Shown in pieces: positions 1 to 64,000 of a stretch of 64,000 bases of DNA. The notes under the pieces are model-generated. The model had not been told where the DNA came from. It did no database searches and saw only the letters and a program-made list of their open reading frames with translations. The DNA comes from an uncultured Actinomycetota bacterium. Lineage in GTDB: Bacteria > Actinomycetota > Thermoleophilia > RBG-16-64-13. The position numbers and the translations under genes are program-made. How positions within the stretch are numbered: position 1 is the first letter of the stretch; the number at the start of each line of letters is the position of its first letter. Location of the stretch: positions 164,303 to 228,302 of the forward strand of contig CAVZSN010000011.1 in assembly GCA_963777945.1 (NCBI GenBank). Direction: 5' to 3'.

Positions 1-47
1 CGCCTCCACCGGGAGCGTCGACCGCATCTCGGGCGGATGATCCGACG

Positions 48-614
48 ATGATCCTCACCCGGATATGCGACCCCGGGCACGAGCTGCTGGCGCGGCTTCA
101 GGACTACGATCTCGAGGCCTTCGGCGCGACGGGTCTGCGGACCTACGACCTGGCCGTCATGGCTCAGGCCGGCGCCGTCTTTGTAGCGACCATCGGCGAC
201 GAGATCGTCGGCGGCTGCCAGCTCATGCGCGTGCTGGACGATCCTGATTTCTTCTACGTGGTGGGTTTCTACATCCGGCCGCAATGGCGGGGCCGTCATC
301 TGGGGCGCGAACTCTTGCGGCAGGTAGCCGAGCAGAGCAGGGCTCTCGGCGCAAGAGGGTTGGTCTTGACCGCAGCCCCCACAAATGCGGCCGCCCTCAC
401 CTTGTACCAGAGCGCCGGTTTCGTGGAGGACCGGTTCGTACCCCACTTCTATGGGGACAACGAAGACAGATACGTCCTGCGCTGGCGCTTCGCGGATATC
501 GGGGTCGCCCCAGGCGAAGCGACGGGAGCCGTTGGGGCCGAGGAGGGGTCCGCAGGGGGGCCTTGCAGGGCAGTGTATGATAGAAAGTCGACGGAGGAGG
601 TGGACGCCCAGTGA
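48..614 (+). CDS. GNAT-family N-acetyltransferase
   Basis: Acetyl-CoA motif A (IRPQWRGRHLGRELL) and motif B (NAAALTLYQSAGF); stop overlaps the deoC start (GTGA). Confidence 0.75.
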   Translation: MILTRICDPGHELLARLQDYDLEAFGATGLRTYDLAVMAQAGAVFVATIGDEIVGGCQLMRVLDDPDFFYVVGFYIRPQWRGRHLGRELLRQVAEQSRALGARGLVLTAAPTNAAALTLYQSAGFVEDRFVPHFYGDNEDRYVLRWRFADIGVAPGEATGAVGAEEGSAGGPCRAVYDRKSTEEVDAQ

Positions 615-1306
615 GAGTCGAAGAGCTAGCCAAGACCATCGATAGCACCCTGCTCGAGGCGACGAGCACGACCACCGCCGTCGAGGCCCTGTGTAGGGAC
701 GCCATCTCCTACCATTTCGCCTCCGTCTGCGTCCTGCCCTACTGCGTGCCGGTAGCCCGCCAGCTTCTCCAGGGATACGACGTCAAGGTGGGCACGGTCG
801 TCTCCTACCCCTTGGGGGCCGATTCGCAGCGCACCAAGATCACCGGAGCCGAACAGGCCGTCGCGCTGGGCGCCGACGAGCTCGACGTGATCCTCAACAT
901 CCCCGCCATGCTCTCCGGAGATTTTCGCTACGTGCGCGACGAGTTGCGCAGCGTGGTCCGCACGGTGCGCATGACCAGCGTCAACACCGGACGCGGTCTC
1001 GTCCTGGTCAAGGCCAACGTGGAGGCCTACTACCTCGACGAGAAGCTCAAGCGCCTGGTCTGCAAGATCGTGGAGGACTCAGGCGCCGACTTCATCAAGA
1101 CTTCCACCGGCTGCGCTCCGGGCGGGGCCACGGCCAAGGACGTGGAGTTGTTCCGCGATCTTCTGCCCGAGAGCGTGGGCGTGGACGCTTCGGGGGGCAT
1201 CCGCACCGCCGAGGACGCCGAGCTGATGATCAACGCCGGCGCCGCCCGTCTCGGCACCTCGTCCGCCGTGGATATCATCAAGGAGTTCTCGGCCGACAGG
1301 GAGTAG
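611..1306 (+). CDS. deoC: Deoxyribose-phosphate aldolase-like protein
   Basis: FASVCV, YPLG, GADELDVILN, GADFIKTSTG (Schiff-base Lys), ASGGIRT, GAARLGTSS; the second catalytic Lys position reads Asp. Confidence 0.85.
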   Translation: MRVEELAKTIDSTLLEATSTTTAVEALCRDAISYHFASVCVLPYCVPVARQLLQGYDVKVGTVVSYPLGADSQRTKITGAEQAVALGADELDVILNIPAMLSGDFRYVRDELRSVVRTVRMTSVNTGRGLVLVKANVEAYYLDEKLKRLVCKIVEDSGADFIKTSTGCAPGGATAKDVELFRDLLPESVGVDASGGIRTAEDAELMINAGAARLGTSSAVDIIKEFSADRE

Positions 1307-1345
1307 CCGGGCGCCCGGCTAGCCCCGCCGGACGCACCGAGGAGG

Positions 1346-3634
<2,289 letters not shown>

Positions 3635-3830
3635 GCCGACCTCCTTTTTCCGGTGATTCTAGCGCGAACCGCGGCGATTGCATGGCGGTGCTGATTATGC
3701 GGCGGAGAGGGTGTCGCGGCGGCGCCGGAGCGCCTCTTGCGAGGCCGCGGAACGCGGCCCGCCCGACGCGGGCCCGGCGGCGATGGACGAGTCGCCGCCG
3801 GTCCCCGTCCGCCGGTGTCGGTATAGTAGT

Positions 3831-5237
3831 ATGGACCGGCGCCCCACAGGGGAGGAGGAGGTTGGACATGTCGGAGCCCTGGCGATCGTCTCTGTGATCT
3901 TGCTGCTGGCGGCCGTGGTCTTGCTGGTGATGGTACTTCTGCGGCAGCGCGTCAACCCTGCCGCGGCTCGTCGCGGGAGCTGCTCCAGGGCCAGGAACGG
4001 GGGGAGCGGCTGCTGCGGGAGGAGATGGACCGGGCCGGCAGGAGGCGGCGCAGAACGCCCAGCAGGTGCGCGAGGAGGTGAGCGCGGGCGATCAAGAGCT
4101 GGGGTGACTCCGCCGTCAACAGCATCGGCCAGCTCGGGCTGCAGCAGAAGAGCCAGCTCGACACCTTCGCCGACGCAGCTCGTCGACGCTGACCGAGTCC
4201 AACGAGCAGCGGATGAACGAGCTCCGCGACCACCGTCGACGACCGGCTCAAGCAGATGCAGGAGGACAACGCCACCAAGCTCGAGCAGATGCGGCAGACG
4301 GTCGACGAGCGCCTCACCGCCACTCTCGAGCAGCGTCTGGGCGAGTCGTTCAAGCAGGTGAGCGAGCGGCTGGAAGCGGTGCACAAGGGCCTGGGCGAGA
4401 TGCAGACGCTGGCCGCCGGCGTGGGCGACCTCAAGCAGGTGCTCACCAACGTCAAGACCCGCGGCACCTGGGGCGAGGTCCAGCTGGGCATGCTGCTGGA
4501 GCAGATCCTGACCCCCGACCAGTACGAGGCCAACGTGGCCTGCAAGCTGGGCTGCGGGGAGCGGGTGGAGTTCGCCATCCGGCTGCCGGGCCAGGACGGG
4601 CAGGAGGGCGATGCCGTCTGGCTGCCCATCGACGCCAAGTTCCCGGTGGAGGACTACCAGCGGATGCTCGAGGCCCAGGAGCGAGGCGACCTGCCGGCGA
4701 TGGAGGCGGCGCTCAAGGCGCTGGAGGCCCGCGTCAAGGCTTCGGCCAAGGACATCCAGACCAAGTACCTGGATCCGCCGCGGACCACCGATTTCGGCAT
4801 CATGTTCCTGCCCACCGAGGGGCTGTACGCCGAGGTGCTGCGCCGGCCGGGCCTGGCGGAGTCGCTCCAGCGCGACTGCCGGGTGGTCGATCGCCGGCCC
4901 GACCACTCTGGCGGCACTGCTCAACAGCCTGCAGATGGGCTTCCGCACCCTGGCCATCGAGAAGCGTTCGAGCGAGGTGTGGCAGCTGCTGGGGGCGGTG
5001 AAGACCCAGTTCGGGCAGTTCGGCGGACTGCTGGACAAGGTGCACAAGAAGCTCGACCAGGCCTCCACCACCATCGAGGATGCGGCCAGGAAGAGCCGGA
5101 CCATCGAGCGCAAGCTGAGGACCGTGCAGGAGCTGCCGGGGGACGCCGCGAGCAATCTGCTCTCGCTCACGACCATCGAGGAGCTGGAGCCGGGCGACGA
5201 CGCAGGACCGAGCGATACCGGCTTCGAGGACGAGTAG
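3831..5237 (+). CDS. rmuC: DNA recombination protein RmuC (frameshifted)
   Basis: N-terminal TM helix, coiled coil, KTRGTWGEVQL, LPIDAKFP, DFGIMFLPTEGLYAEV, GPTTLAALLNSLQMGFRTLAIEKRSSEVW. Confidence 0.9.
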
Positions 5238-5238
5238 C

Positions 5239-5917
5239 TTGACCATCGACACCGTCATCTTCGACCTCGACGGAGTCATCCTCGAGACCGAGCAGGAGTG
5301 GAACGAGGTCCGCCGCGAGTTCGCCGAACGGCACGGTGGCCACTGGGACGAGCACGACCAGCCCGCGGTGATGGGCGCGAATTCCATGCAGTGGGCCGAG
5401 TACATGCGCGCGCAGAACGGGCATCGACCTGTCGGCTCAGGAGATCTACGACGGGGTCGTCGGGATGCTCCGCGATCGCTACGCCCGCCATCTGCCGCTC
5501 ATCCCCGGCGCCCGGGAGGCGGTCGCGAGGCTGGCGCCGATCTTCCGGCTGGGCGTGGCCTCCTCGTCCCCACGCGAGCTCATCGAGTACTCGCTCGAGC
5601 TCGCGGGGTTGCGGCAGCTGTTCGGAGCGGTCGTCTCCTCGGACGAGGTGGCCATCGGCAAGCCGGCGCCGGACGTGTACCTGGAGGCCTGCGTCCGGCT
5701 TGGGACCGTCCCTTCGCGCGCGGTGGCGGTGGAGGATTCCACCAACGGGCTACGGGCCGCGGCGGCCGCCGAGCTGATGGTGATCGCCGTGCCCAACCCG
5801 GACTTCCCGCCCTCCGCGGATGCCCTCGGCCTCGCCGATATCGTGCTTGGTTCAGTCGCCGAGCTGACGGGGGATATCATCCTGACTCTTACCAGGGAGG
5901 CTGATGATGGCCGATAA
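5239..5917 (+). CDS. HAD-superfamily phosphatase (frameshift near 5430)
   Basis: VIFDLDGVILET, GVASSS, GKPAPDVYL, AVEDSTNG. Confidence 0.9.
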
Positions 5918-6299
5918 GGCTCGTCTCAACGAGTTCCTGCGCGGAGAGCGCTGGGCGGTCGTCGGGGCCTCAGACGATCGGAGCAAGTTCGGCAACATCA
6001 CGTTCCGGGAGCTCAAGCGGCGGGGCAAGAAGGTCTTCCCCGTGAACAGGAAGGCCCCGCAGGTGGAGGGCGAGACCGCCTACCCCAGCCTTTCCGATCT
6101 GCCCGAGCATGTCGACCGGGTGCTCATCGTCGTTCCGCCGAAGCAGAGCGAGAGCGTGGTGCGCGAAGCCGACGAGGCAGGTATCGACAGCGTGTGGTTC
6201 CAGCCGGGAGCGGAGTCGGTGGCCGCTCTCGCGTACTGTGAAGCGCACGGGATGGTGGCCATAGCCGGCCACTGCATCCTCAAGACCAGCGAAGAGTAG
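5904..6299 (+). CDS. CoA-binding protein (YccU-like)
   Basis: WAVVGASDDRSKFG, VFPVN, AYPSLSDLP, VWFQPG, C-terminal HCIL. Confidence 0.9.
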   Translation: MMADKARLNEFLRGERWAVVGASDDRSKFGNITFRELKRRGKKVFPVNRKAPQVEGETAYPSLSDLPEHVDRVLIVVPPKQSESVVREADEAGIDSVWFQPGAESVAALAYCEAHGMVAIAGHCILKTSEE

Positions 6300-6361
6300 G
6301 TAGGGGCACCCGCAGACTCAGCCGGAAGGCAGGGGCGCCGGCTCCGTGCCCTTCCGCGCGC

Positions 6362-7670
6362 CTACAGCGCGAGGATCGCGCGGAAGTCGTTGACGTTCGT
6401 CCGGGTCGGGCCGGTCACGAACAGATCGCCTAGGGCCGCAAAGAAGCCGTAGCTGTCGTTGTCGGCGAGCGAACGCCTGGGATCGAGCCCCGTTGCCCTG
6501 GCCTGCGCAAGCGTGTCGGGATGGAGGAACGCGCCGGCATTATCCTCGGTCCCGTCGATGCCGTCGGTGTCGGCCGCCAGGGCATAGACCGGGCAGCCTG
6601 GGAGGCCATCTTCCTCGAGGGCAAGCGCGAGCGCCAGGAGGTACTCTGTGTTGCGGCCTCCGCGCCCCCTGCCGGCGACCGTCACTGTGGTCTCTCCCCC
6701 GGAAAGGACGAGCCGGGGTCCGTGGTCGGGCTGGCGTTCCGCGCTTGGCTCGGACGCCGCGAGAAGGCGCCGGACCACGTGAGCGTGCTCCGCGGCGACA
6801 TCGCGGGCCTCTCCCTGAAGGCCGGCGCCCAAGACCATCGGTTCCATTCCCTCGGCCTCGCGCCGCCGACACGGCCGCCTCGAGAGCGGAAGCGGGCGAG
6901 GCCAACAATTCGAACCGGCTGTGCGCCAGCCGGGGGTCGCCCGGTTTGGGCGTCTCTTCCGCAGCACTCTCGAGGTGCCGGCGGACGGATGCCGGCAGGT
7001 CCACGTCATAGCGTCTGACAACCTCGAGCGCGTCCGCGAAGGTCGACGGGTCGGCCACCGTTGGCCCGGAGGCAATGCTGGCAGGGTCATCACCGGGGAC
7101 GTCGGAGATGGCGAAGGTGATAACCTCCGCGGGCCGGCACGCCAAGGCAAGGCGGCCACCGGCTAGGGCGGAGAGGTGCTTGCGCACGCAGTTGATGTCG
7201 CCGATGGGCGCTCCTGATGCGAGTAGCCGGCGGTTTGTCTCCCGGAGTTCTGCCAGCGTGAGACCACACGCCGGAAGGGTCAGGAGGGCCGAGCCTCCTC
7301 CGCTCAGAAGGACGAGCACCAGGTCCTCTCGGGAAAGACCGCCGACAAGCTCGAGCACGCGTTCCGCGGCTTGCGAACCGGTCGAATCGGGAAGCGGGTG
7401 GCCTGCCTCGATCACCTCGATCCGGCGGCAGGGAAGTCCGTGGCCATAGCGGGTCACCACCAGACCTGAGAGGGGACCCTGCCAGTGCTCATCCACCGCT
7501 CTGCCCATGGCGGCGGCAGCCTTGCCCGCTCCGATCACCACCGTCTTGCCGCGCGGACGGGCGGGAAGACGTCCAGGCAGAAGTTCCTGTGGATCGGCGG
7601 CCGCGACCATCGCCGCGAACAGGCCGGACAGGAAGCCGGCCGGATCCTTCTCTGGTGCCTGGATTATCAT
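6362..7670 (-). CDS. Glycerate kinase (DUF4147/MOFRL family), frameshifted
   Basis: GAGKAAAAM, EAGHPLPD, LLSGGGSAL, SDVPGDDPASIASGPT, SGGETTV, GGRNTE, DTDGIDG, TGPTRTNVNDFR. Confidence 0.92.
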
Positions 7671-7679
7671 GATGGGACC

Positions 7680-8104
7680 ATGGTACATGTGCTGGATGAC
7701 CTCGAGATCCCCGACGAGGAGCTCACCTTCACCACGTCGCGCAGCAGCGGGCCGGGAGGCCAGAACGTCAACAAGCTGAGCACCCGGGTCACGCTGCTCT
7801 TCAACGTGGACGACTCCCCACGACTGTCGGTGGAGCAGCGTGGACTGTTGCGCCTTCATCTCGCGGGACGAATCTCTCGCGCTGGGGTCCTGCGGGTGGT
7901 GTCGCAACGCCACCGCACGCAACTGGCCAACAAGGACGCCGCTGTCGCCCGGTTCGCGGAGCTGCTGCGAGGACGCCCTCGACCGAAAGGCCGGAGCGCA
8001 TCCCGGTGACCGTGCCGCGGAAGGTCACGCAGCGGCGTTTGGAGGAGAAGCGGCGGCGGGGCACCGTGAAGAGGGAGCGGGCGACCCCCGACGTGGACGA
8101 CTAG
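7680..8104 (+). CDS. arfB: Alternative ribosome rescue peptidyl-tRNA hydrolase ArfB (frameshift near 7975)
   Basis: SRSSGPGGQNVNK GGQ motif, SQRHRTQLANK, basic C-terminal tail (QRRLEEKRRRGTVKRER) in the shifted frame. Confidence 0.9.
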
Positions 8105-8184
8105 AGCAAAGGCTCGCGAGGTTCGTCGGCAGGCGACGCGCAGGGGGCGCCGTCTACGGCGGCGCCGCGCCGCTGTCCGAACGG

Positions 8185-8784
8185 CTACTCCGCAGCGTCG
8201 ACGGCGCGGTCGACGCGGGCGGCCACGACCGCGAACATGTTCCGCCCCAGATCCTCCGAGAGCACCGGCTGGAAGTAGGGCCGTAGCGCGCCGGCCACCT
8301 CCTCCTTGCTGACGCGGATGTCGGCCGGAGGCCCGCCATCCCCGGCCTCGGGATCCTTGCGCCAGTCGACGACCACCAGTCTGCCTGCCGGGCGCAGGGC
8401 GCGGGCGAGCCCGGGCAGGTCTATCTCGCCGCCGGTCTCGTGCCAGACGGAGATGGAGCAGGCCACATCGGCGCTGGCGGAGGTCAGATCAAGATGGGCT
8501 AAATCGCCCACGACCAGACGTACATTCGGTGGCACCCCGCGTGCTCGATAGAAGTCGTGCATCTCCACCTGAAGGTCGAGTGCGTATACCGTGCCGGACG
8601 TAAGTGCGGCGATGAGGTCGGTGTAGAAGCCGACTCCGCTTCCCAGGTCGATCACGTCCTCGCTGCCGGCGAGTGCCAGGAGTCGGATGAGGTCTCGTTC
8701 GCTGAGTTGGGTCTCGAGGCGCCGAGGATCCATAAGCCGCTGCGCCCGGTCGGGGGAGATGGGAGCGTGCTGGTGCATGATCAC
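8185..8784 (-). CDS. Class I SAM-dependent methyltransferase
   Basis: VIDLGSGVGFY motif I, VYALD, LRPAGRLVVVDW. Confidence 0.85.
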   Translation of the reverse strand: MIMHQHAPISPDRAQRLMDPRRLETQLSERDLIRLLALAGSEDVIDLGSGVGFYTDLIAALTSGTVYALDLQVEMHDFYRARGVPPNVRLVVGDLAHLDLTSASADVACSISVWHETGGEIDLPGLARALRPAGRLVVVDWRKDPEAGDGGPPADIRVSKEEVAGALRPYFQPVLSEDLGRNMFAVVAARVDRAVDAAE

Positions 8785-8806
8785 CGGTCCGTGATGTTGG
8801 CGGATT

Positions 8807-10097
8807 CTAGAACTGTGTGGAGCAGAAGGGGGCGATGCCGGTGGAGAACATGGCGTCGGCCATCGCCAGCATGCGAGGGTCCGCGCAGTCGAGTCGGCCG
8901 GCCATGGCGAGATCCGTGAAGCTGACGCCGCCCAGAAACGCGGCCCCCAACGTGGCCACGTCCAGAGAGATATCGACGCGCCGGTCGGTGGGACGACAAT
9001 CGGCTCTGCCGGCCTCGGCTCCCCGGGCTTCGGCCTCTCCGGTCCCGGCTCCCGTCGTCAGCAGGTAACGTCCCGTGCGCGGCGCGGGGAACGCTTCGAC
9101 CACCTCGAAGACCACTTCCCCCGGCGCAGAGTAAGTGCGGGCCGTCAGCGCCCGGGGGATGTCGAGCAGCCGCACGTAGAGGTCGTCCGACACGGCGTTC
9201 ACCGTCAGTCGGCGGGAGTCGGCCAAGAGCCAGCGAAGCGGCTCGTCGACTCGCGCCCTGACCGTAGGAGATGGTCTGGCTGAGGTCGGTCCCGATGATG
9301 TACTGCCAGAGAGCCCGGTAGGCGTCGCGATCACCGGCCAGCAGTTCGACCACCACGACCTCGTTCAAAGGGGTGGAAGCAGCCCACTGCTCTTTGATGC
9401 GGTAGCTCACATATCCGTTGTCGCCTGCTCGCCCGGAGTGGACCGCATGGTACATCCTGGTGGCGCCCTGCCGCTCGAGCGGGGGATCCGAGAGATATCC
9501 GGACCACCACTGGGGCGATCTGGAGACCGCACCAGGCTGGTCGCGGCGCAGAGTCTCAAAGACCGCCGCCATCCGACCCGCGGCCTCTACGCCCGCGGCA
9601 AGGGTGATCTCGCCCGTGGTCCCGTCCGCGGCCGGGGGAACGAGCTGCGCATGCGCCCGCTCGAGTGAGAAGCTCATGGTCGTGCTGGCAGCCCCGTAGC
9701 CGAAGCGCCCGTAGATGGTGGCCTCGGAGGCACCGAGAATGGAGACCGGCTCCTCTCGCTCCATCATGTCGCCCATCTGGGCCCTGAAGAGCGAGCGCAG
9801 GATGCCACGGCGGCGGTGGGTCGGCAGGGTCGCCCCCCAGGTGGCGCCCCCCGCAGGGACCGTTCTGCGGCCGGGGAGGGTCAACTCCATCGAGAACACG
9901 GCGAGCGAACCGACCATCTTGCCGGCATCGTACGCGCAGAGCGCTCGATCGAAGGGAAAGTCGCGGATGAATGCCGCCTCGTCCTCCGGCGTGGACTCCT
10001 CGCCGAAGGTGATGTTCCCCAGTTCGACGATGTCGTGGAACTCTTCTTCTCGGGGTGCGCGGATCTCCACGCCGTCCCCCATCTTTGGACAGGTCAC
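8807..10097 (-). CDS. Eis-like GNAT acetyltransferase with SCP2-like C-terminus (frameshift near 9270)
   Basis: TLPTHRRRGILRSL, LGASEATIYGRFGYG, DDLYVRLLDIPRAL, C-terminal ADAMFST..PFCSTQF. Confidence 0.85.
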
Positions 10098-10104
10098 AGG
10101 GCGT

Positions 10105-13100
10105 CTACCTCAGGAGACAGCCGTTCGCCTGCAGATGGGCCTGCCAGTCGGCCTCACTTGTCTCGCCGCACTTGCGGAGCAGCCTGTCCCACTCGTCGTC
10201 GACCCAGCTCTCAAGCTGCTCCAGGGAGTGCTCGAAGCCGGGTTGGAAGAGGTGGGCGAAGCGACCCTGGCGCTTGAGCCACGGCACCAGCGGCAGCTTG
10301 TAGTGCGGACGGTAGGTGAGCCGGTACTCGCCGTCCTCGTACTCGAACAGCGGCCAATAGCAGGTGTTGACCGCTTCGCGGGCAAGATCGATGCTCTCCG
10401 CGCCGTCCGAGCGCCACCCGCGAGGGCAGGGGGCGATGACATTGAGGAAGGTAGGCCCGTCGATGGAGAGGGCCTTGGCCGCCTTGCGCACCAAGTCACG
10501 AGGATCGTGGGGCGAGGCCTGGGCCACGTATTTGAGGCCGTGCGCGATCATGAGCTCGGTCAGGTTCTTGCGATGCTGCAGCTTGCCGGCCGACTCCTCG
10601 CCCACCGGGCTGGTGGTGGTCCAGGCAGCGATCGGGGTGGCTCCCGAGCGCTGGAAGCCGGTGTTCATGTAGGCGCCGTTGTCGTAGCAGACGTAGAGCA
10701 TCTTGTGGCCGCGCTCCATGGCGCCCGACAGCGATTGGAGGCCGATGTCGTAGGTGCCGCCGTCGCCGCCGAATGCGATGAACTTGACGTTCTCGTCGAT
10801 GACGCCCTTCTTCTTGAGCGCGCGGAACGCGGTCTCGACGCCGCTCAGCGTGGCGGCCGAGTTCTCGAACGCGGTGTGGATGAAGCTGCTCTTCCAGGAC
10901 GTGTAGGGGTAGATGGTGGTGCTGACCTCGAGACAACCGGTCGCCGCGCTCACCACCACCGGGTCGCTGGTGCCCATGAGCACCTGCCGCACCACGACCG
11001 GTGCACCGCAGCCGGCACACATGCGATGGCCGCCCGCCAGCCGGCTGCCCTGCTCGACCAGCCGGAGCCATTCCACGCGGGCCTTCTCGAAGTGGTCGGT
11101 CTCCTTGAGCGCGTCGACGGGGCAGACGTTGACACATTCCCGGCAGAGGATGCAGCGGCTCTCGTCCACCTTGAAAGAGGTGAGAGTGCGTTCGTTGAAG
11201 GTGAGTGCGCCCGTGGGACACGTGCTGACGCAGCGTCCGCAGCTGATGCAGTCGGCCATCTGGAGGGCCTCGCCGTAGGGCGTGTCGACGTTGATGGTGA
11301 AGCCCCTGCCGGTGAAGTCGTAACAGGCCGGGCCCGCCACGTCCCGGCAGACCCGTACGCACCGACCGCACGCGATGCAGCGCTCCATGTTGCGCCGGAT
11401 GAAGGGATGTTCCAGCTGGGGCTCGACCACCCGTACACGGCCGCCCTTCTTGACGAGATCGTTGGTGGTGACGCCGTATTCCACGCCGAGCCTCTGCAGA
11501 TCGCACTCGCCCAGGCTGGGGCACTCGCACTGCAGGCAGCGCTTGGCCTCCTCCTGCGCCGTGGCGAGGCTGTACCCCTTCTCCACTTCCACGTTGGGTG
11601 CAGATAGACGCTTGGCTTTCGCGACCTTGGGCATAGCGGCGCGAGCCTGCGGCTCGGCGCCGGCACCCATCTTGAGCCAGACAGGGTCGCGTTCCGCCAA
11701 GCGGCGTGCGACGGTGGCCAGGGCTTTCTCTCGCCCGAGCTGCTCGAGGTAGGGCAGGCGGGCGTGGGCGGCAAGGTCCTCTTCCAGAGCGGTCAAGTCC
11801 TCTCCGCGCAGCCAGGCGTCGGCAGCCACGGCCGCGCGCTTGCCGCCCGCCACCGCGTGTATGACGGAGCGGGCGCCGCCGAGAGCGTCGCCAGCTACGA
11901 AGAGGCCGGTATGGGAGGTACGCCCTGTGAACCGGTTGATGGTGAGCTGGACGCCGCCGACCTTGAGCGCGGGGCGGCCACGGCCGCCGGGCACCCACCC
12001 GTCCTCCGCGGCCAGGATCACGGTCGCGCCTCTTACGGAGGTCGCCTGCTTCTCGGCCGCCGCCGGGTCGGCTTCGAACTTGAAGATCACGCCCTCCTCA
12101 CGGGCGGCTGCGACCTCGCGCTCGCCCGCGGGCATGGCGTCGGCGCCCGACCGCGACAGCACGGTCACATTCGCGGCGCCTGAGCGGAGCGCAGTACGGG
12201 CGGCATCGACGGCCGTGATGCCGTCTCCGATCACCAGCACCGGACCGCTCAGATGCGCCGGGCGCCCATTACGTTGCTGCCGCAGGAATCCGAGGGCATC
12301 GAGGGTGTCACCGTCGGCGGCCTTTCTCGCATTTCGCGGCGCACTCCGCGGCGCACCGCCGGTGGCCAGGACCACGGCGTCGAAACCGGCGTCGAACAAT
12401 CCCTGAGGGTCGGACTCGTAGCGCATCTTGGAGTCACCGACGAAGCGGACGCCGGCATCCCACAGCGGCTGCAGCTCGGTGTCGAGCACCTTGGCCGGCA
12501 GGCGGAACTCGGGAATGAGGTAGCGCAGTGATCCGCCGGGCTCGGTCTCGGCGTCATAGACCGTGACCTGATGTCCCCGGCCGGCCAGGAACCAGGCAGC
12601 GGACAGGCCGGCGGGTCCCGCGCCCACGACAGCCACCCTCTTGCCGGTCGCGGCGCCCCGGGGCAGGCGGGCTTTGGAGTGGTCCGCCGCCGCCCTGTGC
12701 AGGTCGCAGATGGCGATAGGCTCGTCCACGTCTCCCCGCCGACACACGGGCTCGCAGTAGCGAGGACAGACGCGACCCAGGATGCCGGGGAAGGGCAGTT
12801 CTTCACGCACGACCGCGGCTGCGCCGGTGGTGTCGCCCTCGGCCAGCAGCGCCAGATACCCCGGGATGTCGATGTGGGTGGGGCAGGCGTGGGTGCAGGG
12901 TGCCTCGCAGTAGGCGTTGTGGTCGGACAGATACATCCGGAGGTAGCTTTCACGCCGGGCAGTCACTCGGGGCGTGTGGGTCTGCACGGACATGCTGTCG
13001 GTCACCCAGGTGGTACAGGCCGCCTGCAGTTTGTCGACGCCCTCGACCTCCACCAGGCAGAGGCGACAGCCGCCCCATGCCGCCGTGCCCTCGAGGTGGC

Positions 13101-13300
13101 ACAGCGCGGGGATGTCGATGCCTTCGCGTCGGGCCACATCCAGTACGGTCTCGCCCTGTCTGCGCCGCCAACCGCCGACCGTTGATGGTGATGTTCAGGG
13201 CCGCCGCCGGCGCGGCCGCTGCGGTTGCCGTCGCCGCTGCGGTTGCCGCCCCCGCCGTCGTCGCGGCGCTCGTCGTCCGCTTCCGTCGCGGTGCGCTCAT
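10105..13300 (-). CDS. Fusion: HydA/NuoG-like Fe-S subunit (BfuA) + inserted GltD/NfnB-like FAD/NAD(P) domain + extra 4Fe-4S + 2-oxoacid:ferredoxin oxidoreductase beta subunit
   Basis: One 1010-aa frame plus a short N-terminus after a frameshift near 13160. Motifs: CHLEGTAAWGGCRLC...C (2Fe-2S); SDHNAYCEAPCTHACP; GRVCPRYCEPVC; VVGAGPAGL; CLQCEC..GECDLQ; CIACGRCVRVC; CISCGRCVSTCP; CILCRECVNVCP; then GHRMCAGCG, TGCLEV, GGDGGTYDIG..YDNGAYMNTG (TPP/Mg) and APCPRGW. Confidence 0.9.
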
Positions 13301-15211
13301 CTCCGCCTCCTCCCGGCAGACACGAGCGCTCCCGTGTCGACTCGAACGGCGTCGAACCTGCACGACTGTCGGCAGGCATCACACTGGATGCACAGCCTCT
13401 GGTCGATGACGTGCACCTGCTTGCGCTCCCCGCTCACGGCGCCCGCCGGGCAGGCCAAGGCGCAGGCCCGGCAGCCGGTGCAGGCTTCCTCGTCGATGTG
13501 GTAGCGGATGAGCGGCCGGCACACTTTTGCCGGGCAGCGGTGCTCCTCGACATGGGCCATCACCTCGTCGCGGAAGTAACGCAGGGTCGACAGGACCGGG
13601 TTCGGGGCGCTGCCTCCCAACGCGCACAGCGAGCCTTCGGCCACGTCCTCGGCCAGCGCCTCCAGCAGGCCGATGTCATCCACTGTAGCCAGACCGGCTG
13701 AGATGCGCTCGAGGATCTCGAGCATGCGAGTAGCGCCGACCCGACAGGGTACGCACTTGCCGCAGCTCTCCTCGGAAGTGAACTTGAGGAAGAACTTGGC
13801 GAAGTCGACCATGCACGTGGTGTCGTCGACCACCACCATGCCGCCGGAGCCCATCATGGAGCCGGCAGCCAGCAGGCTTTCGAAATCGATCGGCTCATCG
13901 AGCAGCGAGGCGGGGAGGCAACCACCGGAGGGACCTCCGAGTTGAACGGCCTTGAAATGCCGGCCGGGCAGCATACCTCCGCCGATATCGAAGATCACCT
14001 GGCGCAGCGTCGTGCCCATGGGGACCTCGATGAGACCTCCGTTCACTACCTTGCCGGTGAGCGAGAAGATCTTGGTGCCCTTGCTGGTGGCCGTACCCAT
14101 GGCGGCGAAGGCATCCGCGCCGTGGTTGACGATCCACGGGACGTTGGCGTAGCTCTCCACGTTGTTGAGGTTGGTCGGTTGGCCCCAGAGGCCGTGGGCC
14201 GCCGTGCGGATATGCTTGCCTCGCGGCATGCCCCGCAGTCCCTCGATGGATGCCGTCAAGGCCGTCGACTCACCGCAGACGAACGCGCCGGCGCCCTGGT
14301 TGATGCGGATGTCGAAGTCGAAGCCCGAAGCGAGGATGTTCTCGCCCAGGAGACCGCGCTCCCGCGCCTGGTCCAGGGCAGACCGCAGCCGCTCGACCGC
14401 GAACGGATACTCATGCCGCACGTATACGTACCCGGCCACGGGGCCGTTGTCCGCGCCGATGGCGTATGCCGCGATGATCATGCCCTCGATGACGCTGTGC
14501 GGGTTCCCCTCCAGCACCGAGCGGTCCATGAAGGCGCCCGGATCACCCTCGTCGGCGTTGCAGATGACGTAGTGGACGGCGCCCGGATTGCCGCGCGACG
14601 TACGCCACTTCCTACCCGTCGGGAAACCGGCCCCGCCGCGGCCGCGGAGGCCGCTGCGCTCGATCTCGTCGATGACGGCGACCGGATCGGCGGCGGACAG
14701 CACTTTGGCCAGCGCCGCATACCCCCCGTGGGCCAGGTAGTCGTCGATGGAGAAGGGGTCCACCTTGCCGTTGAGGCTGAGGACCACCCGGCTTTGCAGC
14801 GCATAGAAGGGGATCTCGCGCTCCAGGGCCAGGGGCTCACCGGTCTGAGGATGCTTGTAGAGGAGGCGCTCGACGACGCCGTCGCCGACGATGCTCGTGT
14901 CGATGATCTCGGCGACATCCTTGGCCTGCAACCGGGGATAGAAGATCCCGCGCGGGCGGAGCACCATGATGGGTCCCTGTTCGCAGAAGCCGTGGCAGCC
15001 GGTCTCGATGACGGCTACCCGGTCGGTCAGTCCCCGCTGTTCCAGTCCGGCCTCGACCGCCTTGCGCAGCGCCACCCTGCCGGACGCGTGACATGCGGTG
15101 CCGGCGCAGATGCGGATCTCGGTCCTCGTATCGTCGGCCAGATAGGCGCCGGAGCCGGCGGCGACTGCCGCCTGCAGGGCGGCCGCGATCTTGGCGGCGC
15201 GCGGCGCTCAC
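13297..15211 (-). CDS. HydB/NuoF-like FMN/NAD subunit (BfuB) with N-terminal 2Fe-2S and C-terminal 2x4Fe-4S
   Basis: CAGTAC...CHGFC (first part in the shifted frame), RGRGGAGFPTG, CNADEGDPGAFMDR, GAGAFVCGE, CGKCVPCR..CALG, H..CPAKVC, CTGCRACALACP, CIQCDACRQSC; ATGA overlap with the next gene. Confidence 0.93.
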
Positions 15212-16078
15212 GACCCCGCCTCCTGTTTGCGCAGCCTGCGCACCAACCGGCGGGCCTCGGTGGGGCCCATCCGACCGAACGTCTCGTCGTCGCCCAGGCG
15301 GACCACCGGGGCCAGAGCACAGGCGCCCACGCAGTTGACGGTCTGCAGGGTGAAGAGACCGTCAGGGGTGGTCCCGCCCACGGGGATCTCGAGTTCTTGG
15401 CTGAAGGCCTCCAGCACCAGAGGGGCGCCGGCCACGTGGCAGGCCGTGCCCATGCACACGTCGATGACGTACTTGCCCACCGGCATCAGCCGGAACTGGC
15501 TGTAGAAGCTCGCCACTCCGTAGACCCGAGAGAAATCCAGGTGCATCTCGTCGGCGATGGTCTCGAGAGCGGCCCGCGGCAGGTAGCCGTAGGCTTCCTG
15601 AGTGGCGTGCATCGCTTCGATGAGACCCGACCCCGAGCGGATGCCGGCGATGACCGGATCGAGCAGCTTCATGTCGATGGGAGCCTGGAACGCCGCCGGC
15701 TTCTCGCCCATGACGCAGGCCGAGGCCGCCCCGCAGCTCTCGCCGGGGAGTGTCGCCAGGGCCGCCGCCCGGGCCGCCTCGATGTCGAAGGCCTGCTCGG
15801 GGAATTCGGGGCAGTACTCCAGCTCGATGCAATCGACGGGGCAGGTGCGCTCGCAGAGGGTGCAGGAGTAGCACCTGTAGTCGCCCGTCGGGCTCTTCCA
15901 CCAGGCTCAGCAGACCGGCGCCCTTGGGCTTGCCGACCAGCTGCCGGCGCTCGAAGTCGATGCCCTTGAGGACCTCGTAGAGGGCGGAGCCCCTCGGTCC
16001 TGTCTCGCCGCCGGTCGCGCGTTCTGGGCTGGAGACGCGCGGCCCTCCGCCGTTCCCGTTTCGCTTGCCGTTCGCCAT
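15208..16078 (-). CDS. HydC/NuoE-like 2Fe-2S subunit (BfuC) with N-terminal NuoI-like 4Fe-4S extension (frameshift near 15895)
   Basis: QEAYGYLP, VASFYSQF, VCMGTACH, NCVGACALAP; the same frame extends upstream as YRCYSCTLCERTCPVDCI; GAGG precedes ATG 16078. Confidence 0.85.
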
Positions 16079-16088
16079 TCCGACTACC

Positions 16089-17292
16089 TCAGTCTTTGCG
16101 CAGGTTCAGGTAGCGGCGCTCGGTGGATGCCCGCTTGCCGCCGCGCGCCGTCTCTTCGAGCACCGCGAAGGCCTGCTCGATGTTGTCGGGGAAGATGTCG
16201 CGCCCGCCCAGACCGTAGATGAACGGCAGCACCTGAGGCCGGGGATCGTTGTCGTAGAGCGCGGCCCGGATCTCCAAGAACACCGGACCGCCTTGAGCAC
16301 CGAAAGAGTCGGCCCGGTCCATCACGCCCACGACCTTGACGTGCTTCAGGGCTTCGGCGTAGGCCGCGGCGGGGAAGGGCCGGAACACCCTCACCCGGAC
16401 CATGCCCGCTTTGACCCCCTTGGAGCGCAGCTGGTCCACCACCATCCTGGTGGTGCCTGCCGTGGAGCCGACCACCACGATGGCGATCTCGGCGTCGTCC
16501 AGCCGGTAGGGGTCGAGGAGGCCGTAGTGGCGGCCGGTGAGCTCGGCGTACTCGTCGGCCACGTCGGCGATGACCTGGAAGGCGCGGTCCATGGCCCGGT
16601 TCTGAGCGACCTTGTGCTCGAAATACCAGCCGTGCAGGCCGTCGAACGGTCCAACCGTGACCGGGTTCTTGACGTCGAGCAGGGGGTTGACGGCCTGGTA
16701 GGGGCCGATGAAATCGCGGGCCCTCTCGTCCTCGAGGGTGACCAGGGGTCCGATGGCCCCGCTGATGACGTACCCGTCGTACATGTGCATGGTGGGGGTG
16801 CGCACGTCCATGTGCTCGGCGATGCGGATCGCCTGGAGGCAGTTGTCGTAGGCCTGCTGGTGGTTCTCGCCGTAGAGCTGGATCCAGCCCGTGTCGCGGC
16901 CGCCCATGCTGTCGCTGTGGTCGCAGTGGATGTTGATGGGCCCGGAGAGCGCCCGGTTGACCGTGGTCATGACGATCGGCAGCCGGTAGCTGGCGGCCAC
17001 GATAGAGGAGCTCCCACATCAGGGCGAAGCCCTGCGAGGAGGTGGCCGTCATGGTGCGCGCGCCGCCCGCGGCCGCGCCTATGACCGCGCTCATGGCGGA
17101 GTGCTCCGACTCCACCGTGACGAACTCGGTGTCCACGATGCCGTCGGCCACCATCTGCGCGTAGAGTTGGACCACCTCGGTCTGGGGAGTGATGGGATAG
17201 GCGCATACCACGTCGGGGTTGATCTGGCGCATAGCCTCGGCCACGGCTTCGTTGCCGGTGACCGCCAGGATGGTCTGCTCCTTGCCGGCCAT
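16089..17292 (-). CDS. porA: Pyruvate/2-oxoacid:ferredoxin oxidoreductase alpha subunit (frameshift near 17000)
   Basis: [61 protein letters not shown]. Confidence 0.93.
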
Positions 17293-17296
17293 GCCG

Positions 17297-17637
17297 CTAC
17301 TCCTTCTCCTCGGTCTTCATAGCGATGGCATGCTCCGGGCATTCGGTGGCGCAGATGCCGCAGCCCTTGCAGTGCTTCAGATCGATGCCCACCGCCTTGC
17401 CGTCGCGGATGATGATGGAGGCGTCGGGACAGTAGAAGTAGCAGAGCATGCAGCCCGTGCACTTGGCGGCACGTCGATCTCGGGTACCAGCGACCGCCAG
17501 CCGCCGGTCTCGAACTCCTCGGAGTTGCCGGCGCAGGGGATGGTGGCCCCCAGCTCGTGCTTGTCAGGTCCCCAGGTGGCTATATCGCTCACGTCCCACC
17601 GCGATGGATCCGCAGGGGGCTTGTCCGCCGCGGTCAT
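17297..17637 (-). CDS. porD: 2-oxoacid:ferredoxin oxidoreductase delta subunit (2x4Fe-4S), frameshift near 17470
   Basis: ETGGWRS, then [13 protein letters not shown] and [13 protein letters not shown] in the shifted frame. Confidence 0.9.
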
Positions 17638-18244
17638 TCGCTCTGGACCTCCTCGTAGCTGCGGGTGATGGCCGAGGATGTTGCCCTCGACCACTTTGGG
17701 AGGGAACTTCTTACCGAACTCGTAGCGAAGGAACTCCACCACCTTCTCGATGGGGAAGAGCCCGGTGATGCGCGTGAGCGCGCCCACCATGGGCGTGTTG
17801 GGGATGGGGCGTTTGATGGTCTCGATGGCGATGCGGGTGGCCGCGATGGTGAACAGGCGACCTCGCTTGAGGCCGTACTTCTGGCGGAGTTCGGCGGGAG
17901 ACATCTCGCGAGTTCACCAGGACACCGCGTCGTCGGGGGCGCCCTTGGTCACATCGATCGCGCCGAAGAGCGACGCGTCGAGCACCACCACGATCCTGGG
18001 ATGCTCGATGCCCGCAGTAGATCTGGATGGGGTCGTCGCTCACCCGCGTGAACGCGACGATAGGCGCGCCGGAGCGTTCCGGCCCGTACTCGGGGAAGGC
18101 CTGGAAGTACTTGCCCTGGCCCAAGGCCAGCTCCGCCACCATCTTGGCGGCGGTGACGGCTCCCTGGCCGCCGCGCGCGTGCCAGCGTATCTCGGTAAGG
18201 GCGGATTCGGTCTGCGGCATCTTGTCTGGGTGGGGCGTGGCCAT
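17634..18244 (-). CDS. porC: 2-oxoacid:ferredoxin oxidoreductase gamma subunit (frameshifted)
   Basis: [41 protein letters not shown]. Confidence 0.93.
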
Positions 18245-18449
18245 CAGTGGAGCCGGCTCCGATTCACCAAAGCGCTGGACACCGACGCAAGAGCCGGCGA
18301 TGAAGCCGCTGTCTCAGGTCCCCGACAGACGCGGGAAAGCCGTTTCTCGGCCATGCCAAACACAGATACTCCTTCTGGCTTGCCGGCAATGAACCCCCCC
18401 ACCGCCGGCGACGTCCGTGACCCCGAGGATCATGCGAAAGCGATAGCGC

Positions 18450-18517
18450 ATTATACACCTGGCGATGTTCCAGTCCCGCTCTTGGGGTCATTCGCCCGGG
18501 AAGGCCGGTGCTATAAT
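18450..18517. promoter_or_regulatory. Divergent sigma70-type -10 boxes for the por/bfu operon and the thiamine operon
   Basis: Perfect TATAAT on the minus strand at 18450-18455 and TGcTATAAT (extended -10) on the plus strand at 18509-18517, in a very GC-rich background. Confidence 0.7.
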
Positions 18518-18532
18518 CGTCCGGTCTGAGAC

Positions 18533-18627
18533 ATACCTTGCTAGGGGAGCGTGTAGCTGAGAGTGTGGCCCGGCCACAGACCCTACGAACCTGATCTGGG
18601 TAATGCCAGCGAAGGGAAGTAACGGTG
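18533..18627 (+). ncRNA. TPP (thi-box) riboswitch
   Basis: GGGGAGC...GCTGAGAG-hairpin-ACCC..GAACCTGATCTGGGTAATGCCAGCGAAGGGAAG; begins just after the extended -10. Confidence 0.95.
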
Positions 18628-18722
18628 ATCCGCCTCAGCCTCGTCGCCGTCTGACGGCGCTCTGACGTCGACCTCGACAGATCGCCGCATCCACCCCCAG
18701 TCGCTCCGAAGAGGAGTGACGC

Positions 18723-19413
18723 ATGCATGCTGTCGTCGTGGCAGGCTCGAGTCTGAGCGAGCGAGCTGGACCGCGCGGCGCTGGCCGCTGCCGACCTTCT
18801 GGTGGCCGTGGACGGCGGAGCCGACGCCCTAGCGCGGGCGGGGCTGGTGCCGTCGCTGTTGGTGGGCGACATGGACTCCGTCTCGGCCGCGCGACCCGCG
18901 CGGATCTTGGAGGCGCGAGGCGTCGAGATCGTGCTGCTGCCCACCGCCAAGGACGAGACCGACACCGAGGCCGCGCTGCGCCTGGTGGTCGACCGGGGGG
19001 CCGACGACATCACCGTGTTCGGGGCGCTCGGCGGGCCGCGCCTGGACCATCTGCTTGGGCAATCTACTGCTGCTCGACGGCGCCCTGGCTGGCGGAGGTC
19101 GCGGTGCACTTGGTGGACGACCTGCACGAGGTCTTCCTGGTGAAGGGCGACGCGGTGTTCGGCGGGTCGGCCGGGGGACATCGTCTCCCTGCTTGCCGCT
19201 CACCCCGGAGGTGGAGCACGTGCGGACCGAGGGACTGCTCTATCCGCTGGCGGGCGAGACGCTCTGCTGCAGTCGGCACACCAGGGGGCTGAGCAACGAG
19301 ATGACCGGCCCCGAAGCCCGGGTGACCCACGGCGAGGGCCTTGCTTCTCTGATCCACTACCGAGGGGAGGTCAGAGGCGATGACGAAGCGGATCGAGAGC
19401 ATCTGGCTATACA
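18723..19413 (+). CDS. thiN: Thiamine pyrophosphokinase (frameshifted; 3' end approximate)
   Basis: VAVDGGAD, LVGDMDSV, KDETDTEAAL, GALGGPRLDHLL, VRTEGLLYPL, GLSNEM. Confidence 0.88.
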
Positions 19414-19748
19414 GGTGAGGGCTACGCGGACCGGTGCGATCGGCTGCCAGTTCTCGGTGTATCCGCTGCGGCAGGACGACATCGACGCCCGCCGTGCGGG
19501 CGTCCATCCAGGCCGTGCGCGCCGAGGGCTGCTCGGTGCGGGTGGGCAACCTGAGCACGCTGCTGCACCGGAAGCGAAGACCAGGTGTTCGCGCGCTGCG
19601 GGCGGCGTTCCGCGCCGCGCAGCGCCACGGCCCGGCGGTGATGACCGCCACGTTCGCGGCCGGCATGCCCACCGACGAACTGGTGGCCGAGATCCAGACA
19701 GGTCGACGCTGGGCGCCGGCACGGCCGCGCTGCAAGGCCGCGTCGTGA
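19412..19748 (+). CDS. YkoF/DUF77-like thiamine-binding protein (frameshifted)
   Basis: GCQFSVYPL..DDID.AVRASIQAV..G..VRVGNLSTLL, FRAA; lies in the TPP-riboswitch operon. Confidence 0.7.
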
Positions 19749-19749
19749 G

Positions 19750-20553
19750 GTGGACCGCTGCATGAAGTGGCGCAGGGACATCGCTCCGCCGGTCTTGCTC
19801 ATCGTCGTGCTGGTCCTGGGCTGGTACTTCGTGGCCAAGGTGAGCGGGCTGGGTTCGTTCGTGCTGCCCTCGCCGGTGGATGTCGTCGCGGGCCGGCTGG
19901 GAGACGAGGGATCTCCTGCTCGACGCGATAGGCACCACCCTGCTGGCGACCGGCATAGGGCTGGTGCTGGCCGCTCGTGGCCGGCGTCGGGTTGGCGGCC
20001 CTGATGGATTTCTGGCCGCTCGCGCGCCGGGCTCTCTATCCGCTCTTGGTCGCGTCGCAGACGATACAGATACTCGCCATCGCGCCGATCCTGGTCATCT
20101 GGTTCGGCTTCGGGATGACTCCCACCGTCTCCATCGTGGTGCTCTTCTGCTTCTTCCCGCTCACGATGAGCACGGCCGACGGCCTGGCGTCCTCAGACCC
20201 GGAACTGATCGCTCTGCTGCGGGCCATGGGCGCCAAGCAGGAGACAGATCTGGCGGATGGTCCGCCTGCCGTCGGCTCTGCCCTCGTTCTTCACCGGCCT
20301 GCGCATGGCCGTCACCTACAGCATCGTGGCGGCGACCATCGGGGAGTGGGTGGGAGGCTCCTCGGGGTTGGGGCTGTACCTGCTCCGCTCCAAGAACGCG
20401 CTGGCGACAGACCAGGTGTTCGCGGCGATGTTCATCACCTCGCTGCTGAGCGTGGCTCTCTTCGTGCTGGTCTACGTCATCGAGCGCGTGACTCTGCCCT
20501 GGTACCACTCTCTCCAGCGGAAAGAGCAGTGGGAGGGGCAGGGCATCTACTAG
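19750..20553 (+). CDS. ABC transporter permease (ThiX/SsuC type), frameshifted
   Basis: LPSPVDV, SQTIQILAIAPILVIWFGFG, VRLPSALPSFFTGLRMA, IGEWVGGSSGLG. Confidence 0.88.
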
Positions 20554-20577
20554 GCCATCGGGAAGGAAGGATCGAAG

Positions 20578-21563
20578 ATGAAACGCCTGTCCCTCGTCGT
20601 GTCTCTGCTGCTTCGTCGCCGTTCTCGCCGGCTCGTGCGGCAGCACGGCGCCCGCGGGAGCCGACCCCGGTGACGCTCATGCTCGACTGGGTGCCCAACA
20701 CCAACCACACCGGCATCTTCGTGGCCAGAGACAAGGGCTACTTCGCGGAGGCCGGACTGGACGTCGAGATCGTCGAGCCGGGCGAGGTCTACCCCGAAGC
20801 GGCGGTCGCCGGCGGCGCCGCCGACTTCGGCATCAGCTTCCAGGAGATCCGTGACCCTCGCTCGGGCCGAGGAGGCGCCCATCGTCTCCATCGCCGCCGT
20901 CCTCCAGCACAACACGTCCGGTTTCGCCTCGCTCGCCGGCTCGGAGCGTCGACCAGCCCGGCCGATTTCGAGGGGCTACGCTACGGGGCGTGGGGCTCGC
21001 CTTCCGAGGCGCCCACTCTCAAGGCCCTGATGGAGTGCTCGGGCGCCGATTTCAGCAAGCTGGAGATAGTGACCACCGGGTTCTCCGACCCGCTGGCGCT
21101 CCTCGCCGAGGAGCAGATCGACCTGGCCTGGATCTACTACGGCTGGCAGGGCATCCAGGCCGAACAGAGGGCATCGACCTGGACGTGGTGATGATGAAGG
21201 ACTACTTCGACTGCGTCCCCGACTTCTACACGCCGGTGGTGATCGCCAGCGAGGCCACCATCGCCGACAAGCCGGACGTGGTCGAAGGCCCTGCTCGAGG
21301 CCCTGTCGCGCGGCTACACGTTCGCGGCGGAGCATCCGGATGAGGCCGCGGAGATCCTTCTGAGCGCGGTGCCCGAGCTCGACAGCGCGCTGGTCAAGGA
21401 GAGCCAGAGATGGCTCTCCGACTACTACATCGCCGAGGCCCCCCGCTGGGGCGAGCAGAAGGAGAGCGTCTGGCAGGACTACGCCGACTGGATGGTCGAG
21501 AACGGCGTCGTGACGACTCCCATCGCTCCCGAAGACGCGTTCACCAACCGGTTCTTGCCCTAG
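20578..21563 (+). CDS. ABC transporter substrate-binding protein (NMT1/THI5, ThiY-like), frameshifted
   Basis: Signal-like N-terminus, LMLDWVPNTNHTGIFVARDKGYF, ADFGISFQE, PDFYTPVVIA, AFTNRFLP. Confidence 0.88.
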
Positions 21564-21564
21564 C

Positions 21565-22344
21565 GTGCAGGGGCTCGGAGTGACGACACCACGCATCGAG
21601 CTGCGGCACGTCAGCAAGACCTTCGTGGGCAATGGCCGCACCGTCCCGGCGCTGCGCGACATCTCTCTCAAGGTGATGCCCGGGGAGTTCGTCACCATCA
21701 TCGGGGCCAGCGGCAGCGGCAAGAGCACGCTGTTCAATCTCTGCGTGGGCCTGCTGGAACCCGACGAGGGTTCGATCATCATCGACGGCGAGGAGCCGCG
21801 AAGTCGCCTGGGGATGCTGGGCTACATGCCGCAGCGCGATCTGCTGCTGCCCTGGCGGAGCGTTCTGGACAACGTGCTCCTACCCCAGGACATCAAGGGC
21901 GTCCCCCGCAGGGAATCCCGGGAGCAGGCTCTCGAGATGTTCCGTCGCTTCGGCTTGGAGGGCTTTGAGCACGACTATCCATCGTCGCTCTCCGGAGGCA
22001 TGCGCCAGCGCGCCGCTCTGCTCCGGACCTGGCTCACCGGCTGCGACACCCTGCTGCTCGACGAGCCCTTCGGAGCTCTGGACGCCCTCACCCGCAAGGA
22101 GCTGCAGGACTGGCTGCTGAGGGTGTGGCAGGAGTTCGGGCGGACCGTGGTGTTCATCACCCACGATGTCGAAGAAGCCGTCTATCTCGCCGACCGGGTG
22201 ATCGTCCTGAGCGCCCGCCCGGGCACGGTGAAGCGGGAGCTGGCGGTGGATCTGCCTCGTCCTCGCCGCCAGAGGATGGTCGCCGAGCCCGGTTTCGGCG
22301 CAGCTGGTCAGGGGCTGCTGGGGGACCTGGGGGTGGATACCTAA
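21565..22344 (+). CDS. ABC transporter ATP-binding protein
   Basis: [33 protein letters not shown]. Confidence 0.95.
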
Positions 22345-22417
22345 GGAGGCCGTGATGGCCACCGCGCGGCAGCACCGGCGCGCCGCGATCCGCCGAGTCG
22401 CGGAGCGCGAAGGCGAG

Positions 22418-24165
22418 CTACTTGAAGAAGCGCGATCTCCGAGATCTCCACGCCGTAGCGTCCGTCGGTGAGCTCGGTCAGCTTGGTGAACCAGATACGG
22501 CCCGCTGAGAGCGGCTCGCGCAGAGTGATGATCTGCGTGGACTTGCCTCGAGCTTGGCGATACTGGCCGTCCGAGCCCGAGGAGACGTCCTGCTGCAGCT
22601 CTCCCTCCCAGCCCTCCACCGGCGGAGACGATCTCGATGATGGTGGCCGCGCTCGTCCAGGGTGAAGACCAGGCCCACTCCGTCTTTCGAGATTGCCGAA
22701 GGCGGCGGACTTGTAGAGCTCGGTGGACCACGAGGTGCTCTCCTTGCCGTCGGTGAGGTTGGGCGAGGTCGTCGGGTTCTCGGTCTGGTCGCCCTCCGGG
22801 TCGTAGTCCTCCATCTCGGTGACGGTCACCGGCGACGGGCTCTCTGGCTCACCGTGAGGGTCAGCATGCCGTCTTCGACTCTGATGCCGGCGATCGGGAT
22901 CCTGCTCGAGGACGGTGTCGGCGTCGGTATCGAAGGAGGGTATCTCCTCGGTGACCTCGACCTTCATGCCCGCGTCGGCCGCCAGCTGCCTCGGCCTCGT
23001 CGAGCGGTAAGGCCCACGACGTCGGGGGCTGGCTGCTCCCACCAGAACCAGAGTGACGACGATGACGATCACGGCTATCAGGAGCACCGCTGCGCCACGG
23101 CCGCGGCGATCTGCCAGCGCGCCTGGCTCGAGCGCTTCTTGGCCTGCGTCTCGCAGTCTGGTCGCGCTGCCAGGCCGGCATGTCGCGCGGTGTCCTCCCG
23201 CGGCGCGACGCCCGAATCGTCGCGAGGTCCCGCTCGTCGGAATGTCGCGTGCTTGCGCTCGTCGTCGGCGCCGCGCTTCTGCTTGCCCCGTGCGAGCGGT
23301 CTCTCGGCTCCGCTGGAAGCGTGTACAGCCCGAGGCCGACCAGCGCGCCGAGGAGCTCGTCCATGGACTCGAAGCGGTCGTCGGGGAGCTTCTCGAGGCA
23401 GCGCATGACGATCTTCTCGAGCCCCGCGGGGCAGGTCGGTGCGGGCGTCGGTCAGGGGCGGGGGCGTGCCTGTTGAGGTGCTGGCGGGCGATCTCGGGCA
23501 TGTTGTTGCCGTCGAACGGCGGATGCCCGGCGAGCATCTCGTACATGACCATGCCCAGCGAGTAGATGTCCGAGCGGGCGTCCACCGGCTTGCTGCGGAT
23601 CTGCTCGGGGGACATGTAGCGGGCGCTGCCGATGATCGGACCCGGCGCGCGTGACCCGGGTCCAGTCGGGTCCGGTGGCGATGCCGAAGTCGGAGACCTT
23701 GGCATGCCCCTGCCGGTCGATGAGGATGTTCTGCGGCTTGACGTCTCGGTGGACGATGCCGGCCTGGTGGGCCGCGGCCAGTCCCTCGGCCACCTGGCCG
23801 ACGATGCGGCCGAAGCCTCGCGGCGGCCATGTGGCCCTCGCGTATCAGCTCCTTGAGCGAGCGGCCCTCCACGTACTCGAACACCAGGTAGTCGTCGTTC
23901 TCGCTGGAGCCGCGGTCGATGAGGGCGACCAGGTTGGGATGGTACAGTAGGGCCAGCGCGCGGCCTTCGCGGTCGAACCGGGCCCGGGTGCGGGGATCCT
24001 GGTTGAGCGGAGGCTCGAGGCGCTTGATGGCCACAAAACGCTGCTAGCCTGGTGTCCCAGGCCTGGTAGACGATGCACATGCCGCCGCGACCGAGCACTC
24101 GGCCCAGCTGGTAGCGGTTCTTCAGGAGCGGTCCCGCCCCGCTTTCGTCGGTCCGGTTCAGCCAT
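22418..24165 (-). CDS. Membrane Ser/Thr protein kinase with PASTA-like and C-terminal extracellular domains (many frameshifts)
   Basis: [57 protein letters not shown]; TM helix; VLEQDP; [13 protein letters not shown]. Confidence 0.88.
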
Positions 24166-24250
24166 CGCTGTATGAAAGCTCTGGCTCTTGGATATGGAGA
24201 AACCGAGACACTATCATAGAACGCGCACGAGCATTGGAGGTGGCGGCGAG

Positions 24251-24449
24251 ATGATCTACTACGTTATCCCCCGCGAGCTGGCGCACAAGTACTACAAGGA
24301 GTTCAAGAAGCGCTTCGCCGGCGTCGAGGGCGTCGAGGTCATCATCGACCGTCGCGAGTCCGACCGTCGCGCGTCCAGCGAGGGCGGCGAGCAGCGCGTG
24401 CTGCGCGATCGCAGGCGCCGCCGCCCGGCGGCTCGTTCCCGGACGTGTG
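24251..24449 (+). CDS. Small Arg-rich hypothetical protein (DRRxxDRR)
   Basis: GGAGG before ATG 24251; [40 protein letters not shown]; probable TGA stop near 24447 after one indel. Confidence 0.6.
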
Positions 24450-24452
24450 ACA

Positions 24453-25138
24453 CATGGCCCGTCTCCGGCCTGAGGCTGGATCTTCACAACCACACCTCGT
24501 TCTCGTCCGACGGGGTGATGTCCCCGGCCGAGCTACTTGAGCGCGGCCAAGCCCGCGCGGCCTCGACTGCATCGCCGTCACCGATCACAACACCGTGCGA
24601 GGGGGCCCTGAGGGCGCTCGAGCTCTGTCCGAGGCCGATCCCAGCTCTGCCCCGGGTCATCCCGGGGATCGAGATATCCACGGCCGACGGGGAGGTGATC
24701 GGCCTGTACGTGCGGGAGGACATCCCGGCCGGGCTTTCCGCTGGCGGAGGCCGTGGACCGCATCCGCGAGCAGGGGGGACTGGTCTACCTGCCCCATCCC
24801 TTCGACGTGTTCCGCCGCGGGAGCCATCTCCGGCGAGAGTACGAGACAGCGCCGCCCGGCAGGCCGACCTGGTGGAGGTGCTGAACGGTCGGTCGCTCGG
24901 GCCGCGTGCCGGTGCGAAGAGCTCGGCGCGGCTGGCGCGCGCGCCACGGCAAGCCGGGCGGCGGCGGGCAGCGACGCCCATCGCAAGCGCGAGGTGGGGC
25001 GAGCCTGCGTGGTCGTCGAGCGACTACCCACCCGGGAGACCTGGTGGCGCTGGTCGCCGCAGGAGTCGTGCACCACGGGCTGCGATGGCATGGGAATACC
25101 TGCTGAATTGGGGACTGCAGGCGTCGTCGCCGTGGTGA
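24453..25138 (+). CDS. PHP-domain metal-dependent phosphoesterase (frameshifted)
   Basis: LDLHNHTSFSSDG, AVTDHNTV, IPGIEIST, HPFDVFRR, EVLNGR. Confidence 0.82.
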
Positions 25139-25189
25139 CGCGCGTCCGGCGGAGGGTCACAGGCGACCTGGCCGAGGAGGTGAGCGCTC

Positions 25190-26240
25190 ATGGAGAGAGC
25201 CCGGCCCGTCCCGAGCAGGTGCGGGCCGGCCTCTGGGAGGACTGGCGGGGCGGACCTCAGCGTCCACTGCTTTCTCTGTGCCCACCACTGCCGCATCGCT
25301 CCCGGCGAGCGGGGTCTGTGCGGGGTGCGGGAGAACCGGGACGGGGTCCTCTACACCCTGGTCTACGGCTGTCCCGTGTCGACGGCCGTCGACCCCATCG
25401 AGAAGAAGCCGCTCTTTCACTTCCTCCCCGGCACCTCGAGCCTGTCCCTGGCCACGGTGGGCTGCAACTTCACCTGCAGCTTTCTGCCAGAACGCCGAGA
25501 TCAGCCAGATGCCGCGCGACCAGGGCCGGATCGCGGGCACGCCTCTCGCCGCGCGGCAGGTGGTCGACGAGGCGCTGGCCGCGCGGATGCGCCAGCATCT
25601 CCTACACCTACACCGAGCCGACCATCTTCTACGAGTACGCCCGCGACTGCGCCCGGCTGGCCTCGAGGCCGGGCTCAAGAACGTCTTCGTCACCAACGGC
25701 TACATGACGGCGGAGATGCTCGCCGACATCGACGGCGATCTGCACGCCGCCAACGTCGATCTCAAGTCGTTCTCCGACGAGTTCTACCGCACGTATGGTG
25801 GGCGCGCGGCTCAAGCCGGTGCTCGACTCCATCAGGCGGCTGCACGGGATGGGGGTCTGGATGGAGGTGACCACGCTTCTCATCCCTGGTCGCAACGACG
25901 GCGAGGACGAACTGCGCGATCTGGCCTCCTTCCTGGTCTCGGTCTCGCCGGACATCCCCTGGCACGTGTCGCGCTTCTACCCGACCTACCGGCTGCTCGA
26001 CGTGCCCCCTACTCCGGTCGCGACCGTGGAGAGGGCCGTCCGCATCGGGCAGCGAGGCCGGTCTGCGGTACGTCTATGGAGGCAACGTGCCCGGCCATTC
26101 ATCGGAGTCGACCGCGTGCCCGGTTTGCGGGGAGGTAGTGATCGAGCGGAGGGCAACAGGCTGCTCAGACAACAGGACGGCCGGGAGTTGCTGCCCCGAT
26201 TGCGGGCACAAGATCCCGGGTCATCTCGAGGAGGTACGAC
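25190..26240 (+). CDS. AmmeMemoRadiSam system radical SAM enzyme (frameshifted)
   Basis: CFLCAHHCRI, DPIEKKPLFHFLPG, GCNFTC-frameshift-CQNAEISQ, YTYTEPTIFYEY, VTNGY, NVDLKSF, PWHVSRFYPTY. Confidence 0.9.
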
Positions 26241-26241
26241 A

Positions 26242-27124
26242 ATGGTCCTCGTCGGCTGTTTCGCCACTCCCCATCCCCCCATCATCGTGCCCGAGGTGGG
26301 TGGAGCCAGCCTGGCCGAGGCGGAACCCACCGTCCGGGCCATGACCGTCGTGCGAGAGCGGGCGGCGCGCTCGCCCCCGACACGATCGTGCTGCTGTCGC
26401 CTCACGCCCCCTTGCCCGGAGCCAGATGGGCGTCTCGTTGGCCGCCTCGTACAAAGGGTCGCTCGCGTACTTCCGAGCCCCCTACGTGCGGGTCGAGGCC
26501 CTGCCGACGAGGAACTCGCCGCGGCGATCATGGAGCGGGCTGCGGATGCACGGGATCCCGGTGGTGCAGACCGCCTCGCCGGGCGAGATGTTCGATCTGG
26601 ACCACGGGGCCATGGTGCCTCTGGTCTACCTCACCGGAGACCTGAAGAATCCCTGCCGGCTGGTGCTCCTCTCCTTCTCGTATCTGAGTCTGGAGGAGCA
26701 CGTGCGCTTCGGCGGCGCCATCGGCGAGGCCCTGATGGCGGCCGAGCAGCGCGTGGTCTATGTGGCGAGCAGCGACCTCAGTCACCGGCTGATACCCGGG
26801 GCGCCCGCGGGCTACGACCCGCGGGCGGCGAAGTTCGATCAGGCCATCGCCGACACGTTCGCGGCGGGCGACTGGGAGGGGCTTCTCTCCATCGATCCCG
26901 GCCTGGTCGTCGGCCGCCGGGGAGTGCGGCTATCGCTCGTTGGCCGTGCTCTCGGGAGTGGTCGGAGCGTATGAGGCCGCAGGCGGGCAGACCCACAATC
27001 GCCTGCTCTCCTACGAGGGGCCCTTGGGCGTGGGATACCTGGTGGGCGAGGTGGAGATGACCGCGCCTGCCGCCGACCAGCGCCGGCGGGCCGGGAAGTC
27101 GCGCCGGAAGGAGCTCGGCCGTGA
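26242..27124 (+). CDS. AmmeMemoRadiSam protein B (Memo/LigB-like)
   Basis: ATPHPPIIVPEVG, LSPHAP, DLDHGAMVPL, VASSDLSHRL, SYEGPLGVGY. Confidence 0.88.
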
Positions 27125-27664
27125 ACGAGAAGCCGCCGACGACAGGGGACCCGCTCGTGGCGCTGGCGCGGCAGGCGGTAGAGAGCCTACGTCCGGGAAC
27201 GGCGGGTGGTCCACTCGGAGCCGTTGCCCGGCGCTGGAACAGCGCCGGGCCGGAGTGTTCGTCTCGCTCCACCTCCCCGACGGTTCGCTCCGCGGCTGCA
27301 TCGGGACCACCGCAGCCTACCCAGCCGGATCATCGAGGACGAGATCGTGCAGCAACGCCATCAGCGCCGCCACCCGCGATCCCCGCTTCTATCCCGATCG
27401 GGCCGCAGGAGCTCGCGGGGCTCGATATCTCGGTGGACGTGCTGGGTGAAGCGGAGGAAGTGAGCGGTCCCGAGGAGCTCGACCCCAGGCAGTTCGGGAT
27501 CATCGTGCAGACGGACGATGGCAGGCAGGCGCTTCTGCTGCCCGATCTGGAAGGGGTCGACACGGTCGACCAGCAGATCGGCATCACCTGCCGCAAGGGC
27601 GGCATCGACCCTCGACACGACCACTACCGGCTCTTCCGCTTTCGAGGTGGAGCGCCACCATTGA
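27121..27664 (+). CDS. AmmeMemoRadiSam protein A (AMMECR1 domain)
   Basis: LVALARQAVE, AGVFVSLH..DGSLRGCIGT, NAISAATRDPRF, ISVDVL, LLLPDLEGVDT, likely FEVERHH-stop; own AAGGAG + GTG. Confidence 0.88.
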
Positions 27665-27834
27665 GGGCTTGTGCGGTATCAGTAGTCCACGTGAAAGGCC
27701 CCGCTATCAAAGGGGAAGCATCTGTGCAGAGTACTAGTTCGAGCGCGGTAGCAGTCGGGCCGCGGCCGCGGAGTCGGAAGACCAGGCGGCGACTCACCAC
27801 CGGGTCGCTCGTGTGGCCGGGGCTCCTTCGGGTC

Positions 27835-28218
27835 ATGCAACGCCTTACTCACTACAAGCGCACCGACCTGCTCGAGTTCAGGCTGAGCTTCTCGGTCCGT
27901 GACCTGCTGGCCCCCAAGGGCCGCGCGGTCAAGGACCAGGTGGAGGCCCTCCTGCAGGCCGTGCAGAAGGCGGGCTCATATCAGGCGAAGGACGAAGCGG
28001 CCCGTGCCGTACACGCGGTCATGGACGTGCTCAAAGATCGCGTTCCGCCGGACGTCCTCGTGAAGCTGAGCGAGTCACTGCCCATACGTGAGGCGGCGCG
28101 GCTGCGCCGGGCGGCGGCTCAGAGGGTGGCGAAGGACACAGCGGAGGGGAGCGCGACGGCGGGGACTCCGACAGCTGCGGCCTCCGAAGTGGCCGGCCAG
28201 GATCGTCCTTCCGGCTAG
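27835..28218 (+). CDS. Hypothetical protein, DUF2267-like helical domain
   Basis: EAARAVHAVMDVLKDRVPPDVLVKLSESLP resembles the DUF2267 pattern; start uncertain. Confidence 0.5.
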   Translation: MQRLTHYKRTDLLEFRLSFSVRDLLAPKGRAVKDQVEALLQAVQKAGSYQAKDEAARAVHAVMDVLKDRVPPDVLVKLSESLPIREAARLRRAAAQRVAKDTAEGSATAGTPTAAASEVAGQDRPSG

Positions 28219-28225
28219 GAGCCCG

Positions 28226-29667
28226 CTAGCCTTTGACCACGCCCAGCGGGCGCAGGCGGGCCACTCTCGGCGATATGCCGGCTCGGTCCATGACGGCGAC
28301 CACGTGCTCCACGTCCTTGTAGGCTTCGGGCATTTCTTCCCCCAGGGTCTTGCGGCCCCTGTGAGCGGACTACGACGCCCGCTGCCGCGAGTTCCCGGTC
28401 GATGGACCTGCCTTTCGCCCGCTTGAGCGCCTGAGACCGGCTCATCACCCTTCCTGCCCCGTGACAGGTCGAACCGAACGTCTGCGCCAGGGCCTCCGCG
28501 GTGCCCCTACAGACGAACGAGGCCGTGCCCATGTCGCCGGGGATGAGCACCGGCTGTCCGACCTCGCGGTAGTCGGCAGGCACCTCGGGCCGGCCCGGCC
28601 CGAAGGCCCGGGTAGCCCCTTTCCGGTGGACGCAGGCCGTGACCTTCCGGCCTCCGACCGTGTGGGTCTCGATCTTGGCGATGTTGTGGGCCACGTCGTA
28701 GACGAGGCGCAGGTTGAGTTCTCTGGGGGAGATGCGCAAGCGCCTGGAGCAAGGCCTTCTCGACCAGGTGCATGATCATCTGGCGGTTCGCCCACGCGTA
28801 GTTGGCGGCGCAGGCCATGGCGGCGAGGTACGATCGTCCCTCTGACGACTCCACCGGGGCGCAGGCCAGCTGTCGATCGGGAAGGTCGATGCGGTAGCGC
28901 CTGCTGGCCTCGGCCATCACGCCCAGGTAGTCCTCGCATACCTGATACCCGAATCCCCTCGAGCCACAGTGCACCATGACGGTCACCTGACCCTCGTGAA
29001 GGCCGTAGGCCGCCGCCGCCTCCCGGTCGAAGATCTCGTCGACTCTCTGGATCTCGAGGAAGTGGTTCCCCGAGCCCAGCGTGCCCACCTGGTCCTGTCC
29101 ACGAGCGTAGGCTCTGTCGCTCACCGCGGCCGGATCGGCTCCCGGCAGAGCTCCGCCGTCCTCGGTATGGGACAGGTCTTCCGCCGAGCCGTAGCCGTGC
29201 TCGACCGCCCAACCCGCACCCTCGCGCAGCAGCCGTTCCAGTTCAGGGCGCGATAGTCTTCGCGATGGCTCCGCTCGAGCCCACGCCGGAGGGGACGTCG
29301 CGGAAGAGCTGGTCCACCACGCGGCTTGATCCTGCCCTCGAGATCGCCGACCTCGAGATCGGTGGCGAGCAGGCGGCACCCACAGTTGATGTCGTATCCC
29401 ACGCCTCCGGGCGAAACCACCCCGTCGTCGATGCTGAAGGCCGCCACCCCTCCGATGGGGAAGCCATAGCCGAAGTGGATATCTGGCATGGCCAACGAGC
29501 AGCAGAGGATGCCGGGCAGATGAGCGACGTTCGCCACTTGGGCCAGACTCTCGTCGCCGTGCAGCGCGTCGACCAAGGACTGGTCGGCATAGATCCGCCC
29601 GGGAACGCGCATGCCGCCGGTTTGCGGGCAGCTCCCACATCCAATCGGTGACCCTGACTAGGTCCAT
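28226..29667 (-). CDS. rtcB: RNA-splicing ligase RtcB (frameshifted)
   Basis: [77 protein letters not shown]. Confidence 0.95.
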
Positions 29668-29711
29668 CTCTGACCCTTCGTGCGCGACCATCCGGCCTGT
29701 CTCCTCGCCGA

Positions 29712-30230
29712 TCAGACGTCCAGCAGTACTCTCGCCCGCCAGTCTTCGTCAGCCACCTGCGTGACTTCGAGGTGATGGTAGGTCACGGCCTTGATCTCGG
29801 TGAGCGGAGGGTGGCGCTCCCGGTCCGTACGCTCGCCCCACAGGCGGGCTGCCAGTGTCCAAGCGCCGGTGGTCGGCCGGTCTGTCGTCGCCCGCACGCC
29901 GCCGGCGATGGTCGCGGCTGCCTGGTCGATCCGGGCGGCTGCAGCGACAGCCACAAAGCCCTCGGTGTCGAACGCGGTAGAGGGCCTCGGATAGGAGGGA
30001 CCGCAAGGCCTCCGTCAAGTCCGGATCCGCCGGCGCGCGAGCGTCAGCTCGTCCCGAGCCTCGAACTTCTCTAGGTCCGCGATCTGGTCGTAGAGAGCGA
30101 AGAGAGCATGCTCCACGAGTTCCGGCAGGTCGCGCCCGTGGATCTCCAGATAGAGGTCCGCGGGGTGCTCGAGCTCGCTGTACACCGCGGCTCGATCGCT
30201 CGGATGCCATCGCTGCGGGGCTTCCGTCAT
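29712..30230 (-). CDS. Archease (frameshifted)
   Basis: LEHPADLYLEIHG and EIKAVTYHHLEV...ARVLLDV; directly upstream of rtcB. Confidence 0.9.
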
Positions 30231-30251
30231 CGTCCGGGTGGTCCTCGCGCA

Positions 30252-32796
30252 TCACCGGCTGGGTCTGGCGGGGCGGCCTCCGGCGGGGCTGCCTCCCGTG
30301 GACCGTCCCGCGGGCCGACTCGCAGACCCTCCCGCGGACCGTACCCCAGACCTACGGGCCAGGGCCTTGTCGAGCACCGCATCGACGTGGTCGACGTAGG
30401 TGAACTGCAGCCCGGCGAGCAGGTCCTCGCCTCGTATCTCGTCCACGTCGGCCTCGTTGCGGTCGGGAAGGATCACGCGGCCGATGCCCGCCGCTCTGGC
30501 GGCAAGCACTTTCTCCTTGATGCCGCCGACGGGCAGCACCTGCCCGGTGAGGGTCACCTCCCCGGTCATGGCGGTGCTTGGATCGACCACCCGACCCGAC
30601 ACCATGCTGGCCAGAGCTACCGTCATGGCCACACCAGCAGAGGGGCCGTCCTTCGGTACCGCTCCCGCCGGGACGTGCACGTGGATATCGTGCTTCTTGA
30701 AGAACTCGGGGTCGGCGCCCAGGCGATCGGAGATGCTCCGCACGTAGGTGAGGGCGGCCTGAGCCGACTCTTTCATGACGTCGCCCAGCTGGCCGGTGAG
30801 CACCAGCTGCCCGTTGCCCGGCATCGCCCTGGCTTCGATGAACAGGATGTCGCCACCCGCCGGGGTCCACGCCAGACCGGTAGAGACCCCGGGGTCGCTG
30901 GTGCGCCGTTTGGTCTCGCGGAAGACCTTCTGCCGGCCCAGGAATCGCGTCACCTGCTTCTCGCCGACCGTGATGCGCCTGCGGCCTTCCTCGGCCACCA
31001 TGCGGGCGAACTTGCGGGCGATGGTGCCGATCTGGCGCTCGAGGTTGCGCACTCCCGCCTCGCGGGTGTAGTTCTCGATGACCGTCGTGAGCGCGGCGTC
31101 GGTGAGGGTGAGCTGGCCCGGCTTGAGACCGTTCCGCTCCAGCTGTCGTGGCACCAGGTACTGCCTGGCGATGTGCATCTTGTCCTGCTCGGTGTACCCG
31201 GCGATGGAGATGATCTCCATGCGGTCGCGTAGCGGGGCCGGGATGGTGTCGAGCATGTTGGCGGTGCAGATGAACATCACCCGGGACAGGTCGAAGGGCA
31301 GATCCAGGTAGTGGTCGCGGAAGGTGCTGTGCTGTTCCGGGTCGAGCACCTCGAGCATGGCGCTCGAGGGATCGCCGCGCCAGTCGGACCCCATCTTGTC
31401 GATCTCGTCGATCATGAACACCGGGTTGCTGCTGCCGGCATCGCGGATGGCCCGGATGATGGTGCCGGGCATGGCGCCCACATACGTGCGCCGGTGTCCC
31501 CGGATCTCGGACTCGTCGCGCACGCCGCCTACGCTGATGCGGATGAACTTGCGTCCCATCGCCCGGGCGATGCTCTTGCCCAGGCTGGTCTTGCCCACGC
31601 CGGGCGGGCCGACGAAGCAGAGGATGGGGCTGGTGACCTCCGCCTTGAGCTTCTGCACGGCCAAGAATTCGAGGATGCGGTCCTTGACGTCCTCCAGATC
31701 GTAGTGATCCTCGTCGAGCACCTTGACGGGCATGCGGCGACGTCGAGATTGTCCGGGGTGAGCACCGACCAGGGGAGCGACACGATCCAGTCGAGGTAGG
31801 TGCGGATGACTCCGTACTCGGCCGCCGCGGTGGGCAGCTTCGAGAGCCGGTCCAGCTCCCGGCGGGCCTGCTTGTCCACTTCTTCGGGCAGCCCGGCCTC
31901 GTCGATGCGCTTGCGCAGTTCGTTGACCTCGGCCTGAGTCTCGTCGGTCTCGCCCAGTTCGTCCTGGATGGCCTTGAGCTGCTGACGCAGGACGTACTCC
32001 CGTTGGGTCTTGTCCATCTCCGACTGGACCTGGTCCTGGATCTTGGAGCCCAACTCGAGGACCTCCAGCTCGCGGCTCATGAAGGCGGTCAGGCGGCGCA
32101 ACCGCTTGGAGAGGTCCACCTCCTCCAGCAGCTCCTGCTTGTCCTCGGTCTTGAGCCGCATGGTCGAAGCGATGAAATAGCCCAGCGCAGAGGGATCGTC
32201 GATGTTGGCCGCGGCCATCTCCAGCTCGTCGGGCAGATAGGGGACCAGTTGGATGATCTTGGTGTAGACCGAGATCAGGTTGCGCTGCAGGGCTTCGAGC
32301 TCCGTGCCCGGCTCCACGATGTCGGGTAGGTCGTGCACCACGGCGGTAAGGTAGGGTTCTTCGGACTCGAAACGCTCTATCTCGTATCCGCCTGATGCCC
32401 TGCGCGATGATCCGGAGAGTGCCGTCGGGAGCCTTGATCATCTTCTGGATGGTGGCGAGCACTCCGATGGTCTGGACGTCCTCGGGGCCCGGGACTCTCG
32501 ATGTCGGCGCTCTTGGAGGCCACCAACCCGACCTGCTTGTCGCCGCGCAGGATATCGTCGATGAGGTTGACCGACCGCGGTTGGCCCACCGCCAGCGGGG
32601 TCATGGTGTCGGGGAACACCACCGTGTCTTTGAGGGGGAGGATGGGCAACACGGCCGGAGAGGCGCCGATGATATCCGCAGGCTCGCGCGAGAGTATGAC
32701 GAAGTCGGTGCCTGCTGCCGCAAGGCCTTCCGGATCGTCGGAGCCGAAGCCAAGCGCCAGGGGACCGAAGTCGCTTTCACGGGCGGTCATGGTCAC
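30252..32796 (-). CDS. lon: ATP-dependent Lon protease (frameshifted)
   Basis: [58 protein letters not shown] (catalytic Ser), GGIKEK. Confidence 0.97.
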
Positions 32797-33260
32797 CGCC
32801 CCCCTTCGTCCGAGTCCTTCGGCGAGATGGGGATCTTCTTGCTGGCCGGGCGGGTCTTGACAGGCAGGACGATCTCCAGGAAGCCGCTGCTGTAGTCGGC
32901 GCGGGCCTTCGTGGCGTCCACCTCGGGAGGCAGCATCACCATGCGCTCGAAGCGGCCGTAGGCGATCTCCATCTGCTGATAGACGGCATCGGGGTGGCGC
33001 TGATCGAGGCGGACTCCGCTGACGCGGAGCACGTTGTCCTCGACCTCGAGGCTGACGTTGTCGGGGTCGACTCCGGACAGGTCGAGTTTGACCACCACGG
33101 CCTTCTGGCGTTTGTCGAAGTAGACGTCGGCACTGGGCCGGAAGGCCGCCTTGCCGTATCGAGGGACACGCTCGCCGCGCAGCAGGTCGAGGAACATGCT
33201 GTCGACCTCTCCCTGCAGCCGTTGGAAGCGGGCCGGATCGTCTTTGCGTCTTGGTTCCAT
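32793..33260 (-). CDS. Hsp20/alpha-crystallin small heat shock protein
   Basis: FRPSADVY, VVKLDLSGVDP, EIAYGRFERMVMLP, ADYSSGFLEIVLP. Confidence 0.9.
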   Translation of the reverse strand: MEPRRKDDPARFQRLQGEVDSMFLDLLRGERVPRYGKAAFRPSADVYFDKRQKAVVVKLDLSGVDPDNVSLEVEDNVLRVSGVRLDQRHPDAVYQQMEIAYGRFERMVMLPPEVDATKARADYSSGFLEIVLPVKTRPASKKIPISPKDSDEGGR

Positions 33261-33288
33261 CGCGACCTCGCCTTGTCGGTTTTGCCGC

Positions 33289-36063
33289 CTACTCTATTGC
33301 TCGAGAGCGTCCAAAGCTTCCAGCACCGTCCCCAACTGGTCGATGAGTCGTCCGTATTCGGCCCAGTCGCCCTGGCGCTGCGCCTCGAGGGCCTGGCTGA
33401 ACAGAGAGTTGGCCAGAGCGATCAGAGCGTTCGCGTCGCTGGGGAGGGTGGTGCCGGTGGTCGGGCCGGTCGTCGTCGTGGTCCCGCCCGGGGTGGTGGT
33501 GGTCGTTCCTCCGGGCGTGGTCGTCGTGGTGCCGCCCGAGGTGGTGGTCGTCGTCCCACCCCCGGACGCCGAAGATCTTCGCGATCGCCTCTCCGAGCGT
33601 GGGCTCCATGACCACTTGATCCCCGTAGGCCACGATGACCCGGGTGAGCTCGGGGATGGGGCTCTCAGATGCCTGCAGGTACAGGGGCTCGAAGTACATG
33701 AGCGACGTGTTGATGGGTACCACCAGGAGGTTGCCGCGGATCACCTCGCTACCGGCCTGATCCCACAGCGTCAGCTGCGCCGAGATGTCGGGCTCGTTGG
33801 TGATGCGGGCCTCGATCTGGGCGGGGCCGAAGACCAGCTTATCCTTGGGGAAGTCGAGGGTGAGGAGCTTCCCGTAGTTCTCTCCGTCCTGGCGCGCCAC
33901 GAGCAATGAAGCCATGTTCTGTCTTGCTGAGTGGGGAGAAAGGCAAGATCAGGGCGAACTCCGGCTCCGTCTGGCCGGGGAGCGCCAGCACCTCGTAGTA
34001 CGGGACCACCGGGATCTGCTCGGAGGCGTAGATCTCCATGGGGATCTCCCAGACGTCCTCCTTGTTGTAGAAGATGATGGGGTCCTTCATGTGATACGTG
34101 GCGAGCACTGTCCGCCTGCACGCTGTACACGTCTTCCGGATACCGGATGTGGCTGCGAAGATCGGCCGGCATCTGATCGCCCGGCGTGAACAGGCCCTCG
34201 AACACCTTGCCCCAGGCGTTCGCGATGGGGTCCTGGGAGTCGATCTGGTAGAAGGTGACCTGGCCGTCGTAGGCGTTGACCACCACCTTGATGGGGTTGC
34301 GGATGTAGTTGATCCCACCCTCGTGTGGCTGGGAATACGGGAAGCGGTCGGATGGTGGTGTACGCGTCCCACATCCACACCAGCGACCCGTCGTCGCGGA
34401 GCACGAGATACGGGTCGCGGTCGTACTGGAGGAACGGCGCGAGCGCCTGCACTCTCTCCCGGATAGTCCTGCTGGTACATGATGCGCGACTCGTCCGTGA
34501 GTGAGTCGGAGAACATGATCTTGAGGGTCCTGAAGCGGAAGCTGAAGGCAAGCTGCCGCGAGCTTGCTTTTGATCGCCACCCCACCGTCGCCGGCGTAGG
34601 TGGACGTTTCATTCGTGTCGCCCTTGGGATAGTCGAACTCGGGACTGGTCGTCTTGACGACGACGTACTCGTTGCCCAACTCGCCGTAGTAGATCTCCGG
34701 CCTGGTGATCTTGAGGTCGGTGTCGGTACGCGGTGGGATGTCGCGCACCCACAGCAGGGGCAGGCCGTCGCCGCCGGCTTCGTTCACCGGGCTCATGACG
34801 AACCCGTAGCCGTGGGTGTAGGTGAGATGCTGGTTCACCCAGGTCTGCGACTGGGTCTGCAGCTGGCTCTGGTCGAGCTCCCGGGCGCTGATGAGCACCT
34901 GACGGTACTTGCCGTCGACGATGTAACGGTCGACATCGACGTCGGTGAACGAGTAGTAGAGGCGGATCTCCTGGATCTGGGAGTAGGTGGACAAGGCCGG
35001 CCGCGGTTCCCACAAGCGGACGCTGGCCAGAGTGAGCCTCGTTGTCCTTGATCTCGGCTGCCGTGAGGTCCGCGGTGGCGGGATGAGGGACGCTGGTGAT
35101 GTTGCCGAGTCCGAAGGCGTAGCTGGTGGCCTCGATGTTGTCCGCGATGTAGGGCGACTCGGCGGTGATCTCGTTGGGAGACACCTTGTACTGCTGGACG
35201 ATGGCCGGGTAGACCTTGCCTGCCAACGCCCAGGTGAGGAACATGACGGCGATGGCGATCGCCGGAAGCCTCCAGCCCTTGTAGCGGATGTTGGCGAGGA
35301 ACAGTACGGCGGCCACCAGCGAGACGATCGCCAGAAAATGCAGCACCGGCAGTGAGGCATGCACGTCGGTGTAGCTGGCGCCGAACACGACGCCCCTGGT
35401 GGAGTAGTCGAGGGCCCAGGTCTGGATCATGTAGTCTCCGGCCTTGGCCACCATCGCCGCCGCCAGGATCACCGACAGATGAGCCTTGACGTGCGGAGCC
35501 AGACGTATGCGGTTACCGGCATCGAGCACTAGGGCTCGGTCCGCCAGATAGACCAGGGCCGTGGCCACGAACGTGAACAGCAGGGCCACGCCCACGAAGT
35601 CCACGAGCATGTCCCAGACCGGAAGGGTGAACACGAAGAAGGAAGCGTCCTTGCCGAAGAGAGGATCGGTGTAGCCGAAGTCACCCCGGTTGAGGAAGAG
35701 CAGGACTTCTTCCCAGCGGCTGCTGTATGTGGCTCCGACGACGATGGAGAGCGCTATCGCTATCAGCAGCAGGAGTCGCCCGGGCCACTTGCGGTTGGGC
35801 TTGAGCTCGAGAACATCCTCGTCACCCTCGCTCTGCACGGCCAGCAACCGCGGGGAGATCTTGCGGGCCAACCATAGGTTGCCGTAGAGGATTACGAAGA
35901 AGATCACGCCGAAAAACAGGCCCACACATATTCTGGCCACCAGGGGTGTCCAGAACACCGTGGTCTGGCCCACCTCGGCGAACCACAGGTAGTCCGTCCA
36001 GATGCGGGAGACGAGGCCGCCCAGCCCTACCACTATGGCTGCGATGATGAGGACGATCACCAA
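33289..36063 (-). CDS. UPF0182 family membrane protein (frameshifted)
   Basis: WTDYLWFAEVG, DPLFGKDASFF, GASYTDVHA, YYSFTDVDVDRY, HLTYTHGYG, RPEIYYGE, PGPAQ-like FGPAQIE, RGNLLVVP. Confidence 0.93.
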
Positions 36064-36235
36064 CCGCCGCAGTGGACCCGGCTTGAGTCGCAGGATGCGT
36101 TGCAGCCTGTCGGGTCCGGCCGGTTTCTTGGATTGTGTCGCTGATTTGCCTTGCGTTGTTGCGATAGCTACGGCCCTCTCTCTCGTGTGGGTCCGGTGTA
36201 GTGTCTCCAGAGTCGAAGAGACTCGGGAAAGTGGC

Positions 36236-36892
36236 CTAGCGGGCCGGCTGAAGGACTACCGCTACCCGCTCCTTGGGCAGCGTGTCCCCCTCGACCTCGA
36301 TGCTCGATCCTGTCTTGCGCTCGACCGACTGCTGACTGCTCAGGAAAGGTTCCACTCCCTCGATAGGAAAGTCGACCTTGGCCGTCTTGTAGTGCATGGG
36401 TACGACGATACGGGGAGCAAGTGTCTCCACCACCCGAGCCGCCTGCCGGTGGTCGATGGTGAAGAAGCCCCCTACCGGCACCAGGAGGACATCGATGGCG
36501 CCGATGGCGGCGGCTGTCGCAGCATCAAGATCGTGGCCCAGATCGCCCAGGTGGACGACCCTCACGTCGCCGTCGTCGAAGACCATGATGGTGTTCCTGC
36601 CCCGGCTTCGCCCGCCTTCGGCGTCATGGGCGGCATCGATGCCCACGATATGCCAGGCCCCGACGGTCACGTCCCCGGGATGCACGAAGACCTGCGGCTT
36701 ACCCGGGATGGTGTCGACGGCGCCGTGGTCGTCGTGCTCGTGGCTGGCGGCCACCGCGTCGGCCGTCTCGTCGATGGCTCCATAGCGGAAGGCGCCGCCG
36801 AAGCACCCGCTGCGGTATGGATCGATGATCACCCGGGTGCCGTCCGCCGCTTCGAGTAAGAAGGACGAATGGGCGTAGTAGGTGAGTCTCAT
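36236..36892 (-). CDS. Metallo-beta-lactamase-fold hydrolase
   Basis: YAHSSFLL, IIDPY, SHEHDDH, HLGDLGH, LLVPVGG, VPMHY. Confidence 0.9.
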   Translation of the reverse strand: MRLTYYAHSSFLLEAADGTRVIIDPYRSGCFGGAFRYGAIDETADAVAASHEHDDHGAVDTIPGKPQVFVHPGDVTVGAWHIVGIDAAHDAEGGRSRGRNTIMVFDDGDVRVVHLGDLGHDLDAATAAAIGAIDVLLVPVGGFFTIDHRQAARVVETLAPRIVVPMHYKTAKVDFPIEGVEPFLSSQQSVERKTGSSIEVEGDTLPKERVAVVLQPAR

Positions 36893-37041
36893 GGCGAAGT
36901 CCTCCCGCATCGCCTCTGGATCCGATCACATAGGTTAGCGGAAAGAGCGAACGGGTAACAACCGGGGCGGACTGCCGTCGGCCGCGGCAGGGTTGGCGAA
37001 GTCACCCACCGTCGCCCTTGGCGGTCGACCCCGAGAGTGCT

Positions 37042-37063
37042 AATATACCCCACTGGGTATATT
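37042..37063. promoter_or_regulatory. Perfect palindrome AATATACCC-cact-GGGTATATT, CsoR/RcnR-family operator-like
   Basis: 9-bp inverted repeat with a TACCC-N4-GGGTA core, overlapping a TGcTAATAT -10-like box about 100 bp upstream of trxA. Confidence 0.7.
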
Positions 37064-37162
37064 GAGCCGGGCAGGGTGCGGCGTCGGCCGGTGTGCCGCC
37101 GACGCGCGTGTCGGCTAACATAACAAGGGTCGGCCCGCGGCCCTCAACAAAAGGAGACCAGC

Positions 37163-37489
37163 ATGAGCGGTGGGAGTGTGCAAGAGGTCAACGCGCAGGA
37201 ATTCGATCAGATCGTTTCTACTTCGACCGTCCCTGTGGTAGCGGACTTCTGGGCTCCCTGGTGCGGTCCGTGCCGCATGGTGGGTCCCGTCCTGGAGAAG
37301 ATGGCCGCCGACCACACCGACAAGGTGAGCGTCATCAAGATCAACGTCGACCTCAACCAGGAACTGGCCGCACGCTACGGGATCATGAGTATCCCCACGG
37401 TCATCCTGTTCAAAGATGGGAAGCTGGACAAGCAGCTCATCGGCGCCCGGCAGCAGAAAGACTACGAGAAAGAGTTCGGGATCGCCTGA
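37163..37489 (+). CDS. trxA: Thioredoxin
   Basis: DFWAPWCGPCRMVGP, IMSIPTVILFKDG; AAGGAG RBS. Confidence 0.95.
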   Translation: MSGGSVQEVNAQEFDQIVSTSTVPVVADFWAPWCGPCRMVGPVLEKMAADHTDKVSVIKINVDLNQELAARYGIMSIPTVILFKDGKLDKQLIGARQQKDYEKEFGIA

Positions 37490-37490
37490 G

Positions 37491-37850
37491 ATGGAACGGA
37501 CTGATGGGGAACGCATGGTCATAGTGGGCTCGCGCCGCATGGACGCCTGGCGTGGCGGTGGTTGACGGCCTTCACTATCTCTGGAGGAGATAACGGGCTA
37601 TCTGAACGACGATCTCGCCACCCGCATGCAGGGGGATCGGCCTCTCCGCTACGTCGACATCGACGATGCGGAACTCGGGGAGTATCCCCTGCTGTCTGAG
37701 GCCGTGGCCGGCCCCGGGCGAATACCGCTGGTGCTGGTGGGCGATGAGGTCAAGTCGCCCACGGGCATAAGCATCTACTGGGTCGAAGAACAGCTTGCCG
37801 GCCTGGGGGTGGAGCCCTTCGCGGTCCCCGCGGTCAAGGGAGGGAGTTAG
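37491..37850 (+). CDS. Candidate selenoprotein, small thioredoxin-like (YuzD/DUF1462-like pattern), UGA at 37563-37565
   Basis: In-frame MERTDGERMVIVGSRRMDAWRGGG-TGA-RPSLSLEEITGYLNDDLATRMQG..LRYVDID..YPLL..IPLVLVGDEVK; hairpin TATCTC(T)-GGA-(G)GAGATA at 37576-37592. Confidence 0.7.
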
Positions 37851-37855
37851 AAACG

Positions 37856-38083
37856 ATGGCTTCGTATGACTTGAGATGCTCTTCGTGCGGCAAGGACTTC
37901 GAGGTGTTCCTGCTCGGCTTCCTCAAAGACGACGCCAAGGTGTGTCCGGATTGTGGGAGTCGCAGTGTGGAACAGCGCTTCACCGGCTTCGGAGGGGTGA
38001 CGGGCCTGGTGTCGGGCGCCTGTCTCGATACGGGTCGTTGTCAGCCCAGCACGAGTTGCTCCCCCAGATCCGGCTTTAGCTGA
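37856..38083 (+). CDS. FmdB-family zinc-ribbon protein
   Basis: YDLRCSSCG.....CPDCGS; C-terminal SCSPRSGFS ends in TGA. Confidence 0.8.
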   Translation: MASYDLRCSSCGKDFEVFLLGFLKDDAKVCPDCGSRSVEQRFTGFGGVTGLVSGACLDTGRCQPSTSCSPRSGFS

Positions 38084-38179
38084 GCTAGCTGATCGAGGGG
38101 CCCGTGTGGCCCCTACGTGCGATAATACGCCGCGCTGCCGCCCCTCACATCGGGGCGGGGCGGGCGACCCGGAGGTGGG

Positions 38180-38995
38180 ATGTACCCGGAGCTGTTCCAC
38201 ATAGGCGGATTCACCATGAACTCCTTCGGGCTCATGATGGCTCTAGCCTTCATCTCCGCCGGGTTCGTGGCCCACTGGCAGTTCAAGCAGCGCGGGGTCA
38301 GGCCTGACTTCATTTACGGACTGCTCATCGCCGCGGTCGTCGGTGGGCTGCTAGGCGCCAAGATCCACTACCTCATCCTCCACCCGGATGAATGGCCGGG
38401 CAACCTGCTGAGCGGGGGCGGCCTGGTATGGTTCGGTGGTCTCTTCGGAGCCATCCTGGGAGTAGTCATCGTCACGAAGCTCTCCAAGGAGCGACTGGCT
38501 GCGGTCATGGATGCCGGGGCTATCGCCGTGTCGGTGGGCTATGCGGTGGGGCGGATGGGCTGCTTTCTCCGCGGCGACGACTACGGGGTCCCCACAGACC
38601 TGCCCTGGGGCATCGCTTTCCCCAACGGTCTTCCTCCGACCACCGAGCGGGTGCATCCCACCCAGCTCTACGAGATCGCCGGCTCTCTGGTCATCTTCGC
38701 GCTGCTCACCTGGGTGTTCTCGCCGCGCTTCAAGCGCGAAGGCCCCTTGATCTTCGTGTACGCGGTGCTGGCCGGCATTGCGCGACTCTTGGTGGAGTTC
38801 ATCCGCACCAACGAACCGGTGGCCCTTGGTCTCACCTCGCAGCAGTGGATCGCCGTGGCCATGATCGTCGTGGGTGTGATCGGCGCCTGGTACTTCGGCA
38901 CCCGAGGCCGGTTGCGCCCGGTCATCGAACCCAAGTCCTCAAAGGCGGTGAAGTCGGCGCCTTCGGCTGCCGCCTCGCGCGGCGGCAAGAAGTAG
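38180..38995 (+). CDS. lgt: Prolipoprotein diacylglyceryl transferase
   Basis: MYPELF, GGLLGAKIHY, GLVWFGG, GRMGCFLRGDDYG, HPTQLYE, RLLVEFIR. Confidence 0.93.
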   Translation: MYPELFHIGGFTMNSFGLMMALAFISAGFVAHWQFKQRGVRPDFIYGLLIAAVVGGLLGAKIHYLILHPDEWPGNLLSGGGLVWFGGLFGAILGVVIVTKLSKERLAAVMDAGAIAVSVGYAVGRMGCFLRGDDYGVPTDLPWGIAFPNGLPPTTERVHPTQLYEIAGSLVIFALLTWVFSPRFKREGPLIFVYAVLAGIARLLVEFIRTNEPVALGLTSQQWIAVAMIVVGVIGAWYFGTRGRLRPVIEPKSSKAVKSAPSAAASRGGKK

Positions 38996-39024
38996 CCGGC
39001 CGCAGGCATGCAGGAGGTGGGGCT

Positions 39025-39579
39025 TTGAAGAGGATCACTTCGGTCAGAGCGGTGGTCGCCGCTCTATTAATCGCGGCGCTGCTCGTCGGGCTGGGATCCA
39101 TCCTCGCTTCGTGCGGATCGGAGCCGGCGGCCGGGACTTCGTCTGGCGTCACGAGCCCGGGGTCCGACACCGGTGGCGCCGGAGCCCCTCAGTTCTCCGG
39201 GGTCACCCTCGACGGTGACATCGTCACACTGGACCAGTTCCGAGGGAAGCCGCTCCTGCTGGTCTACATGACCAGCGGCTGACCGGCCTGCCGGGAGGAG
39301 ATGCCCGAACTCGATAGGTTCTATCGAGAGAGTCCCGACAAAGCGGCGGTCCTGGCAGTTGCCCCGCCCTCGAGCGAAGGTGGCATGCGCGAACTCATGG
39401 CCGAAGGGGGGTACTCGTTCCCGGTCATGATCGACGGTGGAGACGTCGGCTCTCAGTATGGAGTCCGGTACGTGCCCACTCTCTTCGTCATCGATGCGGA
39501 GGGCAAGGTCGCACAGAAGATCGTGGGCGCAGTCGACGCCAACCGGCTCTCCCAGCTGGTCGATGACCTTTCCGGCTGA
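39025..39579 (+). CDS. Candidate selenoprotein TlpA/ResA-like thiol-disulfide oxidoreductase lipoprotein (UxxC), UGA at 39280-39282
   Basis: AGGAGG + TTG 39025; lipobox ILASC; APQFSGVTLDG..LDQFRGKPLLLVYMTSG-TGA-PACREEMPEL; YGVRYVPTLFVID; perfect hairpin at 39310-39328. Confidence 0.85.
39310..39328 (+). promoter_or_regulatory. SECIS-like hairpin
   Basis: CTCGATAG-GTT-CTATCGAG, a perfect 8-bp stem; the G-initiated loop starts 35 nt after the UGA. Confidence 0.6.
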
Positions 39580-40277
39580 ACTCGGTCTCACCGCGTTCCT
39601 GGTGGCTCTCGCTGCTGGGGCCGCCAGCTTCCTCAGTCCGTGTGTCCTGCCCCTCCTTCCCGCCTACCTCTCGTTCGTCTCGGGGCTGAGCGTCGAAGAG
39701 GTGGAGAAGGGCGACAGGCGGGTGCTGTGGAGCACCTTGGGCTTCGTTCTCGGGTTCTCCATCGTCTTCACGATCCTGGGCGCGGGTTTCTCCTATCTCG
39801 GCGGACTGAGCGAATCAGCGGGTGCTGGAGATCGTGGCGGGGGCCCTTCTCATCGTCCTGGGTGCCATCATCGCCGGAGCGACCGCGCCCTCTTTCATGC
39901 AACGAGACATGAGACCGTTCCTGGCGAAGGCCCCCCGGGGACCTGCCGGCGCGGTGATAGTGGGCATCGCATTCGCTCTCGGCTGGACTCCCTGCGTGGG
40001 CCCGGTCCTGGGTTCGATCCTGACCCTCGCGGCCTCGGGCAGCGACCCGGCGGCCGGAGCCGCTCTTCTCTTCGTGTACTCGTTGGGTCTGGGTATCCCG
40101 TTTCTCATCGCGGGACTTTTCGTGGGCAAAGCCCTGAGGGCCTTCGCGCGCATACGGCGTCATCTACGGACCATCCAGATCGTATGCGGAGTGCTGCTCA
40201 TCATCTACGGGGCGCTGCTCATCGGTGGCCAGTTCGGCTGGCTGGGGGATCGCTTGTCGGGCTGGATCATCTGGTAG
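39563..40277 (+). CDS. ccdA: Cytochrome c biogenesis / disulfide transporter CcdA (frameshift near 39815)
   Basis: ASFLSPCVLPLLPAYLSF and AFALGWTPCVGPVL, YSLGLGIPFL. Confidence 0.92.
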
Positions 40278-40437
40278 AAGGGGCACCGCTCCCAGGGCCC
40301 CGGCGGGCGGGGCATCGTCGCCGGTCACCAGGGGTGGGCGCCGGCGCCCACCCGGTGTATACTCCGTCGCTCGCGCCGTCCGCAAGAGGCGGCAGGATCG
40401 CACGGTCCTGTCCGGCGGCGTGTGTAGTATCCATACC

Positions 40438-40490
40438 ACCCCTGCTCCGGCAGTGAAGCCGGGGCCGCATAGACCGTAGGAGGTGACCCA
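40438..40490 (+). ncRNA. rpsF leader (S6:S18-binding autoregulatory RNA motif)
   Basis: CCTGCTCC-hairpin-GGCCGC.TAG.CC..AGGAGGTG layout matches the rpsF leader as I recall it from Bacillus; needs a covariance-model check. Confidence 0.6.
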
Positions 40491-40492
40491 AA

Positions 40493-40852
40493 CTGAACAG
40501 CTATGAGCTGGCTCTGATCCTGCGCACCGATGTGGAGGAGCAAGAGCGCACCGCGGTCCTCGACCGCATCAAAGAGATCATCACGGGTGACGGTGGCGCC
40601 ATCGTGAAGATCGACGAGTGGGGCAAGAGGCGTCTGGCTTACGAGATCAAAGACTCGTTCGACGGCGTCTACTACATCCTGTATTTCCAGGCCACTCCCA
40701 AGACGCTCGACGAGGTGACCCGGGTACTCGGCATCACCGACAGCGTCCTCCGCTTCATGCCCATCAAGCATGAGAAGCCGTTCGCGTTCCAGCAACCCGC
40801 GGCAACTCCGGCCGCGCCGGCAGCCCCGGCCGCGCCGGCCCCACAAGCCTAG
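40493..40852 (+). CDS. rpsF: 30S ribosomal protein S6
   Basis: NSYELALILR, WGKRRLAYEIK, GVYYIL, DSVLRFM; apparent CTG start 7 nt after GGAGGTG. Confidence 0.95.
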   Translation: MNSYELALILRTDVEEQERTAVLDRIKEIITGDGGAIVKIDEWGKRRLAYEIKDSFDGVYYILYFQATPKTLDEVTRVLGITDSVLRFMPIKHEKPFAFQQPAATPAAPAAPAAPAPQA

Positions 40853-40866
40853 CCGAAGGAGCGAAG

Positions 40867-41310
40867 ATGTCTCGCGGTTTTGCACGTGTGACTCTCGTGG
40901 GCAACCTGACCCGCGACCCCGAGCTCCGGCAGACGCCCGGCGGCACCTCGGTGTGCCAGTTCGGCGTCGCCGTCGGGCGCAGATACAAAGACGCGTCAGG
41001 CCAGTGGATCGACAAAGCGAGCTTCTTCGACGTGGTGGTATGGGGTCAGCAGGGTGAGAACTGCGCCCAGTACCTCAGCAAGGGCCGTCAGGTCGCCATC
41101 GACGGACGTCTGGATCAGCGTTCGTGGGAGGCCCAGGACGGCAGCAAGCGCAGCAAGGTGGAGATCATCGCCGAGAACGTCGTGTTCGTCGGCGGGCAGG
41201 GCGGCGAAACGCGCGAACCGGTCCACCGGGGCGGCGCACCGTCGGTGCCGGATACCACCCAGGACGATTTTCGTGACATCGATTTCGGGGGCGACGACAT
41301 ACCGTTCTAG
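40867..41310 (+). CDS. ssb: Single-stranded DNA-binding protein
   Basis: VTLVGNLTRDPELR, YLSKGRQVAIDGRL, C-terminal DDIPF. Confidence 0.97.
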   Translation: MSRGFARVTLVGNLTRDPELRQTPGGTSVCQFGVAVGRRYKDASGQWIDKASFFDVVVWGQQGENCAQYLSKGRQVAIDGRLDQRSWEAQDGSKRSKVEIIAENVVFVGGQGGETREPVHRGGAPSVPDTTQDDFRDIDFGGDDIPF

Positions 41311-41334
41311 TCGGTCGCCAAGGAGGTAGTAGAA

Positions 41335-41592
41335 GTGGCGAATCCCAAGAAGCAGCCGCGGCGCGTCCGGCCCACCACCGGTGGGCGCCGGCGCAAGTAC
41401 TGCTTTTTCTGCAAGGAGAACGTGGAAGAGGTCGACTACAAAGACTTCGGTACCCTACGCCGGTTCATGTCCGAGCGCGGCAAGATCCGGTCCCGGCGCA
41501 CGACCGGCGCATGCCGCCGTCACCAGCGTCAGGTGGCCATGGCCATCAAACGCGCCCGCGAAGTAGCACTTCTGCCTTACAGCAGCCGGTAG
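41335..41592 (+). CDS. rpsR: 30S ribosomal protein S18 (Zn-binding form)
   Basis: [38 protein letters not shown]. Confidence 0.97.
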
Positions 41593-41610
41593 CCCGGACT
41601 CGCCGGCTCA

Positions 41611-42591
41611 ATGAGCGCGCTCTCCCGGGCACCGCTTGTCTCCATGGGCAAGGCGGTGGCGGTCACAGTCATCATCGCGGCGCTAATGATCATCGTGCCT
41701 CTGGCACCGGTGATCCTCGCCCCATTCCTCGCGTTACCTCTCGCCTACGTCTTCGCGCGGCATGGTTGGCGCAGCGGGATGATCGTGGCGGTCCTGGCGA
41801 GCGTTCTTCTGTATTTCGGCGCCGGTATGGGGATGGCGTTCCTGGTGTTCCTCGTGCTCGCCAGCGCCGGCATGGTGCTGGGCGGGGCGGTGAGAGGGGG
41901 ATGGCGTTTCCCGCGCAGCCTCACCTTCATGACCGTCTCGCTGCTGGCGGCTCTGGTGGTCTTCGGGTTGGTGACGTGGCTCGTCTTCGGCCTCACACTC
42001 ACCGACCTCAAGCAGGCGTCGTACGATTCCATCGCCGATGCCGGCCGCCTCTACGGCGAGATGGGTCTCAACGCGACCACGGTCGACGCGGTGTCCGAGC
42101 AGATGCGCCGGCTGGTCGACATCTTTCCGTATCTGGTCCCGGGGTTCCTGGGCATGACCGTGATACTGGTAGCGGCGTCGATGCTCGGGCTCACGTACCT
42201 GATCTTTCCCCGGCTCAAGCACAAGGTGGCCGTCACCCTGTCTCTGTCCGGCTTCCGGATGCACTGGGCGGTGGCTTATGCCTCCATCCTGGGGCTGGCC
42301 CTGCTGCTCTTCTCCCGCGGAGACGGGGCATGGCGCTCGGTCCTTTTGTATGCCGGCATCGATATCCTTCTGGTCTCGCAGACCCTGTTCTTTCTGCAGG
42401 CCTTGGGGGTGCTCCGCTGGTTCGGGTGGGACCGCAAGTGGCAGCCGGGCTCGCGGACGGCGCTTTTCGTACTGGCAGTGGTGGCTCAGGGGCTCACTCA
42501 GCTCACGGGGCTGGTGGGACTCATGGACACATGGATCGACTATCGCAAACGTTTTGCCCTCAAGAGTCCAGGTCCGGGCTCGGCGGGGTGA
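41611..42591 (+). CDS. DUF2232/YybS-family membrane protein
   Basis: Multi-pass hydrophobic protein ending in GLMDTWIDYRKR; typical position between rpsR and rplI. Confidence 0.8.
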   Translation: MSALSRAPLVSMGKAVAVTVIIAALMIIVPLAPVILAPFLALPLAYVFARHGWRSGMIVAVLASVLLYFGAGMGMAFLVFLVLASAGMVLGGAVRGGWRFPRSLTFMTVSLLAALVVFGLVTWLVFGLTLTDLKQASYDSIADAGRLYGEMGLNATTVDAVSEQMRRLVDIFPYLVPGFLGMTVILVAASMLGLTYLIFPRLKHKVAVTLSLSGFRMHWAVAYASILGLALLLFSRGDGAWRSVLLYAGIDILLVSQTLFFLQALGVLRWFGWDRKWQPGSRTALFVLAVVAQGLTQLTGLVGLMDTWIDYRKRFALKSPGPGSAG

Positions 42592-42610
42592 CATCGAGAA
42601 GGAGTGACGC

Positions 42611-43072
42611 ATGGAGATAGTCCTGTTGCAGGATGTCGACAAGGTGGGCAAGAAGGGTGATGTGGCGAACGTATCCGAGGGATATGCCCGCAACTACCTC
42701 CTCCCCCGCAAGCTGGCCGAGATAGCTACACCCGGGCGTATCGCCCAGGTCCATAAGATCATGGAACAAAAAGCGGCTCACGCCCGCCGCGAGGCGGAAC
42801 AGGCCGATGAGACCCGCGACCTTCTGGCCAAGACCGTCCTCACCATCCCGGCGCCGGTGGGCTCCGGAGACCGGCTCTTCGGTTCCATCACCAATCAGGA
42901 CATAGCCACGGCGATCTTCGCGGCTCGCAAGATCCGGGTGGACAAGCGTAATGTGGACCTCGAAGAACCCATCAAGATGGTGGGCACGTACATGGTCAAG
43001 GTCGACGTCCACGACAGCGTCGAGCCGGCCGAGGTCAAGGTCATCGTGGTCCCGGAGGAGCACAAGAGCTAG
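42611..43072 (+). CDS. rplI: 50S ribosomal protein L9
   Basis: LLQDVDKVGKKGD..VSEGYARNYLLP, LFGSIT, EPIK.VG. Confidence 0.97.
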   Translation: MEIVLLQDVDKVGKKGDVANVSEGYARNYLLPRKLAEIATPGRIAQVHKIMEQKAAHARREAEQADETRDLLAKTVLTIPAPVGSGDRLFGSITNQDIATAIFAARKIRVDKRNVDLEEPIKMVGTYMVKVDVHDSVEPAEVKVIVVPEEHKS

Positions 43073-43143
43073 GCGGCAGCGGCTCGATGGCGGACCGAGG
43101 TTGATGGACTCGACTCCCTGGGGAGAGAGGGGCGGGTGTAGAG

Positions 43144-45780
43144 ATGGCTGCGGGGAACGGTGGTCCCGGAAGTGGGCCCGGGGATGAGTATTCCCTCCCA
43201 CAGAACGTCGATGCCGAGTTATCGGTGTTGGGGGCGAGCATGCTCACTCCCAACGTCATCCCCGCCGTCAGCGAGATCATGCGGCCGCACTACTTCTATC
43301 GCCAGGCGCATCAGCGCATCTTCGAGGCGATCGAGGACCTCTTCTCTCGAGGCGAACCGGTCGATCCCATCACCGTCTCGGAGGAACTGGCCAACCGAGC
43401 CAGCCTCGAGGGGGTCGGCGGGAGGGCCTATATCCACAGCCTGGTCACGGCCGTCCCTGCCGCCACCAACGCTCGCTACTACGCGGAGATCGTTCGTGAG
43501 AACTACTTCTTGCGGTCCCTCATCAAGGTGGGGGGCGAGATCACCGAGATGGGCTACCGACGCGAGCAGCCGCCCGTCGATCTCATCGACCGCGCGGAGC
43601 AGATGGTGTTCGAGATCTCGCAGACCCGGGTGTCCGGCGAGTTCGAGCCCATAGGCGAGCTCATCAGCGAGAGCTTCTCCGAGTTGGAGCGGACCATGTC
43701 CGAGGGGCACCACACCGTGGGGTGCGAGACGGGCTTTCGGGACGTGGACGGACTCATCAGCGGTTTCCAGCCCTCCAACCTGATCATCCTGGCGGCTCGG
43801 CCTTCAATGGGCAAGACCGCGTTCGCGCTCAACATCGCCCGCAACATCGCGGTCGACCAGAGCAAGGGGGTGGCCATCTTCAGCCTGGAGATGTCCAAGA
43901 TGGAGGTGGTCAACCGCATGATGTGCTCGGAAGCGCGCGTGGACAGCTGGCGCGTACGTCGGGGCATGCTGCAGCCCGCGGAGTGGAGCCGGCTGGCGGC
44001 CGCCTGCACCCCGTTGCACACCGCCCCCATCTTCATCGACGACAGCGCGTCGCTGAACCTCATGGAGATCCGGGCCAAAGCGCGGCGACTCCGGGCCAAA
44101 GAGAAGAACCTCGGTCTCATCATCGTCGACTATCTGCAGCTGATGATGGGCGACACCGGCGTCGAGAACCGGCAGCAGGAGATCTCGCGCATATCGCGGG
44201 GGCTGAAGATCCTGGCCCGAGAGCTGGAAGTACCGGTACTGGCGCTGTCGCAGCTATCGCGGCAGGTGGAGCAGCGGGCCGGCAACAAGCCGGTGCTGTC
44301 GGATCTGAGGGAGTGCGTCACCGGTGACACCCTCGTGTGCCTGGCAGATGGCTCTCGTGTGCCGGTTCGGGAGCTCGTGGGACAGGAGCCGGATGTTGTC
44401 GCGGTCGGCGCCGACAGGCGGCTCACCGAAGCGAGGGCCGACCTTGTGTGGTCGGTCGGGACGAGGCCGGTGTATGAGGTGGTGACCGCAAGTGGCCGGC
44501 GTCTGCGGGCGACCGCCGAGCATCGCCTGCTGGGCGCTGAAGGCTGGACCGAAGTCGGGCGCCTGGGGCCTGGCGCGAGGCTGGCCATCGCTCGACGCCT
44601 TCCCGAGCCTGCGGTGACCGAGCGGTGGTCCGATGGGCAGGCTGCGTTGCTCGGACAGCTTATTGGCGACGGCAGCTATCTCTCTGGACAGCCCATGCGC
44701 TACACGAGCGGATCCCTCGAGAACGCCGAGCTGGTCTCCCAGGTTGCGGAGGACGAATTCGGCGCCGAGGTGAAGTGGTACCGGGGACGAGGCAACTGGT
44801 TTCAGCTGGTCTTGTCTGGCAACGGTAATCGCTGGCATCCGGCCGGCATCAACCACTGGCTGCGCCAGCTCGGCGTGTTTGGCCAGCGCTCACACGAGAA
44901 GCGCATCCCCTCAGCAGCCTTCCGCCTGGATGATCGCCAAGTGGCCATTCTCCTGCGTCACCTTTGGGCGACGGACGGCACGATCAGTCTCCGCAAGAAC
45001 GGCGACGCTGGCTCGACCCGAGTGGCCTTCGCGACAGCCAGTCGAGCTTTGGCCGAGGACGTCTCGGCGCTGCTGTTACGGTTGGGCATCGTGGCACGAC
45101 TGAGAGAAGTCCGGCAGGCAGGATCGCGCGGGTGGTTCACCATAGATGTCTCGGGGCGGGAATCACAACTCCGCTTCATCGAGCAGATCGGCGGCTTCGG
45201 CCCACGTGCGCTCGCAGCAGAGAGATTGCGGGTCGAGCTACAGGAGACGCGCGGGAATACCAACGTCGACACCCTTCCTCGAGAGGTCTTCTCGCGAGTC
45301 AAGGAGACTATGGGGGAACGTGGCATTTCGCGCAGGTCCATGGCGGCGCTTCGCGGGACATCGTATGGAGGGGCCGCCCACTTTAGCTTTGCTCCTTCAA
45401 GAGCCGTAGCCCTCGAGTATGCTGAGCTCCTGGACGACGACGCCCTCCGCGCCGAGGCCACGAGTGATCTCTTCTGGGACACGGTGGTAGAGGTGCGGCC
45501 GGCCGGTGCGGAGGAGGTCTTCGATCTCACCGTCCCCGGGCCCTCCTGCTGGCTTGCCGACGGTATCGTTTCTCATAATTCCGGAGCGATCGAGCAGGAC
45601 GCGGACGTGGTGATGTTCATCTACCGGGACGAGGTCTACAACCGCGACAGTCCCGACAAGGGGACGGCCGAGATCATCGTCGGCAAGCAGCGGAACGGGC
45701 CCATCGGGGAATGCAAGATGGCCTTCATCCAGACCTACACTCGTTTCGCCGACCTGGCCGACAAGCGGTTGACCCCGTAG
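43144..45780 (+). CDS. dnaB: Replicative DNA helicase DnaB containing an intein
   Basis: PQNVDAELSVLG, AARPSMGKTAF, FSLEMS, IIVDYLQLM, LSQLSR, SDLRE-[intein]-SGAIEQDADVV, KQRNGP. Confidence 0.97.
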   Translation: MAAGNGGPGSGPGDEYSLPQNVDAELSVLGASMLTPNVIPAVSEIMRPHYFYRQAHQRIFEAIEDLFSRGEPVDPITVSEELANRASLEGVGGRAYIHSLVTAVPAATNARYYAEIVRENYFLRSLIKVGGEITEMGYRREQPPVDLIDRAEQMVFEISQTRVSGEFEPIGELISESFSELERTMSEGHHTVGCETGFRDVDGLISGFQPSNLIILAARPSMGKTAFALNIARNIAVDQSKGVAIFSLEMSKMEVVNRMMCSEARVDSWRVRRGMLQPAEWSRLAAACTPLHTAPIFIDDSASLNLMEIRAKARRLRAKEKNLGLIIVDYLQLMMGDTGVENRQQEISRISRGLKILARELEVPVLALSQLSRQVEQRAGNKPVLSDLRECVTGDTLVCLADGSRVPVRELVGQEPDVVAVGADRRLTEARADLVWSVGTRPVYEVVTASGRRLRATAEHRLLGAEGWTEVGRLGPGARLAIARRLPEPAVTERWSDGQAALLGQLIGDGSYLSGQPMRYTSGSLENAELVSQVAEDEFGAEVKWYRGRGNWFQLVLSGNGNRWHPAGINHWLRQLGVFGQRSHEKRIPSAAFRLDDRQVAILLRHLWATDGTISLRKNGDAGSTRVAFATASRALAEDVSALLLRLGIVARLREVRQAGSRGWFTIDVSGRESQLRFIEQIGGFGPRALAAERLRVELQETRGNTNVDTLPREVFSRVKETMGERGISRRSMAALRGTSYGGAAHFSFAPSRAVALEYAELLDDDALRAEATSDLFWDTVVEVRPAGAEEVFDLTVPGPSCWLADGIVSHNSGAIEQDADVVMFIYRDEVYNRDSPDKGTAEIIVGKQRNGPIGECKMAFIQTYTRFADLADKRLTP
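44314..45579 (+). mobile_element. Intein (422 aa) with LAGLIDADG homing endonuclease domain
   Basis: Cys1 (CVTGDT), block B (TAEHR), endonuclease motifs LLGQLIGDGS and LLRHLWATDG, block F (VFDLTV), terminal SHN, +1 Ser. Confidence 0.95.
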
Positions 45781-45834
45781 GCTCACCACGGAGTGGGCCT
45801 CATCGCGCCGAGTCATGACAACGCGGAGATATCG

Positions 45835-47502
45835 ATGACGAGCGCCAACACGTATGACGTGATCATCGTGGGCGGAGGGCCGGCCGGCATCTTCGCCGCA
45901 CTCGAGCTGGCGGCGAAGCCGGGACTGCGCGTGCTGCTGCTGGAGAAGGGCGCCGACATCTCCGAGCGGCGCTGCCCCGCCCGCGACACCGGCTCCTGCG
46001 CGCACTGCCCCACCTGCGACATCACCACGGGCTGGGGAGGCGCGGGCGCCTTCTCCGACGGCAAGCTGACGCTGGGCCCCGAAGTCGGCGGCTGGCTGGG
46101 CGAATACGTCGATGCCGACGGGCATGCTGCAGCTCATCGCCGACGTGGACGGCATCTACCGGCGGTTCGGCGCGCCCGACCGGCTCTACGGCGACGAGGG
46201 CGACCGCTACGATCACTGGGCCGACCTGGCCGCCCGGCAGGGGCTACGCCTGGTGCGCTCGCCGGTGCGGCATCTGGGGACCGAGCGTGCGGCCGAGGTA
46301 CTCGCCGCCATGCGGGCCGAACTCGAAGACAAGGTCGAGATCCACACCCATACCGCGGTCGCCGAGGTACTCACGGAGGGCGGCTCGACGCCGCGCAGGA
46401 GGACCGGGCGGCAGTCGCCGGTCACGTCGCAGGCAAGCCCCACTCCGCGACCCGCGATCACGGCCACGCCGATGGCACGCGTGAAGAACTGGGGCGGGTC
46501 ATCGGGGTCAGCACCACCGACGGAACGACCTACGAGAGCCCCGTGGTGATCCTGGCTCCCGGACGCGAGGGCTCGGCGTGGCTCACCGGCGAGGCCGGCC
46601 GGCTGGGCATCGGTCTGGTGAGCAACGCCGTGGACATCGGGGTGCGGGTGGAGGTGCCGGCGGTGGTCACCGACGTCATCACCGACGAGCTCTACGAGCC
46701 CAAGCTGCTCTACACGTCGCGCCACTTCGAGGACCAGGTGCGGACGTTCTGCATGAACCCGCGGGGCGTGGTCTGCACCGAGTGCTGGGGCGACGCGGTG
46801 ACGGTCAACGGGCACAGCTACGCCAACTCCGAGCGCAAGACCGCGAACACCAACTTCGCGCTGCTGGTGTCCACGCGGTTCACGGTGCCGTTCAAGGAGC
46901 CCATCGCCTACGGCAAGTCCGTCGCCCGGCTGGCCAACATGCTGGGCAGAGACATCCTGGTGCAGCGGCTGGGCGACCTGCGGGCCGGGCATCGCACCAC
47001 GCCCGAGAGGCTGCGGCGCAGCGTGGTGCAACCGACGCTGCGCGCCGCCACGCCCGGCGACCTCAGCTTCGCTCTGCCGTACCGGCACCTGCGCGACCTG
47101 GTGGACATGCTCGACGCTATGGACGCGCTGCTGCCCGGGGTGGGCGGCCGGGACACGCTGCTCTACGGGGTGGAGGTGAAGTTCTACTCGTCGCGGCTGA
47201 CGCTCGGGCCCGATCTGCAGACGCCGGTCGAGGGGCTCTATGCCGTCGGCGACGGCGCCGGCGTCACGCGCGGGCTGGTGCAGGCGTCGGCCTCGGGGCT
47301 GGTGGCGGCGCGAGCGGCTGCGGCGCGGCGTGCGCCGCGCAGTGCGGCGGCCGCGGCGCCGCACGGCGCTGCGCACGGGCGCGCGTCAGGCGCCCGGCGC
47401 CTGCGTGTAAACTTCAGCGCGGGACAGCGGAAGACGGCGGCGGCGCGAAGGCGTCGGCGCGCGGCATGTCGGCCGCGGCATGCGCGGCAAGCGAAGTCAT
47501 GA
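45835..47502 (+). CDS. FAD-dependent oxidoreductase (COG2509-like), frameshifted; 3' end uncertain
   Basis: YDVIIVGGGPAG, GWGGAGAFSDGKL, DIGVRVE, VRTFCMNP, VNGHS, NTNFALLV, YGVEVKFYS, GDGAGVTRGL. Confidence 0.85.
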   Translation: MTSANTYDVIIVGGGPAGIFAALELAAKPGLRVLLLEKGADISERRCPARDTGSCAHCPTCDITTGWGGAGAFSDGKLTLGPEVGGWLGEYVDADGHAAAHRRRGRHLPAVRRARPALRRRGRPLRSLGRPGRPAGATPGALAGAASGDRACGRGTRRHAGRTRRQGRDPHPYRGRRGTHGGRLDAAQEDRAAVAGHVAGKPHSATRDHGHADGTREELGRVIGVSTTDGTTYESPVVILAPGREGSAWLTGEAGRLGIGLVSNAVDIGVRVEVPAVVTDVITDELYEPKLLYTSRHFEDQVRTFCMNPRGVVCTECWGDAVTVNGHSYANSERKTANTNFALLVSTRFTVPFKEPIAYGKSVARLANMLGRDILVQRLGDLRAGHRTTPERLRRSVVQPTLRAATPGDLSFALPYRHLRDLVDMLDAMDALLPGVGGRDTLLYGVEVKFYSSRLTLGPDLQTPVEGLYAVGDGAGVTRGLVQASASGLVAARAAAARRAPRSAAAAAPHGAAHGRASGARRLRVNFSAGQRKTAAARRRRRAACRPRHARQAKS

Positions 47503-47506
47503 CTGA

Positions 47507-48864
<1,358 letters not shown>

Positions 48865-48875
48865 AGGAGAGCGCC

Positions 48876-50183
48876 ATGGCTTCTGACCGGCGGCTGGACG
48901 TTCTGGTGGTCGGCGGAGGCGCCAGGGAACACGCCCTCGTCCGCAGTCTGGCGCAAGAGCCCGCAGATCGGCCGGCTGATCTGCGCCCCGGGAACGCCGG
49001 CATCCAGGGGGACGCCGACGACCGTGGCCATCTCTGCCGAGGACATCCCCGCTCTGGTGGCGTTCGTCGAGCGGGAGAGGTTCGACCTCACCGTGGTGGG
49101 GCCCGAGGCACCGCTGGTGGCCGGTCTGGCCGACCAGCTGCGCGACCGGGGCTTCGTGGTGTTCGGGCCCGGGGCGGACGGCGCGCGGCTGGAGGGATCG
49201 AAGGCGTTCGCCAAGCAGATCATGGAAGCGGCCGGGGTGCCCACCGGACGGGCGGCCACCTTCACCGATCACGAGCCGGCGCTGGCCTATTTGCGCGAGC
49301 ACGGAGCACCGGTGGTGGTGAAGGCCGACGGTCTGGCCGCCGGCAAGGGCGTGATCGTGGCGCACGACCCTGGAGGAGGCCGAGGCGGCGCTGGCGGAGT
49401 GCTTCGTCGAACGGCGCTTCGGCGATGCCGCTGACATCGTCCTCATCGAGGAGTTCCTGGAGGGCGAGGAGGTCTCGCTTCTCTCCATCGTGAGCGGGGA
49501 GCAGATCCTTCCGCTGGCCCCGGCCCAGGACTACAAGCGGGCCCTGGACGGAGACGCGGGACCCAACACCGGCGGCATGGGGTCGTACTCCCCGGTGCCC
49601 GCGGTCGACGCGGCCTTCTACGAGCGGCTGGTCGATCTGGTCGTCCGGCCTACCGTGGCCGAACTCGCCCGCCGGGGGATCGACTTCCGTGGCGTGCTCT
49701 ACGCAGGGCTCATGCTGACCCCGAGCGGACCGAAGGTGCTCGAGTTCAACTGCCGGTTCGGGGATCCGGAGACACAGGCGCTGCTTCCGCGGCTGGAGAG
49801 CGATCTGCTCGAGCTGCTGTGGGCCGCAGCGAACGGCGGACCGGTTGCCGCCCGCCGCCGAATGGCGGCCGGGGGCGGCGGTGGGAGTGGTCCTGGCGTC
49901 GCGCGGCTACCCGGCGTCCGCGTCCAAGGGCGATGTGATCCACGGGCTGGAGCATGCTCGGGCGCTGGCCGACGTGGAAGTGTTCCACGCCGCCACCAGG
50001 GCTACCGATGCGGGCGTCGTCACCGCCGGGGGCAGGGTACTCACAGTAACCGGCCTGGGCGACACGTTTGCCGAGGCCCGGGCTCGGGCCTATGCGGGCG
50101 TGGCGCAGATCGGTTTCGAGGGAGAGCAGCACCGTTCGGACATCGCTCTGCGCGCGGAGAAGTGGGAAGCACGCGGCGCATGA
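48876..50183 (+). CDS. purD: Phosphoribosylamine-glycine ligase (frameshifted)
   Basis: GGGAREHAL, VGPEAPLVAG, LEGSKAFAK, KADGLAAGKGV, QDYKR, GPNTGGMGSYSP, EFNCRFGDPE, AGGRVL. Confidence 0.95.
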
Positions 50184-50222
50184 CGGCAGCCGCAGGGTGT
50201 TCTGACCTAGAAAGGGAGTCAA

Positions 50223-50756
50223 ATGGCGACTAACGCGTTGGTAGGGATCGTCATGGGATCCCAGTCCGACTCCGAGGTGATGGAAGTGGCAGCCAAGGAG
50301 TTGGAGACGCTCGGCATCCCCTACGAGATCAACGTCATCTCCGCGCACCGCGATCCTGAGGGGATCCGGGAATACTCGCTGACCGCTGCCTCGCGTGGGC
50401 TGAAGGTCGTCATCGCGGGCGCCGGCAAGGCGGCCGCGCTCCCCGGTGTGGTGGCCTCGATGACCGATCTGCCCGTGATAGGGGTGCCCATCCGCACCTC
50501 CGATCTGGGCGGCTTGGACTCGCTCCTTTCCATCGTGCAGATGCCCCCGGGCGTCCCCGTCGCCACCGTCGCCATCAACGGCGCCCGTAACGCGGCCATA
50601 CTGGCCGCCAAGATCCTGCGCGTGGCGGGGATCACGGGCGCGGCCGCGGGCAACGCCGCCGGCCCGGCGCGGGCGGGCGGCGTCCTTCCCGACACTGCAC
50701 CGGGACCCGCGGCCGCCGCGGCGGGCCCCGCCGGCGCCGAAGGCGGCGCGCGATGA
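50223..50756 (+). CDS. purE: N5-CAIR mutase / AIR carboxylase
   Basis: [41 protein letters not shown]. Confidence 0.97.
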
Positions 50757-52054
50757 TCCCGCGCTACTCCACCCCGGAGATGGCGGCAATCTGGACCGAC
50801 GACGCCCGCATGGCGGCCTGGCTCCAAGTGGAGCTGGCGGTCTGCGAGGCCTGGACCCGGATCGGTCGCATCCCCGAAGGCGCGATGGTGGAGATCAGAG
50901 ACAAGGCGACCTTCGACGTGGACCGCGTGAACGAGATCGAGCAGGCCACCCAGCATGACGTCATCGCCTTCGTGAGCTGCGTCGCTGAGAACGTGGGGGA
51001 TGCCTCCAAGCACATCCATTACGGCCTCACCTCCTCCGACGTGCTCGACACCGGACTGGCCCTGCAACTGCGGTCGGCGGGGGCCCTGCTCGAGGAAGAG
51101 ACGCGTAAGCTGGGCAAGATCCTTCAGCGCCGGGCCCTCGAGCATCGCGACACGGTGATGATCGGCCGCACTCACGGGGTGCACGCTGAACCCATCACCT
51201 TCGGCATGGTGCTCGGCCTGTGGGCCTTCGAAGTCAAGCGCGGGCTGGAGCGTCTCGAACGGGCGGTGCAGCAGGTCTCCGTCGGCAAGATCTCCGGGGC
51301 TGTGGGCAGCTACGCCAATGTGGACCCCCAGGTGGAGCAGATAGCCATGTCCATCCTCGGCCTGGGCGTCGCCCCCATCTCCACGCAGATCGTGCAACGC
51401 GACCGGCACGCCGAGTTCATGTCGGCCCTGGCGCTGCTTGCGGGCACCATCGAGAAGATCGCCCTGCAGGTCCGCCACTACCAGCGCACCGAGGTCCTCG
51501 AAGCCGAGGAGTACTTCGCTCCTGGACAGAAGGGCTCGTCGGCCATGCCCCACAAGCGTAACCCCATCATCTCCGAGCGCCTCTGCGGCCAGGCCCGGAT
51601 CATCCGGGGGAATCTCCTTGTAGCACTCGAGAACGTGGCCCTCTGGCACGAGCGCGACATCAGCCATTCGAGCGCTGAGCGGGTCATCTTCCCCGATAGC
51701 ACGATCCTTCTTCACTACATGCTCAAGAAGGCCTGTTGGCTGGTGGACAAGCTCAATGTCTACCCGGAGAACATGGCCGCCAACCTGGAGAAGAGCTACG
51801 GCCTGGTCTACAGTCAGCGCGTGCTGCTTGCTCTCACCGAGGCCGGGATGCTCCGCGACGACGCCTACAAGGTCGTGCAGCGTAGCGCCATGAAGGCTTG
51901 GGAGGACAAGACCCAGTTCCGCGACCTGCTCAAGGCCGATCCGGAGGTCGCCGACCGGCTCTCGGCCAACGAGCTCGAGGCCCTGTTCGACCCCAGCCAC
52001 GCGCTGCGCCACATGGGAGTCATCTTCGACAGGGTGGCCGCCCTCGAGTGGTAG
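50753..52054 (+). CDS. purB: Adenylosuccinate lyase
   Basis: [55 protein letters not shown]. Confidence 0.97.
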
Positions 52055-52491
52055 GCGGGTTCACCATCAGGCAGGCCTGTAGTCGGGACGTCGCAGCGAT
52101 CGCCCGACTCTCCGGCCAGCTCGGCTATCCGGCGGACGAGGAATCCGTCCGCACGCGACTCCGCGCCCTCGAGGAAGACTCGTTGCACGCGGTCCTTGTC
52201 GCCGAGGACGACGACGGGTCGGTGCTGGGCTGGATACACGTGATGCCCAGGGAGCTGCTGTTTTCGTCGGGCGTCGCAGAGCTGGGAGGACTCGTGGTCG
52301 ACGAAGGAGGGCGACGGAAGGGCGTCGGCGCCGCTCTGGTGGCCCACGCCGAAGACTGGGCGCGTCGCAACGGATGCCACGAACTGGTCGTGAGGAGCGA
52401 TACGAGGCGCTCCGAGTCTCACACGTTCTATCCGGCGGTGGGGTTCGAGCACTCCAAGGACCAGAGGACGTACCGCAAGTCTTTGTCGTGA
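52048..52491 (+). CDS. GNAT-family acetyltransferase inside the pur operon
   Basis: IARLSGQLGYP, LVVDEGGRRKGVGAAL, FYPAVGF; GTG overlaps the purB 3' end. Confidence 0.85.
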   Translation: MVGGFTIRQACSRDVAAIARLSGQLGYPADEESVRTRLRALEEDSLHAVLVAEDDDGSVLGWIHVMPRELLFSSGVAELGGLVVDEGGRRKGVGAALVAHAEDWARRNGCHELVVRSDTRRSESHTFYPAVGFEHSKDQRTYRKSLS

Positions 52492-52587
52492 CCGGCTGTT
52501 CGCACCTGCTAGAATCAGACCTAGGTTGGTTCCTGCCGGTGGCGCGTCTGGGCGCGGACACTGAGCTACTCGAGGAGGAGAACCGGA

Positions 52588-52842
52588 GTGTTCAAGGTCT
52601 CTGTCTACGTCACCCCCAAGGCCGGAGTCGTCGACCCGCAGGGCGCGGTCATCGAGCGGGCGTTGCCGGCGCTAGGTCATTCCGGCGCGGCGAACATCCG
52701 GGTGGGTCGGTACATCACTCTGGAGGTCCCGGGGAGCGATCCTGAGAAGGTGAGGAGCGATGTGGACGATATGTGTCGCAGGCTCCTGGCCAATCCCATC
52801 ATCGAGGACTACCGCTTCGAGCTGGAGCTCGATCAACGATGA
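52588..52842 (+). CDS. purS: FGAM synthase subunit PurS
   Basis: VTPKAGVVDPQG, VRVG-like IRVGRYITL, MCRRLLANPIIEDY. Confidence 0.95.
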   Translation: MFKVSVYVTPKAGVVDPQGAVIERALPALGHSGAANIRVGRYITLEVPGSDPEKVRSDVDDMCRRLLANPIIEDYRFELELDQR

Positions 52843-52869
52843 AGACGCGGCCGATCGTCGCAGGGGAGG

Positions 52870-53591
52870 ATGCCTGAGGTGACCCAGGGTCCCGTCCGTT
52901 TTGGCATCGTGGTCTTCCCCGGTTCGAACTGCGACTACGATGCAGTCCACGCCTTATCCACCTTCCCCGAGACCGACCCCTACTACCTGTGGCACAAGGA
53001 CCGCGACCTCAAAGGGGCGCATTGCATCGTGCTCCCTGGAGGGTTCTCCTACGGCGACTATCTGCGTACCGGCGCCATCGCCCGCTTCAGCCCCATCATG
53101 CAGGAAGTGGCGGCGTTCGCCGCGGCGGGGGGCCTGGTCATCGGGCATCTGTAACGGTTTCCAGACGCTGACCGAAGCTCACCTGCTGCATGGAGCCCTG
53201 CGCCGCAACCGGGGGCTGCGGTTCATCTGCCATCCTCAGTACCTGCGCGTGGAGCGCACCGACACACCGTTCACCGTCGCGACTCGAGGTGGGGCAGGTG
53301 GTCCAGATCCCGGTGAACCACAACGAGGGCAACTGGACGGCCGGCGCCGAGCGCCTGCAGGAGATCGAGGACGGCGGGCTGGTGGCCTTCCGCTACTGCG
53401 ACGCCGAGGGCGGGGCAACGGACGCAGCCAATCCCAACGGGGCGGTCGACAACGTCGCCGGGATCTTCAGCGAGGGACTGAACGTGCTGGGCATGATGCC
53501 TCACCCCGAGCGGGTATGTGAGGAGATAGTGGGCGGCACCGACGGGCGGGCGATCTTCCAGTCGATGATCGATCACGTCCTGGGAGGATAA
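52870..53591 (+). CDS. purQ: FGAM synthase glutaminase subunit PurQ (frameshifted)
   Basis: [42 protein letters not shown]. Confidence 0.95.
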
Positions 53592-53593
53592 GG

Positions 53594-53881
53594 ATGGCCA
53601 CTCATACTGTCTGCCCGCGCTGCGGAGCGCGTGACTCGTTCATCAAGGGATATCTTCCCGACACCTGCGTGTGCCGAGTGTGCCAGAGCCAGCTCGACTG
53701 GCGCGAGATCCCCGGCTGCGGCCCGGATTGCCAGGCGATGAGAGCGGGAGGCGCTCCGACTGGCGATGACGCCGCCCAGGATGGCGCGGCGTCGAGGGCC
53801 GACGCCGACTCCGCGCCAATGACCGCCGACTCGGGTGACGACTCGGCCTGCGGTCCACTGGCCTCAGGACCCAAGGCGTGA
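53594..53881 (+). CDS. Small Cys-rich hypothetical protein
   Basis: AAGG before ATG; CPRC, CVCRVC, CGPDC, then an acidic Ala-rich tail; fills the gap between purQ and purL. Confidence 0.55.
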   Translation: MATHTVCPRCGARDSFIKGYLPDTCVCRVCQSQLDWREIPGCGPDCQAMRAGGAPTGDDAAQDGAASRADADSAPMTADSGDDSACGPLASGPKA

Positions 53882-53894
53882 GGGCGGAGGAGCG

Positions 53895-56381
53895 ATGACC
53901 GAGCTCTACGAGCAGTTGGGCCTGACTCGTTGGGAATACGAGCGCATCTGCGACCTGCAAGGTCGGGAGCCCACGCACGTCGAGCTTGCCGTGTTCTCTC
54001 TGATGTGGAGCGAGCATTGCGGATACAAGCACTCCAAGCCGCTGCTCAGGCGCTTTCCCACGCAAGGTGAACACGTGCTCCAGGGGCCCGGCGAGAACGC
54101 CGGGATCGTGGATATCGGCGGGGGAGTGGCGGTGGCGATGAAGATCGAGAGCCACAACCATCCTTCCGCCGTGGAGCCCTACCAGGGAGCGGCCACGGGC
54201 GTGGGCGGCATCATCCGTGACATCTTCGCCATGGGTGCGCGCCCCATCTGTGGACTCGACTCCCTGCGGTTCGGCGAGATCCAGCCGCTGCCGGCGCGCG
54301 ACGGTGAGGTCGCCGCCGCGACGGGCGCCGCCACTGCAGCGTCGCCCGGCTCCGCGGCCGACGCGCCGGGCCCGGCTGCAGGCGCAGCCGGCGCTGTCGC
54401 GGCGCCACAGGATCCACCGTTGAGCGAGGCCACCCTCAGCCGCCAGCGCTATCTGTTCGAGCATGTGGTCGCCGGCGTGGGCGGGTACGGCAACTGCATG
54501 GGCATCCCCACCGTGGCCGGGGAGATCTATTTCGAAGACCCCTATGCCGGCAACTGTCTGGTGAACGCCATGACCGTCGGACTGGTGCGGCATGACGAGA
54601 TCATCCGCAGCGTGGCGGCCGGGGTGGGCAACCACGTGGTGCTCATCGGGTCCAAGACGGGCCGGGACGGCATCGGTGGCGCCAGCGTGCTGGCCAGCCA
54701 GGTGTTCGACGAGACTCTGGAGGAAAAACGGCCGTCGGTGCAGGTGGGCGACCCGTTCACCGAGAAGAAGCTGCTCGAGGCCTGCCTGGAACTGCTGCAT
54801 GCCGACCTTCTGGTGGCCCTCCAGGACCTGGGGGCGGCGGGAATCACCTCCTCGTCCAGTGAGATGGCGGCCAAGGGCGAGGTCGGCATCGACCTGCACG
54901 CCGACCGGGTGCCCTTGCGCGAGGCCGACATGGAGCCCTGGGAGATCATGATCAGCGAGAGCCAGGAGCGGATGCTCGCCATCGTGGCTCCAGACCGCTG
55001 GGACGGCGTGAAGGCGGTCTGCGAACGCTGGGACCTGGATGCCACCATCGTCGGAGGGGTGACCGACACCAAGCAACTGCGGGTGTTCTGGCACGGGGAG
55101 ATGGTCGGTGACATGGACGCCAACGCCCTGGCCGAGCCGCCCACCTACGATATCCCCCAGGAAAGGCCGGCCCATGAGGTAGACCAGCCTCTCGATCCGG
55201 CGGACTGCCCGCGACCGCAGGCGGCGCTCGACGAGATACTCCTCGACCTTATCGGCTCCCCCAACATCGCCAGCCGGCGCTGGGTGTGGAAGCAGTACGA
55301 CCATCAGGTGCAGCTCAACACGGTCATCGTCCCCGGCGGTGACGCCGCGCTCCTGCGGATCAAGCAGACCGGCGCCGGCATCGCCGTGTGCACCGACGGG
55401 AATGGACGTCAAACCTATCTCGACCCCTACCGGGGCGGCAAGGCGGCCGTGGCCGAGGCGGCGCGCAACGTCTCGTGCGTGGGGGCCAAGCCCATCGCCA
55501 TCACCAACTGTCTCAACTTCGGCAATCCCGACAACGGGCCCATCGCTTATCAGCTCGCTCATGCCATCCAGGGGATGGCCGAAGCCTGTGAGGCGCTGGG
55601 GACGCCGGTGATCTCGGGGAACGTATCGCTCTACAACGAGAGCTTCGAACAGCCCATCTACCCGACTGCGGTGGTGGGTATGCTCGGTCTCATGGACGAC
55701 GTGACGGCAAACTGCACCGTCGGCTTCAAGACCGAAGGGGACGCGGTATATCTGCTGGGCGACACCGACCCCTGCGCTGGATGGGTCCGAATACCAGAAG
55801 CGTTGGTACGGTGGCCCGAGGGGCCGGCCGGCAGGCCGGATCCCCGACGTGGATCTGGACGCCGAAGTGGCGCTCCAGCAACTGCTGCGAGAGGCCATCG
55901 CGGCCCGACTTCTGCGCTCGGCCCATGATGTCTCCGATGGCGGTCTGGCCGTAGCGGCCGCGGAGTGCTGCCTCGCCGGGGGAGTAGGCGCGGTCTTGGT
56001 GCTTGACGACGTGCCCTGCGTGGGCGGTAGTCCCGGCTGCGCGGCGGGCGCCGGCGCGGCGGAGACCCACGCGACCGCGGCCGGGCCCTTGGCCGAGCGG
56101 CCCGACCTGGCCTTCTTCGGGGAGACGCCTACGCTGGTGTTGGTCTCGGTGACTGCCGTCGATGCGGAGACGTTCGAAGACCTCTGCGAACGGGCCGGAG
56201 TGCCCTGCTTCGTGCTGGGTCATGTGGGCGGCGGAGACCTGGCGATGACCCTCGAACGGGGCGGCGCCGCGACTCTCGGCGCCGATGCCGCCACGGGCGG
56301 CGGTCGCGACGGCCTACGCGTGCCGGTCGCCCGGCTGGAAGACGTGTACGAAGCGGCGCTGCCGAGAGCCATGGGGGACTG

Positions 56382-56382
<1 letters not shown>
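53895..56382 (+). CDS. purL: FGAM synthase subunit PurL (frameshift near 55790)
   Basis: MWSEHCGYK, GPGENAG, KIESHNHPS, GRDGIGGA, DLGAAG, SESQERM, TNCLNFGNP, SGNVSLYNE, AHDVSDGG. Confidence 0.96.
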
Positions 56383-57822
<1,440 letters not shown>

Positions 57823-57824
<2 letters not shown>

Positions 57825-57891
57825 CCGCTGTACCCGCCTCCGACTCGCTTATGCGGGTACGCAAAGGCTCCCTCAGGCGGGTACAGCGGCT
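57823..57891. terminator. 17-bp perfect inverted repeat between convergent genes
   Basis: AGCCGCTGTACCCGCCT (57823-57839) / AGGCGGGTACAGCGGCT (57875-57891). Confidence 0.55.
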
Positions 57892-57920
57892 CCTCACCTA
57901 CTGGTCGGCGCGCGGCGACC

Positions 57921-59578
57921 TTAGTCATCGTCGGGAGTGCCCGCCGTGGCAAGGCGTACAGGTCGCCGTCGCGATACCCCGATTTGGTGGCAGCTGGTGC
58001 AACTGAGACGATGCTCGCCTGACGGCATGTGTTCTCCCACCGGGGATGGCGGAAGGTCGACGGCTCCCACGCCTTGGTCGTGTGGCACGATGCGCACTTG
58101 GTGAGCCCCCCGTGCTTGGTCCCGTGACAAGATACGCAGGTTGAGCCGACCTTCTTGAACGGAGTCCCGTGGCAGTTGGCGCACGAGAGGCTTGCATGGG
58201 CCCCTGTCAGCTTGAACGGATGCGTGAAATTGACATCGCTCCAGGACGTCGGGGTGTGGCAGGAGGCGCAGTTGGTCAACCCTTTGTGCTGATCGCTGTG
58301 GCAGGAGATGCAGGCCGGGTTGGCCGACGGGAACTGGGTGCCGGGGATGTTGGCCACTCCCGGCTTACTCTCGTGACAGTCGGCGCAGGTGAGGTCCTCG
58401 TGGCCGCCTGAGATCGGGAACGGATGCTCGAAAGTCACGTCGCTCCAGGACGTGGGGGTGTGACAGGAGCCGCAATCGGTCAGCCCCCCGTGCTGATCGC
58501 TGTGGCAGGAGATGCAGGCCGGGTCGGCCGATGGGAACTGGGTGCCGGGGATGTTGGCCACTCCCGGCTTGCTCTCGTGACAGTCGGCGCAGGTGAGGTC
58601 CTCGTGGCCGCCTGAGATCGGGAACGGGTGCTCGAAGGTCACGTCGTTCCAGGACGTGGGGGTGTGACAGGAGCCGCAATCGGTCAGTCCCCCGTGTTGA
58701 TCAGTGTGGCAGGAGATGCAGGCCGGGTCGGCTTCAGGCAGAGTGGTCCCCGGTATGTTCTCCACCCCCGGTTTGCTCACATGGCAGTCGGTGCAGTCAA
58801 GGCCGGCATGGGCGCCTTCGCGCGGGAACGGATGTTGGTCACCGGCCGAGCCCCAACTGGTGAGACTGTGGCAGGAACTGCACTCGCCCCTGGGCTCGTG
58901 CGGGGGAGTGTGGCAATACGAGCACTGTCCGGAGGCGGTGGTGCCGTCGTGGCAGGCCAGGCACGATGACATTGCCGCGGGGTCCTTGTAGGCGAGGGGC
59001 GGGACGCCGCGGTGAACGAGGCGGACATGGCAGTCCAAGCACAGCTCGTCGGCGTGAGCCTCGTGCGAGAACGGGACGTTGCCGAGAGTCATGTCGGCGG
59101 GGGTCTCGTGACACCGGAAGCAGCTGGAGTTCGGTATCTCCCTGGTGACCGCGAGCGGTGACTCGGAATGGCCCTCTCCGGAGTGCTCCGTCAGGTGTAC
59201 CCAGATCTCTCGGAACGAGAAGAGCTTGGTCTCGATATAGGACAGAGCGCCCGGAGGAATGTGACAGTCGCGGCATTCCGCAGCAGGCGAAGCGTGGGCT
59301 GAGTCCTGCCAACTGGTGTTGTACGGATCCATCTCGTGGCAGGAGACACAGAAGGGACTTGCGCTCGTGTAGTGAGCTGTGACAAAAGAGGCGATGATCA
59401 GGATGACGATCAGCGCACCAGCGATGGAGAGTCCGATTATCCAGCGCCGCCGTCGTCTTCTCGGAATCGGCGCCTCGGTTTCTGCGGGCGGCGGTCCAGA
59501 GGATGGCGCCGCATCGCCGGCTGTTGCGTCGGCCGAGATGCCATCGTTCAACGGAATTCCGTCTTCGTCCACGTGCAC
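57921..59578 (-). CDS. Membrane-anchored multiheme cytochrome c (about 21 CXXCH); start uncertain
   Basis: RRRRRRW + TM helix, NapC/NirT-like start (CVSCHEM..YNTSW..SAH..CRDCH); 19 CXXCH in frame, plus CTSCH and CTPCH in shifted frames at the 3' end. Confidence 0.92.
58225..58800 (-). repeat. 204-bp (68-aa, three-heme) tandem coding repeat, about 2.8 units
   Basis: GCAGGAGATGCAGGCCGGG recurs at 58301, 58505 and 58709; units are near-identical at DNA level. Confidence 0.9.
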
Positions 59579-59761
59579 CCCCGGGGGATCCGTCAGTCGA
59601 GAGACTCGACCCCCACACTCGGCTCGGGCCGACCCGCTTGTGCCCGGTGCAAACTGCGGATAGTGCATCACCATACCATACATACACTGCGTGTCCGCAA
59701 GATGCGGAGACGGAGCAATCCGGGCAAGCTCCGCTCGTTTGGTGGGCTCAGCAGGTGCAGA

Positions 59762-59790
59762 TTGACGTCTCTCCCGTCGCGGGATACCAT
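59762..59790 (+). promoter_or_regulatory. Sigma70-type promoter for the cob operon
   Basis: TTGACG (59762-59767), 17-bp spacer, TACCAT (59785-59790). Confidence 0.75.
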
Positions 59791-59799
59791 GGCTCGGCA

Positions 59800-59945
59800 A
59801 TCTCTCAGATCCGCGGGAACCCGGTGGGATTCCGGGACTGCCCCGCAACTGTGACCGCGGACGAAAGCCGCTGCAAGCCACTGCCCCTGGGCGGGAAGGC
59901 GCGGCCGGTAGGATGAAGCGGAAGCCAGGATACCGCGATGAGAGG
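59800..59945 (+). ncRNA. Cobalamin riboswitch
   Basis: GGGAAcccGGTG.GATTCCggg.CTGCCCCGCAACTGTGA, GCCACTG..GGGAAGGC, AAGCCAGGATACC; upstream of cobT. Confidence 0.93.
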
Positions 59946-60101
59946 ACGTCGCTACTAGGCCTCGCGGGAGGGCTCAGGTGGTCTTCTTCTCTGTACGTTT
60001 TCGGGCCTCCGCCACGCTGCGGGCTTTCCTGCTGACGCGCAGAGGCGCCTCCTCCCCCCCGACGGCACCCACCCCGACCCGCTCGTGATGGAGGACACCC
60101 G

Positions 60102-61977
60102 TTGAGCACGTTACTCGAACGCACAATCAGCCAGATCGGCCCGCTCGATCGCGAGGCCATGCAGGCCGCTCAGGCCCGGCAGGATTCCCTGACGAAGCCG
60201 ACGGGGGCCCTCGGCCGGCTCGAAACGCTCTCGGTCCATTTGGCGGGGATCACGGGCCGGCCCGTGCCGGCCTTTGCGAGCAAGGTGGTGGCCGTCATGG
60301 CTGCCGACCATGGGGTCACAGCGGAAGGCGTGAGCGCCTACCCGGCCGAGGTCACTCCCGGGATGGTGGCCAACTTCGCCGCCGGCGGAGCGGCTATCAA
60401 CGTCATCGCCAAGCACATCGGCGCGCGGGTGATCGTGACCGACGTGGGGGTGAACGCGGACATCTCTGCGCTGGAAGGGGTGCGGCACCGCAAGGTCCGC
60501 ATGGGCACGGCCAACATGGCCCTCGGGCCTGCCATGACTCGCGAAGAGGCCGTCCGGGCCATCGAGATCGGCATCGAGGTGGTCGAAGAGGCGGTCGCCG
60601 AGGCGATGATCGGTGCCGGCTCGGGCGCGAGCGCCGGCGGCGACGCGGCGACCGGCGCCGCCGCAGGCTTGTCCATGTTCGCCACCGGCGAGATGGGCAT
60701 CGGGAACACCACCGCCAGTTCCGCGATCATCGCCGCGCTGACCGGGTGCGCCGTCGCCGAGGTGACCGGCCGTGGGACCGGGATAGCGGTGGACGCTCTG
60801 CCCCGAAAGATCGCGGTGATCCAGAAGGCTCTGGAGGTGAATCAGCCCGACCCGAGCGATCCGCTCGACGTTCTCGCGAAAGTCGGGGGGCTGGAGATCG
60901 CCGCCCTCACCGGCGTCATCCTGGGGGCGGCGGTGCGGCGTTGCCCGGTCGTCATGGACGGGTTCATCTCCTCGGCCGCAGCTCTAGCCGCGGTGCGTCT
61001 GTGCAAGGACGCGGGGCCGTACGTCCTTCCAAGCCATGTCTCGGTGGAGGTGGGGCATCAGGTGGTGCTGGACGAACTCGGCCTGCTGCCGCTGTTCGAC
61101 CTGCAGATGAGGTTGGGCGAGGGCACCGGTGCTGCGCTGGCCATGTCGATCATCGACGCGGCCGCCAAGACCTTGGCCGACATGGCGACGTTCGAGAGCG
61201 CGAACGTCGCGAACCGGACGGAGGGTGAGTCCGGGCCGACGCGGACCGAGCGGCTCCTCTTGGTGAGGCACGGCGAGGCAGAGGGAGGGATGCCTGGAGT
61301 GCTCATGGGTCGTACCGACGCGGGCCTATCGGAGGCCGGCCGCGCGCAGGCGGCCCTCCTCGGAGAGGTCCTTCCTCTGCCCGGCTCGGTGACTCTCGTG
61401 AGCAGTCCGCTGGCGCGCGCGCGGGAGACGGCGGCCATCGCGGTCGCTGCGGCGAAGGCCGCCGCGGCGAGGGCTGGCGACGCGCGCAGGCTGCGACGCC
61501 GCGCCGAGCGCGTCGCCACGGCCGGCAGCGTCGCGGCGGGGTCGGCAGCAGCGGCGCCCATCGACCCCGACCTCAGGGAGATCGACTTCGGCGACTGGGA
61601 GGGACTCACGTTCGCAGAGGTCGGGCGGCGGTACCCCGCGCTGGTCGCAGCTTGGTCGGAGAGTTCAGCCTCGACTTCGGCTTTCCGGGCGGCGAGAAGC
61701 TGGCAGACTTCGCCACCCGGATCGAAGGCGTGGCGCGGCGTCTCGCCGCGGCCGAGACCGACACCGTGTCGCCTTCACTCACGGTGGCGTGATCCGCGCG
61801 CTCATCTGCCACTTCTTGGGTCTGCCTCTGCGCGACTATCTGCTGTTCGACATCACGCCTGCCTCGGTCACCACGCTCCGGCTGTGGGGCGAACGTGGCG
61901 TGCTGGCGGGTCTGCGCCGGGCGAGAGTCTCTCTGGACGAGCCTTGCAGCTGGGTATGGCGAAGATCGTCCTCATAA
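60102..61977 (+). CDS. cobT: CobT (NaMN:DMB phosphoribosyltransferase) fused to a CobC-like histidine phosphatase
   Basis: LTKPTGALGRLE, AADHGV, GEMGIGNTT, MRLGEGTGAALA, continuing in frame into RLLLVRHGE, LVSSPLARARETA, LREIDFGDWEGLT; HGGVIRAL in a shifted frame. Confidence 0.85.
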
Positions 61978-62597
61978 CCGGCGGCGGCCGGAGCGGCAAG
62001 AGCTCGTACGCCCAGCGGCTGGCGGAGAGTCTGCCCGGCCCTCGGGTCTACGTAGCCACGGCTGTACCGTTCGACCGGGAGCTGGAGGAGCGCATCGCCA
62101 GGCATCGGGAGGATCGCGGGGAGACCGGGACTGGTCGACGGTCGAGGAGCCGCTCGATCTGGCCCGGGCGATCCGGGAAGCGCCCGACCGGCGACCGTGC
62201 TCGTGGACTGTCTCACCATGTGGGTGAGCAACCTCATGTGGGAAGCGGCGGACGGCGCCGGCGGCGCCGGCTGGCGGCCGAGCGCCGCCCCCGGTCCGGC
62301 GCTGACGCGAGTCGGACGTGGCCGCGGCTCTGCGAACGCATCGTGACCGCCTGCCGGCGAGCGCGAGGGCGTCGTCGTGTTCGTCACCAACGAAGTGGGC
62401 CTCGGCATCATCCCCGACGATCCGTCCACCCGTCTCTATCGCGACCTGCTCGGACGATGCAACCAGGTGATGGCCGCGGCGGCGGACACGGTCATCCTCA
62501 TGGTCTTCGGGCTGCCGCTCATCCTCAGGAGCGTGGACGGTATCGAACTGCCCGCCCCGTTCGCGTCCCCAGATCCTCGGGGCTTCCCGAGTCGTGA
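61956..62597 (+). CDS. cobU: Adenosylcobinamide kinase/guanylyltransferase (frameshifted)
   Basis: [55 protein letters not shown]. Confidence 0.92.
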
Positions 62598-63355
62598 AGG
62601 CCCTGGTCGCCGCCTTTCTGTCCGCCCTGACCTTCCTCACTCCGGTGAGGGTCCCCGCAGCGCTGGTGCGGCGGGGAGCTGGGGCTGCGCGGAGCGCCGG
62701 TGTTCTTCCCCGTCGTGGGAGCCGTGATAGGCGCGGTGGCGGCCGCGATCACCTTCGGCATCGACCACATACTCACGCCGCTTCCCGGCCAGCGTCGTGA
62801 TCGGTGCTCGTGCTGGTGGCGGCTTCGCGCGGGCTTCACATGGACGGGTTGGCCGACACCGCGGACGGTCTCTTCAGCTCGCGGCCCCGGGACCGGGTGC
62901 TCGAGATCATGCGCGACAGCCACATCGGCACGATGGGCGTGGTCGCGGTGGCCGGGGTCCTTCTGCTCAAGGTGGCTCTTCTCTCCTCGCGTGGGGGGTT
63001 CCCTGCGCTGGCAGATGGTCCTCCTCGCCCCGATCGCCGGGCGCTGCGCTCTGCTCCTGGTCATGTCGCGTCTTCCCGTACGCGCGCCCCGAGGGCGGAC
63101 TGGCCACGGTGTTCCGATCCAGCCGGGCGCAGGGCGGTGTTGCTCTCGATCTGGGCGGTCGTCGTGGTGTTCGTCGCCGGGTGGCTGTGCGCCTCGTACC
63201 GAGGCCTGGTGATCGCCGGGGCCTCGCTCGCGGTGGCGCTGCTGCTGGGCTGGTACGTGCATCGCCGGCATCGGCGGCTACACGGGGGACACGCTGGGGG
63301 CGACCAGCGAGCTGGTGGAGGTCACTCCGCTTCCTGGTGGCGGCTATCTGGGTAG
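62594..63355 (+). CDS. cobS: Cobalamin 5'-phosphate synthase (frameshifted)
   Basis: [50 protein letters not shown]. Confidence 0.92.
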
Positions 63356-64000
63356 GTCGCCCCCTCTCGGCGGCGGGTATCAGGACGGCTTGACCGCCAT
63401 CCTCGAGATCGCTCTACCGCCTCGCCCACGCTCGAGACCGAGAGCGCCCCGTCTGCGAGGGATTCCTTCACCAGCGAGACTGCCTCGTCCCCGGTGAGGT
63501 CTCGCCGGTCGATGGAATCGGCATCGAGGAAGACGACCGGACGTCCCTGCGCGACGGCTCTGCGGGCGACCCGCAGCAACTCCAGGTTGCCCGTCGCAAA
63601 GAACACCGGGGCGACCACCAGGACGTCGCTGTCGCGCACCAGAGCCTCCATCTGCTCGCACGGCCTCCGCGGGGAACGCCTGGAAGGGCGGCGCCGACAC
63701 GACCTCCAGCTCGTAGCGCTCGCGCGGTGCAGTAGTCGGTGTCGAACACGCTCACCACGCCGACGCTGGGCGCGAACCCGTGCAGGACCAGCTCCTCGAT
63801 GAGTCGGACGCCGCGCCGCCGCCCGCGATGACGTGGACCTTCGACGCTTCGCCTTCCGAGCGGAGCCTCATGGGCCTCCGACCACACAGGGGTGAGGTAT
63901 GGGCGGCAGACCTTGCCGGTGCACGGCCACTCGGACTTTGAACATCTCCAGGATCACTTGGGATCGAGCATCGTCCGTCGCTGTCCCCGGCCGCCACCCG
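63322..64000 (-). CDS. C-terminal part of an iron/heme/cobalamin-type ABC ATPase (runs off the window; frameshifted)
   Basis: [39 protein letters not shown] pattern, typical of the C-terminal extension of such ATPases; Walker motifs are not in the window. Confidence 0.55.

What the first reader, a model, noticed from the sequence alone, without database searches (positions are those of the whole stretch)
10105..13300. Four-part fusion protein: NuoG-like scaffold, inserted GltD/NfnB flavin domain, extra ferredoxin motif, PorB
Seen: the His/Cys ligand set of the NuoG-type cluster is split (SDHNAYC ... CLQCEC..GECDLQ) around a complete GltD-like FAD domain with two Rossmann folds. Two 4Fe-4S motifs follow, then a third lone CxxCxxCxxxCP, then a seamless join into PorB (KARVEWLRLVEQGSRLAGGHRMCAGCG). 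The second Rossmann motif is atypical (GDGITAVD, then LSRS in place of the usual GGGNTAMD and YRR). Known: GltD/NfnB domains bind NADP(H), and NfnB carries a bifurcating FAD. Inference: the complex could contain two flavin sites and wire TPP chemistry directly to them. It would be a bacterial functional analogue of eukaryotic pyruvate:NADP+ oxidoreductase with a different architecture.
Basis: partly seen in the sequence, partly recalled or inferred. Interest (0 to 1): 0.85.

Follow-up and report, generated by a model that had tools for sequence, protein, structure and literature searches.

The report
Pyruvate oxidoreductase fused to bifurcating module
The gene joins the thiamine-binding subunit of a pyruvate-type oxidoreductase to the iron-sulfur/flavin input subunit of an electron-bifurcating NAD(P)H/ferredoxin enzyme.

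Summary
The four-part fusion is real. More than 100 protein clusters (60-86% identical, 1020-1085 aa) share the full architecture, so it is not an assembly join.

Residues 1-690 are colinear with NfnA/StnC, the solved "A" subunit of Nfn-type Bfu enzymes. The NuoG-like scaffold with a GltD insert is therefore already known. What is new is that NfnA's dead formate-dehydrogenase-like domain is replaced by one ferredoxin motif plus PorB.

Intact relatives carry the operon PorG-PorD-PorA-BfuC-BfuB-BfuA::PorB. This is a fused version of the "Por-Bfu" class predicted in 2022 and still uncharacterised.

Three refinements:
- The GltD-like NAD(P)H subdomain is specifically decayed. An unfused paralog family keeps it intact.
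- BfuB carries the two substitutions that mark the NADP-specific T. kivui HydB.
- The "lone" ferredoxin motif is the C-terminal half of a split NuoI-like domain. The other half sits on BfuC.

The window copy has a 1-base frame break near 13153-13159. All six operon genes and at least two flanking genes are also broken, so this is most likely assembly error.

This is a new variant of a known kind, of moderate to high interest.

The parts
10105..13137 (-). Main open frame of the BfuA(NfnA-type)::PorB fusion gene (1010 aa plus stop)
   Evidence: ORF list; translation; Pfam; 100% match to the database entry and more than 100 homologous clusters
13138..13300 (-). True 5' end of the same gene. ATG 13300 forms an ATGA overlap with the BfuB stop. 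About 49 codons (MSAPRRKR...LNITINGRRLAAQ) lie in another frame, and a 1-base insertion sits within CAGACAG at about 13153-13159.
   Evidence: DNA alignment to relatives; N-termini of homologs
12958..13137 (-). N-terminal [2Fe-2S] domain (A1; Cys13, 24, 27, 41). The frame break removes its first strand.
   Evidence: Pfam Fer2_4; invariant Cys; alignment to NfnA/StnC
12658..12957 (-). His73/Cys77 (NuoG-type His-cluster half) followed by the Fer4_20 module (Cys81, 85, 124, 128, 132, 144; His147 at the position of the Nfn A7 lysine)
11800..12657 (-). GltD/NfnL-like flavin domain. The FAD Rossmann fold (GAGPAGL, Arg212) is conserved. The NAD(P)H subdomain (res 233-400; GDGITAVD, LSRS) is decayed.
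   Evidence: AlphaFold2 pLDDT 85-95 for this domain; Foldseek
11188..11559 (-). EAKRCLQCEC...GEC (second half of the split ligand sets) and the NuoG/HydA-type 2x[4Fe-4S] module (motifs 1 and 2; A3/A4)
   Evidence: Pfam Fer4_Nqo3; alignment to NfnA/StnC and NuoG
11068..11187 (-). Lone CxxCxxCxxxCP (Cys662, 665, 668, 672), the C-terminal half of a split NuoI-like dicluster domain
   Evidence: Best family is NuoI, profile positions 69-115/121. Both halves are contiguous in P0123. Gene order nuoH-[I'E]-F-[G I'']-nuoJ in L091.
10108..11067 (-). PorB domain. It has the TPP motif GDG...DN..Y.NTG and four Cys for the TPP-proximal [4Fe-4S] cluster (Cys707, 710, 735, 904).
   Evidence: Pfam TPP_enzyme_C; PDB 9bt4_C E=8e-79; NCBIfam PorB; invariant residues
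13297..15250 (-). BfuB (NuoF-like). It has a Trx-like domain with 4 Cys, FMN/NAD(P)H site with GESTAL and PRGKHIRT, B2-site Cys/His, and a C-terminal 2x[4Fe-4S] module. The 5' end is frame-broken.
15208..16078 (-). BfuC (NuoE-like [2Fe-2S]) with an N-terminal NuoI-like half-motif (RCYSCTLCERTCP, about 15685-15885). Frame-broken.
16084..17292 (-). PorA (frame switch near 17003)
17297..17637 (-). PorD (2x[4Fe-4S]; frame switch near 17440-17467)
   Evidence: NCBIfam on the L001 ortholog
17640..18244 (-). PorG/PorC (gamma subunit; frame switch between 17873 and 18030)

Best explanation
The gene encodes the A subunit of a six-subunit Por-Bfu complex (PorG, PorD, PorA, BfuC, BfuB, BfuA::PorB).

Shown:
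- The first 690 residues are an NfnA/StnC-type BfuA, made of a [2Fe-2S] N-domain, an inserted NfnL/GltD-like FAD domain, and NuoG-type [4Fe-4S] clusters.
- The last 320 residues are a complete PorB.
- The neighbouring BfuB and BfuC carry every sequence signature of the electron-bifurcating BfuBC core.

Inferred mechanism:
- A 2-oxoacid, most likely pyruvate, is oxidised at TPP between PorA and the PorB domain.
- Electrons pass through the PorB-proximal cluster (with or without the PorD clusters) into a two-cluster NuoI-like adaptor. This adaptor is assembled from the lone motif of BfuA and the N-terminal half-motif of BfuC.
- They then run along the BfuA clusters to B1/FMN/C1 in BfuBC.
- There they are split between a pyridine nucleotide at the FMN and ferredoxin at the C-terminal clusters of BfuB. 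Run in reverse, the complex would make pyruvate from acetyl-CoA and CO2.
- The FMN site is predicted to use NADP(H) rather than NAD(H).
- The ancestral NADPH site on the NfnL-like domain is redundant and decaying. Its FAD probably remains as a bound cofactor with no substrate of its own.

The frame break in this window is most likely an assembly error.

The confidence given is for the whole statement. The identity of the parts and of the operon alone is about 0.9.
For: Identity:
- PDB sequence hits are 9bov_A 1.5e-115, 8oh5_C 1.7e-101 and 9n5u_A 1.5e-94 over residues 2-650, and PorB 9bt4_C 8e-79 over 699-978.
- Foldseek ranks the same NfnA/StnC chains first.

Operon:
- The order PorG-PorD-PorA-BfuC-BfuB-fusion holds in L001, L090 (same genus) and L092 (another family).

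BfuBC core:
- BfuB matches A. mobile HydB 7t2r_B at 1.3e-234 over its full length.
- It keeps the Trx-like 4-Cys site, B2 ligands Cys/His/Cys/Cys, the AFM and GGPSG motifs, and the C-terminal 2x[4Fe-4S] module.
- Schut 2022 (PMC9304861) and PMC12018979 use these features to separate bifurcating from non-bifurcating homologs.

NADPH-site decay:
- Conservation of the NAD(P)H subdomain is 0.51, against 0.69-0.88 for the other domains, across 48 fused proteins.
- The same subdomain scores 0.86, against 0.79-0.93 elsewhere, in 49 unfused paralogs, where GGGFTAMD and YRRSRKEM are essentially invariant.

NADP-type FMN site:
- All 22 BfuB copies from fused operons that I examined read GESTAL and PRG[KN]H[IV]RT.
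- Paralog BfuB reads GEETAL and PPYP.
- The second Glu of GEETAL is Tsi NfnB Glu-286, which 'ensures selectivity for NADH over NADPH' (PMC12018979).
- NADP-specific T. kivui HydB (8A6T) reads GESTAL...PPR340T, and Arg340 contacts NADP+ (PMC10021017).

Split NuoI-like adaptor:
- The two halves hit complementary parts of the NuoI profile, positions 21-62 and 69-115. When concatenated they give one colinear match of 75 bits.
- Both halves are contiguous in front of PorB in P0123.
- In L091 the E-F-G cassette sits between nuoH and nuoJ, with the NuoI halves at its two ends.
- The BfuC half is present in all 17 fused loci whose flank reaches it.

Assembly error:
- All six operon genes and at least two flanking genes show frame switches.
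- The genome scores 59% complete in 11 long contigs.
Against: - No biochemistry exists for any Por-Bfu. The electron path, the NADP preference and bifurcation itself are inferences from sequence.
- At about -500 mV, pyruvate can reduce both NADP+ and ferredoxin without bifurcation, so the energetic rationale is unclear. Schut 2022 says the same.
- The window's own NfnL domain still has GxGxxA and one Arg (SRS), so residual NAD(P)H binding cannot be excluded.
- PorD is still encoded. The NuoI-like adaptor and PorD may therefore be alternative rather than serial routes.
- The AlphaFold2 model is poor (pLDDT below 50) across the Fe-S and junction regions, so no cluster distances could be checked.
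- POR subunits score below NCBIfam equivalog cut-offs, so the 2-oxoacid is not certain.
Confidence: 0.55

Rival explanations
1. NADP(H) binds the GltD/NfnB-like domain of the fusion, whose FAD (possibly bifurcating) is the exit for TPP-derived electrons. The result would be a direct pyruvate:NADP+ oxidoreductase analogous to eukaryotic PNO.
For: - The domain is a full GltD/NfnL fold with conserved FAD-binding residues.
- The window protein keeps GxGxxA and one Arg of YRR.
- In NfnABC this domain does bind NADPH (PMC10482914).
Against: - The NAD(P)H subdomain is the least conserved part of the family.
- The Gly-rich motif varies (GDG, GDS, GGS, GGN, GCN, GAD and others), and YRR is replaced by almost anything.
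- Paralogs keep both motifs invariant.
- In solved Nfn-Bfu enzymes this FAD is explicitly non-bifurcating.
Confidence: 0.12
2. A non-bifurcating, linear pyruvate:NADP+ (or NAD+) oxidoreductase. Electrons simply run from TPP through the cluster chain to the BfuB FMN. The extra BfuB/BfuC clusters are structural leftovers, and ferredoxin is not a substrate.
For: - Pyruvate oxidation is low-potential enough to reduce NAD(P)+ directly (Table 1 of PMC9304861).
- The FMN pocket is NADP-type.
- The fusion removes the need for free ferredoxin.
Against: - All features that are absent from non-bifurcating NuoF/FdsB/HoxF homologs are retained under strong conservation. These are the B2 His/Cys, the Trx-like domain, the C-terminal 2x[4Fe-4S] module and the AFM motif.
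- The related Wor-Bfu is strictly bifurcating despite a low-potential donor (PMC9304861).
Confidence: 0.2
3. The same complex acting on a 2-oxoacid other than pyruvate, such as 2-oxoisovalerate, an aryl-glyoxylate or oxalate.
For: - The PorA, PorB, PorC and PorD-type subunits all score below the NCBIfam equivalog cut-offs.
- Weaker hits include VorB-type, oxalate oxidoreductase and phenylglyoxylate dehydrogenase PadI/E/F/G.
Against: - The best-scoring family for every subunit is the pyruvate synthase/POR family.
- The best solved relative of the PorB part is a pyruvate:ferredoxin oxidoreductase beta subunit.
Confidence: 0.2
4. The window copy is a decaying pseudogene or pseudo-operon rather than a functional gene with sequencing errors.
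For: - At least one frame switch occurs in each of the six operon genes.
- Reads could not be checked.
Against: - Unrelated flanking genes are broken too. DUF4147 and MOFRL lie in different frames, as do GNAT and SCP2_2.
- Protein identity to relatives stays at 81-95% with no in-frame stops.
- The genome scores only 59% complete despite 11 long contigs. This pattern fits an indel-rich long-read assembly.
- Orthologs are intact in same-genus genomes.
Confidence: 0.07

Closest known systems
NfnA / StnC, the A subunit of Nfn-type Bfu transhydrogenases (C. saccharolyticus 9BOV/9BP5, S. ovata 8OH5/8OH9, T. sibiricus 9N5U/9N5V)
   Same: - Colinear over about 650 residues (30-35% identity).
- Shares the [2Fe-2S] N-domain, the His...Cys motif followed by the inserted NfnL/GltD-like FAD domain, the EAxRCLxCxC motif and the NuoG-type dicluster module.
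- Partners with Bfu-type B and C subunits.
   Different: - The C-terminal Fdh-like domain is replaced by a NuoI-like half-motif plus PorB.
- The A7 ligand Lys, 'conserved in all NfnABC', is His147 here, with an invariant Cys144.
- The NADPH motifs GGGNTAMD and YRR are degraded.
- The partner BfuB lacks the NADH-selective Glu.
Por-Bfu, a predicted and uncharacterised class of the BfuABC family (Schut et al. 2022, PMC9304861; Dehalococcoides and syntrophic Proteobacteria)
   Same: - POR subunits and BfuABC are encoded in one operon.
- The same proposed third substrate (pyruvate).
   Different: - The published class was described as seven separate subunits with a short BfuA.
- Here BfuA is Nfn-type and covalently fused to PorB.
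- BfuC carries a NuoI-like extension.
- The phylum, Actinomycetota, is not mentioned in the main text of that survey.
T. kivui HydABC (8A6T), the NADP+-specific electron-bifurcating [FeFe]-hydrogenase
   Same: BfuB shares GESTAL (Ser in place of the NADH-selective Glu) and the Arg that aligns with Arg340, which contacts NADP+.
   Different: The third substrate is H2 at an H-cluster. There is no POR and no NfnL domain.
Complex-I-linked paralog cassette in the same class (L091, L093): nuoH-[NuoI-N half::NuoE]-[Bfu-type NuoF]-[NuoG::NfnL::NuoI-C half]-nuoJKLMN. I read this as comparable to the 'Nuo-Bfu' type of Schut 2022.
   Same: - The same three-gene cassette, with the NuoI halves at both ends.
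- BfuA identity is about 40-45% and BfuB identity is 57%.
- The same ICxLHR motif.
   Different: - The paralog ends after the NuoI half, with no PorB.
- It keeps an invariant NADPH site.
- Its BfuB is NADH-type (GEETAL, PPYP).
- It is embedded in a nuo operon.
Phenylglyoxylate:NAD+ oxidoreductase PadEFGHI (NCBIfam NF045762-NF045766)
   Same: - A 2-oxoacid:acceptor oxidoreductase whose name and NCBIfam description link it to NADH rather than free ferredoxin.
- PadI (beta subunit) also has an Fe-S extension in front of the PorB fold. The profile matches residues 666-980.
   Different: - Scores are far below the cut-off (232 against 700 bits).
- As I recall, without checking here, its flavoprotein is a separate subunit and it has no NuoE/NuoF-type core.
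Eukaryotic pyruvate:NADP+ oxidoreductase (Euglena, Cryptosporidium). From my own knowledge, not tested here.
   Same: Possible functional analogy: TPP-dependent pyruvate oxidation hard-wired to NADP+ by gene fusion.
   Different: - PNO is a single-chain PFOR fused to a cytochrome-P450-reductase-like FMN/FAD domain.
- No such domain is present here, and there is no homology in the NADP module.

Membership tests
BfuABC family (electron-bifurcating BfuBC core) | BfuB has an N-terminal thioredoxin-like domain with the B5-site cysteines | tested here: met
   ICAGTAC...TGCHGFC is present in the window and in L001. It aligns to 7t2r_B over the full length.
BfuABC family (electron-bifurcating BfuBC core) | B2-site ligands, including the His absent from non-bifurcating homologs (A. 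mobile C438, H525, C531, C536) | tested here: met
   DDTTC...AHVEEHRCPAKVC in the window. The alignment positions were checked against 7t2r_B numbering. The fifth ligand, C476, is Ser here; it is Thr in two thirds of BfuB sequences.
BfuABC family (electron-bifurcating BfuBC core) | C-terminal 2x[4Fe-4S] ferredoxin-like domain on BfuB (B3, B4) | tested here: met
   Pfam Fer4 twice at residues 526-577 of P0001; aligned to HydB and NfnB
BfuABC family (electron-bifurcating BfuBC core) | AFM motif, the Phe of the GAGAF loop and the GGPSG loop around FMN | tested here: met
   DPGAFMDRS, GAGAFVCGE and QLGGPSGGC in the window BfuB. The motif definitions come from PMC12018979.
BfuABC family (electron-bifurcating BfuBC core) | BfuC (NuoE-like) with the C1 [2Fe-2S] cluster | tested here: met
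   PF01257 / NuoE family match at residues 143-282 of the L001 ortholog, with four Cys. The window copy is 87-94% identical but frame-broken.
BfuABC family (electron-bifurcating BfuBC core) | Tightly coupled reduction of NAD(P)+ and ferredoxin by a third substrate | not testable with these tools
   Needs anaerobic enzymology.
Nfn-Bfu (NfnABC / StnABC transhydrogenase) | BfuA with an inserted NfnL/GltD-like FAD domain | tested here: met
Nfn-Bfu (NfnABC / StnABC transhydrogenase) | Functional NADPH site on that domain (GGGNTAMD, YRR) | tested here: not met
   The window reads GDGITAVD and SRS. Both motifs vary freely across the family and subdomain conservation is 0.51. Paralogs keep GGGFTAMD and YRR invariant.
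Nfn-Bfu (NfnABC / StnABC transhydrogenase) | Lys ligand of the A7 cluster (conserved in all NfnABC) | tested here: not met
   The position aligned with Sov K170, Tsi K165 and the Csac Lys is His147, with an invariant Cys144 three residues before it.
Nfn-Bfu (NfnABC / StnABC transhydrogenase) | NADH-selective Glu in BfuB (Tsi Glu-286) | tested here: not met
   Ser in all fused-operon BfuB copies (GESTAL)
Nfn-Bfu (NfnABC / StnABC transhydrogenase) | C-terminal Fdh/NuoG-like domain on the A subunit | tested here: not met
   The NfnA alignment ends at about residue 650-675. PorB follows instead.
Por-Bfu (predicted class, Schut 2022) | POR subunits and BfuABC genes in one operon forming one enzyme | tested here: met
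   Operon order. The covalent BfuA::PorB fusion shows one physical complex.
Por-Bfu (predicted class, Schut 2022) | Seven separate subunits (A-G) with a short BfuA | tested here: not met
   There are six genes, BfuA is Nfn-type, and it is fused to PorB. The unfused form is seen in L020.
2-oxoacid:ferredoxin oxidoreductase beta subunit (PorB) | TPP-binding GDG...N motif and four Cys for the proximal [4Fe-4S] cluster | tested here: met
   GGDGGTYD...YDNGAYMNTG, and Cys707, 710, 735 and 904 are invariant. Hits are 9bt4_C at 8e-79 and NCBIfam PorB at 350 bits, under the 405 cut-off.
Eukaryotic PNO | PFOR fused to a CPR-like flavodoxin/FNR NADPH module | tested here: not met
   No flavodoxin or FNR-type domain appears in the listed Pfam or NCBIfam hits.

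The most novel reading that the evidence does not exclude
Soil and peat Actinomycetota took the NADH-input cassette of a Bfu-type complex I, together with its split NuoI connector, and plugged it onto pyruvate:ferredoxin oxidoreductase instead of the quinone module.

They then retuned the FMN site from NADH to NADPH and let the ancestral NADPH/FAD site decay.

The product would be a ferredoxin-sparing, electron-bifurcating or confurcating pyruvate:NADP+/ferredoxin oxidoreductase. In organisms with the Wood-Ljungdahl pathway it could run backwards as an NADPH-assisted pyruvate synthase.
Probability: 0.35. Interest if true: 0.78.

Novelty: new variant of a known kind. Interest (0 to 1): 0.6.

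Why it matters
Por-Bfu enzymes were only predicted from gene neighbourhoods in 2022, and none has been purified. A covalent BfuA::PorB fusion is the strongest genomic evidence that POR and the bifurcating core form one machine.

It also identifies an abundant family, in uncultured soil and peat Actinomycetota, from which such an enzyme could be expressed.

Three details give testable handles:
- Nucleotide specificity in Bfu enzymes. The Glu-to-Ser and Phe-to-Arg pair recurs independently of T. kivui HydB.
- What happens to a substrate site made redundant by domain accretion.
- How a ferredoxin-like connector (NuoI) can be split across two subunits and reused as a docking adaptor.

If the enzyme links pyruvate/acetyl-CoA to NADPH and ferredoxin, it changes redox and carbon-fixation budgets inferred for these lineages. 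Many of them encode acetyl-CoA synthase.

Tried and rejected
- Assembly join or chimera: rejected. The same fusion occurs in more than 100 clusters and across the genus, family and class.
- Programmed frameshift at 13153-13159: rejected. Relatives have a plain open frame with six bases there, and frame breaks are everywhere in this assembly.
- AlphaFold2 of the fusion, to measure cluster spacing and find the partner Cys: mean pLDDT was 63, below 50 over residues 537-726 and parts of PorB. The tool returns no coordinates, so the model was unusable for that purpose. Foldseek only re-confirmed NfnA/StnC, NfnL, GltD and DPD.
- Co-occurrence of the fusion with acetyl-CoA synthase among relatives: no clean correlation.
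- Using the canonical NfnA-like gene of G001 (L089/L094) as a control for a BfuC without the NuoI half: uninformative, because no BfuB or BfuC lies next to it.
- Literature search for PadH/PadI: swamped by unrelated PADI papers.
- The main text and the one held supplementary file of Schut 2022 do not mention Actinobacteria.
- Merino 2020 (PMC7325909) lists por, nuo and gltD genes in figure legends for actinobacterial Wood-Ljungdahl gene neighbourhoods. It does not interpret them as one enzyme.

Full report
**What is there**

The feature lies on the minus strand. ORF 10105-13137 (1010 aa) carries, in order, Fer2_4, Fer4_20, Pyr_redox_2, Fer4_Nqo3, Fer4 and TPP_enzyme_C.

The ATG at 13300 forms an ATGA overlap with the stop of the upstream NuoF-like gene and opens ...LNITINGRRLAAQ, the normal first strand of the [2Fe-2S] domain.

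The assembly then switches frame by one base inside CAGACAG (about 13153-13159), where relatives have six bases.

The break is not special to this gene:
- Against the intact operon of a relative (L001), all six genes of the window's operon show at least one frame switch.
- Two unrelated downstream genes are split the same way. DUF4147 and MOFRL lie in different frames, as do GNAT and SCP2_2.
- The genome scores only 59% complete although it sits in 11 long contigs.

I read this as indel error of a long-read assembly.

**Is the fusion real**

Yes.
- A search of 5.8 billion proteins returned the fused architecture in the 120 best clusters. Nearly all full-length ones are 1020-1085 aa at 60-86% identity.
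- In GTDB species representatives, full-length matches come from Thermoleophilia and other Actinomycetota MAGs from soil, bog, palsa and permafrost.
- All eight same-genus genomes have it, intact in six and in pieces in two. Many genera of the family have it, as do two further genomes (one genus) of another family of the class.

**What the parts are**

Residues 2-650 align colinearly with the A subunit of Nfn-type Bfu transhydrogenases. The hits are C. saccharolyticus NfnA (9bov_A, 1.5e-115), S. ovata StnC (8oh5_C, 1.7e-101) and T. sibiricus NfnA (9n5u_A, 1.5e-94). Residues 699-978 align with a pyruvate:ferredoxin oxidoreductase beta subunit (9bt4_C, 8e-79).

A Foldseek search with an AlphaFold2 model puts the same NfnA/StnC chains first.

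The "NuoG-like scaffold with an inserted GltD domain" is therefore a known, structurally solved arrangement (PMC10482914, PMC11829005, PMC12018979).

- His73/Cys77 before the insert and Cys539/Cys545 after it make one four-ligand set.
- Cys81, 85, 124, 128, 132, 144, 534 and 537 give eight ligands for the two NfnL-type clusters.

The count is my inference and was not checked against coordinates.

The new element is the C-terminus. The catalytically dead Fdh-like domain of NfnA is replaced by one CxxCxxCxxxCP motif and a complete PorB. That PorB has the TPP motif and the four invariant cysteines of the TPP-proximal cluster.

**The operon**

In intact relatives the order is PorG, PorD, PorA, BfuC (285 aa), BfuB (649 aa), BfuA::PorB.

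BfuB is a full-length homolog of proven bifurcating B subunits (A. mobile HydB 7t2r_B, 1.3e-234). It keeps the Trx-like four-Cys site, the B2 Cys/His/Cys/Cys set, the AFM and GGPSG motifs and the C-terminal 2x[4Fe-4S] module. The literature uses these features to separate bifurcating from non-bifurcating NuoF homologs.

This is a member of the "Por-Bfu" class that Schut et al. 2022 predicted from Dehalococcoides-type operons and that is still uncharacterised. That class was described with seven separate subunits. I found:
- one unfused example in a Nitrospirota MAG (L020);
- a second fused form without the flavin insert in a Caldilineae MAG (L018).

**The atypical Rossmann motif**

Across 48 fused proteins the NAD(P)H subdomain (res 233-400) has mean conservation 0.51. 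The other domains score 0.69-0.88. The Gly-rich motif varies (GDG, GDS, GGS, GGN, GCN, GAD and others), and the YRR position is almost free.

As a control I aligned 49 unfused paralogs of about 825 aa from the same lineages at similar divergence. There the same subdomain scores 0.86 (others 0.79-0.93). In the control, GGGFTAMD...YRRSRKEM is essentially invariant.

The FAD-binding parts stay conserved in both sets. The constraint on nicotinamide binding has therefore been specifically relaxed in the PorB-fused family.

The Lys ligand of cluster A7, "conserved in all NfnABC", is His147 here with an invariant Cys144. The paralogs share this feature.

**A compensating change in BfuB**

I followed a lead from another first-reader note (e1-5228929) and compared the FMN pocket.

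| Source | Motifs |
|---|---|
| All 22 fused-operon BfuB copies, window included | GESTAL and PRG[KN]H[IV]RT |
| Paralog cassette | GEETAL and PRVRPPYP |

- The second Glu of GEETAL is T. sibiricus NfnB Glu-286. [quoted passage not shown] I checked the numbering in the alignment.
- The only NADP-specific Bfu enzyme with a structure, T. kivui HydABC (8A6T), reads GESTAL...PRVRPPR340T. Arg340 is named as a contact of bound NADP+ (PMC10021017).
- The Arg of HIRT aligns exactly with Arg340.
- The four NAD-linked B subunits whose alignments I inspected have Glu and Phe/Tyr at these two positions.

I therefore predict that the FMN site of this complex uses NADP(H).

**The lone ferredoxin motif**

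Its partner is most likely on another subunit. BfuC has a 140-residue N-terminal extension with its own single CxxCxxCxxxCP.
- Scanned alone, the BfuC piece hits NuoI best, at profile positions 21-62. The BfuA piece also hits NuoI best, at positions 69-115.
- Joined artificially, they give one colinear NuoI match of 75 bits.
- In a paralogous PorB of Thermoleophilia (P0123, L015) both halves are contiguous in front of PorB.
- In L091 the paralog cassette sits exactly where nuoI belongs. The order is nuoH, [NuoI-N half::NuoE], NuoF, [NuoG::NfnL::NuoI-C half], nuoJ, K, L, M, N. In L093 the cassette likewise follows nuoH directly.
- The BfuC half is present in all 17 fused loci whose flank reaches it.

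This points to a two-cluster adaptor built from two chains. In complex I the equivalent subunit links NuoG to the quinone module. Here it would link BfuA to the POR clusters.

**Mechanism proposed**

- Shown: domain identities, operon, cofactor-binding motifs and the conservation patterns.
- Inferred: electrons from 2-oxoacid oxidation at TPP pass through the PorB cluster (and possibly PorD) to the split NuoI-like pair. From there they run along A4/A3/A2/A1 to B1/FMN/C1, where they are divided between NADP+ and ferredoxin, or the reverse.
- The NfnL FAD sits on a side branch with a decaying substrate site.
- The own genome encodes acetyl-CoA synthase and no haem-copper oxidase. A reverse, pyruvate-synthase role is therefore conceivable, but presence of the fusion and of ACS do not track each other among relatives.

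**Weak points**

- There is no biochemistry for any Por-Bfu.
- The energetic need for bifurcation with a -500 mV donor is unclear.
- The 2-oxoacid is not certain, because scores fall under the NCBIfam equivalog cut-offs.
- The structure model was too poor in the Fe-S regions to test distances.

**Comparison and verdict**

The closest known are NfnA/StnC (same fold, different C-terminus and lost Nfn-specific residues), predicted Por-Bfu (same logic, different architecture), T. kivui HydB (same nucleotide-pocket changes) and the complex-I-linked paralog cassette.

It is not an Nfn enzyme, because four defining features were tested and not met. It is not related to eukaryotic PNO.

Earlier notes of this scan describe the same family in other genomes. 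I treated them as leads and re-derived each point used here.

Verdict: a real, conserved, uncharacterised new variant of a known kind.

Noticed in passing
window 18533-18634 (+): A TPP riboswitch (RF00059, 67.7 bits) lies about 290 bp upstream of the POR-Bfu operon and reads in the opposite direction. A TPP-dependent enzyme operon therefore sits back to back with a probable thiamine supply or uptake operon. L001 has a thiamine pyrophosphokinase gene in the same position.
   Followed up: partly
window 8781-10097 (-) and 6362-7922 (-): An Eis-like GNAT gene (Acetyltransf_9/17 in one frame, SCP2_2 in another) and a glycerate-kinase-like gene (DUF4147 in one frame, MOFRL in another) are both frame-broken. 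The GNAT gene is absent from the same position in L001, where a methyltransferase directly follows the fusion gene.
   Followed up: partly
L091 (G026:C1:668000-687000); L093 (G034:C35): A complex I operon in which a nuoE-F-G cassette is inserted inside nuoI. The N-half of NuoI is fused to NuoE and the C-half to a NuoG that carries an intact NfnL/NADPH domain. NuoF is Bfu-type. The whole L091 order is nuoH-[I'E]-F-[G I'']-nuoJKLMN.
   Followed up: partly
L015:8839-10311 (+), also L016 and L017: A 490-aa PorB homolog with a complete NuoI-like dicluster domain at its N-terminus. No PorA, PorD or PorG was detectable within 9 kb. Its neighbours are DUF3786 and an NfnAB-like pair (DHODB_Fe-S_bind protein plus a 604-aa GltD-like protein). 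Its function is unexplained.
   Followed up: partly
L018:1022-2494 (Caldilineae MAG JBBIJG010000122): A second kind of BfuA::PorB fusion that lacks the NfnL/GltD insert (the match covers residues 36-123 and then 578-1035). Fusion to PorB and presence of the flavin domain are therefore separable.
   Followed up: no
L020:2122-10281 (Nitrospirae JdFR-85): An unfused Por-Bfu operon (BfuC-BfuB-FeS protein-short BfuA-PorG-PorD-PorA-PorB). Its BfuB also lacks the NADH-selective Glu (GEATAL) and has Arg in place of Phe (PPRV). An NADP-type pocket may be general to Por-Bfu.
   Followed up: no
L042 (CAVQOO010000064, labelled Bryobacteraceae): A contig with an 89% identical copy of this actinobacterial operon sits in a MAG labelled Acidobacteriota. 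This is probably a binning or labelling error.
   Followed up: no
G000:C4:257680-258105; whole genome: The window's genome encodes acetyl-CoA synthase (PF03598, 147 bits). It has no haem-copper oxidase hit and many polyferredoxin-like genes, which suggests an anaerobic, Wood-Ljungdahl-capable lifestyle. 13 of the 25 genomes searched, the window's own included, have ACS.
   Followed up: partly

Follow-up and report, generated by a model that had tools for sequence, protein, structure and literature searches.

The DNA analysed here is a 64,000-nucleotide window from an uncultured anaerobic actinobacterium, in which six genes lie close together on the + strand at positions 37163-40277, and the question that this locus raises is whether these genes constitute a selenium version of the thioredoxin (Trx)-CcdA-TlpA relay and, if so, what the relay serves. 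A sequence-only reading had described a co-oriented, tightly spaced cluster of trxA, a selenocysteine (Sec) protein gene, a zinc-ribbon gene, lgt, tlpA and ccdA, and all six were found on the + strand. The first gene, trxA (37163-37489), encodes a cytoplasmic thioredoxin with a WCGPC motif (PF00085, E 2.5e-29; TIGR01068, 119 bits against a cut-off of 96.8). It is followed by secX (37515-37850, with an alternative ATG start at 37491), the gene for an FmdB zinc ribbon (37856-38092; PF09723 and TIGR02605 both above cut-off) and lgt, encoding prolipoprotein diacylglyceryl transferase (38180-38995; PF01790, E 3e-52; TIGR00544, 115.1 bits, just below the cut-off of 118.9). The last two genes, the one for a TlpA/ResA-like lipoprotein with Sec (Sec-TlpA; 39025, a TTG codon, to 39579) and ccdA (39563-40277; DsbD_TM, PF02683, E 1.5e-18 on the frameshift-repaired translation), share 17 nt, as expected from the overlap reported previously. 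Three features were absent from that first reading, namely a third selenoprotein, a frameshift in ccdA and a shared CsoR-type operator. The synteny survey that it had proposed showed that the cluster is kept as a unit, and because the gene order is identical in all eight same-genus genomes and in at least seven further genera, the arrangement from trxA to ccdA is far beyond chance.

The cluster holds three selenoproteins (secX, the zinc ribbon and Sec-TlpA) and not two. The two in-frame TGAs that had been taken for Sec codons, at 37563-37565 in secX (Sec17) and at 39280-39282 in tlpA, are indeed such codons; they are conserved in ∼20 related genomes and followed by SECIS hairpins, and the genome contains tRNA-Sec and adjoining selA and selB genes. 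The zinc-ribbon gene had been read as ending at 38083, but the TGA in question (38081-38083) is a Sec codon, and the true stop codon is at 38090-38092. Taken together, the in-frame TGAs occupy identical codons in about 16-24 independent genomes, short-read metagenome-assembled genomes (MAGs) included, and the UGA position aligns with Cys in homologues of TlpA, of the zinc ribbon and, in distant homologues only, of secX. Under a bSECISearch-type criterion, the apical loop of a SECIS element starts with G and lies 16-37 nt past the UGA. In agreement with this criterion, the distance from the UGA to the loop is 17 nt for secX, 19 nt for the zinc ribbon and 35 nt for TlpA. Searched with Rfam models under a permissive cut-off, the 36900-40600 region returned no SECIS and no other credible RNA family. 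The assembly is error-prone, with several frameshifts (in UPF0182, CcmF and ccdA) and a completeness estimate of 59%, and this could suggest that the TGAs are real stop codons, lesions of pseudogenes or errors in the assembly. However, the TGA is fixed at the same codon across genomes assembled independently, homologues have Cys at these positions, and the hairpins 3' of the TGAs are conserved or covarying and are lost in Cys forms. Further, the Sec machinery is present here, and the one relative that lacks selA (G021) matches this pattern, having a Cys-TlpA, a Cys zinc ribbon and no secX. This explanation is therefore barely credible and, in effect, refuted already. In the public databases, all three selenoprotein genes are truncated or split.

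The 111-aa product of secX contains a single Sec at residue 17 (G-G-G-U-R-P) and no conserved cysteine, and its TGA is conserved in 24 genomes. The hairpin at 37575-37593 is conserved and 98% paired, with covariation that is not significant, and it is conservation and rare codons that argue for this putative SECIS. No Pfam or NCBIfam family matched secX, and no member of its alignment reached any family threshold; the best result in a test against DUF1462/ArsD was an E value of 0.28 in 1 of 13 members, short of the Pfam gathering threshold. An initial statement from a word-indexed search, that secX is without Cys homologues, was dropped because an exhaustive HMM search found distant, full-length homologues with Cys at the Sec position, and these are borderline to DUF1462, ArsD and Thioredoxin_3 (24.9 bits against a threshold of 25). 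The AlphaFold2 model of secX (pLDDT 87.9) has a beta-alpha-beta-alpha-beta-beta-alpha order and a thioredoxin fold. A Foldseek comparison with the PDB gave weak thioredoxin-fold matches only (TM 0.37-0.45, E ≥ 0.06), and the matches from a profile search against PDB sequences, such as KRas, were due to chance and were discarded.

The zinc ribbon ends in GFS-U-A-S-stop. The underlying pattern, TGA-GCN-NNN-stop, is conserved in 16 genomes, and the protein of G021 ends in Cys-Gly-Leu-stop. The SECIS hairpin (38096-38114, + strand; AGGGGCC-CGUGU-GGCCCCU) is located 3' of the stop codon, shows compensatory changes in six of its seven pairs, with 94.6% of cells paired and none of 500 shuffles as good, and is missing from the Cys form; it is the only one of the three SECIS hairpins with significant covariation. 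None of the NCBIfam selenoprotein models matches this protein.

Sec-TlpA contains an N-terminal signal with a lipobox (L-A-S-C30) that is conserved in its orthologues, from which an extracytoplasmic location is predicted, together with the active site S-G-U-P-A-C (U86-P-A-C89) and a Y-V-P-T motif. It belongs to the TlpA/ResA/DsbE-like thioredoxin-fold oxidoreductases (cd02966), which have (C/U)xxC where helix 1 begins and a cis-Pro loop, and matches Redoxin (PF08534, E 4.5e-20) and PF00578 (E 4.8e-19), both above cut-off. The protein is filed at family level only because it scores below the curated equivalog or subfamily cut-offs for ResA (70.8 bits against 170, even with an E value of 1.3e-19), DsbE (35.3 against 123) and TlpA (26.1 against 230). 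Among solved structures, those of Geobacter Trx-family proteins, ResA and Etrx come closest, and the pneumococcal Etrx proteins, whose role is in the repair of methionine sulfoxide, are about equally near to Sec-TlpA. Its TGA is conserved in ∼20 genomes and is replaced by Cys in G021 and in other families; almost every Sec form has the same sequence in its SECIS hairpin (39310-39328), which the Cys form lacks. A second TlpA-like protein, which is of the Cys type and fused to DoxX, is encoded on contig C10 and could be the cytochrome c factor instead of Sec-TlpA.

The only ccdA in the genome encodes one conserved Cys in each half of the protein (SPCVLP and WTPCVGP), in keeping with its membership of the CcdA family. 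It is not the intact reading frame that it had been taken for, since its two halves lie in different frames: the DNA alignment with intact relatives, in which the gene is 714 or 717 nt long compared with 715 nt here, places the frameshift (CTG-A-GCG) near 39805-39810. A frameshift in the GGG run at 39820-39822 was rejected on the same alignment. The frameshift is probably an assembly error, although the relay could be broken in this strain. A promoter and terminator scan revealed no convincing terminator 3' of ccdA.

The sequence-only reading had further supposed that the relay has its own Lgt. This did not hold up, because the genome has lgt in a single copy, the one in the cluster. Many relatives carry extra lgt paralogues, and in the five single-lgt relatives checked (G001, G005, G008, G014 and G016) the copy retained is always that of the cluster. 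On these two grounds, the cluster lgt is a general lipoprotein transferase, needed to anchor Sec-TlpA but not dedicated to it. In a sister family, lgt, ccdA and tlpA stay adjacent even though its TlpA has a transmembrane anchor and not a lipobox, and the comparison indicates that these three genes were neighbours before the Sec form arose.

A role in cytochrome c maturation had also been proposed for the relay, and it fared well in the comparative data, with one correction to the machinery concerned. The absence of ccsA and ccsB from the window holds, no ResB was found anywhere in the genome, and a genome-wide search for a separate resA-ccdA-ccsBA locus, which the sequence-only reading had named as counting against it, found none. 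The machinery is thus System I and not CcsBA: the genome contains ccmE-F-A-B-C on contig C8. The CcmE encoded there is the CxxxY (Cys) variant, which also occurs in archaea and Desulfovibrio. Reading by eye of the ccm clusters in this genome and in G019 revealed neither CcmG nor CcmH. The 21-haem cytochrome encoded in the window, which the sequence-only reading had named as a possible client of the relay, lies 17.5 kb from the cluster, on the opposite strand. In four genera (G011, G013, G014 and G019), lgt and tlpA(-ccdA) flank a co-oriented ccmE-F-A-B-C. Among 25 genomes of the family, as raw counts that ignore kinship, 19 have both Ccm and TlpA, three have TlpA only (two of these being incomplete MAGs), three have neither, and none has Ccm only. 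Consistent with this, tlpA and ccdA have been lost together with ccm in G016 and G022; G016 keeps trxA-secX-znr-lgt (znr being the zinc-ribbon gene), has lost tlpA and retains a 39-aa remnant of ccdA, so the cytoplasmic trio trxA-secX-zinc ribbon persists in a relative without cytochrome c machinery. There are, however, counter-cases: G009 (96% complete) keeps the whole cluster although neither CcmC nor CcmF was detected in it, G012 lacks any DsbD_TM protein but has both Ccm and Sec-TlpA, and G017 has CcdA with neither Ccm nor TlpA.

An alternative is a relay for envelope repair in general, with no specificity for cytochromes, in which Trx, CcdA and Sec-TlpA would feed surface repair enzymes or damaged thiols under stress, as in the CcdA-Etrx-MsrAB2 system of Streptococcus pneumoniae or the ScsABCD copper-stress system. 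The Etrx1/2 structures among the best sequence matches to Sec-TlpA, the retention of the cluster in G009, an adjacency of lgt, ccdA and tlpA that predates the Sec form and a stress-type CsoR operator suited to inducible repair all speak for it. We nevertheless regard a repair relay as unlikely, in view of the ccm operon between lgt and tlpA-ccdA in four genera, the disappearance of tlpA and ccdA along with ccm in G016 and G022, and the fact that neither an Msr gene nor any other client gene lies in or beside the cluster. The cluster is a selenium version of the Trx-CcdA-TlpA relay, as the sequence-only reading had proposed, and on this comparative evidence it probably serves cytochrome c maturation.

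The 37016-37063 region (+ strand), upstream of trxA, contains a promoter-like TTGGCG-N17-TAATAT element and an overlapping CsoR-type operator, the core of which (ATACCCCACTGGGTAT) is at 37045-37060. The hexamers were picked out by eye and score under the threshold of the promoter scan, which returned nothing above it. The operator matches the streptomycete CsoR consensus ATATACCCCTNAGGGGTATAT (PMC3902906) and is of type 2; it occurs once in the window compared with 0.02 occurrences expected by chance. Its position upstream of trxA is conserved in nearly all relatives, G021, which lacks selA, being without it. In G011, G013 and G019, where tlpA is detached, the same operator immediately precedes that gene, and in G019 it also precedes a TPR-lgt pair. 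These rearranged genomes bear on another explanation, namely that the genes share ancestry and not a pathway, as housekeeping genes beside rpsF-ssb-rpsR-rplI with selenoproteins that act independently. That lgt is the general copy, that the sister family keeps lgt-ccdA-tlpA despite the different anchor of its TlpA, and that trxA-secX-znr is sometimes 8-25 kb away from the other cluster genes would all be in line with it. However, the separated modules each bear the same operator and rejoin ccm genes after rearrangement, and tlpA always accompanies ccdA, with reading frames that overlap or abut, which makes shared ancestry alone a decidedly improbable account.

The genome encodes one CsoR homologue, with a Cys/His-x3-Cys ligand set (a pattern read by eye), and its other operator-like sites are beside cysK/ThiF-like genes and a TetR/peroxiredoxin-like pair, not copA. 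Operators of the CsoR type also serve non-copper sensors of the CsoR family, such as CstR, and a persulfide sensor of this family may be the regulator here instead. As far as operator sequence and placement indicate, the cluster is probably regulated by metal stress: because each module and the detached lgt carry the same CsoR-type operator, both modules and lgt would probably be derepressed jointly by Cu(I) or another thiol-reactive signal. Copper impairs the assembly of c-type cytochromes and induces the DsbD/DsbE pathway (PMC4600104; bioRxiv 10.64898/2026.10.17.759849). We can only tentatively, and with some doubt, extend this to a copper-sensing CsoR-type repressor with a dispersed three-selenoprotein regulon that, in anaerobic Actinomycetota, would shield cytochrome c maturation against stress from thiol-reactive metals. 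Such a selenium-based system would comprise the three selenoproteins, two of them uncatalogued, together with thioredoxin, CcdA and Lgt.

Overall, the observed gene identities, Sec coding, synteny, co-occurrence and operator sequence lead us to favor, as rather likely, an explanation that joins a relay for System I maturation, a separate cytoplasmic trio and a shared CsoR-type operator. The envelope module tlpA-ccdA would be the thiol-reducing arm of System I (CcmABCEF, with its Cys-type CcmE). In the presumed direction of electron flow, cytoplasmic thioredoxin would reduce the two membrane cysteines of CcdA, and CcdA would in turn reduce the selenenylsulfide (Se-S) of the TlpA/ResA-like protein, which is anchored by its lipid at the outside of the membrane. 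The U86 selenolate would then attack disulfides in the CxxCH motifs of apocytochrome, its presumed substrate, making haem attachment possible. The cytoplasmic module, composed of trxA, secX and the zinc ribbon with its Sec-Ala-X end, would be a separate trio with putative roles in thiol or metal handling, and a response to copper would be conferred on both modules by the operator.

The closest known systems are Trx-CcdA-ResA of Bacillus subtilis and CcdA-CcsX (Rv3673c) of Mycobacterium tuberculosis, which are relays that reduce apocytochrome c (PMC3781833). Like these, the cluster combines a thioredoxin of the cytoplasm with a CcdA that has six helices and two cysteines in the membrane, and with a TlpA-like thioredoxin-fold protein that is tethered to the membrane outside the cytoplasm and whose gene adjoins ccdA. 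Unlike these, which serve System II (ResBC/CcsBA), it is found in a genome with only System I, its active site is UxxC and not CxxC, its anchor is that of a lipobox lipoprotein, and it adds lgt, two further selenoproteins and a CsoR-type operator. The DsbD/CcdA-CcmG (DsbE) pathway of proteobacterial System I would likewise feed CcmF-dependent haem attachment with reducing power, but Sec-TlpA is well under the DsbE cut-off, and CcmH was not seen here. If the explanation is true, the cluster supplies the missing CcmG-like reductant for a CcmH-less System I in Actinomycetota.

With respect to the other two selenoproteins, secX has the size and fold of the small thioredoxin-fold proteins DUF1462 (YuzD) and ArsD, to which its distant Cys homologues are borderline, but it scores below their thresholds, has a single Sec without a conserved cysteine and reaches a structural TM of only ∼0.4. 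In the UXX-star families, as their name and NCBIfam models imply, Sec is three residues from the C-terminus, which places the SECIS after the stop codon, and the zinc ribbon similarly has Sec near its C-terminus and a SECIS past the stop. FmdB zinc ribbons have been named as selenoproteins with the motif UxxU, and the UXX-star families are given by name or motif only (PMC13188914). In that catalogued form of FmdB, Sec takes the place of zinc-ligand cysteines, whereas the protein here retains all four zinc cysteines and has Sec in its C-terminal tail. Two selenoprotein forms are thus apparently uncatalogued: a thioredoxin-fold protein resembling DUF1462/ArsD and having a single Sec, and an FmdB zinc ribbon whose C-terminal tail is Sec-x-x.

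As in the CsoR regulons known from Streptomyces lividans and Bacillus subtilis (PMC3902906), the pseudopalindrome ATACCCC...GGGTAT overlaps a promoter, and the genome encodes a CsoR homologue whose ligands form the Cys/His/Cys set; the locus differs in a TAC-GTA repeat spacing of 8 nt compared with 9 nt in known CsoR operators and in its predicted targets, which are not copZA efflux genes but thioredoxin, selenoproteins, lgt and a trans-membrane reducing relay. This suggests that a CsoR-type metal sensor controls envelope reducing power, beyond copper efflux, and fits the recent evidence that copper targets cytochrome c assembly. Finally, catalogued Sec-containing TlpA-like or Redoxin-fold proteins share this fold and likewise open the redox motif with Sec, but are entries without partners or roles, whereas the protein described here is a lipoprotein, translationally coupled to ccdA and in synteny with ccm. 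Gene overlap, synteny, shared loss and a shared operator tie Sec-TlpA to CcdA and System I, and they give this selenoprotein, exposed on a Gram-positive-type cell surface, a function that can be tested directly.

The stretch 37163-40277 holds six co-oriented genes, and family searches bore out the labels that these genes had been given in the sequence-only reading. The first, trxA (37163-37489; PF00085, E 2.5e-29), encodes a WCGPC protein and is followed by secX (37515-37850), an ORF without a family match that has a TGA in frame at codon 17, and by an FmdB zinc-ribbon gene (znr, from 37856), which scored above the cut-off for both PF09723 and TIGR02605. Next come lgt (38180-38995; PF01790, E 3e-52), a gene for a TlpA/ResA-like protein (39025-39579; Redoxin, E 4.5e-20) with the lipobox L-A-S-C30 and the motif S-G-U-P-A-C, and ccdA (39563-40277), which overlaps tlpA by 17 nt and whose joined translation matched PF02683 (E 1.5e-18). 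The cluster is flanked upstream by a divergent gene for an MBL-fold hydrolase and downstream by rpsF-ssb-rpsR-DUF2232-rplI. The proposal that these genes form a trans-membrane reducing relay holds up in that a synteny survey found the order trxA-secX-znr-lgt-tlpA-ccdA in 8/8 same-genus genomes and in at least seven other genera of the family, and a genome-wide search revealed neither a separate resA-ccdA-ccsBA locus nor any other ccdA. The related contigs come from metagenome-assembled genomes labelled uncultured Actinomycetota, Thermoleophilia or Gaiellales, with soil and anaerobic reactors as sources.

The TGAs of the cluster, three in number, are selenocysteine (Sec) codons. A tRNA-Sec is encoded in the source genome and is immediately preceded by selA and selB. 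In ∼20 related genomes, the TlpA orthologue contains exactly one TGA in frame, and a hairpin, CUCGAUAG-GUU-CUAUCGAG, lies 35 nt 3' of the UGA; this hairpin has the same nucleotide sequence across nearly all Sec forms, though synonymous change is possible, and is missing from the Cys form. Similarly, the secX TGA is kept in 24 genomes, and a conserved hairpin of rare codons (CUA UCU CUG GAG GAG AUA) comes after it; this hairpin is 98% paired, with covariation that is not significant. The zinc ribbon is a third selenoprotein, new in the present analysis: its gene ends in GF(S/G)-TGA-GCN-NNN-stop in 16 genomes, and the hairpin directly 3' of this end (GGGGCC-CGUGY-GGCCCC) shows compensatory changes in 6/7 pairs, equalled by 0/500 shuffles. 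A natural control is provided by G021, a relative with 96% completeness in which selA is missing. There, the zinc ribbon ends in Cys-Gly-Leu-stop without the hairpin, the TlpA active site is WCGPC (Cys also stands in place of Sec in TlpA of other families of the class) and secX was not found.

An AlphaFold2 model of secX (13 orthologues) shows a confident thioredoxin fold (pLDDT 87.9) and places Sec in a loop ahead of helix 1; sequence and fold searches against the PDB gave no close match. Public protein databases hold secX only as truncated "hypothetical" entries that start 3' of the TGA, and it is neither among the NCBIfam selenoprotein models nor in the 2026 catalogue. An exhaustive profile search retrieved distant full-length relatives with Cys at the Sec position, e.g. 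GG-C-GP, which have borderline scores to DUF1462 (YuzD), ArsD and Thioredoxin_3, and we therefore regard secX as the Sec-containing version of a family of small thioredoxin-fold proteins about which little is known. A full-length relative among metagenome proteins, P0118, carries Trp (GG-W-GP) at precisely the residue where Sec stands, which could reflect a TGA translated as Trp by a gene caller using another genetic code. A distant secX homologue with a TGA also occurs in three genomes of the sister family f6 (G034, G039 and G029), at a locus unrelated to the lgt-ccdA-tlpA-TPR block of that family.

The source assembly (2.57 Mb in 11 contigs, with a completeness estimate of 59%) bears on how ccdA is read. 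The 86 N-terminal and 155 C-terminal codons of ccdA lie in different frames. When the gene is aligned with intact orthologues, the lesion maps to CTG-A-GCG near 39805-39810, and its length is 715 nt compared with 714 or 717 nt in relatives. Frameshifts are abundant in this genome, CcmF on contig C8 being split, and the UPF0182 gene just upstream of the cluster (33306-36204, - strand) shows at least four frame changes in 3 kb compared with an intact same-genus orthologue, which points to an indel-prone assembly and not to a pseudogene. The frameshift in ccdA is probably an assembly error.

The suggestion that the relay has an Lgt of its own was not sustained. The source genome has a single lgt, many relatives have two or three, and the cluster copy is the one that survives in 5/5 single-lgt relatives checked (G001, G005, G008, G014 and G016); thus, the cluster lgt encodes the general enzyme rather than one reserved for the relay. 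Even so, the association of lgt, ccdA and tlpA is old: an lgt-ccdA-tlpA-TPR block is conserved next to rpoD in family f6 (loci L068, L069 and L070 in G034, G039 and G029, respectively), in which TlpA is a Cys form (WATWCDPC) with a transmembrane anchor in place of the lipobox. Elsewhere, extra lgt paralogues adjoin ccdA paralogues (L071, G011:C3:8500-14000; L072, G013:C1:4243500-4249000), and the ccdA-lgt pair at L072 is followed, 1.7 kb further downstream, by the start of a CopA-like heavy-metal ATPase.

ResB was not found in the source genome, and both of its Cytochrom_C_asm matches are CcmF and CcmC within a ccmE-ccmF-ccmA-ccmB-ccmC cluster (System I; C8:58600-63200), whose neighbours are genes for haem biosynthesis and several ORFs for multihaem cytochromes. 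The CcmE protein belongs to the CPSKY variant (Cys-type CxxxY), and no CcmG or CcmH genes were seen by eye in the ccm clusters of the source genome and G019. Four relatives (G011, G013, G014 and G019) have their ccm operon between lgt and tlpA(-ccdA), with all of these genes on one strand. Further, in counts over 25 family genomes uncorrected for phylogeny, 19 have both Ccm and TlpA, three have TlpA only (G009 and the incomplete G003 and G006), three lack both and no genome has Ccm alone. In G016, which lacks ccm, trxA-secX-znr-lgt is kept, tlpA is lost and ccdA is reduced to a 39-residue remnant. The exceptions are G012, which has Ccm and Sec-TlpA and lacks a DsbD_TM protein, and G017, which has CcdA alone. 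At the G019 locus (L058, G019:C11), positions 10363-15181 hold a BlaI/BlaR1-type regulator-peptidase pair and an FtsX-type ABC transporter between ccmC and Sec-TlpA, all co-oriented. A second TlpA-like protein of the source genome (C10:331418-332830, - strand, downstream of lysS) has WCPEC and carries a fused DoxX/MauE-like membrane domain; this protein could serve as an alternative reductant in the envelope.

Upstream of trxA, at 37045-37060, lies an operator core, ATACCCCACTGGGTAT, which agrees with the streptomycete CsoR consensus ATATACCCCTNAGGGGTATAT (PMC3902906) and occurs once in the window compared with 0.02 occurrences expected by chance. It overlaps a conserved promoter-like element (TTGGCR-N17-TAAYAT) and lies 5' of trxA in nearly all relatives, G021 excepted. 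Where the modules are separated, the operator lies directly 5' of tlpA (G011, G013 and G019) and, in G019, also 5' of a TPR-lgt pair. The source genome has one CsoR homologue (C10:221598-221966), with the Cys...His-x3-Cys pattern. A reducing relay derepressed by copper, the inferred effector, would make sense. Operator-like palindromes of the CsoR type also occur at C7:29941, C5:12070 and C10:282996; one has cysK on one side and a ThiF/MoeB-like gene on the other, a second adjoins a TetR regulator and a peroxiredoxin-like ORF, and none of the three neighbours a copper ATPase. The stretch 37100-37160, which lies between the operator and the ribosome-binding site of trxA, and its counterparts in relatives contain another conserved element, GTCGGCTAACATA, together with a GC-rich hairpin; these could represent an additional promoter or a structured leader.

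In the mechanism that we propose, thioredoxin would reduce CcdA, CcdA would reduce the Se-S bond of the lipid-anchored TlpA at the outer face of the membrane, and the U86 selenolate would reduce the CxxCH disulfides of apocytochromes before CcmF-dependent haem attachment. As an attacking residue, Sec has a low pKa, exchanges faster and forms a more reducing couple. Its presence in TlpA would suit an organism that produces cytochromes with about 20 haem sites; 19 CxxCH motifs were counted in the 788-amino acid ORF at 57794-60160. The trxA-secX-znr genes are a separable cytoplasmic module, which possibly handles thiols or metals.

Because catalogues already list TlpA-like and Redoxin proteins with Sec in a UxxC motif (PMC9312934, PMC13188914), Sec-TlpA is a known kind of protein. 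New for Sec-TlpA are the partners and the likely role, the occurrence as a lipoprotein in a Gram-positive-type cell and the pairing with System I; new besides it are two additional selenoprotein forms, secX and the zinc ribbon, and, for the cluster, a CsoR-type operator common to the modules.

Follow-up and report, generated by a model that had tools for sequence, protein, structure and literature searches.

A predicted CcdA-fed selenocysteine lipoprotein of TlpA/ResA fold and its in-gene SECIS hairpins in an uncultured Actinomycetota bacterium

The gene at positions 39025–39579 of the window, the 64,000-nucleotide contig stretch analysed here, is very probably a functional selenoprotein gene, in which the UGA codon at 39280 would be decoded as selenocysteine (Sec) to give an exported lipoprotein of the ResA/TlpA fold fed by CcdA. 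From the sequence, the apparent stop is almost certainly read as Sec. The evidence consists of recoding signals and their conservation, the Sec machinery of the genome, the fold of the product and the linkage of the gene to its neighbors.

With TGA translated as U, the frame that begins at TTG 39025 stays open through 39280–39282 to the TGA at 39577–39579, and the active-site stretch reads LLLVYMTSG-U-PAC-REEMPELDRFYRE. The standard open reading frame list cuts the gene into two fragments, 38392..39282 and 39301..39579, as the first-pass annotation had recognized when it placed the in-frame TGA at the first Cys of a CxxC motif; the TGA is indeed found there (SG-U-PAC-REEMP). The features of the gene are as follows.

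39012–39017, + strand: ribosome-binding site AGGAGG, from reading the sequence, 7 nt 5' of the TTG start
39025–39579, + strand: gene of the Sec-containing TlpA/ResA-like lipoprotein (Sec-TlpA), 184 residues including U86, TTG start, TGA stop
39025–39114, + strand: predicted lipoprotein signal peptide, with an n-region containing K2, R3 and R8, a hydrophobic core and the lipobox L27-A-S-C30 at 39103–39114
39280–39282, + strand: predicted UGA Sec codon (U86) at the nucleophilic first-Cys position of CxxC
39289–39291, + strand: resolving Cys89 (TGC) of the U-P-A-C motif, an invariant Cys encoded by TGC in 16/18 and by TGT in 2/18 orthologs
39292–39307, + strand: SECIS helix 1, up to 6 bp (39292–39297 with 39302–39307) closed by a GARR tetraloop (GAGA here)
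39310–39328, + strand: SECIS helix 2, a perfect 8-bp stem CUCGAUAG/CUAUCGAG with the loop GUU, encoding L-D-R-F-Y-R-(E)
39475–39477, + strand: codon of Pro151, the thioredoxin-fold cis-proline (Y-V-P-T), invariant in the alignments and matching VP(D/E)T of the PDB relatives
39577–39579, + strand: true stop TGA, with no SECIS 3' of it

Translation would start at TTG 39025. At the UGA the complex of Sec-tRNA(Sec) and SelB would be recruited by the mRNA element directly 3' (the helix at 39292–39307 followed by the 8-bp GUU hairpin at 39310–39328), Sec would be inserted, and the ribosome would go on to the stop at 39577.

The TGA occupies a single alignment column in 19 of 20 orthologs, which represent at least 13 genera and share 38–88% identity. 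The sole Cys form among the 20 (L027) belongs to a genome that is 96% complete (G021), in which SelB was undetected; the hairpin is absent from it. The UGA is thus kept across orthologs with Sec/Cys pairs (19 TGA, 1 Cys), as expected of a selenoprotein. Cys homologs were sought at this position and found: the first Cys of WCxxC aligns with U86 in database proteins as well as in PDB chains, and P0002, an ortholog with conserved synteny, has Cys. A search of 5.8 billion proteins yielded Cys forms only and no full-length entry containing U.

The first-pass annotation took the N-terminal ILASC for a lipobox, and L27-A-S-C30 is indeed preceded by a hydrophobic core and, before that, an n-region with K/R. 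The lipobox Cys is succeeded by G-S or G-G in most orthologs. A lipobox of the form [LVI][ASTVI][GAS]-C after a signal peptide, together with Lgt in the genome, marks the product as a candidate lipoprotein, and its export is predicted from the conservation of that lipobox. Fold homology on both sides of the TGA, another early observation, takes the form of one Pfam Redoxin/AhpC-TSA match (E values of 4.5e-20 and 4.9e-19) that covers residues 52–177 and so flanks U86. The AF2 model has pLDDT values above 94 over residues 50–180, preceded by an N-terminal helix (residues 7–26) and a disordered linker (residues 29–49). The best Foldseek matches are ResA structures (4nmu and 1st9; TM 0.85–0.91, rmsd 1.5 Å), followed by Etrx lipoproteins, StoA and DsbF, and the top 50 are all ResA, TlpA-like, DsbE, StoA, Etrx or DsbF, that is, thioredoxin folds with TlpA-type insertions. 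In the PDB chains U86 is aligned to the first Cys of WCPYC or WCPPC, and E92 and P94 to the conserved C-x-x-C-x-x-E-x-P. The segment U86-P-A-C89-R-E-E92-M-P94 accordingly aligns with CPYCRDEMP and CPPCREEIP, a TlpA-type active site with its cis-Pro, Sec standing for the first Cys. Scores for the NCBIfam models are below their cut-offs: 70.8 bits vs 170 for ResA (NF002854), 35.3 vs 123 for DsbE/CcmG (TIGR00385), 26.1 vs 230 for TlpA (NF047696), and 23.4 vs 300 for the ResA-like WAxxUGC selenoprotein (NF041054), the motif here being (S/W)-U-x-x-C. The predicted protein would work like ResA, DsbE/CcmG and TlpA, yet by NCBIfam it is an equivalog of none.

The genes around Sec-tlpA run in the order trxA, a small Sec-ORF, a Zn-ribbon gene, lgt, Sec-tlpA and ccdA; four of the neighbors are given below.

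37163–37489, + strand: trxA, encoding a WCGPC thioredoxin (Pfam Thioredoxin, E 2.5e-29)
37515–37850, + strand: small ORF with an in-frame TGA at 37563–37565 (GGG-U-RPS), no Pfam match
38180–38995, + strand: lgt, prolipoprotein diacylglyceryl transferase (Pfam LGT, E 3e-52), immediately 5' of tlpA
39563–40277, + strand: ccdA (DsbD_TM family), its start overlapping the end of tlpA by 17 nt, with Pfam DsbD_TM matches on both pieces

The order lgt, tlpA, ccdA is conserved, lgt lying upstream in 15 of 19 other loci and ccdA following tlpA in 17 of 20 loci. The ccdA gene is broken in two by a 1-nt frameshift near 39800–39830, in this assembly only (it is in frame in L016–L018); frameshifts in selD and further genes make faulty assembly the probable cause. 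The TGA of the small ORF is kept in 15 relatives (E at most 1e-20), in G029 and in a fragmented match of G002, and a canonical hairpin, CUAUCUC-UGGAG-GAGAUAG, starts 12 nt past it; the small ORF is a probable second selenoprotein of the cluster. The locus also adjoins ribosomal-protein genes.

This gene order, with the 17-nt overlap into ccdA, suggests a reductase fed by CcdA and facing outward from the membrane. Lgt, encoded directly 5', would lipidate Cys30 of the exported product, the signal peptide would be removed, and the ResA/TlpA-fold domain, with the active site U86-P-A-C89, would stay anchored to the cytoplasmic membrane on its outer side. Electrons would pass from cytoplasmic thioredoxin, likely the trxA product, to the membrane protein CcdA and on to Sec-TlpA, where the U86 selenolate would attack substrate disulfides and C89 would resolve the selenenylsulfide. 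From the sequence we infer a disulfide reductase that is anchored by lipid, faces outward and has CcdA as its partner.

As to the substrate, the genome carries the System I cytochrome c maturation genes ccmF, ccmA and ccmC on contig C8, not on the tlpA contig, and no thioredoxin-like gene is present among the ORFs scanned at the ccm locus. ResB of System II was looked for in the genome and not found; of two CcsA-family matches considered as System II, one is CcmF and the other CcmC of the System I locus. The only other TlpA-like paralog of the genome is a MauE/DoxX fusion. CXXCH motifs number 19 in one open frame and 3–7 in each of five more. Because System I ccm genes occur without a thioredoxin-like gene, several multihaem cytochromes are encoded and no other CcdA-paired TlpA-like protein is found, the CXXCH disulfide of apocytochromes c is the substrate we tentatively favor, at nearly even chance, which would make Sec-TlpA the equivalent of CcmG. 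It is also quite conceivable that a real, CcdA-fed Sec-TlpA lipoprotein serves not cytochrome c maturation but, in the manner of Etrx, general reduction at the surface, the recipients being an extracytoplasmic methionine sulfoxide reductase, peroxide or metal detoxification, or other lipoproteins. Such a role agrees with the position of the gene beside lgt and ribosomal-protein genes rather than ccm, with the DsbE/CcmG score far under its cut-off, and with the pneumococcal Etrx1/2, CcdA-paired surface lipoproteins that rank with the best matches in both sequence and fold (PMC3914529); up to three TGA paralogs in related genomes likewise suggest several substrates. The ccm locus lacking a CcmG-type gene, the many CXXCH proteins and the want of another CcdA-paired TlpA-like protein count against it, as do ResA being the top fold match and the fact that no Msr gene was seen adjoining the locus.

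The recoding signal lies within the coding region. Helix 2, which reads CTCGATAG-GTT-CTATCGAG in the DNA, has its arms at 39310–39317 and 39321–39328 and its loop G at 39318, 35 nt past the A of the UGA, just as the perfect 8-bp hairpin with a G-led loop had first been described. The published bacterial SECIS model (bSECISearch, summarised in section 5 of PMC13188914) calls for a loop of 3–9 nt, a stem of 4–16 bp, a G in the first two loop positions and a distance of 16–37 nt from the UGA. Helix 2 conforms to this model with 8 bp, a 3-nt loop opening with G-U (GUU) and 35 nt from the UGA. It folds as predicted and is 96% paired in the 19 orthologs. Its apex, A-G-GUU-C-U, resembles that of selD in this genome, A-GGAC-U. 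The apex of the E. coli fdhF SECIS is A-GGUC-U. The consensus is departed from in the tandem layout, where a covarying mini-helix separates the main hairpin from the UGA, in the spacing of helix 2 near the upper limit, and in the extreme nucleotide invariance across genera.

This invariance extends to codon choice. Across the orthologs the helix 2 codons are fixed as GAA (14/14), CTC (17/17), GAT (17/18), AGG (16/16), TTC (17/17), TAT (17/18) and CGA (16/17), whereas conserved residues elsewhere in the gene use 3–5 synonymous codons. GAT, AGG, TAT and CGA each make up only 10–25% of the codons for their amino acid in this genome, and from the genome codon frequencies the exact set would arise by chance with a probability of about 5e-5. 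Two paralogs of genome G014 carry a compensatory A-U to G-C change in helix 2. An unbiased scan of metagenome contigs with the 19-nt hairpin gave 76 matches. In 72 of them an in-frame TGA, within W-U-x-x-C, precedes the hairpin by exactly 30 nt; three of the other four are unrelated and one lies at a contig edge, and none has TGC. Helix 1 covaries as well, with compensatory changes at three pairs in the 19 orthologs and C-G/A-U/G-C exchanges at its inner pairs. In 82 distinct sequences 78% of its cells pair, vs 21–50% in slid registers, and 0 of 1000 shuffles match this value. Only the outer 4 bp and one G-U form in the source genus. Both helices are absent from Cys forms of other families and from the Cys paralog of this genome.

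The significance of the hairpin comes from these comparisons, not from thermodynamics: the folding energy of an 81-nt stretch (z = −0.91 vs shuffles) is unexceptional at 65.6% GC. At gathering thresholds, the Rfam matches in the window were limited to two riboswitches, cobalamin and TPP, neither of them at the locus, a result that is uninformative for a lineage-specific in-gene SECIS. A crude genome-wide scan for in-frame TGA codons, with coding flanks judged by GC3, returned mostly gene junctions and missed the known case.

Two homologs depart from the pairing of TGA and hairpin. In the same-genus ortholog of G008 (L032) the TGA is kept and helix 2 is lost; loss of the Sec trait was considered and is unlikely, since G008 retains the TGA in its neighboring small ORF. 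P0003 (L117) has Cys and retains both helices, which shows that the hairpin can occur without the TGA; considered as a Cys ortholog, it was rejected as a paralog beside a Sec copy. One explanation, which we regard as unlikely, is that helix 1 is the true SECIS and that helix 2 does something else instead of, or in addition to, recruiting SelB, for instance pausing translation so that the product can be targeted to the membrane, or stabilizing the mRNA. In favor of this, helix 2 of P0003 is identical to that of its Sec neighbor at 28/30 nt, against 14–21/30 in the rest of the gene, and helix 1 starts 9–10 nt past the UGA, near the 12–13 nt of the other two SECIS hairpins of the genome (in selD and the neighboring small ORF; helix 2 starts 27 nt past). 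The loop of helix 1 also has GGAG or GAGR, as in those two hairpins, and within the class a strong helix 1 is also seen in Sec-TlpA genes from other families. Against it, all 72 of the 72 helix 2 occurrences in a TlpA context in the metagenome scan follow TGA and none TGC, and helix 2 is the better fit to the bSECIS model, helix 1 being weak in the source genus and 13–15 nt from the UGA, below the 16 nt of the model. P0003 itself could have changed from TGA to TGC only recently and carry its SECIS as a fossil. With SelB recruitment by the downstream element retained as the preferred reading, it is a related and likewise unlikely idea that the signal forms a distinct modular SECIS class, in which a covarying mini-helix compacts the spacer and the invariant 19-nt hairpin (CUCGAUAG-GUU-CUAUCGAG), unusually far from the UGA, dictates ELDRFYR; its retention in a Cys paralog suggests a possible second role, for example in pacing the translation of an exported lipoprotein.

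A genome without Sec machinery would be at odds with decoding of the UGA as Sec, and all four genes selA, selB, selC and selD were found. SelA (488 bits), SelB (304 bits) and SelD (213 bits) each score over the NCBIfam cut-off; the tRNA-Sec, with anticodon tca, lies at C3:252329–252423 directly after selB, and selD has a Sec codon of its own (SGUxCK). Of the 19 orthologs with the in-frame TGA, 15 also end in TGA, as does the Cys ortholog L027, and hence TGA is an ordinary stop in the lineage. These two findings make it very improbable that the UGA is read through without Sec, by near-cognate insertion of Trp or Cys or by a lineage-specific reassignment. The observation that could be read that way, six TGA-bearing relatives without SelB at E ≤ 1e-60, concerns incomplete or contaminated bins (five are only 65–84% complete and the sixth is 7% contaminated), while the near-complete SelB-less genome has Cys instead of TGA; the downstream element, moreover, fits the SECIS model. 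A TGA produced by nonsense mutation or by faulty assembly, and hence a pseudogene or two small genes, might be suspected from the ORF split made by gene callers and from the source assembly (CheckM-type completeness of 59%, 11 contigs, indel errors that frameshift ccdA, selD and other genes), but this reading has next to no likelihood and is effectively refuted by cross-genome conservation: a base-call error is excluded because 19 of 20 orthologs share the TGA column and 72 independent metagenome contigs have the TGA too, the downstream half is conserved, cis-Pro included, a split would cut the thioredoxin fold through its active site, and the errors observed in the assembly are indels, not substitutions.

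Bacterial selenoproteins of the kind encoded by Sec-tlpA are already on record. Selenoproteome catalogues have listed thiol:disulfide selenoproteins with UxxC, both TlpA-like and Prx-like, since 2004–2005 (PMC13188914 Table 1, PMC1088965, PMC1794560), so the first-pass view of an extracytoplasmic selenoenzyme as uncommon is fair as to frequency and needs the qualification that the kind was known. Shared with the catalogued families are the substitution of Sec for the first Cys of CxxC in a thioredoxin fold of the TlpA/Redoxin/AhpC-TSA type, an in-gene SECIS directly downstream, and widespread Cys homologs. The catalogued families come chiefly from Deltaproteobacteria and marine metagenomes, whereas the gene studied here belongs to a lipobox-bearing branch from sediment and wetland Actinomycetota, is linked to lgt and ccdA, and has the lineage-specific invariant 19-nt hairpin. 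ResA of Bacillus subtilis and B. anthracis (PDB 1st9, 1su9, 4nmu) and CcmG/DsbE are apocytochrome c disulfide reductases fed by CcdA or DsbD. The best fold match of Sec-TlpA is in this group, and C-x-x-C-x-x-E-x-P and the cis-Pro are shared, as would be a tether on the outer face and the CcdA partner; Sec-TlpA differs in having Sec for Cys, a predicted lipid anchor in place of the ResA transmembrane helix, and no linkage to resBC or ccm. Etrx1 and Etrx2 of Streptococcus pneumoniae (PDB 4hqs, 4hqz, 2yp6), TlpA-like reductases with a lipoprotein anchor that partner CcdA in a monoderm, resemble Sec-TlpA strongly in sequence and fold. Etrx uses Cys and feeds the adjacent MsrAB2, whereas Sec-TlpA has UxxC and no msr gene adjoins its locus. 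The NF041054 WAxxUGC protein, known to NCBI and to reviews, is also a Sec-containing ResA/TlpA-like protein, but its motif is U-G-C rather than U-x-x-C and its architecture is different, and Sec-TlpA is not a member.

Since gene callers fragment the gene and the search of 5.8 billion proteins gives Cys forms only, a clade of Actinomycetota from sediments, wetlands and bioreactors appears to be without an active outward-facing reductase that, on our prediction, it has, and the selenium dependence of the clade is under-counted. The well-studied extracytoplasmic selenoenzymes, namely [NiFeSe] hydrogenases and periplasmic formate dehydrogenases, carry cofactors and are exported by the Tat pathway. 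A thiol reductase predicted to be exported by the Sec pathway and lipid-anchored would join that short list. The invariant hairpin is an RNA signal in a coding region that holds a seven-residue peptide motif, together with its synonymous sites, fixed from genus to genus, and its 19 nt offer a simple and specific probe for the family, with 72 true vs 3 chance matches in the metagenome collection scanned. If Sec-TlpA is the equivalent of CcmG, the production of multihaem cytochromes in these anaerobes would be tied to the supply of selenium.

The Sec-tlpA gene forms a single frame at 39025–39579 (+) once the TGA at 39280–39282 is read through as selenocysteine (Sec, U86), and comparative sequence evidence makes it very probably a genuine selenoprotein gene. 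The standard ORF list splits it into 38392..39282 and 39301..39579, as the first-pass annotation had reported. The translation, LKRITSVRAVVAALLIAALLVGLGSILAS-C30-GS...LLLVYMTSG-U86-PAC-REEMPELDRFYRE..., contains the N-terminal lipobox noted there, with C30 followed by GS. The proposed fold homology flanking the TGA was recovered as one Pfam Redoxin/AhpC-TSA match over residues 52–177, on both sides of the codon (E 4.5e-20 and 4.9e-19). The in-frame TGA occupies the first Cys position of CxxC as read initially, with U86 aligned to the first Cys of WCPYC/WCPPC in the nearest solved structures. The gene, its 3′ helices and its neighbours are arranged as follows.

37163–37489: trxA
37515–37850, + strand: small ORF directly past trxA, with its own conserved TGA at 37563–37565 (..WRGGG-U-RPSLSLEEI..)
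between the small ORF and lgt: FmdB-type Zn-ribbon gene
38180–38995: lgt
39025, + strand: TTG start of Sec-tlpA, with AGGAGG 7 nt upstream
39292–39297/39302–39307: helix 1, GARR tetraloop, weaker than helix 2, covarying
39310–39317/39321–39328: helix 2, hairpin CTCGATAG-GTT-CTATCGAG, loop G 35 nt past the UGA
39577–39579, + strand: TGA end of Sec-tlpA
39563–40277: ccdA, overlapping Sec-tlpA by 17 nt
past ccdA: rpsF-ssb-rpsR-rplI

The ccdA gene lies 3′ of Sec-tlpA in 17/20 loci and lgt lies 5′ in 15 of the 19 other loci; metagenome contigs show the identical gene order. The small ORF, which has no Pfam match, is probably a second selenoprotein gene of the cluster: 15 relatives share its TGA at E ≤ 1e-20, as do G029 and a fragmented match in G002, and a canonical hairpin, CUAUCUC-UGGAG-GAGAUAG, begins 12 nt past the UGA. 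Elsewhere in the window, a cobalamin riboswitch (59760–59954, +, 91 bits) and a TPP riboswitch (18533–18634, +, 68 bits) score above Rfam gathering thresholds.

A six-frame search located the gene in 38 of 40 related genomes. Across the window's genus, and in 12 or more other genera of its family, the best match has a single in-frame TGA, with identities as low as 38%. Extraction and translation of 20 orthologs showed that 19 share the TGA column, always as x-U-x-x-C, the one Cys ortholog (L027 of genome G021) having WCGPC. The C-terminal half is conserved among relatives, cis-Pro included. TGA also works as an ordinary stop codon in this lineage: it terminates 15 of the 19 TGA-bearing orthologs. 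An assembly error at the TGA is not credible, as the substitution would have to recur in dozens of independent assemblies. Indels do occur in the window's assembly (11 contigs, 2.57 Mb), where ccdA and selD are frameshifted. The ccdA break lies at ~39800–39830 in the window and the split selD at G000 C7:74985–75774, and the UPF0182 ORF at 34609–36063 (−) runs off into nonsense. These breaks look like long-read indel errors rather than real pseudogenes, because ccdA and selD are in frame in relatives and estimated completeness is 59% despite only 11 contigs.

The machinery for Sec insertion was found in the same genome. On contig 3, selA (488 bits) adjoins selB (304 bits), and aragorn places a tRNA-Sec with anticodon tca ~60 nt past selB; selD (213 bits) has its own classical Sec codon, SHGSG-U-ACK. 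SelB exceeds the cut-off in 15 TGA-bearing genomes of the family. It was not found at E ≤ 1e-60 in six others, five of which are 65–84% complete and one contaminated, nor in the near-complete (96%) G021 with the Cys ortholog. Another Cys ortholog, the syntenic P0002, lies on a metagenome contig between lgt and ccdA with the identical 17-nt overlap. There trxA and the Zn-ribbon gene have no small ORF between them, as fits a genome without Sec. That contig (JGI sample 3300075153) also has a PF11823 Se_S_carrier-like gene between the UPF0182 and MBL-fold genes.

The hairpin with a G-led loop described initially is present as helix 2, and it satisfies the published bacterial SECIS model of a 4–16 bp stem and a 3–9 nt loop opening with G then G/U, 16–37 nt from the UGA (PMC13188914). 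The folding energy of this stretch is unexceptional for a 65.6% GC genome (z = −0.91), so its significance must rest on cross-genome comparison. Aligning a 72-nt stretch that surrounds the TGA in 19 orthologs shows helix 2 to be 96% paired, with almost no sequence variation. The codons for its E-L-D-R-F-Y-R peptide are fixed (GAA 14/14, CTC 17/17, GAT 17/18, AGG 16/16, TTC 17/17, TAT 17/18, CGA 16/17); conserved Gly, Pro, Leu, Arg and Val elsewhere in the gene use 3–5 synonymous codons each. GAT, AGG, TAT and CGA account for 25%, 10%, 21% and 10.5% of their respective amino acids in the genome. The probability of the exact codon string from genome frequencies, ~5e-5, indicates selection on the RNA. 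Two G014 paralogs show true covariation, GAT to GGT with TAT to TAC, which converts an A-U pair to G-C. These copies (L120, L121), both with the compensatory pair, do not differ over the compared stretch of active site and hairpin; TlpA paralogs containing a TGA number two or three in some family members.

The strongest single test of the recoding signal is an unbiased scan of 241 million metagenome records with the 19-nt hairpin alone. Of the 76 occurrences, 72 lie in a TlpA-type setting (...FWASW-U-xxC...) and have an in-frame TGA at exactly 30 nt upstream; three were unrelated chance matches and one fell at a contig edge. None of the 76 has TGC upstream. Neither the genome's own Cys paralog nor the Cys-type TlpA-like genes of other families in the class contain either helix.

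Helix 1 shows compensatory changes at three pairs among the 19 sequences. Over 82 distinct sequences, pairing is seen in 78% of cells compared with 21–50% in slid registers, a value reached by 0/1000 shuffles, and inner pairs exchange C-G/A-U/G-C. The SECIS hairpins of selD and the small ORF begin 12–13 nt past the UGA; invariant helix 2 begins 27 nt past it, helix 1 lying in the interval. Elsewhere in the class, Sec-TlpA-like genes of other families (L127 in G034, L133 in G029) have a different downstream signal, with a strong 7-bp first helix (GCCGGCG-GGAAG-CGCCGGC and GGCGGGA-GGC-UCCCGCC) and an unrelated second hairpin. From these two-helix signals, the tandem layout seems older than the invariant 19-mer.

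Two copies depart from this pattern. Metagenome contig L117 carries Sec-TlpA at 424–972, called in two pieces of 83 and 73 aa, and a Cys paralog with WCGAC (P0003, L117:3001–3456) four genes downstream, past ccdA and a DUF4349 gene. P0003 keeps both helices (identity 28/30 nt over the hairpin stretch, 14–21/30 elsewhere). This is most simply read as a fossil SECIS left by a recent change from TGA to TGC; the hairpin may instead be retained for a second role besides Sec recoding, the SECIS nucleotides being almost unchanged despite the Cys codon. The same-genus ortholog L032 (G008:C8:166169–166630) keeps the TGA with a degenerate helix 2 (CTCGACAAGTTCTACCAGG). Its TlpA is only 46% identical and flanking genes are 79–92% identical. 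Either L032 evolves fast and uses a different SECIS, or the gene is decaying. G008 probably still decodes Sec, as its neighbouring small ORF has kept the TGA.

The nearest solved structures by sequence are two Geobacter metallireducens thioredoxin-family proteins, followed by ResA, the pneumococcal lipoproteins Etrx1/2, StoA, and M. tuberculosis MPT53 and DsbF. In this alignment, E92 and P94 match the conserved C-x-x-C-x-x-E-x-P. In the AlphaFold model, with pLDDT above 94 for residues 50–180, a disordered linker joins an N-terminal helix to a thioredoxin-like domain; among PDB folds, ResA matches best (TM 0.85–0.91, rmsd 1.5 Å). Sec-TlpA does not reach the NCBIfam cut-offs of ResA, DsbE, TlpA or the WAxxUGC selenoprotein; it would thus work like these proteins and is an equivalog of none of the four.

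In the mechanism with the best support, Sec-TlpA would be exported and lipidated at Cys30, CcdA would draw on cytoplasmic thioredoxin to reduce the U86/C89 selenenylsulfide, and the U86 selenolate would attack substrate disulfides outside the membrane. Our confidence in the substrate is lower than in selenoprotein status. A CcmG-like role is tentatively favoured on gene content. A System I locus (L213, G000 C8:59000–63200) encodes CcmF with CcmF_C, an ABC ATPase and CcmC and adjoins an Rrf2 regulator, with no thioredoxin-like gene among the ORFs scanned; ResB was not found anywhere in the genome. The sole other TlpA-like protein is a 444-aa MauE/DoxX-redoxin fusion (G000 C10:331418–332752, −; L214:4419–5753) whose C-terminal Redoxin/AhpC-TSA domain has WCPEC. 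Multihaem cytochromes are encoded by a 633-residue open frame with 19 CXXCH (window ~57800–59700, −) and by five more on contig C8 with 3–7 CXXCH each. A general surface reductant like Etrx is nearly as likely as the CcmG-like role.

All features noted initially are present in the sequence, and the conserved TGA, Sec machinery and hairpin comparison together support the selenoprotein interpretation first made from sequence. The result is solid and of use for annotation, with a tidy RNA-level story, and would not surprise a selenoprotein specialist. Specific here are a full-length protein absent from a search of 5.8 billion entries, a tandem-helix signal whose invariant 19-nt hairpin also fixes the ELDRFYR peptide, and the linkage of a lipoprotein gene to lgt and ccdA in a sediment Actinomycetota family.

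Follow-up and report, generated by a model that had tools for sequence, protein, structure and literature searches.

A predicted NrfH-type head joined to a modular c7-type heme tail in a stand-alone cytochrome of uncultured Actinomycetota

The 64,000-nucleotide window, the whole stretch of DNA analyzed here, carries on its minus strand a gene for a 21-heme cytochrome. There is good support for a monocistronic gene whose product, a c-type cytochrome anchored in the membrane, has 21 heme sites that form a quinol-linked heme chain. Its parts, listed below from the N to the C terminus with the basis for each assignment, all align with members of the same family: a head, a triheme linker, a run of triheme modules and a diheme end.

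59447..59578, minus strand: start codon and cytoplasmic N-terminal tail of ~44 aa, acidic and Pro-rich, ending RRRRRR (homolog starts)
59375..59446, minus strand: single transmembrane (TM) anchor helix, WIIGLSIAGALIVILIIASFVTA (alignment to the D. vulgaris NrfH TM helix)
59009..59374, minus strand: NrfH/NapC-NirT-type tetraheme head, hemes 1-4 (CVSCHEM, CRDCH, CFRCH, CLDCH; PF03264, 2j7a_C, Foldseek)
58865..59008, minus strand: linker triheme block, hemes 5-7 (CLACH, CSYCH, CSSCH; all three motifs invariant in the family)
58661..58864, minus strand: c7-type triheme module A, hemes 8-10 (module profile against PpcA/cytochrome c7)
58457..58660, minus strand: c7-type triheme module B, hemes 11-13, first of two recently duplicated tandem copies (Tandem Repeats Finder)
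58253..58456, minus strand: c7-type triheme module C, hemes 14-16, second copy of the duplication (missing in the closest relatives)
58079..58252, minus strand: shorter c7-type triheme module D, hemes 17-19 (CANCH, CVSCH, CASCH; kept in 18-heme relatives)
57921..58078, minus strand: C-terminal diheme end, hemes 20-21 (CTSCH, CTPCH; three-frame reading and DNA alignment with two relatives)
58042-58045 (CCCC), 57977-57980 (GGGG) and 57939-57942 (GGGC), 3' end of this minus-strand gene: frame changes, each in a short G or C run
57921-57923, minus strand: stop codon TAA, closing the C-terminal end ...CTPCHGGTPDDD expected from a single restored frame

Reading frame and locus

One open frame on the minus strand runs from 59578 (or 59572) to 58043 and encodes 512 aa with 19 CXXCH motifs. 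Three-frame reading of the segment between 58040 and 57921 adds the 20th and 21st motifs in two other frames, which agrees with the roughly 21 hemes counted in the first-pass annotation; both this count and the end at 57921 are therefore valid only with three frame changes. As assembled, the frame continues to 57794 through a junk tail. The shifted pieces match the family end HP.VGEH...C..CH..G[YF]....C..CH.G.P..D. At the other end, GTG 59572 is a more likely start than GTG 59578: it has the better Shine-Dalgarno spacing, with a Shine-Dalgarno-like GGGGG 6 nt upstream, and agrees in alignment with the start positions of homologs. A longer ORF (57794-60160, 788 aa) does not represent the gene: codons 1-190 are read-through antisense to a cobalamin riboswitch, and homologs begin near 59572.

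Adjacent partner genes are absent, as had been noted from the sequence: purF lies downstream in convergent orientation, and a riboswitch-controlled cobT operon diverges upstream on the opposite strand. The family gene is likewise an orphan in every gene context that we read.

The head and the heme tail

The TM anchor and the NapC/NirT-like start of the original description both hold. RRRRRRW precedes some 23 hydrophobic residues, and an N-in orientation is expected because of the positive-inside rule; cleavage after VTA may be an alternative to a retained TM helix. The hydrophobic stretch (residues 45-68) and the CXXCH motifs at 77, 102, 153 and 180 all align with NrfH. PF03264 matches residues 46-190 with 71.2 bits against a cut-off of 24.1 (E 1.2e-19), covering profile positions 7-170 of 174, and the PDB NrfH chain 2j7a_C aligns with the head over the TM helix and all four heme sites (E 1.3e-15 to 3.7e-15). 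In this alignment CVSCHEM falls on CTSCHIM of 2j7a_C, the CXXCHxM signature of NrfH heme 1. Residues C77, C80, H81, E82, M83, K118, R123 and E124 are invariant among 49 family members, and the Lys and acidic residues of the head occupy positions that we take to line the NrfH quinol pocket. The Met of CXXCHxM is reportedly the proximal ligand in the NrfH structure (Rodrigues et al. 2006).

The structural comparison points the same way. A Foldseek search of the PDB with a low-confidence AlphaFold2 model, too poor to judge the shape of the chain and computed without hemes from a 49-sequence alignment (pLDDT 58.5, pTM 0.31; helix 41-73 at pLDDT 88-94), returned NrfH as the sole structural match, for the head only (2vr0_F, probability 1.00, TMt 0.49), and no PDB match for the tail. 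The NrfH equivalog of NCBIfam, TIGR03153, scores 63.7 bits, below its cut-off of 134.2. Homology of the head to the menaquinol dehydrogenase NrfH is supported, and quinol oxidation would be its expected activity. The likeness to NrfH of Desulfovibrio vulgaris (2J7A, 2VR0) extends to the single TM helix at the N terminus, the order of the four heme sites, the CXXCHxM motif, and Lys and acidic residues that are conserved behind heme 2. However, NrfH has 159 aa, is encoded beside nrfA and docks onto NrfA, whereas the protein described here has 17 more hemes and no nrfA.

Behind the head and linker, the tail carries four tandem modules of 58-68 aa each. PF14522 (Cytochrome C7) matches with 83.3 bits (cut-off 24.8) in three stretches, the best of which, 169-224, overlaps the linker triheme block, and the module profile aligns with PpcA residues 22-69 at E 1.7e-5, covering all three heme sites. 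With about 21-23 residues per heme, the tail leaves no space for a catalytic domain. The QHGG, EHPF and GGHE sites first picked out as possible distal ligands are present: 23 His lie outside CXXCH in the 512 aa, enough for bis-His ligation, including three non-motif His per repeat module, and residues 204-512 contain no Met. Neither an LPXTG nor an SLH wall-targeting signal was found in the sequence.

Tandem Repeats Finder reports a period of 204 with 2.5-2.9 copies and 88-92% matches. Modules B and C share 93.1% DNA identity and differ by 6 synonymous and 5 non-synonymous codon changes. The fourth module is the product of a recent 204-bp tandem duplication.

The closest known parallel to such modules is found in PpcA and GSU1996 (PDB 3OV0): units of ~68 aa, each with three CXXCH, in tandem. 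GSU1996 has four c7-type domains and 12 hemes forming a 12 nm heme wire (PMC10138318). In contrast to these soluble periplasmic proteins of a diderm, the polymer here is fused to a predicted quinol dehydrogenase head in an anchored protein of ~550 aa; moreover, a His-Met heme is found once in every domain of GSU1996 (PMC10138318), but the modules here lack Met. Below their NCBIfam cut-offs are also NF043011, the Geobacter cytochrome c7 equivalog (63.8 bits against 120), TIGR03508, the DmsE/MtrA decaheme family (68.6 against 192.2), napC_nirT (29.8 against 310.6) and TorC (41 against 455). All the equivalog cut-offs are missed: NrfH, NapC, TorC, NrfB, c7, DmsE, HmcA, TmcA, NetB and ExtN/O.

A family of variable length and its genomic background

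The closest homologs, P0001 and P0002, are 74% identical over 94% of the length, with one B-type module and 18 heme sites. Heme counts in relatives obey 9+3n (12, 15, 18, 21): chain length is apparently set by the gain and loss of modules. Members with intact frames are found in 7 of the 8 congeners, and 14 of the 28 related genera also have them. Relatives, recovered from Danish soils and sediments, occur in Actinomycetota, Thermoleophilia and Gaiellales genomes. In the congeners, a DNA pattern for close CXXCH pairs finds this family only; it misses the cytochromes of contig C8 in the source genome itself and so carries no information on other cytochromes. The family is otherwise unnamed and carries the NCBI name 'NapC/NirT family cytochrome c'.

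More distant relatives in Coriobacteriia and Clostridia (23-31% identity) have 18-27 hemes behind a CXXCHxM head, and NrfH-headed cytochromes with 17-46 hemes also occur in Acidobacteriota and Eisenbacteria. The 21-heme protein is a variant of a recurring, so far uncharacterized design. Because this head-plus-tail design occurs in diderms too, it need not be a wall-crossing device.

Several described cytochromes offer points of comparison. The Thermincola protein ImdcA (Tfer_0070) is a membrane decaheme thought to oxidize menaquinol via a high-spin heme, starting export through the wall (PMC7911101). By this description it is similarly a membrane-bound multiheme cytochrome of a monoderm with a proposed place on the quinol side; however, it has 10 hemes and hands electrons on within an ImdcA-PdcA-CwcA-OcwA chain, whereas here 21 hemes sit on one polypeptide with no neighboring cytochrome genes. 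In Carboxydothermus ferrireducens, a constitutive 'putative Q-oxidase' of ~460 aa and 20 hemes (Ga0395992_02_135863_137242) is proposed to oxidize quinol for Fe(III) reduction; Anaerosoma and Parvivirga, both OPB41 isolates, have homologs of it (PMC7829351, PMC9686372). Known from genome and proteome surveys only, it resembles our protein, by description, in its monoderm host, quinol-side anchor domain and long heme count.

CymA of Shewanella and ImcH and CbcL of Geobacter, quinol oxidases that sit in the inner membrane and feed extracellular electron transfer pathways, have the same proposed role, connecting quinones to multiheme chains outside the cytoplasm. In addition, CymA is a NapC/NirT member encoded by an orphan gene. 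None of the three has c7 repeats, and they differ further in architecture: 4 hemes in CymA, three TM helices and 7 hemes in ImcH, and 9 c-hemes with a six-helix cytochrome b in CbcL (PMC6295460), as opposed to one TM helix and 21 CXXCH here.

The host is probably a monoderm, as first assumed: Omp85/BamA is absent from all 31 lineage genomes, 24 of which are of high quality. The actinobacterial marker WhiB was not found in the source genome, which is 59% complete and frameshifted, so that this absence carries no weight. The presence of MqnA/D points to menaquinone synthesis via futalosine, and that of CcmF and CcmC on contig C8 to Ccm cytochrome maturation. The same contig bears a cluster of the extracellular electron transfer (EET) type, comprising a hexaheme cytochrome with an MtrC-like domain, NHL and DUF11 surface proteins, and two heptaheme c/cytochrome b pairs; other candidate quinol-side cytochromes lie in this cluster. 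DmsC was not found in the genome.

Proposed electron path and competing readings

We lean somewhat towards a reading in which a quinol-oxidizing head and its heme chain carry menaquinol electrons outward, to acceptors within the wall zone or past it. The NrfH-type menaquinol:cytochrome oxidoreductase head would consist of the N-terminal helix and hemes 1-4, with heme 1 (CXXCHxM) at the membrane surface. Outside the single membrane, the remaining 17 hemes would sit in a chain with little protein per heme, built from the triheme linker, the four c7-type modules and the diheme end, with bis-His ligation possible. Menaquinol electrons would hop from heme to heme along this built-in PpcA-like polymer to acceptors such as humics, Fe(III), shuttles or other cytochromes; reverse flow would also be possible. 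Quinol oxidation, extended geometry, reach, acceptor and direction of flow are all inferred.

Reach is one of the points that weigh against this reading. At ~1 nm per heme, 17 hemes may extend some 15-17 nm, an extrapolation from the 12 nm of GSU1996, and may thus fall short of a Gram-positive wall, which is 20-80 nm thick (PMC7911101). The wire-like conduit from the quinone pool put forward in the first-pass annotation stands only in part: the NrfH-homologous head, the c7 triheme tail and the orphan gene speak for it, but the design is not monoderm-specific, and wall crossing with extracellular or interspecies transfer would go a step further. We consider it rather unlikely that one polypeptide serves as a complete monoderm conduit between menaquinol and external acceptors across the wall zone, in either direction, with no dedicated partner and a reach tuned by gaining or losing 68-aa modules, of which the recent B/C duplication would be an example. 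If true, no simpler cytochrome-based pathway of extracellular electron transfer would be known, and soil and sediment Actinomycetota, Thermoleophilia and Gaiellales would possess an unrecognized route of Fe(III) or humic respiration.

Alternatively, and with a similarly modest probability, the protein may act as a CymA-like general quinol dehydrogenase whose tail does not span the wall and mainly stores electrons, handing them over at short range to soluble or wall-bound partners encoded elsewhere. The orphan position recalls cymA, which serves many reductases (PMC6295460), c7 polymers of the GSU1996 type have been discussed as capacitors (PMC10138318), and the C8 cluster could provide partners. 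However, the C8 hexaheme is far narrower in distribution than the 21-heme family: within the genus only 5 of 9 genomes have it, and no genome from elsewhere does, and the family occurs without it in G002, G003, G004, G006 and G018, so that co-occurrence gives no support to this candidate partner. A role as hub for exported molybdoenzymes was rejected: only one of ~18 molybdopterin genes has a Tat signal, and that one comes with its own NrfD anchor; few exported clients are therefore visible.

The chain could also run inward, taking electrons from reduced humics, Fe(II) minerals, a cathode or a syntrophic partner to menaquinone and on to cytoplasmic reductive metabolism. NapC/NirT-type proteins such as CymA have also been proposed as quinone reductases (PMC6295460), and multiheme cytochrome genes of the actinobacterium Coriobacteriaceae sp. 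EMTCatB1 are induced on a working biocathode, where electron uptake was proposed (PMC7943316). On the other hand, bis-His c7-type hemes are usually of low potential and equally suited to menaquinol oxidation, and sequence does not fix the direction of flow; we regard inward flow as decidedly unlikely.

The frame breaks at the 3' end raise the question of a decaying gene: were they real, the last two hemes would be lost, and the locus would be a pseudogene or encode a truncated 19-heme protein with a junk tail. Three frame changes fall within 130 bases, compared with a clean first 1536 bases. Yet the essential neighbors are frameshifted as well, purF being spread over three frames and purL over two, and for this reason the breaks are most likely assembly errors. 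The genome, at 2.57 Mb, is only 59% complete against 90-96% for congeners of similar size, which fits an indel-riddled long-read assembly. All three breaks lie in short G or C runs. In L089, a further assembly from the genus, the frame is interrupted at this place too; five orthologs from other genomes of the genus or family are intact, and the shifted pieces encode the conserved family end with no internal stop codon. Gene decay therefore appears very improbable.

Finally, the idea that the protein serves a defined reductase of nitrite, nitrate or TMAO as its NrfH or NapC subunit, as might be read from the best match of the head (NrfH) and from the JGI label of homologs ('nitrate/TMAO reductase-like tetraheme cytochrome c subunit'), can practically be dismissed: the full-length homologs are not such subunits, NrfA is missing from the source genome and 7 of 8 congeners, no reductase gene adjoins any family member in the contexts examined, the equivalog cut-offs are all missed, and the 17 extra hemes are foreign to such proteins. 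A true nrfHA pair, in which a small NapC-like gene directly adjoins nrfA, does occur in G010.

We return to the reading of a quinol-oxidizing head feeding a heme chain. Electron passage through thick Gram-positive-type walls has been outlined for only a few Firmicutes (Thermincola, Carboxydothermus), with several proteins each. The 21-heme family would place a quinol-oxidizing head and a modular heme wire on one chain, encoded by a stand-alone gene with a wide distribution among the uncultured Actinomycetota of soils and sediments. Should the protein work alone, it would represent a minimal, easily transplanted electron conduit, and its gene a simple genomic marker of extracellular redox capacity in abundant, unstudied actinobacterial lineages. 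If it serves only as a hub or electron store, it would still be the first c7-type polymer fused to a quinol dehydrogenase. In addition, because nature already supplies members with 12, 15, 18 and 21 hemes, the dependence of electron transfer on chain length could be tested on existing proteins.

Extent of the cytochrome gene and integrity of its 3' end

The cytochrome gene and its neighbors are arranged as follows (window positions).

53835-57824, plus strand: purL and purF, both frame-broken
57921-59578, minus strand: multiheme cytochrome gene
59760-59954, plus strand: cobalamin riboswitch (91 bits)
60102 onwards, plus strand: cobT-cobC-cobU-cobS operon, behind the riboswitch and divergent from the cytochrome gene

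The window has a G+C content of ~68% and also holds a TPP riboswitch (18533-18634, plus strand, 67.7 bits). The longest ORF over the cytochrome gene (57794-60160, minus strand, 788 aa) was rejected as a gene: its first 190 codons are antisense to the cobalamin riboswitch, and over its final 80 codons the frame is wrong. The same spurious 5' extension, resulting from antisense read-through of the riboswitch, recurs in the database protein P0015. The start codon is probably GTG 59572 and otherwise GTG 59578; GGGGG lies 6 bases 5' of the former, and homologs start there with VDEVG or MDEVG. From 59578 to 58043, a single clean frame encodes 512 aa and contains 19 CXXCH motifs. The remaining two, CTSCH and CTPCH, occur just downstream of 58043 in the two other frames, and joining them takes three frame changes (CCCC 58042-58045, GGGG 57977-57980 and GGGC 57939-57942). 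The joined reading finishes ...CTPCHGGTPDDD before a TAA stop at 57921-57923, and this reconstructed end agrees with the conserved family C-terminus, for example 'HPRVGEHIPGGEHRLSCQDCHASGFGAATCTPCHDGVPRGD' in relative P0102. The feature described in the first-pass annotation is real and correctly described: its extent and its count of about 21 hemes hold provided that the 3' end is polished, as that annotation had itself flagged.

The 3' frame breaks are most likely not real lesions. Next to the cytochrome gene, two essential housekeeping genes are disrupted by indels: purF (56382-57824) is spread over three frames and purL over two, and the assembly across 53835-57824 has about one indel per kilobase. 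We attribute to such indels the completeness estimate of 59% for this 2.57-Mb genome, against 90-96% for congeners of 2.5-3.3 Mb. Nearly all close relatives of the cytochrome are encoded in MFD-labelled MAGs built from long reads of soil and sediment; one of these (locus L089) breaks in the same 3' stretch, and the ends are intact in five other orthologs from genomes of the same genus and family. On these grounds, it is improbable that the breaks are a real lesion in a decaying gene.

Anatomy of the predicted protein

Numbered from GTG 59578, the protein divides into the following parts.

Residues 1-44: cytoplasmic tail, acidic and Pro-rich, ending RRRRRR
Residues 45-68: single hydrophobic helix
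Residues 69-190: NrfH/NapC-type head with hemes 1-4 (PF03264 and NrfH alignment)
Residues 191-238: three closely spaced hemes (5-7)
After residue 238: four modules of 68 + 68 + 68 + 58 aa (shared pattern, c7 profile match)
Last part: diheme end

The sum is 4 + 3 + 4x3 + 2 = 21 hemes. The head scores 71.2 bits against Pfam PF03264 (cut-off 24.1). Desulfovibrio vulgaris NrfH (2j7a_C) aligns from the transmembrane helix through all four heme sites (E 1.3e-15), pairing CVSCHEM with CTSCHIM and 'ETKLFSFRE' with 'PFKAIAGARD'. Across 49 family members, residues C77, C80, H81, E82, M83, K118, R123 and E124 do not vary. In NrfHA structures, heme 1 is ligated by the Met of CXXCHxM, and the menaquinol/HQNO pocket is lined by the Lys and Asp.

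All four modules share the pattern W..(F).HPF...G.H..L.C..CH...PG....GT......C.SCH.D.H.GLT.C..CH. Their profile matches all three heme sites of Geobacter PpcA, a cytochrome c7 (E ~2e-5), and the cytochrome scores 83.3 bits against Pfam Cytochrome_C7; the modules are members of the c7 superfamily, though not orthologs of PpcA. Each contains three His outside CXXCH and no Met, which makes bis-His ligation plausible throughout. In contrast, GSU1996 domains have a His-Met heme, which the modules here lack, and the modules here are membrane-anchored. Tail density is ~21-23 residues per heme, that of c7 itself, too tight to accommodate a catalytic domain. Modules B and C (the second and third) are 93.1% identical in DNA, with six synonymous and five non-synonymous codon differences; P0001 and P0002, the relatives nearest to the window cytochrome at 74% identity, carry one B-type module and 18 heme sites. 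The module gain in the window cytochrome is very recent.

Family distribution and gene context

In a word-index search, 8000 candidates were scored, and 1625 proteins reached E<=1e-5. NapC-head carriers among the matches are 284-544 aa long and have 12, 15, 18 or 21 heme sites (9+3n), a terminal C-X-CH being included in these counts; two other members, P0018 and P0118, have 21. Close family members occur in genomes of uncultured Actinomycetota, 'Actinomycetes', Thermoleophilia and Gaiellales, including seven of the eight other same-genus genomes and 14 of 28 related genera, mostly with intact frames. In one congener, two family copies lie in tandem (G001:C16:244358-246765, L091): the first is shorter and its end is disrupted, and the second has 18 hemes. 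Extra paralogs in another genome, G003, consist of c7 modules only (C29:62032-62916, C16:131440-132278). In many 15- and 18-heme relatives (P0001-P0008; loci L087, L088, L090-L092), the last heme site, in the C-terminal ~15 residues, is C-T-CH or C-S-CH, with one residue between the Cys; the aligned site is CTPCH in the window and in more distant members. The shorter spacing may mark a conserved CX1CH heme-attachment site, which is not known to have been described.

The cytochrome gene stands alone in every context read. In the window and close relatives, it lies between the riboswitch-controlled cob operon and a convergent purF; in distant relatives, it adjoins catalase and glyoxalase genes. 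More distant proteins (23-31% identity) share the CXXCHxM head and extend it with longer tails.

Coriobacteriia / OPB41-like MAGs: 18-27 heme sites
An Actinomycetes MAG: 29 heme sites
Clostridia / Bacillota: 12-22 heme sites
Eisenbacteria: 18 heme sites
Bipolaricaulia: 19 heme sites
A Terracidiphilus MAG: 46 heme sites

Because such lineages carry these proteins, the combination of a quinol head and a long heme tail recurs, beyond monoderms too.

Possible roles in electron transfer

The best reading, to which we give slightly better than an even chance, is a menaquinol:heme-chain oxidoreductase. The NrfH-type head would oxidize menaquinol, and the tail, a polymer of PpcA-like units joined to it covalently, would pass electrons away from the membrane and deliver them into the wall zone. 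The quinol-side head and the triheme modules are supported by homology; we infer activity, geometry, reach, acceptor and direction of electron flow. A menaquinone pool is expected, since the genome encodes MqnA/MqnD, enzymes of the futalosine route (G000 C6:194847-195656, E 9e-70; C3:384392-385160); classical MenA is absent. No WhiB family match was found in this 59%-complete, frameshifted assembly. CcmF, CcmA and CcmC, for cytochrome maturation, are on contig C8. Omp85/BamA was found in none of 31 lineage genomes (24 of high quality) and in all seven diderm control genomes having it, which supports the earlier view of a probable monoderm. GSU1996 has 12 hemes over 12 nm (PMC10138318); by extrapolation, the 17 tail hemes could span ~15-17 nm, which could cross a thin wall and not necessarily one of 20-80 nm (PMC7911101). 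Of the wire-like conduit first proposed, the quinol-to-wire architecture is well supported by head and module homology; a trans-wall, extracellular or interspecies function is plausible, not proven.

The only other multi-CXXCH locus in the genome, at C8:64-78 kb, contains the following genes.

Hexaheme protein with 'paired CXXCH' and MtrC-like domains
NHL-repeat protein
DUF11 surface protein with two heme sites
Thr-rich surface proteins
Two pairs of heptaheme c and FdnI-like cytochrome b
7-heme NapC-like protein, frameshifted, with a PSCyt1 domain

Locus L002 (C8:60001-80000) also has CcmF/A/C and a two-component system. This cluster looks like an extracellular-electron-transfer kit. The cytochrome might act as a hub and capacitor feeding partners encoded elsewhere, a less likely option weakened by poor co-occurrence: the C8 hexaheme is present in only five of nine genomes of the genus, in a pattern that does not follow that of the 21-heme family. 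Exported reductases are also nearly absent. Among ~18 molybdopterin oxidoreductase loci (for example C11:86853-91023, C5:35614-40773 and C6:237371-246157), nearly all lack a Tat signal and have in common an N-terminus devoid of Cys (GGPVHVDVEDGRIVRIRPL...YSP.RI.YP), features that point to a cytoplasmic family of hydroxylase or transhydroxylase-like type; the one Tat-signal gene (C7:123098-124249, TRRQFLKGAG) has its own adjoining NrfD partner. Inward electron uptake, for which cathode-induced multihemes in an actinobacterium offer a precedent by analogy (PMC7943316), is unlikely. An ordinary NrfH or NapC reductase subunit is hardly credible: NrfA is absent from this genome and from seven of eight congeners, where NrfA exists (genome G010) it forms a compact nrfH-nrfA pair, and the cytochrome misses all equivalog cut-offs.

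Of the proteins described so far, two come nearest in function: Thermincola ImdcA (PMC7911101) and a 20-heme protein of Carboxydothermus ferrireducens termed a 'putative Q-oxidase', with homologs in Parvivirga, an OPB41 isolate that reduces Fe(III) (PMC7829351, PMC9686372). These proteins are known from surveys or partial biochemistry alone (PMC7911101, PMC7829351, PMC9686372), and multiheme cytochromes have been noted previously in neutrophilic Actinobacteria (PMC7399161). The window cytochrome is not unprecedented but varies a recurring design that is biochemically unstudied; its points of note are a clean 9+3n modular series with a very recent module gain, strict orphan status and spread in uncultured soil Actinomycetota.
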